Of a stretch of 39,589 bases of DNA, positions 1-39,589 are shown piece by piece. The DNA comes from a bacterium. GTDB taxonomy: Bacteria > Patescibacteriota > Minisyncoccia > UBA6257 > GWB1-50-10. Position numbers and translations under genes: made by a program. The stretch's first letter is position 1. Each line of letters opens with the position of its first letter. Location of the stretch: NCBI GenBank assembly GCA_021814545.1, contig JAKAID010000001.1, forward strand, positions 1 through 39,589, read 5' to 3'. The notes beneath the pieces are model-generated. The model was given only the letters and a program-made list of their open reading frames with translations. It was not told the DNA's origin and ran no database searches.

Positions 1-357
<357 letters not shown>

Positions 358-540
358 ATTTATCTACTACATAGTCCTTCGGGGCGACCGTAGCGGGTGA
401 TTCGACATGTTTCTTTTGAAATATGGTGCTGCTATAGGCAGCGAAGGTGTTGGCCGATAAACCTTATATGTCTCGGCTTGGTATCCAAAAAATACCATGG
501 GACAACTAAGAAAGTTCTGAATCTCAAACGTGGATAGCAA

Positions 541-571
541 AAGAATCTCCTTTACCATGGAGATTTTTTTG
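541..571 (+). terminator. Intrinsic terminator ending the 16S transcript
   Basis: AAGAATCTCC-8nt-GGAGATTTTT hairpin running into a T tract. Confidence 0.7.
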
Positions 572-594
572 TTTGTAGAGTATACTAAAAAACA

Positions 595-984
595 ATGGCA
601 GACCGAAAACGCGTACTTATTGTCGAGGACGAACCGCTCCTTGGTAATCTCTTAAAACAGCGGTTCGAGAGTGAAGGAGTCGAGGTGCTTTTGGCGCGCG
701 ATGGCGAGGAGGCCATCAATGTGTTGCGCGGGACAAGGCCCGACCTTATTTTGCTCGACATTATTTTGCCGAAAATATCCGGTTTTGAACTCTTAGAAAT
801 GATGCAGGCGGACCCGCAGATAGAGAAGGCGCCCGTTATCATCACCTCGAACCTTGGGCAGGATACGGACGTGCAGCGCGGGCAGACGCTTGGCGCGATC
901 GAATACTTCGTGAAAGCGAAAGTTTCTATCGAAGAGCTCGTGGAACACGTAAAATCGGTTCTTGCGGGGATGAATAGCGTATAA
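595..984 (+). CDS. Single-domain response regulator (CheY-like receiver)
   Basis: VLIVEDE acidic pocket, DLILLDIILP phospho-Asp, ITSN and conserved Lys (VKA); no output domain. Confidence 0.92.
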   Translation: MADRKRVLIVEDEPLLGNLLKQRFESEGVEVLLARDGEEAINVLRGTRPDLILLDIILPKISGFELLEMMQADPQIEKAPVIITSNLGQDTDVQRGQTLGAIEYFVKAKVSIEELVEHVKSVLAGMNSV

Positions 985-1097
985 TCGCGCAATGCGCATG
1001 GTGATTCATTGTGTTATCCACACCCTGCGTGGCAATGTTTTCGGCGGCGAGGTATACTAATATCAATAAAAATAAAGTCGTAAATCTAACACACACA

Positions 1098-1673
1098 ATG
1101 GATTCATTTAAGAAGGGTTTCACGCTTATCGAATTGCTTGTCGTCATCGCGATTCTCGCAGTGCTCGCTACGGTCATCGTCGTTATCATTAACCCGGCAG
1201 AGCTCCTGAGGCAGGCGCGTGATGCGACCCGTGTATCGGATATGGCAGCATTGAACAGCGCAGTAGCACTTTATTTGTCAGATGTGGCGACTCCCGGTCT
1301 TGGCGGCGCGAGCAATGCTGCGTGTAGCGTGTTGGCTTGCAAGATGACTTCTGCCACCATGACGTCCTCGTCGCCATTTTCTACCACCCCCGCTTGTTCT
1401 TCGGTAACCACGACAACACCCGATGGAACTGGTTGGGTTACTGTTGACTTTACGAAAATCTCATCTGGTTCGCCGCTCTCAAGGCTTCCACTTGATCCCG
1501 CGAATACCGGAACCTACATGTATGTGTATGGCTGTAATGGGTTGGGTTATAAGCTTGCAACCGCAATGGAGAGCACCAAGTACAGCAATCCAAACACCGG
1601 CGTAATGAGGAACACGTATGACGGTGGCACACGAGCGGATTTCTACGAAGTAGGGAACAGCCTTTCGCTCTAA
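1098..1673 (+). CDS. Type IV (major-like) pilin
   Basis: Class III signal KKG|FTLIELLVVIAILAVLA directly after Met at 1098; LPLDP motif. The upstream ORF extension from 1011 runs through AT-rich promoter-like sequence. Confidence 0.92.
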   Translation: MDSFKKGFTLIELLVVIAILAVLATVIVVIINPAELLRQARDATRVSDMAALNSAVALYLSDVATPGLGGASNAACSVLACKMTSATMTSSSPFSTTPACSSVTTTTPDGTGWVTVDFTKISSGSPLSRLPLDPANTGTYMYVYGCNGLGYKLATAMESTKYSNPNTGVMRNTYDGGTRADFYEVGNSLSL

Positions 1674-1696
1674 TTTGAAGATAATCGTGACACGGC

Positions 1697-1725
1697 CCGC
1701 CTCTCCATCGAGAGGCGGTGTTTGT
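1697..1725 (+). terminator. Hairpin/terminator after the pilin gene
   Basis: CCGCCTCTC-CATC-GAGAGGCGG (9-bp perfect stem) followed by TGTTTGT. Confidence 0.65.
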
Positions 1726-1748
1726 TATACTGGAACTATACTTCGCTC

Positions 1749-3467
1749 ATGATTTCTTTTCCTCCGGAAAAACTGAAAGAGATACTGCTCCGCGCGGGGA
1801 TAGTGCCCGCTGATACCTTCAATGCGTTTCTCGCCGAGGCCCAGCGCAAGCAGCAGAATTTGAGCGATGTGCTTATCGCGCAGGGTGTCGTGAATAAAGA
1901 GTACCTCATGTCGCTCTTTGCACAGTATTTGGGCGTAGAGCGCGTGAATCTTGGCGTGACAAGGATTGATGAGGCGCTCCTGAAGCTCGTGCCCGAAGAT
2001 GTGGCGCGCCGCAAGAAGGTGGTGGTGTTCGGCAAAGAAGCCGATGGGCGGTTTAAGGTGGCGATGGATGACCCAAGCGACCTTGAGACCATAGATTTTT
2101 TGATGCTGAAGCTCGGCGGCTCCGTGAAGCCCTACCTTGCGACCGAGGATGACTTGAACCGCGGGTACATGCTCTACGGCAAGCAGCTCACGCAAGACTT
2201 TAAGACTATCATCGAGGAGAGCGTGCGCGAGTCGCTGCGCGCCCGAGCACGGGGAGGGGGAAGTGAAACCGAGGGGGAGGACCTTCCCATTGTTGCTATC
2301 GTTGACAACCTTGTTTCGTACGCCATCTCGTCCCGCGCATCCGATGTACATTTTGAAGTACTCGACGACGGCATTCTGGTGCGGTACCGCATCGACGGTA
2401 TTTTGCACGAGATAATCAGGATGCCTAAGGAAATCCACCCCGCGATAGTCGCGCGCGTGAAGATACTCTCGAGTCTTCGCGTTGACGAGCACACCCACCC
2501 GCAAGATGGCCGCTTCCGCTACAAGGTGGGCGGCGGAGTGGTCGACGTACGCGTTTCCGTCATCCCTACGTTTTATGGCGAGAAGATAGTGATGCGCCTT
2601 TTGACCGGCGCACAAAAACCGCTTTCGCTCGCCGACCTCGGATTTTACGAGGGAGACATTAAGGTGGTGGAGGCGGCGGTCAAAAAGACCTACGGTATGG
2701 TGCTCGCAACGGGTCCTACCGGTTCTGGTAAAACGACGACGCTCTATTCGCTACTCAATATGTTGAATAGGCCCGATGTGAATATCGTGACCATCGAGGA
2801 TCCTATCGAATACGACATGCGGTATGTGAACCAAATGCAGGTGAATGTTGCTGCGGGCATTACGTTCGCCGCAGGGTTGCGCTCCATTCTTCGCCAAGAT
2901 CCGAATATTGTTATGGTCGGTGAAATCCGCGATGAGGAGACCGCGAACATCGCGGTGCAGGCGGCGCTCACCGGCCATCTCGTGCTTTCAAGCTTGCACA
3001 CGAACGATGCGCCGACCGCGGTGCCGCGTTTTATCGATATGGGAGTGCCTCCGTTTCTCGTGTCCGCGGTATTGAACACCATTATTGCGCAGCGTCTGGT
3101 GCGCCGCATCCACATCGACTGCATTGAGTCCTACAAACCGGACCCTGCATATTTTTCCGCAATCCAGCGCGAACTTGAAGTGAGTGGCGCCGCCGCGGGC
3201 GCGGTGAAAATCCCCAAGACTTTCTATCGCGGGAAGGGGTGCAACGTGTGCGGTGGTACCGGCTTCTTGGGTCGTCTCGGCATCTATGAGGTGTTGAATG
3301 TTACCGAGGCAGTGCGCAAACTCATCATCAGCGAGAATTTCAGCCTCGATAACCTGCGCCGCATCGCGCGTGAGGAAGGGATGAGTACCATGTTCGAGGA
3401 CGGTCTTCGCAAGGTGGAGCGCGGCGTGACCACTATCGAGGAATTGCTGCGCGTGGTGCGCGAGTAG
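1749..3467 (+). CDS. pilB: Type IV pilus assembly ATPase PilB (GspE family)
   Basis: N-terminal MshEN-like region, ASDVHFE, Walker A GPTGSGKTT, Asp box TIEDPIE, LRQDPN..GEIRD and His box TGHLV..LHTN. Confidence 0.95.
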   Translation: MISFPPEKLKEILLRAGIVPADTFNAFLAEAQRKQQNLSDVLIAQGVVNKEYLMSLFAQYLGVERVNLGVTRIDEALLKLVPEDVARRKKVVVFGKEADGRFKVAMDDPSDLETIDFLMLKLGGSVKPYLATEDDLNRGYMLYGKQLTQDFKTIIEESVRESLRARARGGGSETEGEDLPIVAIVDNLVSYAISSRASDVHFEVLDDGILVRYRIDGILHEIIRMPKEIHPAIVARVKILSSLRVDEHTHPQDGRFRYKVGGGVVDVRVSVIPTFYGEKIVMRLLTGAQKPLSLADLGFYEGDIKVVEAAVKKTYGMVLATGPTGSGKTTTLYSLLNMLNRPDVNIVTIEDPIEYDMRYVNQMQVNVAAGITFAAGLRSILRQDPNIVMVGEIRDEETANIAVQAALTGHLVLSSLHTNDAPTAVPRFIDMGVPPFLVSAVLNTIIAQRLVRRIHIDCIESYKPDPAYFSAIQRELEVSGAAAGAVKIPKTFYRGKGCNVCGGTGFLGRLGIYEVLNVTEAVRKLIISENFSLDNLRRIAREEGMSTMFEDGLRKVERGVTTIEELLRVVRE

Positions 3468-3505
3468 GGAGGAAGGAAGAAATACGGTACAATTAATTCA
3501 CACGC

Positions 3506-4708
3506 ATGAAATTTCGTTTTATCGCATCGCAGGCAGATGGCCGCATCGTTGAGGGGGATATCGAGGCGCGGAGCGTTCAGGATGTGCTCTCCTACCTCGC
3601 GAAGAACGGGTTAAAACCCGTGAGCGTAAAGCCCATCGAAGAAAAGGGGAAGGCATCGCTTTTCGCGCCGAGTATTAGCATTACCGACCAGATATTCCTC
3701 ACGAAGTATCTCGCGCTCATGCTCCGCATCGGCACGGGGCTCCTTGAGGCGGTCAATATCCTTATTGCTGATTTTGATAAGCAGGCCATTCGCGACATTC
3801 TTTTTGAGGTGCGTGCCGCGCTTGAGGCGGGCCAGCCGTTCTACACGACGTTCGCGAAATATCCGAAGATATTCAGCAACGTGTACATCAATCTCGTGAA
3901 GGCGGGCGAGGCGTCCGGTAATTTGGAGAAAATTTTCGCTGATCTTACTGAAACTCTTACGAAACAAAAAGACCTCCGTGACCAATTGCGCGGGGCGCTT
4001 GTGTACCCCGTCCTTCTCCTCATCGGCTCCGTTCTTATCCTCGTGTTCCTCATTATGTTCGCCTTGCCGAAGATAGCGAACGTGTTCATGGAGGGCGGCT
4101 TCAACCCGCCCGCGTTCACGAAGGTGGTGTTCGCGGTCGGCTTTTTCTTCAACTCGTACGGCCTCTACATTCTTGGATTCTTCGCCGTGCTTGCGTTCAT
4201 CGCGCTCTGGCTCAATTCCACTTCGGCCACATTCCATAAGTTCCTTTCGAACATGGTTTCGGGGTTGCCGCTCGTGAAAACCGTGCTGAAGAAGATGGCG
4301 CTCCAGCGCTTTGCCTCAACGCTCGCCTCGCTCATCAAGGCGGGCATGCCGCTTACCGAAGCGCTTGAGATAACCGCGGGCGCGGTGGCGAACGAGGAGG
4401 CGCGTGCGGCCTTAGTGCGTATCTCGCGCGAGGGCCTTGCGAAGGGTCTCACGATAGGCGAAGCGTTCCGCAGGGAACCATTCTTTCCGCAGACGGTGAC
4501 GAACCTTGTCGCCATCTCGGAGCGAGCGGGGCACCTTGATGAGGTGCTTACGACGCTTAGCGAATTTTATACGAAAGAAATCGACTCGTCCGTCAAAGAG
4601 CTCGTCTCATTCCTTGAGCCGGCGCTCCTCCTGTTTATCGGCGTGGTCATCGGCGTCATCGCGCTCGCTATTATCGTCCCTATCTATCAGCTCACCACGC
4701 AGTTCTAA
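3506..4708 (+). CDS. pilC: Type IV pilus inner-membrane platform protein PilC (GspF family)
   Basis: Two GspF repeats, AGEASGNL, ALVYP, LEPAL...PIYQL; about 400 aa; follows pilB. Confidence 0.95.
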   Translation: MKFRFIASQADGRIVEGDIEARSVQDVLSYLAKNGLKPVSVKPIEEKGKASLFAPSISITDQIFLTKYLALMLRIGTGLLEAVNILIADFDKQAIRDILFEVRAALEAGQPFYTTFAKYPKIFSNVYINLVKAGEASGNLEKIFADLTETLTKQKDLRDQLRGALVYPVLLLIGSVLILVFLIMFALPKIANVFMEGGFNPPAFTKVVFAVGFFFNSYGLYILGFFAVLAFIALWLNSTSATFHKFLSNMVSGLPLVKTVLKKMALQRFASTLASLIKAGMPLTEALEITAGAVANEEARAALVRISREGLAKGLTIGEAFRREPFFPQTVTNLVAISERAGHLDEVLTTLSEFYTKEIDSSVKELVSFLEPALLLFIGVVIGVIALAIIVPIYQLTTQF

Positions 4709-4712
4709 CGGG

Positions 4713-5834
4713 ATGAGGCGCATGTCCAACAATCGTTCCGGATTCACCCTTATCGAAATGCTCGTGGTCGTTGCGATGACCGCCATTTTCGCGACGATGG
4801 GTTTTGTGTTCCTGGGCTCGTATCGCGGCAGCCAGAACCTTAAGAAGACGCTTGATGAAGTTTCCTCTCTCGTTCAAGCGACGCAGAAGCGCTCGATTAC
4901 GCAGGATAACGGAAGCCAGTGGAACGTGCGCTTTTCAAATACCACAAGCTCGGGCAGTCAGTATCTCAGCTTTTCAGGCGCGAGTTTTAGCACTTCAAGC
5001 GTTGATCGCACCTATGGTCTTGCGCGCGGCATCATTTTCTCGAACCCGTTTTCGGGCTCAACATACGATGCGCTATTTACTCCCATTACGGGGGCGCTTC
5101 CTGAAAAAAAGATTATTTCGATGGTTGATGGAAGGGGCGACGGTCTCGTAGGCGATCTCATTTTGACCACGACGGGGCGCACGACCAAACGCAACGAGAA
5201 TGGGTTGGTGGGATATTGGCACCTTGATGAGGGAACGAGCACCGTTATCCATGATGCATCGGGAAGTGGCAACGATGGAAATCTTGCGATTGGCGCGGGC
5301 GGCACCCAAACCGTTCCTGCACAGGCATGGGCTAACGGAATTTCAGGCAGGGCGGGAGGCGCGCTCAGTTTTGATGGAACCGACGATTACATGCTGGGAC
5401 CAAACTCGAGTTCGGTGCAGCTCGCCAAAGGAACGGTAACCGCATGGATAAAAACTTCGAATGCGGGAGTGTCATACCGTGGCATTGTCGTGAAGCAGAA
5501 CGCGTACGGAATGTTCCTGAAGGATAATATTTTCATCATTTACGATTGGGGTGGAGGCGACAGAACCACCGGTATCAATCTCGGCGACGGTGCGTGGCAT
5601 CAGGTCGGCATGGTGTTCAACGTGGGCGTCACAGGCGGTACCACGCTTTACATCGACGGCGCGGCCGTTGCCACGACCACCATCACTTCCGCCTCGCAGA
5701 ACGTTGCCGTCGTGCTCGCTTCGGGGACGGCAGGCGTGTCGCAGAGCTTTTCCGGTCTTATTGACGAGGTTCGTATCTATAATCGCATGCTTTCCGCGGG
5801 CGAGATAGCGAGCGAATACAATGACCTTAAATAG
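4713..5834 (+). CDS. Minor pilin with C-terminal LamG/concanavalin-like domain (start 4713 or 4722)
   Basis: SG|FTLIEMLVVVAM prepilin motif; GLVGYWHLDEG...ALSFDGTDDY...FSGLIDEVRIYNR LamG signature. Confidence 0.88.
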   Translation: MRRMSNNRSGFTLIEMLVVVAMTAIFATMGFVFLGSYRGSQNLKKTLDEVSSLVQATQKRSITQDNGSQWNVRFSNTTSSGSQYLSFSGASFSTSSVDRTYGLARGIIFSNPFSGSTYDALFTPITGALPEKKIISMVDGRGDGLVGDLILTTTGRTTKRNENGLVGYWHLDEGTSTVIHDASGSGNDGNLAIGAGGTQTVPAQAWANGISGRAGGALSFDGTDDYMLGPNSSSVQLAKGTVTAWIKTSNAGVSYRGIVVKQNAYGMFLKDNIFIIYDWGGGDRTTGINLGDGAWHQVGMVFNVGVTGGTTLYIDGAAVATTTITSASQNVAVVLASGTAGVSQSFSGLIDEVRIYNRMLSAGEIASEYNDLK

Positions 5835-7212
5835 GAATGTCCAATATCAAATGACTAATGACAAAAAGGGGAGGGGGCGCTTTCTTATTGGAAATTTGTC
5901 ATTTGAAATTTGTCATTCGCGCAGCGGTCAGTCTCTTATCGAGGTGGTAATAGGCCTTGCGATAGGCTCTATTCTTATCGGTGCTGCTGCATTCGCGATT
6001 TCCACGATGCTTCAGACGAATCTTGCGGCGCAGAAGGGCCAGGCAGCCGCAGCCCTTGCGCAGGAACTTCTCAATAAGGCAAAAGCATACGGTTCTGCGA
6101 ACTGGCAGAACCTGTACGGACTCTCAAAATCCTCGAGTACGCAGTATTTTTTGAATGCCTCAGGGACCGCCTACTTCGTGGTGCAGGGGAAAGAGGGAGT
6201 ACTTGATAATGATGTAACGAGTGGTATTTTCGGACAATGGAAGTTTGATGAGGATGCGGCAAGCACGAGTACTATCACCTACGACGCATCGGGAAACGGG
6301 AACTATGGCACACTTATCAGTAATCCCGTGCGCGCGACATCGACATGCAAATTGAGCAATTGCTTATCGTTTGATGGTACTAATTATGTTCAGATAGGGG
6401 GGCAGACCACGCTTGGTACCACGAATCAGCCTTACAGTATTTCTCTATGGTTTAAGGCGAATAGCGTTGCTGGTGGCGTTTTGTTGCATATGGCGGGCGC
6501 GGCAAACGGTCTTGGATGGTGTCTTCCTACCATGGGGTTCACTTCGACGGGCCAACTTTCGGTTCAAAATTGGAATAATGGTTCAGTGAGCGCTACCGCG
6601 GTTAATGTGACACCCACGGGACAGTGGATTAATGCGGTCGAGACATGGGATGCAACGGGTGGTTTGCAGCTTTATGCGAATGGCGCGCTTGCGGCAGCAA
6701 CCCCCATGGCCGGGTATACAGCCTCGGGCGCGTCTAATTACATTTGGCCCGCGTGGGGCGCGACGGCGCTCTGGTGCAGCACCGGACAGATAACGAAAGT
6801 AAATTTCAACGGCTCGATAGATGATGTGCGCGTCTATAATCGTGCGCTTTCTGCGGATGAGGTGCGGCAGCTCTGGAACAGTAATGTATTCACCCGCTAT
6901 TTTTACGTAGAAAATGTGTGCCGCACGAGCGATGCGTCGAGTTCTATTTCCGGTGTCGCGCCCTGCGGCGGCGGGTCGGGCGATGACCCTTCGACCCAAA
7001 AGGTGACATCAGTCGTGCAGTGGGTAACGGGGGCGGGGGCCGGCATCACGACGCTCTCCGACTATCTTACGCGCTGGAAGAACGTGATATTTTTACAGAA
7101 CGATTGGTCGGGCGGTCCGGGAGCGTCCGGCCCCGTGACAACGCCGGGGAATACCTTCGCTTCGTCCTCGGACGTGAATTATAGCAAGGGCATTCGTATC
7201 CAAGGGCTCTAA
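5821..7212 (+). CDS. Minor pilin with internal LamG-like domain (start 5821 or 5851)
   Basis: SG|QSLIEVVIGLAI prepilin motif; GQWKFDE...CLSFDG...FNGSIDDVRVYNRALS; C-terminal FTRYFY..DPSTQKVT..W pilin-like segment. Confidence 0.85.
   Translation: MTLNRNVQYQMTNDKKGRGRFLIGNLSFEICHSRSGQSLIEVVIGLAIGSILIGAAAFAISTMLQTNLAAQKGQAAAALAQELLNKAKAYGSANWQNLYGLSKSSSTQYFLNASGTAYFVVQGKEGVLDNDVTSGIFGQWKFDEDAASTSTITYDASGNGNYGTLISNPVRATSTCKLSNCLSFDGTNYVQIGGQTTLGTTNQPYSISLWFKANSVAGGVLLHMAGAANGLGWCLPTMGFTSTGQLSVQNWNNGSVSATAVNVTPTGQWINAVETWDATGGLQLYANGALAAATPMAGYTASGASNYIWPAWGATALWCSTGQITKVNFNGSIDDVRVYNRALSADEVRQLWNSNVFTRYFYVENVCRTSDASSSISGVAPCGGGSGDDPSTQKVTSVVQWVTGAGAGITTLSDYLTRWKNVIFLQNDWSGGPGASGPVTTPGNTFASSSDVNYSKGIRIQGL
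5836..5917. repeat. Inverted arrays of degenerate 7-mers (AATnnCn) in the prepilin leader
   Basis: AATGTCC AATATCA AATGACT AATGACA (5836-5863) facing TCTTATT GGAAATT TGTCATT TGAAATT TGTCATT (5883-5917). Confidence 0.75.
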
Positions 7213-7234
7213 AATTTCGTATACTAAAACAGAT

Positions 7235-7654
7235 ATGGTGCAGATAAAGAATTTCAGCGAATCGCTTGAAAAGGACCTCCAGCGCCTGAATGTCGAGATA
7301 GAGGCGCGCAAGCGTGAGGGGTCGCCCGTGCTGCTCACCGAGCGCGATATCGTGAAGCGTTCCTTTGAGCACATTTCCGAACGTACGTCCGCACCCGCGG
7401 GGATCGCCGCGCCGCACGCCGCCTCTCCCGTCCCTCCCGCGCGACAGAGCCCGTTGCCAAGCTATCTTCAAAAAGGGGACTACGCCGACGAGGTGCGCCG
7501 CGAGGTTACCCGGCTCGTCGAGTACGCATTCTCGGGAGGGCTCGCGGGCGCCATCAAAGAATCAAAGCGTCATTCTGCATTCGTGCAGGACGCATTCCAC
7601 GATGCGCTTGTCGACAAACTCCTGCCGGAACTTAAGCGCCGCGGCATGCTCTAA
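7235..7654 (+). CDS. Hypothetical protein, upstream partner of the VirD4-like ATPase
   Basis: 139-aa ORF preceded by TATACT (7220-7225); helical C-terminus DAFHDALVDKL; 5 nt from the next gene. Confidence 0.75.
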   Translation: MVQIKNFSESLEKDLQRLNVEIEARKREGSPVLLTERDIVKRSFEHISERTSAPAGIAAPHAASPVPPARQSPLPSYLQKGDYADEVRREVTRLVEYAFSGGLAGAIKESKRHSAFVQDAFHDALVDKLLPELKRRGML

Positions 7655-7659
7655 CACTC

Positions 7660-10011
7660 ATGACCCTGCTCATTATTTTCATCTCGATATTCTTTGCAGT
7701 GCTCCTCGGCATTATTTCTTTTTTTGCCGCACGCGCGAATCTTCGTAAGCAACTCGCCGAGAGCCTGGATACTCGGCTGTTCCTTGTGCGTTTGCCGCTC
7801 GGTTCAAAGGAGGGGCGCGATCTCAAAAAAGAGATAGGAGCATCCGAGCAGCTTATGAGCGCGCTCGCGTCTTTCGGTAAGCCATTCTCGTTCGAGATAG
7901 CGGTACCCAATGTCGGCGAGGAGATTCATTTTTTCGTGTCGGTTCCCGGGAAGGCTGCGGGTGCCGTCGTGCGCCAGATACAGGCGCTTTGGAAAGATGC
8001 GAGCGTGAGCGAGGCGGAGGAATATAACATTTTCAATTATACCGGGACGACGGTGGGCGCGCTGTTGCGGCTTAAGGACCACTACTCGATTCCCGTGCGG
8101 ACGTACCAAAGCTTTGAGTCGGATACGCTCCTCCCCGTACTCGGAGGACTTACTCAGATAAATGCGGTGGGCGAGGGCTGCGCCATCCAATATGTGATAC
8201 GGTCGGCGGAACAAGAGAAGCGTTCCATACGGACCGCTATTTCCAATTTAAAAAAAGGAAAGAGCCTCAAGGAGGTTTTCCCCGGGAGTGACTCGACGTG
8301 GTCAGCGATAGAGAGGGCCATCGCACCGGGTGCGCCCAAGAAGGAGGGCGAGAAAATAATAGATGAGGAAGCGGTGCGGGCGCTCGAGGCGAAACTCGCG
8401 AAACCGCTTTTCCGGGTTAATGTGCGCGTTGTGGCGTCGGCGCCGAGCCAGTTCCAGGCAGAGGCTATCGCGGACGGTATTACGGCAGGCTTTTCGCAAT
8501 TCGCGGCGCCTGAGCGCAATGAGTTCCGCGTGGTGAAGCCGCGGCGACTTGCAGAGTTCGTACACGATTTTTCATACCGAGAGTTCCGTGAAGAAGACGC
8601 GATGGTGCTGAACGCTGAGGAGCTTGCGAGCGTCTTCCACTTCCCTACGCCTTTCACTGAGGTGCCGAAACTCAAATACCTTAAATCGAAAGAATCGCCG
8701 GCGCCCGTAGGCATGCCGAGCGCGGGGGTCCTTCTCGGATACAATCGCTACCGCAACGCGGAAACGCCGGTCCGGCTCTCGCGCGATGACCGTCGCCGCC
8801 ATGTGTACGTCATCGGGCAGACCGGCACGGGGAAATCGGTGTTCATCAACAATCTTGCGGGACAGGACGTTATCGGCAAAGAGGGCGTGTGCGTCATTGA
8901 CCCGAACGGCGACCTCTTCGAGGATATTGCGAAGCGTATTCCGCGTGAGCGCATACATGACGTGGTCATCTTTGACCCGAGCGACATCACGCAGCCTCTT
9001 GGGCTCAATATGCTCGAATATGACCCGCGCTATCCCGAGCAGAAAACACTCATCGTAAATGAGCTCCTTCAGATATTCGATACGCTCTACGATATGAAGG
9101 CGGCGGGCGGGCCCATGTTCGAGCAGTACGCGAGGAATGCGCTCCTCCTCCTTATGGACGACCCGTCGAACGGGTTTACCATTCTTGAAATTCCAAGGGT
9201 GCTCACCGATGCGTCATTCCGCAGGAAGTTGCTTGAGAAGTGCACCAACCTTCTCACCAAAGAGTTCTGGGAAAAGGAGGCGGAAAAGGCGGGGGGCGAG
9301 GCGGCGCTCGCAAACATTGCGCCCTACATCACTTCAAAGTTCAACACCTTCATCGCGAATGACTACACGCGCCCCATTCTCGCGCAGTCAAAGAATTCCA
9401 TCGATTTTCGGCAAATACTCGACGAAGGGAAAATTCTTCTCGTTAACCTGTCGAAGGGGCGCATTGGCGAGCTGAACGCCGGTTTGCTCGGTATGATAAT
9501 CGTAGGGAGACTCACCATCGCCGCGTTCTCGCGTGCAGATATTCCTGTGGAGAAGCGCCGCGATTTCTACCTCTATATCGATGAGTTCCAGAATTTTTCC
9601 ACTCCGTCCATCTCGACCATTCTTGCCGAGGCGCGCAAGTACCGCCTGTGCCTTACCGTCGCGCACCAGTTCATTGCTCAGCTCAAAGAGCCGATTAAGA
9701 ATGCGGTGTTCGGTAACGTGGGCAACATGGTCGCATTCCGCGTAGGGCCGGATGATGCAAAATTCCTTGTTTCGCAATTCGCGCCCGTGTTCAACGAGAA
9801 TGACATTATGAACATCGACAACTTGAACGCGCACGCAAAGATTCTTATCAATAATCAGGTTTCGCCGCCGTTCAACCTGTTCGTGCCGTTCCCCGAAAAA
9901 GGCGATGAGGCGATGCTCGAGGCGGTTCGCACAACCTCGCGCACGAAGTATGGGCGGCCGCTTGCGGAAGTCGAAGCGGAGATATATGCGCGCGTGAAAC
10001 GCATCGGGTGA
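7660..10011 (+). CDS. VirD4/TraG coupling-protein-like (HerA/FtsK superfamily) membrane ATPase
   Basis: N-terminal TM helix; RRHVYVIGQTGTGKS Walker A, VIDPNGD, YLYIDEFQNF Walker B, EARKY and AHQ motifs. Confidence 0.85.
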   Translation: MTLLIIFISIFFAVLLGIISFFAARANLRKQLAESLDTRLFLVRLPLGSKEGRDLKKEIGASEQLMSALASFGKPFSFEIAVPNVGEEIHFFVSVPGKAAGAVVRQIQALWKDASVSEAEEYNIFNYTGTTVGALLRLKDHYSIPVRTYQSFESDTLLPVLGGLTQINAVGEGCAIQYVIRSAEQEKRSIRTAISNLKKGKSLKEVFPGSDSTWSAIERAIAPGAPKKEGEKIIDEEAVRALEAKLAKPLFRVNVRVVASAPSQFQAEAIADGITAGFSQFAAPERNEFRVVKPRRLAEFVHDFSYREFREEDAMVLNAEELASVFHFPTPFTEVPKLKYLKSKESPAPVGMPSAGVLLGYNRYRNAETPVRLSRDDRRRHVYVIGQTGTGKSVFINNLAGQDVIGKEGVCVIDPNGDLFEDIAKRIPRERIHDVVIFDPSDITQPLGLNMLEYDPRYPEQKTLIVNELLQIFDTLYDMKAAGGPMFEQYARNALLLLMDDPSNGFTILEIPRVLTDASFRRKLLEKCTNLLTKEFWEKEAEKAGGEAALANIAPYITSKFNTFIANDYTRPILAQSKNSIDFRQILDEGKILLVNLSKGRIGELNAGLLGMIIVGRLTIAAFSRADIPVEKRRDFYLYIDEFQNFSTPSISTILAEARKYRLCLTVAHQFIAQLKEPIKNAVFGNVGNMVAFRVGPDDAKFLVSQFAPVFNENDIMNIDNLNAHAKILINNQVSPPFNLFVPFPEKGDEAMLEAVRTTSRTKYGRPLAEVEAEIYARVKRIG

Positions 10012-10023
10012 ACCCCGTGGAGT

Positions 10024-10788
10024 ATGGCGAAACCTTACCTCTCACTCGTAGTTCCTGTACGCAATGAGGCGGCTTCGCTGTTGCAGTCGCTCATTGCGAT
10101 GGATTACGCGCTCTCGCTTGCGGAATATTCTTCGGAGCTCATTGTGGTCGATGACGGCTCGACTGATGCGACTCCGGAGATAAGCGAGCATTTTGAGAAA
10201 GTCATGAAGACGCTCCGTACGGTGCGGAAGAAGCGTGCCGAGGGGAGCGGGGCTGCCATCAAAACGGGAATGGCCGCCGCACGGGGGAATGTGCGTATGG
10301 TGCTCCCCACCCGGTGCCTTGGGTTTTTGGAGTCCCGGGGCGAAGTTATGGCGGCTCTCCGCGGCGGGGCGGGTTTTGTGGTCGGCACGCGGAACAGACC
10401 GTACTCACGCGAGCCTTTCGGCGCGGTGATGCGGAGGGTGTTCCGGAGCGCGGGCAACAGGCTCCTTTGTGGTAAGGAGCTCACAAAATTTTCCGATGTG
10501 TGTTTTGGCGCTTTTGCGATGCGCGAAGAGATAGCCGAATGGCTCTTTTCCTTCCCCGAGCTCTCGAACGGCCGCGAAGGCGCACTCGAACTTTTTGCGC
10601 TCGCTGAAGGTAATGGCGTTTCTATCACCGAACTTTCCTGCGAGCGCTGCGGGCTGTGTTCTTTTTGCGGGAGTATGGGGGAATGGCTCATGCTCTTTTT
10701 CCGCTCATTCCGCATCCGTTCGCGGCTGCGCGCCAAGCATTACTATCGCCTTCCGCAGAGTGGCTCGAACGCTGAAGTCGAGGTATGA
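10024..10788 (+). CDS. GT2 glycosyltransferase-like protein (polyprenol-phosphate glycosyltransferase family), possibly degenerate
   Basis: LSLVVPVRNEA, IVVDDGSTDAT, G.GAAIKTG and VVGTR; the expected DxD is absent. Confidence 0.75.
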   Translation: MAKPYLSLVVPVRNEAASLLQSLIAMDYALSLAEYSSELIVVDDGSTDATPEISEHFEKVMKTLRTVRKKRAEGSGAAIKTGMAAARGNVRMVLPTRCLGFLESRGEVMAALRGGAGFVVGTRNRPYSREPFGAVMRRVFRSAGNRLLCGKELTKFSDVCFGAFAMREEIAEWLFSFPELSNGREGALELFALAEGNGVSITELSCERCGLCSFCGSMGEWLMLFFRSFRIRSRLRAKHYYRLPQSGSNAEVEV

Positions 10789-10797
10789 TTCAAAGTA

Positions 10798-11535
10798 ATG
10801 GATAAGCTTATCATCGGCAATTGGAAGATGCGTCCCACGACGCGGGGCGAGGCGGAAGCGCTTGCTCGCGCGAGCGACGCAGCGGGCGTGGTTGTGGCGC
10901 CTCCCTTTCCTTTTCTCGATGTGGCGAGCCGTATCATTACGCGCGCCGCACTCGCCGTGCAAAATGTATTTTCTGAAGACCCTGAGGGCGGGGGCGCGTA
11001 TACCGGCGAGGTGTCATGCGCCATGGCGCGTGCGATGGGTGCACGGTATGCGATAATCGGGCACTCGGAGCGGAGGGAATATCTGCGTGAGAGTGATGCG
11101 ATGATAGCGAAAAAGGTTTCCGCCGCGATCGCGGCAGGACTTACCCCGGTGCTCTGCGTGGGGGAGAAAAAAGAAGTCCGCGACAAGGGGAGCGACGCCG
11201 CGCGCGTATTCGTGGAAACCCAGCTTCTTGCCGACCTCACCCTCATTCGAGGGTCCGCGGAAGTCATCGTTGCCTATGAGCCCGTATGGGCCATCGGCAC
11301 CGGCGACAATGCCACCCCCGAGGTTGCTTCCGCGATGAGCGAGATGATACGCACGACGGTCGCCAAAAATTTTCCCGCGCTCAACATACGTGTGCTCTAT
11401 GGAGGTTCGGTGAGCGAGGAGAATATCGCCAGTTTCGCCGCGGAGCGCCGCATCGACGGTTTTCTCGTGGGGGGGGCGAGCGCGAAGGCGGCGGAATTCG
11501 CGAAAATGATAACGACTGTGCGAGAACTTCAATAG
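10798..11535 (+). CDS. tpiA: Triosephosphate isomerase
   Basis: GNWKM, GHSERR, AYEPVWAIGTG, LYGGSV and DGFLVGGAS. Confidence 0.97.
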   Translation: MDKLIIGNWKMRPTTRGEAEALARASDAAGVVVAPPFPFLDVASRIITRAALAVQNVFSEDPEGGGAYTGEVSCAMARAMGARYAIIGHSERREYLRESDAMIAKKVSAAIAAGLTPVLCVGEKKEVRDKGSDAARVFVETQLLADLTLIRGSAEVIVAYEPVWAIGTGDNATPEVASAMSEMIRTTVAKNFPALNIRVLYGGSVSEENIASFAAERRIDGFLVGGASAKAAEFAKMITTVRELQ

Positions 11536-11537
11536 CC

Positions 11538-12299
11538 ATGCCGCGAGGACTCAAGCAATTTTTGTATGGGTTGCTCTACGTCGCTCTTGCGGCGCTTCTT
11601 GGTATTCTTGCGTGGCGCACGTTCTTTTTTGCGCCCGCGACGTGTACCGACAATATTCAAAACCAGGGCGAAGCGGGCGTTGATTGCGGCGGTCCCTGTA
11701 CGCCCTGCGAGATAAAAGCGCTCGCGCCGCTTCAGGTATTCACGCCTTACACGCTTTCGCTTTCCACGGGGCAGGCAATCGCGCTGTTTGCGGTCGCAAA
11801 TCCGAATAGCACCTATCATGCGGCGCGTTTTGCATATCACGTTGATGTGTTCGACCGGGGCGGCACGCGTATTGAGGCGTTTGACGGTACTGATTCGCTT
11901 TTTGCGGGAGAACGGAAATACATCATTGAGTCGCGCATCACTGCGCGAAGAAGCAATATCGGACGCATTGAAATTTCTTTGTCCAATCCGCAGTGGGAAT
12001 CCGTTGCGCAGTTCTCGGCGCCCACACTTTCGCTCTCGGGCGTTATGACCGAGATGTTGCCGCGCGGGAGTATCCGCGTGGCCGGCTCGGTCGCGAATAC
12101 GGGCGGGATTGCCGCGAGCAATGTACACGTGCTTGCTGTCGCATTCGATAAATATGGCGGGCGCATATTCGCCGCACAGAATGTTCTCACTTCGCTTGTG
12201 GGGTTTGAGAATGCATCGTTTACCATTCCCTTTCCCACCGACACTGTTTTCCAGAACATAGACACGGCAAGAACACAGGTATTTGTGAGCGGACAATGA
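11538..12299 (+). CDS. Membrane-anchored hypothetical protein with Cys-rich linker and beta-rich domains
   Basis: TM helix, then TCTDNIQNQGEAGVDCGGPCTPC; ATG 2 nt after the tpiA stop; overlaps the rodA start (ATGA). Confidence 0.8.
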   Translation: MPRGLKQFLYGLLYVALAALLGILAWRTFFFAPATCTDNIQNQGEAGVDCGGPCTPCEIKALAPLQVFTPYTLSLSTGQAIALFAVANPNSTYHAARFAYHVDVFDRGGTRIEAFDGTDSLFAGERKYIIESRITARRSNIGRIEISLSNPQWESVAQFSAPTLSLSGVMTEMLPRGSIRVAGSVANTGGIAASNVHVLAVAFDKYGGRIFAAQNVLTSLVGFENASFTIPFPTDTVFQNIDTARTQVFVSGQ

Positions 12300-13372
12300 T
12301 GCGAAGTTTGAGAAATTTTGATTGGGGCATCATCGCGGGTTTGTGCGTCCTCGCGGCGGCAAGCCTTGTTTCGCTCGCGAGCTCGAATATCGCGTTTTTT
12401 TGGCGCCAGATAGTCTGGTATGTCATAGGTTTTTTTATCATCATTGTTGGCAGCAGATTTGATTGGCGGTGGCTCGGGAGCCAGGGGTGGTTCCGCCAGG
12501 GCCTCTACTGGGTGAGCGTAGGACTGGTGCTGTTCTCCAATCTGCAGTCGGGGACCATTCGCGGAACGAAAAGCTGGATAAGTATTGCGGGCATTCAATT
12601 CGAGCCGGGCGAGCTTACGAAGCTCGCGCTTATCCTTATTTTTGCGGATTTTTTTGCGCGGCGGCACATCCACGCGTGGCGTGCGAAGAACATCATCACC
12701 TCATTTCTCTATGCCGCGCTTCCTGCAGGTCTCATTGCTATCCACCCCGACCTTGGGTCGGCGACCATCGTAATGTCGCTTTGGTTTGGATATATGCTCA
12801 TGAGCGGCGTTCATGTGAAGCGTTTTTTGCTCGGCGTGGGCGTTGTGGTCCTGGCGGCGGCGCTTATGTGGTCATTTTTCTTGAAACCCTACCAGCGTGA
12901 CCGCATAACGAGCTTCCTTTCTCCTGAGCGCGACCCGCTTGGCGTGAGTTATAACGTTATTCAGGCAAAAATCGCTATCGGTTCTGCAGGTTTTTGGGGC
13001 AAGGGGTTCATGATGGGCACCCAGACCCAGTTCAAATTTTTGCCTGAGTCCCAGACCGACTTTCTCTTTGCCGCGTTCGTAGAGGAGTGGGGATTTGTAG
13101 GGGGCATTCTTGTTCTCTTGACATTTCTTTTCATAGTGTATAGGCTCATATCAATTGGACTCAGAGCCCGCGATAATTATTTCAGACTAATAAGTTTGGG
13201 AGGGGGTCTGTTTTTTGTAGTCCATTTATTTATCAATGTAGGTGCGAATCTTGGTCTGCTGCCGGTGGCGGGCGTCACCCTCCCCTTTTTCAGCTACGGG
13301 GGATCGAACATCCTGACGTCCTCGATAATTTTAAGCATAATCCAACACATTAAACTTGAATCCTCAGCTTGA
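12296..13372 (+). CDS. rodA: SEDS family peptidoglycan polymerase RodA
   Basis: GTKSWI, FEPGELTK, HPDLGS, LKPYQRDRI, AIGSAG..GKG, LPESQTDF, EEWGF, LPFFSYGGS. Confidence 0.92.
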   Translation: MMRSLRNFDWGIIAGLCVLAAASLVSLASSNIAFFWRQIVWYVIGFFIIIVGSRFDWRWLGSQGWFRQGLYWVSVGLVLFSNLQSGTIRGTKSWISIAGIQFEPGELTKLALILIFADFFARRHIHAWRAKNIITSFLYAALPAGLIAIHPDLGSATIVMSLWFGYMLMSGVHVKRFLLGVGVVVLAAALMWSFFLKPYQRDRITSFLSPERDPLGVSYNVIQAKIAIGSAGFWGKGFMMGTQTQFKFLPESQTDFLFAAFVEEWGFVGGILVLLTFLFIVYRLISIGLRARDNYFRLISLGGGLFFVVHLFINVGANLGLLPVAGVTLPFFSYGGSNILTSSIILSIIQHIKLESSA

Positions 13373-14405
13373 ACAAAGAGGCAATTTAAGCACCGGGCTC
13401 CTCACTGCGTTAGGAGGAGCGTTGCTGCTCATCATTGTTACCGCATACTTTTTTTATGGTCTGCAACCCGCGGACCTGAACGGCCACCCCGCTGCGGGCG
13501 TGGCTGGTCCTGTTTTTGCGACGACCACATTTACCATCGCGAAGGGGGATGGCGTGCGCGATATCGGTGAACGCCTTCTTCAGGATTCGCTTATCAAGTC
13601 TCTTACCGTGTTTAAACTCTATTCGCTTGTGAGCGGCAAGGCGCAGAAGTTCCTCCCGGGTGCGTACGAGCTTTCACCCGCAATGAGCACGCCCGAGATA
13701 ATAACCGCGCTCACCACTCCGGGGAACAATGAGGTGCAGGTGACCATTCCCGAGGGCTCTACCGTGAAGGACATCGAGGCGATACTTACCGGTGCGGGCG
13801 TATGGAAGAAGGGCGCATCGTTCGGCGCTCCTACGAAAGAACTGCAGGCCGAGTATCCGTTCCTTGCGAGCGCAACCTCATTTGAAGGATTCTTGTTCCC
13901 GGATACCTATCGCATCGCGCTTGATGCGCCGCCTGAACGGCTCATAAGAATGTTCCTCGATAATTTTCAAATAAAAGCGTGGTCATTGCTCGAGGGCAAG
14001 CAGGGCTGGTACCAATCGCTTACGCTCGCCTCGCTTCTCGAACGTGAGATACCCGCATTTCCTGATAGGCAAATGGTCGCCGCGATACTCTTAAGGCGAA
14101 TGCGGATACGGATGCCCCTGCAGGTCGATGCGACAGTGAGCTACGCAAAGTGCGCGGGAGAGCTAAGGGATTGCGATGTGCTGAAGATAACGAAGACCGA
14201 TACGGCGATGAGTTCTCCTTACAATACCTATCAGCGGCTCGGATGGCCGCCCACGCCGATAGCGAACCCTGGACAAGCGGCGATACGCGCGGCGCTTGCT
14301 CCGAAAGATAATCCTTACCTCTACTATCTTTCAGCGAAGACTGGAGAGACCATGTTCTCGAAGACCTTGGAAGAACACAACAGCAAGCGAGCAAAGTACT
14401 TATAA
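13356..14405 (+). CDS. mltG: Endolytic transglycosylase MltG (TTG start, exact start uncertain)
   Basis: VTIPEG, EGFLFPDTY, ASLLERE, MPLQVDATV, SPYNTY and PPTPIANPG. Confidence 0.93.
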   Translation: MNPQLEQRGNLSTGLLTALGGALLLIIVTAYFFYGLQPADLNGHPAAGVAGPVFATTTFTIAKGDGVRDIGERLLQDSLIKSLTVFKLYSLVSGKAQKFLPGAYELSPAMSTPEIITALTTPGNNEVQVTIPEGSTVKDIEAILTGAGVWKKGASFGAPTKELQAEYPFLASATSFEGFLFPDTYRIALDAPPERLIRMFLDNFQIKAWSLLEGKQGWYQSLTLASLLEREIPAFPDRQMVAAILLRRMRIRMPLQVDATVSYAKCAGELRDCDVLKITKTDTAMSSPYNTYQRLGWPPTPIANPGQAAIRAALAPKDNPYLYYLSAKTGETMFSKTLEEHNSKRAKYL

Positions 14406-14415
14406 CCAACGCCCC

Positions 14416-17400
14416 ATGCATCAAAAAACAAAAATATTCACCAAATACAACGGTCCGAAGTTCGCCCAGCCGAACCTTATTGAGATTCAGCGTAATTCGT
14501 TCGACTGGTTCTTAAAGAAAGGCTTGCGTGAGCTTTTTGACGAGATATCTCCCATCCGCGACCACACGGGCAAGGAGCTTGAACTGAGCTTCCAGGATTA
14601 TAAATTCGATGCGCCTAAGTACACGGAGGAACAGGCCAAAGAAAAGGACCTTTCTTATGAGGCGTCGCTTCGCGTGAATTTAAAATTGGTGAACAAGGTT
14701 ACGAAGGAGGCGAACGTGCAGGAGGTGTATCTCGGCGATTTCCCGATGATGACGAAGCGGGGCACGTTCATTATCAGCGGCGTAGAGCGCGTGGTTATCT
14801 CGCAGCTCGTGCGTTCGCCTGGTGCGTATTTCACCGAGAACATTGCACGCGGAAGGAAACTTTTCGGCGCGAAGGTTATCCCGAACCGTGGCGTATGGCT
14901 TGAGTTCGAGACCGAGGCCGACGGCTTCATCGGCGTGCGTATTGACCGCAAGAGGAAAGCGCCCGTGACGCAGCTCCTGCGCATATTTGGCTTCGCTTCG
15001 ACCGAAGAGATGCAGAAGGAATTCGCCGATGTGGATACTGGTGAAATTAAATTCATCCAGGCAACGCTCAAAAAAGATGATGCGGAGAGCGCCGACGATG
15101 CGTTTGTGAGCATTCACCACAGGCTTCGCCCGGGCGACCTTACGACCGCAGAAAATGCGAAGTCGCTCATTGAGGGCATGTTTTTCCGTTTTGACCGTTA
15201 TGATTTGAGCCCCGTGGGCCGGTTCAAGATGAATCAGCGCCTCGGCATTACGAAGAAAGAAGGCGGTCTTCTTGATAAAGATGACGTTATCGCCATTTTG
15301 AAGGAGATTATCCGTTTGAATAATAGTCTCAATGCGGAGGCTGATGATATCGACCATCTTGGCAACCGCCGCGTGCGCGCGGTGGGTGAGCTTATTCAGT
15401 TGCGCCTGCGCGTGGGATTTGCGCGTTTGCGCCGTGGCGTACAGGACAGGATGTCGACGCTCGAGCGCCGTTCGCTCCAGCCGGTGCAGCTTGTGAACTA
15501 CAAATTGTTGACCGCAGTGGTGCGCGACTTCTTCCAGGCATCGCAGCTCTCGCAGTTCATGGACCAGGTGAATCCGCTCGCAGAACTCGAGCACAAGCGC
15601 CGTCTCTCGGCGATGGGCCCGGGCGGCTTGACCCGCGAACGCGCCGGCTTCGAGGTGCGTGACGTGCACTCCTCGTTCTATGGACGCATCTGTCCTATTC
15701 AGACGCCGGAAGGCGCGAACATCGGTCTTGTGAGCTATCTCTCGAACTATGCTCGTTTGAACGAACTTGGATTCATCGAGACCCCGTACTTCAAGGTGAA
15801 GAACGGCGTCGTGACCTCAAGCGTGGTGTGGCTCGATGCGATAGAGGAAGAAAAATACACTATCGCACAGGCCGACCTTAAAACCGATGAGAAGGGCTAC
15901 ATCGTTGATGATGTGGTGGCGGCGCGCGTAAAAGGCGAGCCGGGCACCTGCAAGCGCGAGGACGTTGATTGCATCGACGTGTCCGCGAACCAGTTCACTT
16001 CGGTCGCGACTTCGCTCATTCCGTTCCTCGAGCACGATGATGCAAGCCGCGCGCTCATGGGTTCGAACATGCAGAGGCAGGGCACTCCCTCCATCGTTCC
16101 GGATGCGCCGCTTGTCGGCACCGGCCAGGAGGACCGTGCCGCGCATGATTCCGAGCAGGTCATCCTCGCAGAGGAGGACGGCGCGGTAGTTGAGGCGGAC
16201 AGCGAGGCGGTTTCAGTGAAGGGCGCTTCGGGCGTGAAAAAATATCCGATTTTGAAATTCGTGCGCTCGAACCAGTCAACCTGTCTCTCGCAACGCCCTA
16301 TTGTTGCGGTAGGCGACAAGGTAAAGAAAGGTGACATTTTAGCCGATGGTCCCGCGACCCAGAACGGCGTGCTGAGCTTGGGGCAGAACCTCCTCGTTGC
16401 CTTCATCCCGTGGCGCGGCGGTAACTTCGAAGACGCCATCATTCTCTCGGAGCGCGTGGCGCGTGATGACCGGTTCACCTCTATCCACATCGAGACCTTC
16501 GTGTGTTCGGTGCGTGATACGAAGCTTGGTCCCGAGATAACGACCCCTGATATCCCGAACGTTTCGGAAGATAAATTGAGGAACCTCGACGAGGAGGGTA
16601 TCGTGCGCATCGGTGCGGAAGTCCGCCCCGGCGACATTTTGGTGGGTAAAATCTCTCCGAAAGGCGAGTCAGAATTAAGCTCCGAGGAGCGCCTCCTTCG
16701 CGCCATCTTCGGCGAGAAGGCGCGCGACGTGAAGGATACTTCGCTTACGCTCCCGCACGGCAAGAACGGCCGCATCATTGGCATCAAGATATTCTCGCGC
16801 GAGAAAGGCGATAAGCTTGAGCCCGGCATCATTAAGAAAATCCAGGTTGAGGTGGCGCAGCTCCGCAAGGTGCGCGCGGGCGATAAGCTCGCCGGCCGCC
16901 ACGGCAACAAGGGTGTTATTTCATCCATTCGCCCTATGGCAGATATGCCGTATCTCGCGGATGGCCGCCCGGTGGATATCGTCTTGAACCCGCTCGGCGT
17001 CGTGTCTCGTATGAACATCGGTCAGATACTTGAGACGCACCTTGGTTTTGCTGCGGAGAAGCTTGGTTATCGCGCTATCGTTCCGAACTTCGTCGGCGGT
17101 GACGAGGACGTTATTCGCGAAGAGTTGAAGAAGGCGGACCTTCCAGAATCAGGCAAGGTAACGCTCCACGACGGCATCACGGGCGAGCCGTTCCGGGCCC
17201 CCATCACGGTTGGTTACATCTACATGATGAAGCTGAACCATCTCGTGGAAGATAAAATTCACATGCGTTCTACGGGCCCATACTCGCTTATCACCCAGCA
17301 GCCGCTTGGCGGTAAAGCGCAGCTCGGCGGCCAGCGCTTCGGTGAAATGGAGGTGTGGGCGCTCGAGGGGTATGGTTCCGCACATACGCTTCAGGAAATG

Positions 17401-17625
17401 CTCACTATCAAATCTGACGATGTGCTTGGTCGTTCGGCAGCGTTCGAGGCCATCATTCGCGGTACCGAGATAAAGAAGCCGAACGTACCCGCATCATTTA
17501 ACGTGCTCGTGAGCGAGTTGAAATCATTGGGTTTGAATGTTGCGCACGATGGCGTGACTGATGGCGGCGGCGGCGGTGGGAAGCGCAAGGCAACGGTCGA
17601 GGCAGCGGGAGAAACCGAAGAATAA
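14416..17625 (+). CDS. rpoB: RNA polymerase beta subunit
   Basis: GVERVVISQL, SQLSQFMDQ, ALMGSNMQRQ, GDKLAGRHGNKG and GGQRFGEME. Confidence 0.99.
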   Translation: MHQKTKIFTKYNGPKFAQPNLIEIQRNSFDWFLKKGLRELFDEISPIRDHTGKELELSFQDYKFDAPKYTEEQAKEKDLSYEASLRVNLKLVNKVTKEANVQEVYLGDFPMMTKRGTFIISGVERVVISQLVRSPGAYFTENIARGRKLFGAKVIPNRGVWLEFETEADGFIGVRIDRKRKAPVTQLLRIFGFASTEEMQKEFADVDTGEIKFIQATLKKDDAESADDAFVSIHHRLRPGDLTTAENAKSLIEGMFFRFDRYDLSPVGRFKMNQRLGITKKEGGLLDKDDVIAILKEIIRLNNSLNAEADDIDHLGNRRVRAVGELIQLRLRVGFARLRRGVQDRMSTLERRSLQPVQLVNYKLLTAVVRDFFQASQLSQFMDQVNPLAELEHKRRLSAMGPGGLTRERAGFEVRDVHSSFYGRICPIQTPEGANIGLVSYLSNYARLNELGFIETPYFKVKNGVVTSSVVWLDAIEEEKYTIAQADLKTDEKGYIVDDVVAARVKGEPGTCKREDVDCIDVSANQFTSVATSLIPFLEHDDASRALMGSNMQRQGTPSIVPDAPLVGTGQEDRAAHDSEQVILAEEDGAVVEADSEAVSVKGASGVKKYPILKFVRSNQSTCLSQRPIVAVGDKVKKGDILADGPATQNGVLSLGQNLLVAFIPWRGGNFEDAIILSERVARDDRFTSIHIETFVCSVRDTKLGPEITTPDIPNVSEDKLRNLDEEGIVRIGAEVRPGDILVGKISPKGESELSSEERLLRAIFGEKARDVKDTSLTLPHGKNGRIIGIKIFSREKGDKLEPGIIKKIQVEVAQLRKVRAGDKLAGRHGNKGVISSIRPMADMPYLADGRPVDIVLNPLGVVSRMNIGQILETHLGFAAEKLGYRAIVPNFVGGDEDVIREELKKADLPESGKVTLHDGITGEPFRAPITVGYIYMMKLNHLVEDKIHMRSTGPYSLITQQPLGGKAQLGGQRFGEMEVWALEGYGSAHTLQEMLTIKSDDVLGRSAAFEAIIRGTEIKKPNVPASFNVLVSELKSLGLNVAHDGVTDGGGGGGKRKATVEAAGETEE

Positions 17626-17630
17626 CGAAC

Positions 17631-20600
17631 ATGGATAAAAATTTAGACATAACGAATATCTCGGTACGCCTCGCTTCTCCTGACGAGATATTGAACTGGT
17701 CCTATGGCGAGGTTACAAAGCCGGAAACATTGAACTACCGGACGCAGCGCCCCGAAAAGGACGGCTTGTTCTCCGAGCGCATTTTCGGTCCCACGAAGGA
17801 TTACGAATGCTATTGCGGAAAGTACAAGAAGGTCCGCTATAAGGATGTTGTCTGCGAAAAATGTGGCGTTGAAGTGACACGTGCCATTGTGCGCCGTGAG
17901 CGCATGGGCCACATCACGCTCGCGGCCCCCGTCGCGCACATTTGGTTCCTCCGCACGGTGCCCTCAAAGCTCGGACTTCTCCTCGATATTGCCGTGTCGA
18001 AACTCGAGAAAGTCGTTTACTACGCGGCATTCATCGTAACGGCGGTGCACGACGAGAACAGAAAGCGTGCTTTAGAGACGCTCCAGAAGGAATTCAAGAC
18101 CTTAAAGAGCGAGAAAGGGCAGGACCTCAAATCGATCGAAGAGAGCGCAGAGAACCTGAAGCAGATATTGATGACGCTCCGTCCTGGTCTCATTTTGACC
18201 GAGAGCGAGTATTTCAGTTTGGCAGAGAGGTTCGGCGATGTGTTCGAGGCGGACCGCGGCGCGGGTGCGTTGCGGAAAATCCTCGAGCAGCTTGACCTTA
18301 AAGTGCTCGTGCGCCGCTTGAAGAAAGAGCTCGAGGAGGTGCGTGATGAAAATCGTTTGAAGCGCGCGCTTCGCCGCTTGAAGCTTGCGCAGTCGTTCCT
18401 TGATGCGGGCATTCGTCCAGAGTGGATGATTATGACCATTCTTCCGGTGCTCCCCCCCGAGTTGCGCCCCATGGTGCCGCTCGAGGGCGGCCGCTACGCG
18501 ACCGCGGACTTGAATGACCTCTATCGTCGTGTCATCAACCGCAACAACCGTCTGAAGAAGCTCATGGAGCTTCGCAGCCCCGAAGTCATTATTACGAACG
18601 AGAAGCGTATGCTCCAGGAAGCGGTGGATGCGCTCATCGACAACACCGCACGCGCAGGGAGCCAGCTACTCTCGACGCGGCGCAGGCCGCTCCGCTCGCT
18701 CGCGGACATGTTGAAGGGCAAGCAGGGGCGTTTCCGCCAGAACCTTCTCGGCAAGCGCGTGGACTACTCCGCACGCTCTGTGATCGTGGTGGGTCCGGAC
18801 CTCAAGCTCGACGAGTGCGGTCTTCCGAAAAACATGGCGCTCGAGCTTTTCCGGCATTTCGTTATCAATAAAATCATCGAACGTGGTTTAGCGTTCAACA
18901 TTAAGCAGGCGAACCGGTTCATCGAGCAAGGCTCTCCCGAAGTATGGGCCATCCTCGAAGAAGTCATTAAGAACAAGCGCGTGCTCTTGAACCGTGCGCC
19001 GACGTTGCACCGCCTTGGCATCCAGGCGTTCAAGCCGTTGCTTACCGAGGACCTTGCTATCCGCATTCCGCCGCTCGTGTGTACCGCCTTTAACGCGGAC
19101 TTCGACGGCGACCAGATGGCAGTCCACTTGCCGCTCACTGCCGAAGCGCAGTATGAGGCGAGCGAAATAATGAATGCTTCGAGGAACTTGTTGAAGCCCT
19201 CGAGCGGCGACCCTATCGTTTCTCCGACGCAGGACATGGTGCTTGGCGCCTACTTCTTGACGCACCTTGTTGAAGGCACAAAGGGTGAGGGGAAGGTGTT
19301 CGCGCACATGGCAGAGGCGATGTTCGCCTACGAGACTGGCCACATCGACATCAATGCGAAGATAAAAGCACCGGTCAATGGCGTGCTTACCGAAACTTCG
19401 CTCGGCCGTCTTATCTTCAACAGCGTACTGCCGGCAGATTTCGAGTTCGTGAACGCGCAACTTGGCAAAAAGGAGCTTCCGAAGCTTGTCGCAAAGATCG
19501 TGGAGAAATACGGTCTTGAGGAGGCAGGCGCGTACATCAACGCTATTAAGGACCTCGGTTACGCCTATGCGACTGTTTCTGCGATAACGTGGAGCGTCAA
19601 CGACATGGTGGCGCCCCCTGAAAAGAAAGCGGTGATAAAAGAAGCGGAGGCGCGTGTGGCGGAGATAGAAAGCCAGTATAATGACGGCTTGCTCACCGCA
19701 AAGGAGCGCCGCGCAAAGATCATCGAGATATGGGATGAGACCCGCGAGAAAGTTACGAAGCTTATTCCTGCCTCGTTCAAGGAAGGGAATCCGGTGTACA
19801 CCATCATTGATTCGGGTGCGCGCGGCAGCTGGCAACAGCCTGCACAGATGATGGGCATGAAAGGCTTGGTCATCAATCCGCAGGGCGAGACGATCGAGCT
19901 TCCGGTGAAGTCTTCCTTCAAAGAAGGGTTCAGCGTTATCGAATATTTCAGCTCGACGCACGGTGCGCGTAAAGGTACGACCGATACCGCATTGAAGACC
20001 GCGACCGCAGGTTACCTCACCCGCCGCTTGGTGGATGTGGCGCAGGACCTTATTATCCGCGAGGACGATTGCGGCGCCGAGGAGGGAATTACCCTGGTGC
20101 GTACGGAAGGCGATGCATATGGATATGCGTTCGGCGACAGGCTCTTTTCGCGTGTGAGCCTCGAGAACATTCGCATCGACCGCAAGCTTGTTGTGGAGGC
20201 GGGCGAGGTCATCTCGCGCGATGCCGCAAAGGCTATCCAGGATTCGAAGATAGAAAAGGTAGTCGTGCGCTCGCCCATTTCTTGCCGTTCGACGACCGGA
20301 ATTTGCGCGAAGTGTTATGGCCTCGACCTTACGAAGAACAAGCTTGTCGAGTCGGGCACTGCGGTCGGTATTATTGCCGCGCAGTCCATCGGCGAGCCGG
20401 GCACGCAGCTTACCATGAAAACCTTCCACGTCGGAGGTATCACCGGCGTCGATATCACGCACGGTCTTCCCCGCGTAGAGGAGGTGTTCGAGGCGCGTCC
20501 GCCGAAAGGCAAGGCGCCGCTCGCGAAAGCTGATGGCATCGTTGATGCCATCACGGAGAAGGGCCTTGCGCGCGTTATTACTGTGAAGAAGTCCGGCCCC

Positions 20601-21338
20601 AAGAAATCAAAGAAGGGCAAGGCGCACGATGTCGATGAGTATCTCGTCCCGGGCTCCATCAACATTTTGGTGAAAGAAGGCGATGAGGTGAAGAAGGGCG
20701 ACCCCCTCACCGAGGGTCCGCTCGACCTTCGCGAGCTCCTCGCGTTCCGCGGCCTTGAGGCAGTGGAGCACTACATCATTAATGAAGTGCAAAAAATTTA
20801 TGTGCCGCAGGGTTCCTCCATCAACGATAAGCACATTGAGATAATCGTGAGGCAAATGCTCTCGCGCATTACGGTCATGGAGGCGGGCGATTCCGACTAT
20901 ATGCCCGGCGATGTTGCTGAAAAGGGGCAGTTCATCATGGCGAACCGCACTATCCGCGAAAAGAAGGGTTCTATTGCGAAGGGTTTGCTGAAGGTCCTTG
21001 GTATTACCCGTGTAGCGCTCAGCTCTTCAAGCTTCCTCTCCGCCGCGTCCTTCCAGGAGACGAGCCGCGTGCTCGTGAGCGCTGCCGTCGAGGGGAAAAT
21101 CGATCCTCTGCGCGGCTTGAAGGAGAACGTCATCATCGGCAAGCTTGTTCCCGCGGGAACGGGACTTCACGGTATTGCGCAAGATCTTTTGAAGCCGTGG
21201 AAGCTTGAGGCGGTGAAGCCGGTCGAAGCATCCGATATTGCGGAGGCAAAGGAAGAAATGACGCCGAAGTCGGTCGTCGCCGAACTTCCCGCAGAAGGAA
21301 CAGGGCCGGCAAAAGAAGAAAAAGAGGGCGAAGAATAA
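17631..21338 (+). CDS. rpoC: RNA polymerase beta' subunit
   Basis: CYCGKY zinc finger, LLGKRVDYS, NADFDGD, GEPGTQLTM and SAASFQET. Confidence 0.99.
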   Translation: MDKNLDITNISVRLASPDEILNWSYGEVTKPETLNYRTQRPEKDGLFSERIFGPTKDYECYCGKYKKVRYKDVVCEKCGVEVTRAIVRRERMGHITLAAPVAHIWFLRTVPSKLGLLLDIAVSKLEKVVYYAAFIVTAVHDENRKRALETLQKEFKTLKSEKGQDLKSIEESAENLKQILMTLRPGLILTESEYFSLAERFGDVFEADRGAGALRKILEQLDLKVLVRRLKKELEEVRDENRLKRALRRLKLAQSFLDAGIRPEWMIMTILPVLPPELRPMVPLEGGRYATADLNDLYRRVINRNNRLKKLMELRSPEVIITNEKRMLQEAVDALIDNTARAGSQLLSTRRRPLRSLADMLKGKQGRFRQNLLGKRVDYSARSVIVVGPDLKLDECGLPKNMALELFRHFVINKIIERGLAFNIKQANRFIEQGSPEVWAILEEVIKNKRVLLNRAPTLHRLGIQAFKPLLTEDLAIRIPPLVCTAFNADFDGDQMAVHLPLTAEAQYEASEIMNASRNLLKPSSGDPIVSPTQDMVLGAYFLTHLVEGTKGEGKVFAHMAEAMFAYETGHIDINAKIKAPVNGVLTETSLGRLIFNSVLPADFEFVNAQLGKKELPKLVAKIVEKYGLEEAGAYINAIKDLGYAYATVSAITWSVNDMVAPPEKKAVIKEAEARVAEIESQYNDGLLTAKERRAKIIEIWDETREKVTKLIPASFKEGNPVYTIIDSGARGSWQQPAQMMGMKGLVINPQGETIELPVKSSFKEGFSVIEYFSSTHGARKGTTDTALKTATAGYLTRRLVDVAQDLIIREDDCGAEEGITLVRTEGDAYGYAFGDRLFSRVSLENIRIDRKLVVEAGEVISRDAAKAIQDSKIEKVVVRSPISCRSTTGICAKCYGLDLTKNKLVESGTAVGIIAAQSIGEPGTQLTMKTFHVGGITGVDITHGLPRVEEVFEARPPKGKAPLAKADGIVDAITEKGLARVITVKKSGPKKSKKGKAHDVDEYLVPGSINILVKEGDEVKKGDPLTEGPLDLRELLAFRGLEAVEHYIINEVQKIYVPQGSSINDKHIEIIVRQMLSRITVMEAGDSDYMPGDVAEKGQFIMANRTIREKKGSIAKGLLKVLGITRVALSSSSFLSAASFQETSRVLVSAAVEGKIDPLRGLKENVIIGKLVPAGTGLHGIAQDLLKPWKLEAVKPVEASDIAEAKEEMTPKSVVAELPAEGTGPAKEEKEGEE

Positions 21339-21339
21339 G

Positions 21340-21368
21340 TTGACGCAAGACCCCATTCTTGCTACTGT
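21340..21368 (+). promoter_or_regulatory. Sigma70-type promoter for rpsF-ssb-rpsR
   Basis: TTGACG-17nt-TACTGT with TG extension. Confidence 0.6.
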
Positions 21369-21380
21369 ATACACACTTCA

Positions 21381-21809
21381 ATGACCACTATGGAATTAGA
21401 AATGAGTGAACCGAAGACGCAGTACGAGCTTTCGTCGGTGACGATAAGCGAAGACGCGGCATCAGTAAAAGCGCTTCTTGCGAAACACAATGCGCAGGTA
21501 CTCAATGAGCGCCCGATGACGAAGGTCCAACTTGCGTACAAAATCGCAAAGCAGGGATACGGCTTCATGGGGACGGTCGAGTTTTTGGCCGATGCGTCCT
21601 CGGTCGCCGCACTTCGCGCCGACCTCGAGAGCGATGCTGATGTTATTCGTGCGATTGTCGTAAAAAAGGAAGAGTCTAAGAGAGACGGAGAGAGGGGCAC
21701 AAAGGAAGAGGCGAAGGGCCCGACCGGACCGCAGAAGCTTCGCAATATGCTCGGTTCCATGCTCACGAACGAGGCGCTTGAGAAGAAAATAGAGGAGATA
21801 TTACAATAA
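21381..21809 (+). CDS. rpsF: 30S ribosomal protein S6 (divergent, C-terminal extension)
   Basis: YEL...LAYKIAKQ..G...DVIRAIVVK pattern; canonical rpsF-ssb-rpsR order. Confidence 0.82.
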   Translation: MTTMELEMSEPKTQYELSSVTISEDAASVKALLAKHNAQVLNERPMTKVQLAYKIAKQGYGFMGTVEFLADASSVAALRADLESDADVIRAIVVKKEESKRDGERGTKEEAKGPTGPQKLRNMLGSMLTNEALEKKIEEILQ

Positions 21810-21815
21810 CTCTAT

Positions 21816-22274
21816 ATGAACCTGAACAAGGTATTCCTCATCGGCCGTCTTACGAGCGATCCTCAATTGAGGAGCACTCCCGGCGGTCAATCGGTGGCCT
21901 CATTTTCCATCGCGACTAACCGGACGTGGATGAACAAGTCAGGCCAGAAGCAGGAGGAAGTTCAGTTTCACAATATCGTGGCATGGGGTAGGCTCGCAGA
22001 GATCATGAATCAGTACATGAAAAAAGGAGGCATGGTGATGGTGGAGGGCAGGCTCCAGACAAGGAACTGGCAGGACAAGCAGGGCCAGAACCGCTCGACC
22101 ACTGAGATTATTGCTGAGCAGATACAGATGGGTCCACGCGCGGCGGGCGGAAGTTTCGGAGGAGGGCAGTCTGCGCCAAGCGCCTCCAAGGAACACTTCT
22201 CGCAGGAAACGAAAGAAGAGTTGCCGGAGATTAATATCGAAGAAGAGTTGAAGTCAGAGGATATACCATTTTAA
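21816..22274 (+). CDS. ssb: Single-stranded DNA-binding protein
   Basis: [19 protein letters not shown] and acidic C-terminal EDIPF. Confidence 0.98.
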
Positions 22275-22279
22275 TTCGT

Positions 22280-22486
22280 ATGAACAAGAAACAGTGCTCG
22301 TTCTGTTCGCAGAACACCAAAGAGATCGACTATAAAAATCCCGACCTTTTGAAGAGGTATATTTCGAGCCAGGCGAAAATCGTCGACCCTCGTCATACGG
22401 GGGTATGTGCAAAACATCAGCGCCAGTTGGCGCGCGCCATTAAGCGTGCCCGCGTGATGGGCCTTTTGCCGTTCACTCGCAAATAA
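22280..22486 (+). CDS. rpsR: 30S ribosomal protein S18 (zinc-binding type)
   Basis: [17 protein letters not shown] and AIKRAR..GLLPF. Confidence 0.97.
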
Positions 22487-22494
22487 TCTGCCCT

Positions 22495-23055
22495 ATGCCC
22501 GCGCTCGATCTTCCGCTTTTTCAGCTCGTGCATAGTTTCGTCGGGATTTCCTCGATCGTGGATTGGTCCGCGGTCGTAGTGGCACAATACCTACCCTATG
22601 CAGTAGCATGTTTTGTTTTATACATTATCTTGCAGGAGAAGGAGTGGAAGCGGAAAGTGTGGGCGTTCCTCGTACTCGCGTTCTCCCTTCTCGTTTCACG
22701 CGGATTCATCGTCGGCATTATCCACTATTTTTATGCCCGTCCGCGCCCTTTCCTCGCGCTCGGATTTGACCCGCTCTTTATTCATGAGAGCTCAAGCGCA
22801 TTCCCTTCGACGCATGCACTCGTGCTTACTACGCTCGCTTACGTGACCTTTATGTTCGACCGGCGTGCTGGTTGGTGGCTCTTCGGTTTCGCCCTCTTGA
22901 ATGGGCTTGCAAGAGTATACGCGGGCGTGCACTGGCCGCTTGATATCGTGGGTGGTATGGTGCTTGCGTTCGTATGCACTTGGGCTACGCTCAAACTTTT
23001 CCCCGAAGCCGCGTATCACACGAAGCATGAGGAGGCGTCTTCCTCGATTGACTAA
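22495..23055 (+). CDS. PAP2 family phosphatase (undecaprenyl-pyrophosphate phosphatase-like)
   Basis: RPRP, FPSTHA and ARVYAGVHWPLD motifs; multiple TM helices. Confidence 0.9.
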   Translation: MPALDLPLFQLVHSFVGISSIVDWSAVVVAQYLPYAVACFVLYIILQEKEWKRKVWAFLVLAFSLLVSRGFIVGIIHYFYARPRPFLALGFDPLFIHESSSAFPSTHALVLTTLAYVTFMFDRRAGWWLFGFALLNGLARVYAGVHWPLDIVGGMVLAFVCTWATLKLFPEAAYHTKHEEASSSID

Positions 23056-23075
23056 GCGCCCCTCTCGCCTATAGT
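23048..23075 (+). promoter_or_regulatory. Sigma70-type promoter, probably giving a leaderless mRNA
   Basis: TTGACT-16nt-TATAGT; GTG start 6 nt downstream. Confidence 0.5.
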
Positions 23076-23081
23076 TAATTT

Positions 23082-23354
23082 GTGGTTAATTGGGACGAAT
23101 TGCGCACATTCTTGGTAGAGCAAGGCATCACGAACGCTCGCATCGAGTTTTTCGGCGATTTTTTGCGCACCCTCTCGTTCGAAGAGCGGCAGATGATGAT
23201 GCGCATCATGGCAACCTATCCCGAAAAACTTCCATTCATGGCAGAAATTTTGGAAAAGAAACGTTCACTTGCGAAGCGGTTCGATCCGTCCCTCGCAAAG
23301 GAGGTCGCCGCGCGTGAGTTTCAGGAGCTCAAGAGGGCAGCAGAGGCGGATTAA
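23082..23354 (+). CDS. Hypothetical small helical protein
   Basis: 90-aa ORF filling the gap between promoter and next gene; plausible composition. Confidence 0.7.
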   Translation: MVNWDELRTFLVEQGITNARIEFFGDFLRTLSFEERQMMMRIMATYPEKLPFMAEILEKKRSLAKRFDPSLAKEVAAREFQELKRAAEAD

Positions 23355-23360
23355 TGCACT

Positions 23361-25262
23361 ATGGAATTTTTTAAGAAAAATCATGAAGAGGCTCCGTCGG
23401 AACCGCATGAGGCGATACGCGCTCCCGCGCAATTTGATGCGCTTGCGCATGAGGAGGAGGGGGTGATACGCGCAATGGCGCGCAAGGCTGGAAAGAGGCT
23501 TGCGCCGGTCGCCGCAGCACTTTCGCTTTTTGTTGGCGCATCGACTGCGTATGGCGCCGAAACGGTGGCGGCGCAAGCGGAAGAAGCGCCGACCGCAGAA
23601 ACACCCGCGCTCGTTGAGGAAGGCGTGAAGCCAAAGGAGGAGTCAAAATGGTTCGAGCGCATCTCGGTCGCGGTGAGCGCCCCCCTCGAACATCTGCCGA
23701 AATTACCAGGCAGTGATAGAGGACGATACGATCTTACCAGTGCGGAGACCCTTGCGGCAGAGACCGGATTTAAGAACGCTATTTACGCTTCGGCGAGCGC
23801 GAGCGAATATTTTACGAATCTTTCAAAAATCGATTACCTTAGCCCGCAGCAAAAGACGGATGTGTTAAAACGCATCGGGGATGTGCTTTACGAAACCTAC
23901 AACGAAGACATGGCTACGAAGAATGAGGCGGTTGCCGTTTCTGATGATGTTATGTTCAAATCGATAAAGACTCTTGTAGAAACGGGGAAGCGCATACCCT
24001 CCGGCATTTGCGGGAACATATCCGTATTCGTGGCGAAAGCGGCGCGCAGTATGGGGTTCGAGTCTTGGGTTCAGGATGTTTCCGCGAGCGGCGGAGGTGG
24101 GCACGTCATTGCCGGTCTTGTAGTTGATGGCGATAGCGGCAAAGAAATAGATTTTGTGAATGGGGGGAATCTCGTGCGGGCGGGGACGCTCAATTATCGG
24201 GATGCACTCGGCGTTTTTGAGCGAGATGAGGGGCGCGTGAATATGTTCGACTCGTTCGTCGCCAACGAGGAAAGGGTTCTCACCAAGGTGGAAAGCAAAG
24301 CGCAGTCGGTTGCTGAATCGTTCGTGGGTATTATGCCCACCCAGCGTGCCGCCGAAGAACTTTTGCGCGCCGGCGCCGTCGTAAAGAATTTCAATGGCCT
24401 TGAGGTCGGTCTTAGTCCTGAGGTGCACACCTTGAAACTCACTAAGGACCATATTGCGCTTCAATTCGCTAATTTTGAGAATGTCCGAAACGACCCCTAT
24501 CAATCATTGCGGAGCCTCAATTCGTTCAGCGGAACGCTCAATTTTCAGGGCGAGCAGTACAAGGTTGACCTTGATACCACGTTCCTCCATTTCTCGCTCG
24601 ACGGGCTTCACAACAACCGCGTCGATTTTTCTACCCTCGTGTCGCGGCTTTTTGCGGAGTATGTCGACAGCCGCACCCTCACCAAGGGAGCGTGGGGAGA
24701 ATTAAAGGCGGGTCTTGGCGCGACATTCCAAGGGGCGATGAATGTGCCGCTTGGCGAGCAAAACACATTTCTTGGTCTTAGATATCTCGGCGAGGCCGCG
24801 CTCGGCGCACAGCTTGTGTATCTTGACCCGCATCGCGTCGGTCAGTTCCATTTTGGCGCATCTGACCTTGCGCGCAGGCAAGACAGCGATGCCCAACGGC
24901 AAAAATTAACGATCGCGCGGCCCTCCACACGATTCAATGTCGGTGGAGACGTGAAGGTGGCGGACGGTCTTGTGCTCGGGTTTGATGCCACAAAGCAAAG
25001 AACGGATTGGGGGGGAGCGTTTGAGGCGGAGGTGCGTGCGAAGACAAAGTTTGGCGCGGCGGAATTCTCGTACCAAAAGGAGCATTCCGCGATGGAACGA
25101 TTCATCCCTTCGACCGAAACGCTCGGCGGGCAGCTTTCGTATACCGGTGACCCAAGGTTCGAGGTGCGCGTACTCGGCTTCAAAAAGACCGAGCAGTATA
25201 AAGACGCGACACCCCATACGGAGTATGAGGCGAAGGTGGTGGCGGTTCTGAGGTTCTATTAA
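23361..25262 (+). CDS. Exported protein: transglutaminase/papain-like domain plus beta-strand-rich (barrel-like) C-terminus
   Basis: Signal-like KRLAPVAAALSLFVGASTAYG; GICGNIS...GHVIAGL...IDFVN triad-like pattern; many amphipathic strands; ends LRFY. Confidence 0.7.
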   Translation: MEFFKKNHEEAPSEPHEAIRAPAQFDALAHEEEGVIRAMARKAGKRLAPVAAALSLFVGASTAYGAETVAAQAEEAPTAETPALVEEGVKPKEESKWFERISVAVSAPLEHLPKLPGSDRGRYDLTSAETLAAETGFKNAIYASASASEYFTNLSKIDYLSPQQKTDVLKRIGDVLYETYNEDMATKNEAVAVSDDVMFKSIKTLVETGKRIPSGICGNISVFVAKAARSMGFESWVQDVSASGGGGHVIAGLVVDGDSGKEIDFVNGGNLVRAGTLNYRDALGVFERDEGRVNMFDSFVANEERVLTKVESKAQSVAESFVGIMPTQRAAEELLRAGAVVKNFNGLEVGLSPEVHTLKLTKDHIALQFANFENVRNDPYQSLRSLNSFSGTLNFQGEQYKVDLDTTFLHFSLDGLHNNRVDFSTLVSRLFAEYVDSRTLTKGAWGELKAGLGATFQGAMNVPLGEQNTFLGLRYLGEAALGAQLVYLDPHRVGQFHFGASDLARRQDSDAQRQKLTIARPSTRFNVGGDVKVADGLVLGFDATKQRTDWGGAFEAEVRAKTKFGAAEFSYQKEHSAMERFIPSTETLGGQLSYTGDPRFEVRVLGFKKTEQYKDATPHTEYEAKVVAVLRFY

Positions 25263-25519
25263 AAGAACGAGATAAATACTTTGCGGAGGGCGGCTATTTC
25301 GTCCGAGTTCATTTCGTTCACGAGGTGCACTTCGAGTTCTTTGAATGCGTGCTCTATCTCGTGCGCGGCCACTTTTCCTTTCACTTTTCCGCGCATCATC
25401 TTTGTTATCACTGCTTTCTCGTGTTCGGAGAGTTTTTCCATTTTCACGAGGAACTCTCGCAACATTTTTGCGGTTTCTTTTGCGGGTTGCTTTTTGAAAA
25501 ATGATATCGGGTCGAACAT
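25259..25519 (-). CDS. Hypothetical protein (86 aa) downstream of tRNA-Leu
   Basis: MFDPISFFKK... Lys/Glu-rich helical ORF; ATG at 25519; stop overlaps the stop of the convergent gene. Confidence 0.7.
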   Translation of the reverse strand: MFDPISFFKKQPAKETAKMLREFLVKMEKLSEHEKAVITKMMRGKVKGKVAAHEIEHAFKELEVHLVNEMNSDEIAALRKVFISFF

Positions 25520-25533
25520 AACAGTTGCGGTTT

Positions 25534-25620
25534 TGGTGCCTAAGGTGGGACTCGAACCCACAAGACCGTAAGGTCATAGCATTTTGAGTGCTACGCGTAT
25601 GCCAGTTCCGCCACTTAGGC
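25534..25620 (-). tRNA. tRNA-Leu(CAA)
   Basis: GCCTAAG acceptor, anticodon arm TAGCA-CTCAAAA-TGCTA, long variable arm, GGTTCGAGTCC and encoded CCA. Confidence 0.97.
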
Positions 25621-25642
25621 AGTTTTTCTTTTTATGAACACA

Positions 25643-25671
25643 TTGAGGATGCCACAGAAATACGCTACAGT
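25643..25671 (+). promoter_or_regulatory. Putative sigma70 promoter for the structured leader and parA
   Basis: TTGAGG-17nt-TACAGT; predicted start near 25677 coincides with the left inverted repeat. Confidence 0.5.
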
Positions 25672-25676
25672 AAAGC

Positions 25677-25950
25677 AGAATCCACATCAATAATTCTTCC
25701 GACCGCGATATGAACAAAATTATGCACAATCAAGGAATGACGACGATGGCGTACCTATTGCGGTACGGTGAGGAGGAGATGACGCAGATGGTGCATAATT
25801 TTGCCATATCCCTTCGGGTTGCGGCGGTTTTTTCACCCTTCTTCGTTACGCCTCCTCGGAGTAGTCTCCGACTACACCATCGTCGGCAAGCCTCGCAGGT
25901 CGAAAAAACTGCCAGCAACGCGGGCAGGAAGAATTATTGATGTGGATTCT
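25677..25950 (+). ncRNA. Unknown 274-nt highly structured element (parA leader or ncRNA) with 24-bp perfect terminal inverted repeat
   Basis: AGAATCCACATCAATAATTCTTCC (25677-25700) / GGAAGAATTATTGATGTGGATTCT (25927-25950); internal stems 25715-25727/25791-25803 and 25818-25834/25902-25919; central CCC-TTC-GGG (cUUCGg-type) hairpin. The structure is directly visible; that it acts as RNA is inferred. Confidence 0.6.
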
Positions 25951-26868
25951 ATGACGAGGGTTATCGCCATTTGTAACCAGAAGGGGGGCGTGGGGAAGAC
26001 CACGACCGCGATGAATTTAGCGGCGTATTTGGCGATGAGCGGATATCGCACGCTTCTTATCGATTTTGACCCGCAGTTCAATGCGACCGTGGGGCTCGGT
26101 GTGCGGCATGGCGAGGACGAAACTATCTATCATGCGCTTCTTGCGGGCACCCCGCCCGAGCGCGCGATAAAGCCGACGCATCTTTCGGGGCTCCATATGG
26201 CGCCCGCGTCCGCGCATCTTGCGGGGGCGCTCATCGAGCTCGTGAACCAGCCGGGGCGCGAGTGGTATTTGCGGAACTTCGTCGACCAGGTGAGCCATTG
26301 GTATGATTTTATTCTCATTGATTTGCCGCCGAGCCTGAATCTTCTTACAGTGAACGGACTCCTTGCTGCGGGTGAGGTCATCATTCCCGTGCAATGCGAG
26401 TATTACAGTCTGGAGGGGTTGAGCCAGCTTTTACAAACCATCGACCTTATTCGCAACAACCTCGAGCACCCGCTCCAGGTCGGGGGCGCACTGCTCACCA
26501 TGTACGACAAGCGCGAGAAGCTCTCCCGCGAAGTCGCACGCGAGGTACGGCGCCGGTTTCCGCACCACGTATACGACGTAGAAATTCCCCGCTCGGTGAG
26601 CCTCGCCGAAGCGCCGAGTTTTCAAAAGCCAGTGGCGCTTCACGCTCCTTTGAGCACGGGCGCGCAAGCATATGAACGGCTTGCGCGCGAGGTGGCGGCG
26701 CAATTCAACGGCGTCGCGGTAATTGCGCAAGAAGTGCCCGGAGTGGCTTCGGACGCGCATCTTGCGGCGGAATCCGTTGTTCCTGAAGCATCTGTTCCCC
26801 ATGGAACGGTCGTGATAGAGGGCAATGACGACCTTCCTCCTCTCGTTCTTTTTTCTCGGGATGAGTGA
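25951..26868 (+). CDS. parA: Chromosome partitioning ATPase ParA/Soj
   Basis: NQKGGVGKTT deviant Walker A, DFDPQ, IDLPP, PVQCEYY and LAEAPS; low-complexity C-terminal tail. Confidence 0.96.
   Translation: MTRVIAICNQKGGVGKTTTAMNLAAYLAMSGYRTLLIDFDPQFNATVGLGVRHGEDETIYHALLAGTPPERAIKPTHLSGLHMAPASAHLAGALIELVNQPGREWYLRNFVDQVSHWYDFILIDLPPSLNLLTVNGLLAAGEVIIPVQCEYYSLEGLSQLLQTIDLIRNNLEHPLQVGGALLTMYDKREKLSREVAREVRRRFPHHVYDVEIPRSVSLAEAPSFQKPVALHAPLSTGAQAYERLAREVAAQFNGVAVIAQEVPGVASDAHLAAESVVPEASVPHGTVVIEGNDDLPPLVLFSRDE
26793..26808. promoter_or_regulatory. Degenerate parS-like site
   Basis: TGTTCCCCATGGAACG matches TGTTCCACGTGGAACA at 13/16 and lies in the non-conserved 3' tail of parA. Confidence 0.35.
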
Positions 26869-26880
26869 CACGAGGAATTG

Positions 26881-26909
26881 TTGACACCTCCCGATTGCGA
26901 TAATACTAT
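26881..26909 (+). promoter_or_regulatory. Near-consensus sigma70 promoter between parA and parB
   Basis: TTGACA-17nt-TACTAT. Confidence 0.75.
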
Positions 26910-26915
26910 TTTCAG

Positions 26916-27169
26916 TAGTTCGCAGTGCGCATCGAGCTTGGCAAGCGGCCGCACGGGCATCCGGCCGGAACTCGTTGCTCCAGCAAGCCGGGGGAGATGA
27001 GACTTGCGGACTAACGTATACGTTTTGCTAAAGCAGAGGTAGTGGGCGGTCCTTGGTATATTGGCGCAGCGTTCAAATCTCGAGTTGTTCTTTCTTTATT
27101 TATTTACACTCGAAATTTTTTGAATCGCATGCGCCGCCAACGGTCCGTTCGCCCTCTGTTTTAGTTTTT
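26916..27169 (+). ncRNA. Putative two-domain structured RNA of unknown family
   Basis: Begins at the predicted TSS. Domain 1 is closed by TAGTTCGCA/TGCGGACTA (26916-26924/27005-27013). Domain 2 is a rod 27028-27164 with several plus-strand G-U pairs, followed by TTTTT. Confidence 0.55.
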
Positions 27170-27213
27170 ACACACTTTTGCTTTTTGCGATTTCATAATA
27201 GAATTGAATTACT

Positions 27214-28266
27214 ATGTTAGGCCGTGGACTTGAATCGCTCATACCGAACAGCAGAGGCGAGAATGGCGCACCCCGGGTGCCGCCCGCGCACCAGGGGCAA
27301 CCCTCGACGTCTCATCCCCAGGCGCCCCAGCACAATCCGCACATTCCCCATGGCGTGCGGCCTGTTGAGTCGGTACGATCTTCGGCACCCATGCGCCCGC
27401 CCGAAGCTTCGATACATTTTTCGCATTTGCAGGAGCAGCCCGTCCAGCGCGAGGTTGCGCACGTGGCGAAACCAGAGCCTGAGCCGCAACATTCGGTTTT
27501 CCATATTGAGCTTGATAAGATAGCGCCCAACCCGTATCAACCGCGTCGTGAGTTCGACCAAACCGAACTTGAGGAGCTTGCGCAGTCCATTCGGGAATTC
27601 GGCGTGCTCCAGCCCATCATCGTTTCAAAAATAATCAAAGAGGCAGAATCTGGAGCCGAGGTGGAGTATCACATTATTGCCGGCGAACGCCGGTGGCGCG
27701 CTTCGAAGCTCGCGCGTCTTGAGCGCATTCCTGCAATCGTCAAAAAAGTGGACACGGGCCGCGCGAAGCTCGAGCTCGCGCTTTTGGAGAACATTCAGCG
27801 AAGCAATCTGAATCCGCTCGAAGCGGCGCGCGCGTATGCGCGGCTTCAAGATGAGTTCGGACTTACCCAGCGTGAGATCGCGACACGCATCGGCAAGAGC
27901 CGCGAAGCGGTCGCGAACGCGATGCGATTGCTGAATCTCCCTTCGCAGATCCAGGATGCACTGGCGCTTGGGAAGCTTTCTGAATCGCAGGGGCGCGCAC
28001 TTCTTTCGGTGCATGACCCCGCAGAACAGCTGCGCATGTTCGATGACCTGTTGAATAAAAAAACCACCGTGCGAGTGATGAAAGATATGGCAACCGCAAC
28101 CGCGGAGGACCCGCAGCGGAAGTATTGGGAGGGTCAGCTTGAAGAGCGAATCGGCGCGCCGGTGAAGATAAAGCGGCAGGGTGGCGGGGGTACTATCGGT
28201 ATTCAGTATTACTCGAGCGAGGAGCTTCAGGGCATCCTTCAGCGCCTTATAGGTGACGGCATGTAG
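27214..28266 (+). CDS. parB: Chromosome partitioning protein ParB/Spo0J
   Basis: LGRGL ParA-binding N-terminus, NPYQPR, GVLQPI, AGERRWRA CTP motif, LLENIQR and HTH LTQREIA..GKSR. Confidence 0.96.
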   Translation: MLGRGLESLIPNSRGENGAPRVPPAHQGQPSTSHPQAPQHNPHIPHGVRPVESVRSSAPMRPPEASIHFSHLQEQPVQREVAHVAKPEPEPQHSVFHIELDKIAPNPYQPRREFDQTELEELAQSIREFGVLQPIIVSKIIKEAESGAEVEYHIIAGERRWRASKLARLERIPAIVKKVDTGRAKLELALLENIQRSNLNPLEAARAYARLQDEFGLTQREIATRIGKSREAVANAMRLLNLPSQIQDALALGKLSESQGRALLSVHDPAEQLRMFDDLLNKKTTVRVMKDMATATAEDPQRKYWEGQLEERIGAPVKIKRQGGGGTIGIQYYSSEELQGILQRLIGDGM

Positions 28267-28270
28267 CGCA

Positions 28271-29980
28271 CTACTCCTTTCCCGTCTTATAGGTTACTTC
28301 GCGGGTTCCCGCGATTTTTTTTAATGCAACGAGTACTTTAGTGAGCTTGGCATCGGGGAGCGAATCGCAGCGCACGAACGCGGTCGTGAACGCTTTGCGG
28401 GGGTCGGTATGGCCCTGGAGCGACATGATGGTAAGCCGCATATCCGCGAATACTCCCGCAATGTCTTTCAGATATCCCTCGCGTGTTTTACCGACAATCT
28501 TGAGTTCCACAAAAAGCGCAGCGTTTTTCGCTTGGAGCTTTTTCGTTTTTGTACGCATCGCGCTCTTGATGTGCTGCCGTGCCTGCTCGGTCTTTACGAA
28601 GCGGAGCCAGTCCTCGGTCGGCTTCTTTCCTTTGTGAATGATGATTTCCACGACATCGGCCGAATGGAGTTCTTGGTCGAGCGGTACTATCTTTTCGTTT
28701 ACCTTTGCACCCACGCATTGGTCGCCGATATCCGAGTGGATACGGTAGGCGAAGTCGACCGGGGTGGCGCCCTTCGGGAGGTCAATGACATCGTTGTCGG
28801 GTGTAATGACGAAGATACGGTCTTTGAAGAAATCCACCTTGAGCGACTGAACGAATTTTTCCTGATCGGTGAAATTTTCCTGCCAGTTGCGTAATTGTTC
28901 CACCCAGAGGAGCTCATCGCGGTTTTTAACGCCCTTCCAGCTTCGCGCGGTGTAACCCGTACGGGTGCGCACCTGCTGATACGCCCAGTGCGCGGCGATA
29001 CCCATCTCCGCCTCCTCGTGCATTTTTTCCGTGCGTATCTGTATTTCGATAACTTTGTTGTCGACGCAGAACACGGTCGTGTGAATACTGCGGTACCCGT
29101 TCGGTTTTGGCCGCGCGATATAATCTTTGAATTTCCCCGGGAGCGGCTGCCAGAGCTGGTGTACGACGCCTAATGTCGCGTAGCACTCTTCGGGTGTTTT
29201 CACGATGATGCGGATAGCCACGAGGTCATAGATTTTCTCGAGGTTCATATCGTAGCGGCGGAGCTTTCGGTAGAGGCTGTAGTAGCGTTTTGCGCGAGAA
29301 TCAACCTTGAGTGGGCGGATATTGTGCTCGCCGAGCGCGCGCAAAAGGATAGGCTCCACTTTTTTTACGTACTTTATGCGGCTGTTGTAGGAGTCTTTGA
29401 CCGTTTCGTGGAGCCACTTGTATTCGTCGGGGTGGATGTGGGGGAAGGCAAGGTCCTCAAGTTCGCCGGAGAGTTTCTGCATACCGAGGCGGTAGGCGAG
29501 CGGTGCATATATTTCCGCGGTTTCCCACGCGATACGCTCCTGGCGCTCCTTTGTTTTAAATTTGAGCGTCCGCATGTTATGGAGGCGGTCTGCAAGCTTT
29601 ACGATGACTACGCGGAGGTCGCGGGTGAACGAGATGACGAACTTGCGGAGGTTTTCCACCTCGGCGTCTTTGTTGTGCTCTTGATATTCGAGCGTTTTGA
29701 GTTTGGTAAGGCCGTCCACGAGGAAGGCGATCTCGGAACCGAACGTTTTTTCGATGTCGGCGCGCGTTACCGGCGTATCTTCGACTACGTCGTGAAGGAG
29801 GGCGGCGGCGACCGAGGCTTCGTCGAGTTGCCAATCCGCCACCGTGTTCGCTACCTCTTCACAGTGCGTGAAATACGGGTCGCCGCTTTCCCGGAGCGCG
29901 TCTTTGTGCGCGTTTTTTGCGAACGCGTAGGCCTTTGCTACTACACTCTCATTGCCATATTTTTTCAGTAACGCGGACAT
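28271..29980 (-). CDS. rel: Bifunctional (p)ppGpp synthetase/hydrolase Rel (long RSH)
   Basis: HDVVED, KLADRLHNMRTL, FKDYIA.PK.NGYRSIHT, EIQIRT, TGS domain (TPVDFAY) and C-terminal ACT-like domain. Confidence 0.95.
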   Translation of the reverse strand: MSALLKKYGNESVVAKAYAFAKNAHKDALRESGDPYFTHCEEVANTVADWQLDEASVAAALLHDVVEDTPVTRADIEKTFGSEIAFLVDGLTKLKTLEYQEHNKDAEVENLRKFVISFTRDLRVVIVKLADRLHNMRTLKFKTKERQERIAWETAEIYAPLAYRLGMQKLSGELEDLAFPHIHPDEYKWLHETVKDSYNSRIKYVKKVEPILLRALGEHNIRPLKVDSRAKRYYSLYRKLRRYDMNLEKIYDLVAIRIIVKTPEECYATLGVVHQLWQPLPGKFKDYIARPKPNGYRSIHTTVFCVDNKVIEIQIRTEKMHEEAEMGIAAHWAYQQVRTRTGYTARSWKGVKNRDELLWVEQLRNWQENFTDQEKFVQSLKVDFFKDRIFVITPDNDVIDLPKGATPVDFAYRIHSDIGDQCVGAKVNEKIVPLDQELHSADVVEIIIHKGKKPTEDWLRFVKTEQARQHIKSAMRTKTKKLQAKNAALFVELKIVGKTREGYLKDIAGVFADMRLTIMSLQGHTDPRKAFTTAFVRCDSLPDAKLTKVLVALKKIAGTREVTYKTGKE

Positions 29981-30042
29981 AGAAGAAAGGTTTTTTTATC
30001 ATACTCCTCCCGGGGTATGGGCTCAAATTGCCCCAGAAAATA

Positions 30043-30070
30043 TTGACAGGGGTGGTCGCACGAATATACT
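30043..30070 (+). promoter_or_regulatory. Sigma70 promoter of groESL
   Basis: TTGACA-16nt-TATACT. Confidence 0.75.
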
Positions 30071-30083
30071 TAAATCATTAAAA

Positions 30084-30110
30084 TTAGCAATCGAAAGTCG
30101 AGATTGCTAC
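30084..30110 (+). promoter_or_regulatory. CIRCE element (HrcA operator), variant
   Basis: TTAGCAATC-N9-GATTGCTAC versus consensus TTAGCACTC-N9-GAGTGCTAA, between the promoter and groES. Confidence 0.85.
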
Positions 30111-30125
30111 TATCAAACAAAACAT

Positions 30126-30428
30126 ATGAAATTAACACCATTATCGAATCGGGTGCTCATTGAGGCAGAGGTCGAAGAGGCAAAGGCAACGAAGTCGGGT
30201 ATCGTGCTTCCGGACTCGGCGGAGAAGAAAAAGCAGAGCCGCGGCACGGTCATCGCGGTGGGTCCCGGCAGAATGAACGACAAGGGCGAGCGCATGCTGG
30301 TCGCCGTGAACGTGGGCGACAAGGTACTCTTCAAGGAACCGTGGTCCGAGGAGGGCAAGCTCGAGCAGAACGGCAAGAAGTTTTTCTTAGTCGACGAGGA
30401 TGACATTTTGGCGACAATAACGGAATAA
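30126..30428 (+). CDS. groES: Co-chaperonin GroES
   Basis: MKLTPLSNRVLI, TKSGIVLPDSA, AVGPG and EDDILA. Confidence 0.97.
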   Translation: MKLTPLSNRVLIEAEVEEAKATKSGIVLPDSAEKKKQSRGTVIAVGPGRMNDKGERMLVAVNVGDKVLFKEPWSEEGKLEQNGKKFFLVDEDDILATITE

Positions 30429-30432
30429 CACT

Positions 30433-32073
30433 ATGGCAAAACAGATATTATTCAACGAAGACGCGCGTGTCGCGATGAAGCGCGGCATCGACAAGCTCGC
30501 GGCGGCAGTACGCATGACGCTTGGGCCCCGGGGCAGAGCGGTTGTTATTGAAAAGGGATATGGCGCTCCGCAGGTTACATTCGACGGCGTGACGGTCGCG
30601 AAAGAAATCGAGCTCGAGGACAAGTATGAGAATCTCGGCGCGGAATTCATTAAGCAGGCTGCAGACAAAACGAACGACAACGTGGGCGATGGCACCACGA
30701 CCTCGGTCGTGCTCGCGCACGCAATGATAGAAGAGGGCGAGACGGCTATTCGCGAGAAAGGGTTGAACGTCATCCAGCTCGCGGAGGAATTGAAGAAGGG
30801 CGCGGAGACCATCGTAAAGGCGCTTGAGCGCCAGAAGGAGGAGACGAATGATAATCAGAAGATAAAAGAAGTCGCCTCGCTTTCAGCGAAGGATACGCAC
30901 ATTGGCGCGCTTATTGCGGAGGTATTCGCGAAAGTCGGCCGCGAGGGCGTCGTGACGACCGATGACTCGAATACCATCGGCAATTCGTATGAGCTTGTCG
31001 AGGGCATGCAGTTCGACCGCGGCTACATCTCGCAGTACATGGTGACGAACCAGGAGAAGATGGATGCTGCGCTCGAGGACCCGTATATCTTGGTGACCGA
31101 CAAAAAAATATCTTCCATTCAGGAAATTCTTCCCGTGCTTGAAAAGGTGGTGCAGAGTGGCAAGAAGGAACTCGTGATAATCGCGGAAGATATTGAGGGG
31201 GAGGCACTCGCAACTCTGGTGCTCAATAAAATTCGCGGCATCTTCAGCGTGCTTGGCGTGAAGGCCCCCGGCTTCGGCGACCGGAAAAAGGAGATGCTTC
31301 AGGACATCGCCATCGTAACTGGCGCTTCCTTCATTTCGGAAGATTTGGGCAAGAAGTTCGATGGCGTTGAGCTCGCTGACCTCGGGCATGCCCATCGCGT
31401 CGTGGCGAGCAAGGAAAAGACGACTATCGTGGGCGGCAAGGGCGACAAGAAGGCAATCGATGAGCGCGTGAAACAGCTGAAGGCGCTCGTGAAGGCGGCC
31501 GACTCCGATTTCGACAAAGAAAAATTGCAGGAGCGCCTTGGGAAGCTTTCGGGAGGCGTGGCGGTCATTAAGATCGGCGCCCCCACTGAATCGGCACAGA
31601 AGGAGCTGAAGCAGCGCGTTGATGACGCGATATATGCCACGCGCGCCGCGATGGAAGAGGGCATTATCCCCGGCGGCGGCATTGCGCTCTTCAATGCGCA
31701 GGTGCGCGCGGGGAAGGGCGATGAGGGCAAGGAGGGTTCGGCGGAAAAGGCGGCGCTCGCCATTTTGAGAAAAGCGATGGAAGCGCCCATTGCTGCCATC
31801 ATTGCGAATAGCGGTGCGGATGCGAATAGGGTTATGGAGAAACTCCGCGCGCGCAGCGAGCAAGATACATGGAAGGGGTTCAATGCGTTCAAGAACGAAA
31901 TGGAAGATTTGAAGGCGGCGGGCATTATCGACCCGCTCAAGGTTACGAAGACCGCATTCATGAACGCGGTTTCTGTTGCGGCTAATTACCTTATGATAGG
32001 CGCTGCGGTAACCGAGCTTCCTGAGAAAAAAGAAAAAATGCCGGGCGGTATGCCGGGCATGGGGGAATATTAA
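30433..32073 (+). CDS. groEL: Chaperonin GroEL
   Basis: TLGPRGR, DGVTVAKE, GDGTTT, KAPGFGDR and GGM-like tail. Confidence 0.99.
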   Translation: MAKQILFNEDARVAMKRGIDKLAAAVRMTLGPRGRAVVIEKGYGAPQVTFDGVTVAKEIELEDKYENLGAEFIKQAADKTNDNVGDGTTTSVVLAHAMIEEGETAIREKGLNVIQLAEELKKGAETIVKALERQKEETNDNQKIKEVASLSAKDTHIGALIAEVFAKVGREGVVTTDDSNTIGNSYELVEGMQFDRGYISQYMVTNQEKMDAALEDPYILVTDKKISSIQEILPVLEKVVQSGKKELVIIAEDIEGEALATLVLNKIRGIFSVLGVKAPGFGDRKKEMLQDIAIVTGASFISEDLGKKFDGVELADLGHAHRVVASKEKTTIVGGKGDKKAIDERVKQLKALVKAADSDFDKEKLQERLGKLSGGVAVIKIGAPTESAQKELKQRVDDAIYATRAAMEEGIIPGGGIALFNAQVRAGKGDEGKEGSAEKAALAILRKAMEAPIAAIIANSGADANRVMEKLRARSEQDTWKGFNAFKNEMEDLKAAGIIDPLKVTKTAFMNAVSVAANYLMIGAAVTELPEKKEKMPGGMPGMGEY

Positions 32074-32087
32074 ATTGCCGAAACGAA

Positions 32088-32123
32088 ACGCGAACCGCCC
32101 TTGAACAAGGGGCGGTTTTGCGT
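32088..32123 (+). terminator. Intrinsic terminator after groEL
   Basis: AACCGCCCTTG-AA-CAAGGGGCGGTT followed by TT. Confidence 0.7.
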
Positions 32124-32174
32124 ATATGCTGACCGTAGCCGTTTCACATCAGACCCTGAAAGGAAAGGGCCACT

Positions 32175-33095
32175 ATGCCGCATACCAAGCTTCCACCCCG
32201 CATCGTGGACGATGAGGGGGTTCGTACGCTCCGGCCAGTGAGCCAGGGCGCCGAGAAGTGGTTGTTCCGCCCCATCCCATGCCTCGACCGCGGGTTCGTG
32301 TACCTCGTGGATTATATGGGCAGCGACCGTGCCATCGCAGAAGCCGCCCGGGTTTCCTACGGCCGCGGCACGAAGAAGGTGAGCGAGGACGAGGCGCTCA
32401 TTCGTTACTTGCGCCGTGCGATGCACACCTCACCATCGGAGATGGTCGAGTTCAAGTTCCACTGCAAGATGCCCATTTTCGTGGCACGCCAGTGGATACG
32501 CCACCGCACCGCGAACGTGAACGAGTACTCAGGCCGCTACTCGGAGATGTCGGACGAGTTCTATATGCCCGCACTCGACCAGGTGCGCGCGCAGGCGACG
32601 GACAACAAGCAGGGCAGAGGCGAGGCGCTCACGCCCGAGCAGCAACGGCACGTGCAAGGAATTCTCGCGCGCACGTACGAGAAAGCGCACGGCGGCTACC
32701 AGGAGCTTCTCGGCATGAACCTCGCGAAGGAGCTCGCACGCATCGGGCTCTCCGTTGCGAACTATACCGAGTGGTACTGGAAGATCGACGCGCACAATCT
32801 CTTCCACTTCCTCCGGCTCCGCCTCGACCCGCACGCGCAGTACGAGATACGCGTGTACGCGGAGGCGATGGCGCGCATTGTTCGCGACGCCATCCCGAAG
32901 TCCTATCGCGCGTTCGAGAACTACGTGCTCCACTCGATACAGCTCTCCGAGATGGAGATTGCCTTCATCGCCGCTCACCCCGAGCGCGGTGATGAGTGGA
33001 AGCTCTTCGAAGAGTTTTTCAAGGTGGTCGGGAACAAGCGCGAGGCGCGCGAGTTCGTCGGAAAAATGAAGCGTCTTGGCTTCGTGCGTTCGTAG
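32175..33095 (+). CDS. thyX: Flavin-dependent thymidylate synthase
   Basis: AARVSY, RQWIRHRTANVNEYSGRY (RHRx7SxR) and HAQYEIR. Confidence 0.96.
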   Translation: MPHTKLPPRIVDDEGVRTLRPVSQGAEKWLFRPIPCLDRGFVYLVDYMGSDRAIAEAARVSYGRGTKKVSEDEALIRYLRRAMHTSPSEMVEFKFHCKMPIFVARQWIRHRTANVNEYSGRYSEMSDEFYMPALDQVRAQATDNKQGRGEALTPEQQRHVQGILARTYEKAHGGYQELLGMNLAKELARIGLSVANYTEWYWKIDAHNLFHFLRLRLDPHAQYEIRVYAEAMARIVRDAIPKSYRAFENYVLHSIQLSEMEIAFIAAHPERGDEWKLFEEFFKVVGNKREAREFVGKMKRLGFVRS

Positions 33096-33102
33096 GCAGC
33101 AT

Positions 33103-33130
33103 CCCCGCCGTTATGGCGGGGTTTTTATTT
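33103..33130 (+). terminator. Intrinsic terminator after thyX
   Basis: CCCCGCC-GTTAT-GGCGGGG followed by TTTTTATTT. Confidence 0.85.
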
Positions 33131-33165
33131 GCGGGGCAGGCGGTGGTATACTGATACCAAGAATT

Positions 33166-33723
33166 ATGAAAAACAAAACGTTATGGATAGTGCTTGCGGT
33201 CGCGGTCGTCGTCGGGCTCTATGTATGGTCCGGGTACAACGGTTTTGTAGGGAAAAACGAGGCGGTAAATAACCAATGGGCGCAGGTGGAGGCGCAATAT
33301 CAGCGCCGCTTTGACCTCATTCCGAACCTGGTGGAATCGGTGAAGGGTGCGATGAAACAAGAGCAGGCTGTTTTCGGTGCGATTGCGGACGCGCGCACGA
33401 AGTATGGCGGCGCCGTTGGCGTGGATGCAAAGGTAGCGGCGGCGAACCAGATGGAGGGCGCGCTCTCGCGGCTCCTTGTGGTGATGGAAAACTACCCGCA
33501 GCTTACGTCATCAGAAAATGTAAAAACGCTTATGGTACAGCTTGAGGGCACGGAGAATCGCGTGAGCGTGGAGCGCCAGCGGTTCAATGACCTTGTGCGC
33601 GACCTGAATACTGCGATAAAGCGTTTCCCGAGTAATCTAATTGCGGGCGCGTTCGGATTCAATGAACGCGCGTATTTTGAGGCGGTAAAAGGTGCGGAGA
33701 ACGCGCCGAAAGTGAATTTCTAA
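33166..33723 (+). CDS. lemA: LemA family protein
   Basis: N-terminal TM, QYQRRFDLIPNLV, ENYPQL, LEGTENR and FPSNLIA. Confidence 0.95.
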   Translation: MKNKTLWIVLAVAVVVGLYVWSGYNGFVGKNEAVNNQWAQVEAQYQRRFDLIPNLVESVKGAMKQEQAVFGAIADARTKYGGAVGVDAKVAAANQMEGALSRLLVVMENYPQLTSSENVKTLMVQLEGTENRVSVERQRFNDLVRDLNTAIKRFPSNLIAGAFGFNERAYFEAVKGAENAPKVNF

Positions 33724-33730
33724 CGCTGCG

Positions 33731-34609
33731 ATGTTCAAGAGGGCGGCGATATTCTTTTTGATAGCGGCACTCCCGCTCTTTGCGCACGCGTACACGAGTC
33801 CCGGGAAGCCCACAGGGTTCGTGAACGACTTCGCGGGAATGCTCACGGGCGAGGAGCGCGTCATGCTCGAGAGCAAGCTTGCGGCATTCGAGAAAGAAAC
33901 CTCGAACGAGCTTGCGGTCGTTACCATTCCGAACCTTGGCGGCGACACGGTCGAGAATTATGCGGTTAAACTTTTTGAGGAGTGGAAAATAGGCAAGGCG
34001 AAGAAAGACAACGGTGTGCTGCTGCTTGTATCGCGTGATGACAGAAAAGTACGCATCGAGGTTGGCTATGGCCTTGAGGGGGCGCTCACCGATGCGCAGA
34101 GCTATTGGATAATCCACGATGTTATCACACCGAATTTTAAAGAGGGGAAGTATTACGCGGGGCTCGATGGCGCGGCAACGAATATAATTGCGGCAACGAG
34201 GGGCGAGTATGTGCCCTCGTCTTCTCCGCAAAAGGAGGCAACCACCTCGCTCTTTCTTGAGTACTGGTACTTTATTCCGCTCGCATTCATGTGGCTTGCG
34301 AGCATCCTTGGGCGCTCAAAGTCGTGGTGGATGGGCGGCGTGGCGGGCGGCATTGCCGGCATCGTTGTGGGGGTTATTTACGGGTTTTTATTCTCTGGCA
34401 TTGTTGCCATCGCCGCACTCATCCCACTCGGTCTTCTTTTCGACTTTGTGGTCTCTCGCTCCTACAACCGCTATGCAACGGGGGGCGGGCCTATCCCATG
34501 GTGGATAGGCGGCGGGAGGAATGGACCAGGGAGCGGGGGCAGCTTCGGGGGCTTCGGAGGATTCGGCGGCGGCCGATCGGGCGGGGGCGGTTCAAGCGGA
34601 AATTGGTAA
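33731..34609 (+). CDS. TPM-domain (YgcG-like) membrane protein
   Basis: VNDFAGML, WKIG..KDNGVLLLV, RIEVGYGLEG and Gly-rich GGGRSGGGGSSGNW tail; the usual lemA partner. Confidence 0.92.
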   Translation: MFKRAAIFFLIAALPLFAHAYTSPGKPTGFVNDFAGMLTGEERVMLESKLAAFEKETSNELAVVTIPNLGGDTVENYAVKLFEEWKIGKAKKDNGVLLLVSRDDRKVRIEVGYGLEGALTDAQSYWIIHDVITPNFKEGKYYAGLDGAATNIIAATRGEYVPSSSPQKEATTSLFLEYWYFIPLAFMWLASILGRSKSWWMGGVAGGIAGIVVGVIYGFLFSGIVAIAALIPLGLLFDFVVSRSYNRYATGGGPIPWWIGGGRNGPGSGGSFGGFGGFGGGRSGGGGSSGNW

Positions 34610-34619
34610 TAACATACGC

Positions 34620-35309
34620 ATGACGTACACATTCGGGAAAACCATCGTTATTAATTTGGGCGGTTCGGTCATCGTCCCCGACGATATTAATATCAAACTC
34701 CTTACGCGGTGGCGCGAGTTCGTGCAGAAGTATGCCAAAAAACATCGGTTCATTATTGTGGTGGGCGGCGGAAGGCTCGCGCGCAAGTATCAGGAATCGG
34801 CTCGCGCGGTGCGCGCCATTGCGAACAGAGAGAGTGACAGTCTTGGTATTTATGCAACGAAGCTTAATGCAAAGCTCGTCCAGACCGTGTTCGGCAAGCG
34901 TGCGGGCGGCGAACTCATTGATGGGCCGGAGAAGATGAAGCCGCTTTCCGCGCCGGTTACTGTCGCGTGCGGCTGGGTGCCCGGTGCTTCGACCGACTAC
35001 ATCAGCGCGCAAATCGCCGCGCACTACGGCGCCCCCGAAGTCGTAATGGCGGGGAAACCAGCGTATGTTTTTAGCAAGAACCCCGACCAGTTCGTGGATG
35101 CGCGGCCCTACCTCACGCTTACCTGGGGCGAGTATTGGAACCTTATTCCCCACAAGTGGGAGCCCGGTGTCAACGTTCCCATTGACCCCGTTTGCGCGAA
35201 ATACAGCCGCGCGAACAAGCTTGCAGCGATCGTGGTGGATGGCCGCAATATCAACAATTTGCAGTATTTATTGAGCGGCGAGGAATTCGAGGGGACGATT
35301 GTAAGATAA
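34620..35309 (+). CDS. pyrH: UMP kinase, archaeal-type
   Basis: VINLGGS, VVGGGRLARKY, GIYATKLNA, PGASTD and EPG..PIDP. Confidence 0.88.
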   Translation: MTYTFGKTIVINLGGSVIVPDDINIKLLTRWREFVQKYAKKHRFIIVVGGGRLARKYQESARAVRAIANRESDSLGIYATKLNAKLVQTVFGKRAGGELIDGPEKMKPLSAPVTVACGWVPGASTDYISAQIAAHYGAPEVVMAGKPAYVFSKNPDQFVDARPYLTLTWGEYWNLIPHKWEPGVNVPIDPVCAKYSRANKLAAIVVDGRNINNLQYLLSGEEFEGTIVR

Positions 35310-35397
35310 GGCTTGTTAAAAGCGTCTTACAGATAGCGGAGTTGTGCACCGCGGTACAAAAAGTCGTTTGGTATACTAATAATATAAATACGCGAGT

Positions 35398-35934
35398 ATG
35401 AACACATCAATTAAAAAAGCCGCGACGGTAGCAATGGTTGCGGTTTTCGGTTTGCTGGGGAGGGGAGGAAGTTTTGTATCGAGCGCGCATGCACAGACCG
35501 CCACGGGGACGGTTACGAGCACGGCGACCGATACGGCGGTGACTGAGGCAACCATTTCGGATTTTATCCGAGAGCTTCAGGCGCTGCTTGCCAAGTACAA
35601 CACCGATATCACCGCGCAGAAGATATCAAAAGAGATATTGGGCGAAGAGAACAAGCACGCGGGTGACCAGTTTGGTACGAACACCGTCATCGACGGTGAG
35701 AAGCCCGAAAACGAGATAGAGCAGGAAATCGACCATGAGGTTGATACGGAAAGCCCTGAGAGCGAGAAACGCGATGAGTCCGAGCATGCGCAGATCCGCG
35801 AGGGTGAGGGCGAGGGGCGGGATAACGCTTCCTCGACCGAACAGCTCCGCAGCGGGGGCGGTGATCGCGGTGAGCAGGGTGGCGAGCGTAATGGCGAAAA
35901 CGGGGGTCAGTCTGAAGGCGAGTCTAATAACTAA
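35398..35934 (+). CDS. Secreted hypothetical protein with acidic disordered tail
   Basis: Signal peptide ending AHA|Q; Thr-rich then Glu/Gly-rich; upstream TG-TATACT. Confidence 0.75.
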   Translation: MNTSIKKAATVAMVAVFGLLGRGGSFVSSAHAQTATGTVTSTATDTAVTEATISDFIRELQALLAKYNTDITAQKISKEILGEENKHAGDQFGTNTVIDGEKPENEIEQEIDHEVDTESPESEKRDESEHAQIREGEGEGRDNASSTEQLRSGGGDRGEQGGERNGENGGQSEGESNN

Positions 35935-35939
35935 CAATT

Positions 35940-36425
35940 ATGCGCAATTATCTTACCGCAATCGTTACTGTAGTCGTTGTTGCAGCGTTCGTGTTCATCG
36001 TGTACATGCAGTGGAACGCGACTCCCGCGCCCGTCGCGCAGGTTCCGGAGGGAGTTACCACCACCGCACCCGTGCCCGCGGCTCCCGCGCGGCCGGCTGC
36101 GGCCATCACGTCCATAACGCTTGGCAAGCGTGTAGGGGCTGATGGTGTAGTGTCGCTTCCTGCGACCACATTCGGCACGAAGGACAGCATCTATGCAGGA
36201 CTCACGTTGCAGAACGCGCTCGCGCGCACCGCGATTTCCTACATCCGCACGTACAATGGACAGTACGTTGATTCGAAAGTTTCGCACCCCACGAAAGACG
36301 GCGTAACGAACTTTTACTTCAGCTGGGTGCTGAATGCCGGGGCAGTGCGAAAGGCGGGCAATTACTCGCTTACGTTCTACGTTGATGGTGTGAAGGCACA
36401 GACAGTGAACTACACGGTTCGATAA
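35940..36425 (+). CDS. Membrane-anchored protein with Pro/Ala linker and Ig-like beta domain
   Basis: TM helix, PA-rich linker and GNYSLTFYVDG beta-sandwich-like end. Confidence 0.78.
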   Translation: MRNYLTAIVTVVVVAAFVFIVYMQWNATPAPVAQVPEGVTTTAPVPAAPARPAAAITSITLGKRVGADGVVSLPATTFGTKDSIYAGLTLQNALARTAISYIRTYNGQYVDSKVSHPTKDGVTNFYFSWVLNAGAVRKAGNYSLTFYVDGVKAQTVNYTVR

Positions 36426-36458
36426 AAAGAAACCCGCCTCAAGAGGCGGGTTTTTATT
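36424..36458. terminator. Bidirectional intrinsic terminator
   Basis: A-tract, AAACCCGCCTC-AA-GAGGCGGGTTT, then T-tract, between convergent genes. Confidence 0.85.
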
Positions 36459-36975
36459 ATTTTGGTGCGGGGTAATCTTCGCCGTACGAGGGACAGCCCC
36501 TCTTCTTCAAGCCAGCGTTCAGTCGCCGGAGCACGTGCACGTTTGGTGCTTCTTTGACTCTCATGAAGAGTGAGCGAGGGATTCGCTTCCCCTTCATGTA
36601 GAGGATGGTGCCTTCAACGTATGCGACCCAGCTTACGCCCTCGCCGCATCGCGCATGCATGAGCGACCGCTCGAAGTGAGCGAGCGCTTCCGGCGAGTCT
36701 TTCATCGCGTGGCGCTGGCCCACGTGGAACTCGGTGAAGCTTGCGAACCAGTGGTACCACTTTTCGCCGATGGGGAGCTGGGTGAGGCAACGCACGATGT
36801 TCGCGTCGCGCAGAAACACGAGATTCTCCTCAGAAGCATCTCGGTCAGGCGTTGCCTGGTCGAGCCCCATCAACGTGTCGTGGAGTTCTTGAAGGGAGAG
36901 TCTGCCGCCCGTGAGGCGCTTTTTCAGCGTTACGTAGGTGCCCTTTGTCCGTGCGGGGTTCCTTGCTTTCGCCAT
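36457..36975 (-). CDS. Hypothetical protein (helical, TPR-like)
   Basis: 172-aa ORF with its own promoter, a GGAGG upstream and a terminator downstream. Confidence 0.7.
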   Translation of the reverse strand: MAKARNPARTKGTYVTLKKRLTGGRLSLQELHDTLMGLDQATPDRDASEENLVFLRDANIVRCLTQLPIGEKWYHWFASFTEFHVGQRHAMKDSPEALAHFERSLMHARCGEGVSWVAYVEGTILYMKGKRIPRSLFMRVKEAPNVHVLRRLNAGLKKRGCPSYGEDYPAPK

Positions 36976-37015
36976 AAGGCCTCCGTACCGCGAGCAGGTG
37001 GAGAGAACTAATTAC

Positions 37016-37044
37016 TTAATAACACAAAAATTTGCGTGTGTCAA
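37016..37044 (-). promoter_or_regulatory. Sigma70 promoter
   Basis: TTGACA-17nt-TATTAA on the minus strand. Confidence 0.6.
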
Positions 37045-37053
37045 AACGTTTCT

Positions 37054-37371
37054 CTACGCGGCCCGCCATTGCGAACGCGCAAGGTCGACACGGATGCCGA
37101 TGAATATCACCCCCTCTTTAAGAAGCGCATTCTTTTTTGTGGCGATACCCTTGCCGAATGAGTAGCCGGTCAATGAGCCATCGGACGCTACCACGCGATG
37201 GCAAGGGACGACGCGTCTGTCAGGGTTCCGTTTCATGGCGTTGCCCACGGCGCGAGCAGCATTCGTGTTACCCGCAAGCCGTGCTACCTGGCCGTAGGTC
37301 GCCACCTTGCCTTTTGGTATACGCGCCGCCACCGCATATATTTTTTGAGTGAATGGGGAAGACGCGCTCAT
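37054..37371 (-). CDS. O6-alkylguanine-DNA alkyltransferase (MGMT family, single domain)
   Basis: IPKGKVATYGQVA, ARAVGNA and active-site PCHRVV; ATG at 37371. Confidence 0.92.
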   Translation of the reverse strand: MSASSPFTQKIYAVAARIPKGKVATYGQVARLAGNTNAARAVGNAMKRNPDRRVVPCHRVVASDGSLTGYSFGKGIATKKNALLKEGVIFIGIRVDLARSQWRAA

Positions 37372-37376
37372 GTGCT

Positions 37377-37712
37377 TTATCCGATTGAGAGGAGCACGAT
37401 AGAAATGAACGCGGTTACCACGCCGATGACTCCGAGCACGCTCAGTTTCTCGCTGAAGATAAAAACGCCGATGAGTACAGTCGCGAGGAGGCTCAGCACC
37501 GACCAGATAACTCCCACGATCGAGAGCTGATTCTTTTGTAATATTGCCGGCAGCCAGCTGAGTATCCCGAGCATGTAGGCGATGAGTACGAATGCAACCG
37601 ATGTCCATTTGGGCTCAAGTGCGAATTTTTTTGAGAGAAACTCACCCGCAGCAAAAAAGAGAGCCGAAATAATAAGCCAATAGAAGTAGTTGATGGATAA
37701 GATGAATTTCAT
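37377..37712 (-). CDS. SMR/DMT-like small membrane transporter
   Basis: 111 aa, about four TM helices, Glu in TM1, conserved-type Trp and FSEKLS before the last helix. Confidence 0.75.
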   Translation of the reverse strand: MKFILSINYFYWLIISALFFAAGEFLSKKFALEPKWTSVAFVLIAYMLGILSWLPAILQKNQLSIVGVIWSVLSLLATVLIGVFIFSEKLSVLGVIGVVTAFISIVLLSIG

Positions 37713-37719
37713 GGTGATT

Positions 37720-38397
37720 CTATTTTTTTTGCCTAACCTTTTTCTTTTTGTCAAAATCTCCGAGATATCTATTGACGCGCTCATTCGAGTAATTGGCAAG
37801 TTTTTGTAAAAAATCCATATGCGTTTCAACGGCGCCCTTGTGTACGGGTTTTTTAGATTTTACTTTATGTGCGATGGTTCCGCGCAGTTTAATAAATTTT
37901 TGTAGCCGTCTCCGTGCATTGGTGGGAGTAATTGTATACCAGGACCAAGATTTTGATAGATTGTCTAATCCTATGAGATCTGAAAACAAATCGTCGATAT
38001 TTTTTGGCGATGGGGTATTAAACTCACCAAGAAATTTTTTTGATTTTGTAATTTTGTATTCTTTTAAAATACTTTTCCATCCGTTGCCGGCGAGTTCCAG
38101 TACTTTTAGGTCATTCTTGTCTTCTTTTACGTGCTTCGACAAACGTTTTTGGACCTCTTTCGGGAAATGGTCGGGGCTTGAGGCTTTTGTTAGCAATGAA
38201 GAAAACGCCTTGTCCGCCAAATCTTCAATAAAGGCCTCCCAACATGCAACGAGTAAGACAACACTGCTTTTGTTTAAAACTTGAATCAAACTATCCCTGC
38301 GGCCGCGTTTTTCTCCAGTTAAAGCCTCGTGCATAAGGAGGAGCGCCTTAACCTCTCCGAGATTTTCTTGAAAATTTTGAATGGGCTTTTTGATCAT
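37720..38397 (-). CDS. HEPN-domain protein (RiboL-PSP/MAE_28990-like)
   Basis: VVLLVACWEAFIED upstream Glu motif, FNTP and Rx4H motif RGTIAH; visibly AT-rich. Confidence 0.8.
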   Translation of the reverse strand: MIKKPIQNFQENLGEVKALLLMHEALTGEKRGRRDSLIQVLNKSSVVLLVACWEAFIEDLADKAFSSLLTKASSPDHFPKEVQKRLSKHVKEDKNDLKVLELAGNGWKSILKEYKITKSKKFLGEFNTPSPKNIDDLFSDLIGLDNLSKSWSWYTITPTNARRRLQKFIKLRGTIAHKVKSKKPVHKGAVETHMDFLQKLANYSNERVNRYLGDFDKKKKVRQKK

Positions 38398-38404
38398 AAG
38401 TTTT

Positions 38405-38547
38405 CTGGAGAAAGCGTTGAGGGAATCGAACGTCGCTCGTTCGCCACCCGCTCCTTAGAAACCCTCGGTTTCTAAACGCTCCTACAGGGCTATTTTCTAC
38501 ACGGGAGACCAGGTGTTCTCCCGACCCCCCGTTCGAATCCTTCCCAG
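38405..38547. other. Structured element bounded by inverted tRNA T-arm-like repeats
   Basis: GAGGGAATCGAACG (38419-38432) / CGTTCGAATCCTTC (38530-38543); internal hairpins 38455-38475 and 38502-38523. Confidence 0.55.
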
Positions 38548-38596
38548 TATAGAACAAGCGCGAGATGGCATAAAGTCATCTCATGCTTGGTTTGTG

Positions 38597-38681
38597 CGGA
38601 GGGGGAGGGATTCGAACCCTCGATACCTTGCGGTATACAGTCTTTCCAGGACTGCGCACTAGACCACTATGCGACCCCTCC
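38597..38681 (-). tRNA. tRNA-Ser(GGA), CCA not encoded
   Basis: GGAGGGG acceptor, CAGTC-CTGGAAA-GACTG anticodon arm, long variable arm and GGTTCGAATCC. Confidence 0.97.
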
Positions 38682-38751
38682 AAGCCTGATTGTGATTGTA
38701 GGGGAATCGGATGCGATTTTCAAATAAATCCCGAAGAGGTATCATCTTTCT

Positions 38752-39390
38752 ATGACACGCTTACCGTATCTTCTTGTACTCGCGCTCGTGCTTACTATCG
38801 CGGCGATCGTCGGCGTCTATTATCTCGCCTCGCCCAATTTTTTTAATGGCACGGGGCGAGGATGTACGTTAGAGGCCAAGCAGTGCCCGAATGGTACGTA
38901 CGTGGGGCGCACGGGGCCGAATTGTGAGTTCACGCCTTGCCCGGAAAAGCAGATGTCGACTGATTCGTGGAAGAGCTACACCGATGCGGCGCAGCACCTT
39001 GAGGTGTTCTATCCGGAAACATTGCCTGCGACCTACATTCAAACCGTTCCTATTGGCTGGCCGCCCAAGGTGACCATCGAACCGAGGGCGTATTCTTGCG
39101 AGCAAAAAGGCGGTGGCGATGGGTTGCCCCAGGAGGTCGTTGAGCGAACAGCGAACGGGCGCTCGTATTGCGTGTCGGTCGTAAAGCAGGGGGCGGCAGG
39201 TTCCGTGTACGCAGATTACGTGTATTCAAAAAAGAAGGGGCTTGACCTTGTGAGCATCTCATTCGCGTTGCGCTATCCGCAATGTGGAAATTATGATGAA
39301 ATGGAGCGGGCGAAATGCACCAAGGAGCAGACCACGTTTGACCTCGATGGTATTGCCTTGCAGATTTTGAAGAGTATTCGCAGGGAATAG
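38752..39390 (+). CDS. Membrane-anchored Cys-rich surface protein
   Basis: TM helix followed by CTLEAKQCPNGTYVGRTGPNCEFTPCP module and WKSY..YP domain start. Confidence 0.8.
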   Translation: MTRLPYLLVLALVLTIAAIVGVYYLASPNFFNGTGRGCTLEAKQCPNGTYVGRTGPNCEFTPCPEKQMSTDSWKSYTDAAQHLEVFYPETLPATYIQTVPIGWPPKVTIEPRAYSCEQKGGGDGLPQEVVERTANGRSYCVSVVKQGAAGSVYADYVYSKKKGLDLVSISFALRYPQCGNYDEMERAKCTKEQTTFDLDGIALQILKSIRRE

Positions 39391-39414
39391 TAGTATTTAT
39401 CGCGTGTGTGTATT

Positions 39415-39443
39415 TTGACAAAACATACAAAAAACGTTATTAT
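39415..39443 (+). promoter_or_regulatory. Sigma70 promoter
   Basis: TTGACA-17nt-TATTAT. Confidence 0.75.
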
Positions 39444-39489
39444 GTGCGCAGTTCGTTAGTATTCACACACCTGAACAAGGAGGGTGGGC

Positions 39490-39589
39490 ATGACGGAAAA
39501 TCCGATCACGTCCGGACAGAAGAGAACGGTGGAAGGAATCATTCACGCCGCGCTCGAGGGCATGCTGAAAGGTGACGACCTCGACAAGG
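39490..39589 (+). CDS. Hypothetical protein, 3' truncated by window end
   Basis: MTENPITSGQKRTVEG... open to the edge; preceded by a promoter and AAGGAGGG. Confidence 0.55.
   Translation, partial: MTENPITSGQKRTVEGIIHAALEGMLKGDDLDK

What the first reader, a model, noticed from the sequence alone, without database searches (positions are those of the whole stretch)
25677..25950. 274-nt two-armed element with mutually complementary loops, exactly spanning promoter to parA ATG
Seen: a perfect 24-bp terminal inverted repeat (25677-25700/25927-25950). Its left end sits at the predicted TSS of TTGAGG-17-TACAGT and its right end abuts the parA ATG (25951). Inside are CCGCG/CGCGG and two arms separated by a cUUCGg hairpin (25810-25818). 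Arm A has a 13-bp perfect stem (25715-25727/25791-25803), a purine-rich internal loop and a cap hairpin CGTACC/GGTACG. Arm B has a stem (25818-25834/25902-25919), a pyrimidine-rich internal loop and a cap hairpin TCGGAG/CTCCGA. Both strands of loop A are complementary to both strands of loop B: CGACGATGG 25741-49 with CCATCGTCG 25877-85, and GAGGAGG..TGACG 25770-84 with CGTTA..CCTCCTC 25844-57. Inference: either a bistable branched-versus-rod switch or a double-crossover/kissing fold. It could be a new ncRNA class or 5' UTR gating parA translation, for example by RNase III cleavage of the 24-bp duplex releasing a near-leaderless mRNA. Alternatives are an ssDNA promoter/origin (Frpo/sso-like), a MITE, or an invertible segment. 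I recognise no Rfam family for it.
Basis: partly seen in the sequence, partly recalled or inferred. Interest (0 to 1): 0.9.

Follow-up and report, generated by a model that had tools for sequence, protein, structure and literature searches.

The report
Dispersed palindromic repeat inserted before parA
The 274-base folded element in front of parA is one copy of a self-folding repeat that has spread through the tiny genomes of a group of ultra-small (CPR) bacteria, landing in ribosomal RNA genes, gene starts and even inside protein genes, so it is not a parA-specific RNA switch.

Summary
The described features are real. There is a perfect 24-bp terminal inverted repeat and a two-arm fold (z about -10 on both strands). 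The left end lies 5 nt after a -10 box and the right end abuts the parA ATG. But this is not a parA-specific RNA. A second copy lies in the same genome. A covariance model finds the family in 23 of 96 genomes of the family and 44 of 151 sampled genomes of the order, at up to about 10 loci per 0.6-Mb genome. Sister genomes keep the same parA promoter with the -10 box about 8 nt from the ATG, so the element is an insertion into a leaderless gene's start region. Other copies replace hairpin tips inside 23S and 16S rRNA genes, sit in rRNA spacers (14 of 46 full-length copies lie in rRNA operons), fill gene junctions, or lie in frame inside coding sequences. The branched fold has strong covariation (68 of 92 pairs). 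The loop-to-loop pairing has none. No target duplication, conserved end sequence or partner transposase was found. Best reading: a new RPE/IVS/MITE-like selfish palindromic element, tolerated because it folds on itself and is probably trimmed by RNase III. Transcription, cleavage and the mobility mechanism are untested.

The parts
25643..25671 (+). parA promoter, host-derived and not part of the element: TTGAGG (25643-48), 17-nt spacer, TACAGT (25666-71).
   Evidence: Sequence. The same TTGAGR-17-TAGAGT/TATAGT arrangement is conserved upstream of parA in 5 sister genomes, where it lies about 8 nt (G007, G009, G010) or 20-21 nt (G005, G006) from the ATG. Not called by the consensus scan.
25677..25950 (+). 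The whole 274-nt two-arm palindromic repeat element, one copy of a dispersed family. Strand + is the orientation of covariance model R1.
   Evidence: Scores 272.2 bits on + against 175 bits on - with R1 (this copy is one of the 14 rows the model was built from).
25677..25700 (+). P1, 5' arm of the terminal 24-bp perfect stem (left terminal inverted repeat).
   Evidence: (I1). In the family, 18 of 21 P1 pairs show changes on both sides.
25927..25950 (+). P1, 3' arm (right terminal inverted repeat). It ends one base before the parA ATG.
25702..25706 (+). P2 5' strand (pairs with 25920-25924). A short helix between P1 and the three-way junction.
   Evidence: A2 columns 26-30 with 255-259; 4 of 5 pairs have changes on both sides.
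25707..25810 (+). Arm A. A long hairpin with purine-rich, sequence-conserved internal loops (CAAGG..GACGACGA / GAGGAG..GACGCAG) and cap CGTACC/GGTACG.
   Evidence: A2 columns 31-138, helices 3-6 (15 of 21, 2 of 3, 1 of 2 and 6 of 8 pairs with double changes). Unpaired bases are about 80% purine in all 46 full-length copies except L076.
25810..25818 (+). Central CCC-UUCG-GGG hairpin at the junction between the arms.
   Evidence: The loop is UNCG-like on the model strand in most copies.
25818..25919 (+). Arm B. A long hairpin with pyrimidine-rich conserved internal loops (CTTCGTTACGCCTCCTC / CCATCGTCGGCAAGCCT) that are the complement of arm A's loops. The conserved cap is GTAGT/ACTAC.
   Evidence: A2 columns 147-254, helices 8-11 (17 of 21 pairs of the main stem with double changes). 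Arm A against revcomp(arm B) gives mean identity 0.634 against 0.58 for shuffles.
25951..26868 (+). parA (MTRVIAICNQKGGVGKTT...), the downstream host gene. Not part of the element.
   Evidence: Orthologues in 5 of 7 congeners.
25534..25620 (-). tRNA-Leu(CAA), the upstream neighbour. Not part of the element.
   Evidence: The same tRNA precedes parA in sister genomes.

Best explanation
The element is one copy of a dispersed, roughly two-fold-symmetric, hairpin-forming repeat family. The family has about 270-nt two-arm and about 165-nt one-arm forms, and it has multiplied within genomes of one order of CPR/Patescibacteria (records that carry it are titled Paceibacterota and similar). It behaves as a selfish, non-autonomous insertion. 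The closest known things are Rickettsia palindromic elements, the RNase III-excised intervening sequences of 23S rRNA, and Correia-type MITEs.

In this genome a copy was inserted into the few bases between the -10 box and the start codon of an originally leaderless parA.

Inferred mechanism: the parA promoter now transcribes the element as a 5' leader. The RNA folds on itself, and the 24-bp terminal stem brings the transcript's 5' end next to the AUG. The long perfect duplex is probably cut by RNase III, as in rRNA intervening sequences and Correia-bearing mRNAs, leaving a short-leader parA mRNA, so parA stays expressed. The element is a tolerated passenger, not a parA-specific switch. How the DNA copies itself is unknown.
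For: SHOWN

1. Family.
- A second copy lies in the same genome at 77% identity, also running from a -10 box (TGGTATAAT) to an ATG.
- BLAST finds the family in 11 of 96 genomes and model R1 in 23 of 96 genomes (12 of 43 genera) of the family.
- R1 finds it in 44 of 151 sampled genomes of the order.
- The 62 loci examined hold 70 copies: 46 full-length and 24 shorter.

2. Insertion.
- In 5 sister genomes the conserved parA promoter has no element, and the -10 box lies about 8 nt from the ATG in 3 of them.
- Two 23S sites are filled in some congeners and empty in others that are 88-93% identical.

3. Residence where only a self-contained or removable module is tolerated.
- Copies replace hairpin tips in 23S rRNA.
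- 14 of 46 full-length copies lie in rRNA operons: 8 in 23S, 1 in 16S, 4 in the 23S-5S spacer, 1 at the 23S 5' edge.
- A 165-nt copy is in frame inside tatD, and the G000 orthologue lacks those roughly 55 residues.
- 168-nt copies are read through in frame at the 5' ends of genes that, by my reading of the translations, resemble ileS (2 orthologues), rnhB and a prepilin gene.

4. Proliferation.
- Copies cluster by genome: 24 label changes against 34.2 shuffled, with 0 of 200 shuffles as low. Tight clades lie at unrelated loci in G090, G082 and G035.

5. Structure.
- 94.9% of cells are paired and 68 of 92 pairs have double changes. 0 of 500 shuffles reach this, and slid controls give 37-43% paired and 21-28 pairs.

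6. RNase III.
- It is encoded in 5 of 5 element-rich relatives. In G000 its C-terminus lies at a contig edge.

FROM THE LITERATURE (passages read): Correia MITEs in mRNA are cut by RNase III at their TIRs, and RPEs insert in frame into ORFs (PMC10969869). CPR 23S genes hold short ORF-less insertions thought to be RNase III-type IVS (PMC11270868).
Against: - No target-site duplication was seen at any junction, including 16 junctions that include the young clades.
- The terminal repeats are not conserved in sequence between subfamilies, only in complementarity. This is unlike a transposase-recognised MITE.
- No partner enzyme was found. The Y1 transposase is present in 11 of 23 element-positive and 35 of 73 element-negative genomes. 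TnpB-TNB, DDE_3 and DDE_Tnp_1 are over cut-off in 0 of 5 element-rich genomes. There is no RT in G000.
- Loop sequences are conserved across family-level divergence (scores above 200 bits in other families). That is more than expected for junk and hints at a trans-acting factor or a function.
- G-U exceeds A-C cells on the model strand only about 2:1 (198 against 93; 46 of the 198 are one invariant pair), so RNA-level selection is not proven.
- Compensatory changes in a DNA palindrome can also arise by templated repair between arms (recalled, not tested).
- Transcription, RNase III cleavage and parA expression are all untested, because no RNA data exist.
Confidence: 0.7

Rival explanations
1. 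A dedicated cis-regulatory 5' UTR of parA. The two arms switch between a branched and a rod/kissing fold to gate parA translation.
For: - The element spans exactly from about the predicted transcription start to the ATG.
- The single-sequence MFE is rod-like while the family consensus is branched.
- The loop A / loop B consensus sequences are complementary: 80.6% of cells paired against 31-63% when slid.
Against: - parA in 5 of 5 sister genomes examined lacks it.
- The same element precedes or follows unrelated genes in both orientations and sits inside rRNA and coding sequences.
- The loop-loop pairs show no covariation: 157 of 500 shuffles reach the paired percentage and 79 of 500 reach the number of pairs with double changes.
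Confidence: 0.05
2. A domesticated, host-beneficial RNA module. The family persists because its RNA does something useful wherever it lands: a processing or insulator site that separates cistrons, a stabiliser of flanking mRNA, a donor of start codons or promoters, or a platform for a conserved RNA-binding protein.
For: - Loop sequences are conserved across families of the order, while stems covary.
- The element is present in 7 of 7, 7 of 7 and 6 of 6 sampled genomes of three families.
- Copies sit precisely at gene boundaries, often within 9 nt of a start codon.
- In 5 loci an ATG inside the right terminus (..ATGGGTTC.) opens the downstream reading frame as MGS-.
- The central loop is mostly UNCG-like on the model strand.
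Against: - Distribution is patchy even within a genus (4 of 8 genomes in g1) and 0 of 7 in several families.
- Both orientations occur relative to flanking genes.
- Truncated and one-arm derivatives are common (24 of 70 copies).
- Insertions in rRNA helices and in tatD look like damage that is tolerated, not a service.
- No RNA data.
Confidence: 0.15
3. A DNA-level element. The hairpins or cruciform form in single-stranded or supercoiled DNA and act as sites for a recombinase, nucleoid or replication protein. Alternatively, the structure is needed only for a strand-specific single-stranded DNA transposition intermediate (as for IS200/IS605, REPIN-RAYT or integron attC), and RNA folding is incidental.
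For: - Both strands fold equally well, and distant copies score almost equally on both strands (for example 144.9 against 141.7 bits).
- There are no target duplications.
- Termini are conserved in pairing, not sequence.
- All 14 rRNA-operon copies have one orientation relative to rRNA transcription.
- The G-U excess follows the element's own strand, not the host transcript, by my tally of the per-copy counts.
Against: - The Y1/HUH transposase does not co-occur with the element.
- Orientation is not fixed relative to replication in G118: 6 of 9 copies are antisense to the leading strand and 3 of 9 are sense.
- Orientation goes both ways between protein genes.
- UNCG-type loops are an RNA-specific stability motif (recalled).
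Confidence: 0.1

Closest known systems
Rickettsia palindromic elements (RPEs)
   Same: - Short palindromic repeats in reduced genomes.
- Dispersed at many unrelated loci and able to form stable hairpins.
- Found both between genes and in frame inside protein-coding genes, where they add a peptide. Here that means tatD plus genes resembling ileS, rnhB and a prepilin gene.
- No known transposase.
   Different: - A different host phylum.
- Larger (about 270 nt with two arms, or about 165 nt), against about 100-150 bp for RPEs (the review passage in PMC10969869 says about 150 bp).
- An elaborate conserved two-arm architecture with conserved loops.
- A strong presence in rRNA operons (14 of 46 full-length copies).
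- Sequence relatedness to RPEs was not tested, because I had no RPE sequence from a tool.
Bacterial 23S rRNA intervening sequences (IVS) excised by RNase III
   Same: - A long stem-loop that replaces the tip of a 23S hairpin.
- Sporadic, patchy distribution, and common in reduced genomes with one rRNA operon (PMC11270868, introduction passage).
- The closing duplex of 24 bp or more is a plausible RNase III substrate, and rnc is present.
   Different: - Classical IVS are known from 23S helices 9, 25 and 45 (recalled). Here the sites are at LSU model positions about 228 and about 1575 and at others, plus 16S and the spacers.
- The same family also populates mRNA leaders, gene junctions and coding sequences.
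- Excision and rRNA fragmentation are untested here.
Correia / NEMIS and ERIC-type MITEs
   Same: - A small, multi-copy, TIR-bounded element that often lies immediately upstream of genes and is co-transcribed with them.
- Correia TIR stems in mRNA are cleaved by RNase III (PMC10969869 passages), which is the processing I infer for the parA leader.
   Different: - Correia has conserved 26-bp TIRs and a TA duplication (recalled). Here there is no duplication, and the TIR sequence drifts while pairing is kept.
- The interior is a conserved, covarying two-arm structure rather than a spacer.
- No related autonomous IS was found.
REPIN-RAYT systems
   Same: Hairpin-forming dispersed repeats built from inverted modules, long-lived within lineages, clustered by genome.
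   Different: The defining association with a Y1 (RAYT) transposase gene fails: 48% of genomes carry a Y1 domain whether or not they carry the element. The elements here are far larger.

Membership tests
MITE (miniature inverted-repeat transposable element) | Small, non-coding and multi-copy within a genome | tested here: met
   About 165-280 nt. Up to about 10 loci per 0.5-0.7 Mb genome. The internal 76-aa ORF of the window copy is cut by a stop in the C8 copy.
MITE (miniature inverted-repeat transposable element) | Terminal inverted repeats | tested here: met
   24 bp perfect in the window. P1 is paired in 96.9% of cells in 14 copies. However, the TIR sequence is not conserved between subfamilies.
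MITE (miniature inverted-repeat transposable element) | Target-site duplication flanking each copy | tested here: not met
   No direct repeats at 15 junctions, at 2 filled/empty 23S sites, or at 16 junctions including the young clades.
MITE (miniature inverted-repeat transposable element) | A related autonomous element or transposase in the same genomes | tested here: not met
   Y1_Tnp shows no co-occurrence. PF07282, PF13358 and PF01609 are over cut-off in 0 of 5 element-rich genomes. Intervals between paired copies hold housekeeping genes or rRNA. Only four transposase families were tested.
Rickettsia palindromic elements (as a kind: palindromic repeats that enter ORFs in frame) | In-frame insertion into protein-coding genes that leaves the reading frame open | tested here: met
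   165 nt (55 codons) in G063 tatD, absent from G000 tatD. 168-nt copies are read through at the 5' ends of genes resembling ileS (G057, G058), rnhB (G057) and a prepilin gene (G060).
Rickettsia palindromic elements (as a kind: palindromic repeats that enter ORFs in frame) | Sequence homology to an RPE family | not tested
   No RPE sequence was available from a tool. A different phylum makes homology unlikely.
rRNA intervening sequence (IVS) | Extended stem-loop replacing the apex of an rRNA helix | tested here: met
   A 283-nt and a 318-nt insertion at hairpin loops of the LSU model (positions about 228 and about 1575) in G061. 8 copies lie inside 23S and 1 inside 16S.
rRNA intervening sequence (IVS) | Excised from the precursor by RNase III without ligation, giving fragmented rRNA | not testable with these tools
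   No RNA run holds the sequence. rnc is present in 5 of 5 relatives and, truncated by a contig end, in G000.
REPIN-RAYT | Co-occurrence with a Y1 (RAYT) transposase gene | tested here: not met
   11 of 23 element-positive against 35 of 73 element-negative genomes carry a PF01797 match.
Retron msr-msd RNA | Adjacent reverse transcriptase | tested here: not met
   No PF00078 match in G000. The downstream gene is parA.
Any Rfam 15 family | A match to a curated covariance model | tested here: not met
   cmscan at E up to 10 on 25000-26500 gives nothing over 25677-25950. Gathering-threshold scans of 23 related loci find only rRNA, tRNA and a group I intron.

The most novel reading that the evidence does not exclude
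A structure-defined mobile element with no transposase of a known family.
- It is recognised by its fold and conserved loops, not by its end sequences.
- It inserts without duplication into transiently single-stranded DNA: hairpin tips of heavily transcribed rDNA and the open-complex region of leaderless promoters.
- It makes itself harmless at the RNA level because its terminal duplex is excised by RNase III.

This would join three phenomena so far treated separately (rRNA intervening sequences, in-frame palindromic elements and MITEs) into one life cycle. It would also imply an undiscovered mobilising factor in CPR bacteria.
Probability: 0.2. Interest if true: 0.85.

Novelty: new variant of a known kind. 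Interest (0 to 1): 0.6.

Why it matters
CPR bacteria are noted for rRNA genes crowded with insertions. About half of these are neither introns nor ORF-bearing and are unexplained (PMC11270868, section 5).

This finding shows that at least one such class is a genome-wide repeat, not an rRNA peculiarity. The same class also colonises gene starts, gene junctions and coding sequences in 0.5-0.8 Mb genomes that are otherwise extremely streamlined.

It gives:
- a concrete covariance model for annotating these insertions;
- a natural system to ask how leaderless genes survive a 274-nt structured leader;
- a mobile element whose copying mechanism is unknown.

It also warns that strong covariation and a perfect fit between promoter and start codon do not by themselves indicate a gene-specific riboregulator.

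Tried and rejected
- **Rfam.** Nothing on the element at E up to 10.
- **Retron reading.** No RT in G000.
- **Coding reading.** The internal 76-aa ORF is not conserved: there is a stop in the C8 copy, and by eye the substitutions are mostly non-synonymous.
- **Composite transposon reading for paired copies.** The intervals hold hisS, HIT, ybeY and ftsA, or 23S rRNA.
- **Transposase partners.** Y1_Tnp shows no association. PF07282, PF13358 and PF01609 are absent over cut-off in 5 of 5 element-rich genomes. Other families were not tested.
- **RNase III 'absent from G000'**. Rejected as an assembly artefact, because the C-terminal 59 residues lie at the start of contig C3 next to smc.
- **Loop A / loop B kissing or rod fold.** The consensus is complementary but there is no covariation.
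- **Promoter scan.** 0 sites in 25500-26050. I looked by eye for an outward -10 box in the right terminus; AT-rich TATTAT-like words occur in about half of 14 copies, but they are not conserved and the spacing is wrong, so I make no claim.
- **Replication-linked orientation.** On G118 contig C3 (554 kb, skew maximum at about 220 kb), 6 of 9 copies are antisense and 3 of 9 sense to the leading strand, so there is no strict rule.
- **RNA evidence.** No RNA holder is listed (4 DNA runs of one study, possibly the source).
- **Reads.** Contigs only. There are no strand-change joints. Contigs break inside the element at 25883/25909. A joint 25621->25949 appears in 4 of 4 runs, but with only 27 letters on its shorter side at 90% likeness, so it probably comes from a related organism and is not used as evidence.
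- **23S of G000.** It is not in the assembly, so rRNA copies could not be checked in the window's own genome.
- **Exact-motif scan of genome contigs.** 40 loci, of which 27 were chance hits in unrelated organisms and 13 were true.
- **Literature.** Two searches listed no paper describing a dispersed palindromic repeat in CPR. PMC11270868 does not contain the word 'repeat'.
Full report
**1. The observation**

- Arms 25677-25700 and 25927-25950 are 24 nt long, 100% complementary and 226 nt apart. The word occurs exactly twice in the window against 0.00 expected.
- The right arm ends one base before the ATG of a ParA-type ORF (MTRVIAICNQKGGVGKTT...).
- TTGAGG-17-TACAGT ends 5 nt before the left arm.
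- The inner helices, the CCC-UUCG-GGG hairpin and the complementary loop words are all present.
- The sequence folds far better than shuffles, and equally well on both strands: z -10.2 and -10.0. This was the first sign of symmetry at the DNA level.
- Rfam 15 gives nothing on it at E up to 10. The only real hit nearby is tRNA-Leu(CAA) on the minus strand at 25534-25620.

**2. It is a repeat family**

- The window's genome (561 kb, 16 contigs) holds a second copy on contig C8 at 77% identity. That copy starts 3 nt after an extended -10 box (TGGTATAAT) that overlaps the stop codon of a phosphoglycerate-mutase-like gene. It ends exactly at the ATG of a small membrane-protein gene.
- BLAST finds relatives in 11 of 96 genomes of the taxonomic family.
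- I built covariance model R1 from 14 full-length copies. It finds the element in 23 of 96 genomes and 12 of 43 genera. Distribution is patchy even within the window's genus (4 of 8 genomes), with up to about 10 loci per genome.
- Across the order, 44 of 151 sampled genomes have it. Some families are 7 of 7 or 6 of 6 and others 0 of 7.
- Of 40 loci returned by an exact 17-mer scan of named genome records, the model confirms 13. All 13 come from records titled Candidatus Paceibacterota, Liptonbacteria, 'uncultured Candidatus Saccharibacteria' or unclassified bacterium. The 27 hits it does not confirm include all of those in non-CPR organisms.
- In the 62 loci I collected from the family there are 70 copies plus two 40-nt fragments. 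46 are full length (258-283 nt) and 24 are shorter (103-228 nt), many of these one-arm forms of 162-168 nt.

**3. Structure**

- The RNAalifold consensus of the 14 copies is the branched fold: P1 (terminal stem), P2, arm A, a small central hairpin and arm B. It has 92 pairs, of which 68 keep pairing through changes on both sides.
- With controls, 94.9% of cells are paired against 75.4% in column shuffles (0 of 500 reach it) and 37-43% when partners are slid. 68 pairs have double changes against 39.5 shuffled and 21-28 slid.
- Stems vary while the internal-loop sequences are conserved.
It does not covary: 157 of 500 shuffles reach the percentage, and 6 pairs have double changes against 4.3 expected.
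- The complementarity reflects the element's partial two-fold symmetry. Arm B's loops are the reverse complement of arm A's (identity 0.634 against 0.58 for shuffles). This is also why distant copies score almost equally on both strands (for example 144.9 against 141.7 bits).
- On the model strand, G-U cells outnumber A-C cells 198 to 93 in 46 copies. 46 of the 198 come from one invariant pair, and there are 189 other mismatches. This excess is too modest to prove RNA-level selection. Templated repair between the arms of a DNA palindrome could also produce paired changes (recalled, untested).

**4. It is an insertion at parA**

- parA orthologues were found in 5 of 7 congeners. All 5 keep the promoter (TTGAGR-17-TAGAGT or TATAGT) and none has the element.
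- In G007, G009 and G010 the -10 box is followed by about 8 nt and then ATG. That is the geometry of a leaderless gene. In G005 and G006 there is a 20-21 nt interval ending ..TCCT or ..TTCT before the ATG.
- So in G000 the 274 nt were inserted between the -10 box and the start codon. The C8 copy has the same geometry.

**5. Where the other copies sit**

- *Gene junctions.* In G090 copies lie between hisS and a HIT gene and between ybeY and ftsA, overlapping the gene ends by a few bases, with no transposase between them. Many copies lie within 0-11 nt of the upstream stop codon and within 9 nt of a start codon.
- *Inside 23S.* In G061 both copies lie inside the 23S rRNA gene. They replace the apical loops of two hairpins (a 283-nt insertion at LSU model position about 228 and a 318-nt insertion at about 1575). 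The first site is also filled in G059 but empty in G058 and G060. The second is empty in G059, G057 and G060.
- *rRNA operon count.* I scanned 23 of the 62 loci with Rfam. Of the 46 full-length copies, 14 lie in rRNA operons: 8 inside 23S, 1 inside 16S, 4 between 23S and 5S, and 1 at the 5' edge of 23S. This is a lower bound.
- *Inside coding sequence.* A 165-nt one-arm copy lies in frame inside tatD of G063, and the G000 orthologue lacks those roughly 55 residues. 168-nt copies are read through in frame at the 5' ends of genes whose translations I read as ileS-like (G057 and G058), rnhB-like (G057) and prepilin-like (G060). In 5 loci an ATG inside the right terminus (..ATGGGTTC.) opens the downstream frame as MGS-.

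**6. Proliferation and mobility**

- A maximum-likelihood tree of the 46 full-length copies shows two deep subfamilies (21 and 25 rows).
- Copies cluster by genome: 24 label changes against a shuffled mean of 34.2, with 0 of 200 shuffles as low.
- Tight clades lie at unrelated loci: four copies in G090, and two each in G082 and G035.
- The window copy's nearest relatives are two G005 copies at non-orthologous loci. The C8 copy pairs with its G005 orthologue.
- No junction shows a target-site duplication.
- The terminal sequences differ between subfamilies and even between young copies, while staying complementary.
- No partner enzyme emerged. Y1 transposase domains occur in 48% of genomes with or without the element. 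Three other transposase families are absent from 5 element-rich genomes. There is no RT in G000.

**7. RNase III**

Pfam searches for the catalytic domain were negative in G000. However, the C-terminal 59 residues of the rnc orthologue lie at the very start of contig C3 next to smc, so the gene is cut by a contig end. rnc is present in 5 of 5 element-rich relatives, including G061 and G031, whose 23S genes carry the element.

**8. Orientation (unexplained)**

- All 14 rRNA-operon copies are antisense to the rRNA in the model's preferred orientation. Score differences range from 2.6 to 95 bits, and several sites are orthologous, so they are not all independent.
- Between protein genes both orientations occur.
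- On the 554-kb contig of G118, which has a clean replichore structure, 6 of 9 copies are antisense to the leading strand and 3 of 9 are sense.
- I have no explanation for the rRNA bias.

**9. Interpretation**

The combination fits a selfish palindromic repeat and does not fit a gene-specific riboregulator. That combination is:
- dispersed copies with filled/empty polymorphism and clustering by lineage;
- truncated derivatives;
- residence at rRNA hairpin tips and in frame within ORFs.

It unites traits known separately. RPEs insert in frame into ORFs, and Correia MITEs are cut by RNase III at their TIRs in mRNA (both from passages of the review PMC10969869). 23S intervening sequences are removed by RNase III (PMC11270868: abstract, section 5 part 1 and passages; that paper regards short ORF-less CPR insertions as probable IVS and does not mention repeats).

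For the window copy I infer the following steps: transcription from the parA promoter, self-folding, RNase III trimming of P1, and continued parA translation from a short leader. None of these steps is shown, because no RNA data exist.

It is not a textbook MITE, for these reasons:
- it has no duplication;
- its ends are not conserved in sequence;
- no transposase was found;
- its loop motifs are conserved across families of an order.

These features leave room for a new mobility mechanism or a trans-acting partner.

**10. Verdict**

The parA-switch interpretation is not supported. The element is a new variant of the palindromic-repeat/IVS kind, and no paper in my two searches describes it. 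Interest is moderate to high for CPR biology, rRNA insertions and mobile-element mechanisms.

Noticed in passing
window 25643-25671 and L056-L060: parA in this genus appears to be leaderless. The conserved -10 box (TAGAGT/TATAGT) lies about 8 nt from the ATG in G007, G009 and G010, with no Shine-Dalgarno sequence. The C8 locus has an extended -10 box overlapping the upstream stop codon. Leaderless starts may be common in these genomes.
   Followed up: partly
L062, L065, L084, L045, L082, L046, L047, L039, L043, L033, L080: All 14 rRNA-operon copies have the same orientation (antisense to the rRNA by the model's preferred strand), whereas copies between protein genes go both ways. Replication direction does not explain it (G118: 6 of 9 against 3 of 9).
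   Followed up: partly
L009 (about 1501-1509), L027, L077, L085, L063 (right termini): In five loci the right terminus reads ..ATGGGTTC. and that ATG opens the downstream gene's frame (proteins starting MGS-). In G058 the ileS-like orthologue has lost this ATG, and the frame is open through the whole 168-nt element from an upstream ATG.
   Followed up: partly
G000 contig C3:3-179: The RNase III gene of the window's genome is truncated by a contig end. Only the last 59 residues are assembled, so domain searches wrongly report it absent.
   Followed up: yes
L056 and L057, the 20-21 nt between the -10 box and the parA ATG: G005 and G006 have short parA leaders ending ..TCCT/..TTCT before the ATG, like the element's right end (..ATTCT). 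They could be remnants of a lost copy, or the original leader.
   Followed up: no
L062 1-321, L065 2995-3474, L046 334-660: The same 23S genes also carry LAGLIDADG-type ORFs and a group I intron. Several kinds of insertion coexist in one rRNA gene.
   Followed up: no
46 of 96 genomes of the family: Many genomes encode 230-270-aa proteins that match only the C-terminal two thirds of the Y1 transposase model (E 1e-7 to 1e-12), often one per genome. They are not linked to the element, and their role is unknown.
   Followed up: no
window 25710-25940 (+) and 25801-26868 (+): The element contains a 76-aa ORF and an open frame that runs in phase into parA. Neither is conserved as coding in the C8 copy (it has a stop codon and mostly non-synonymous differences).
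   Followed up: partly
G118 contig C3 (L151-L178): Very strong gene-strand bias (about 80-85% of long-ORF bases on the leading strand) and a clean GC-skew switch at about 220 kb in a genome of about 0.7 Mb.
   Followed up: no
L040, L063 (1499-1776), L086: Three genomes (G062, G057, G035) share a copy with near-identical flanks that contain no long ORF and no Rfam match. It may be an unannotated RNA gene or a conserved spacer.
   Followed up: no
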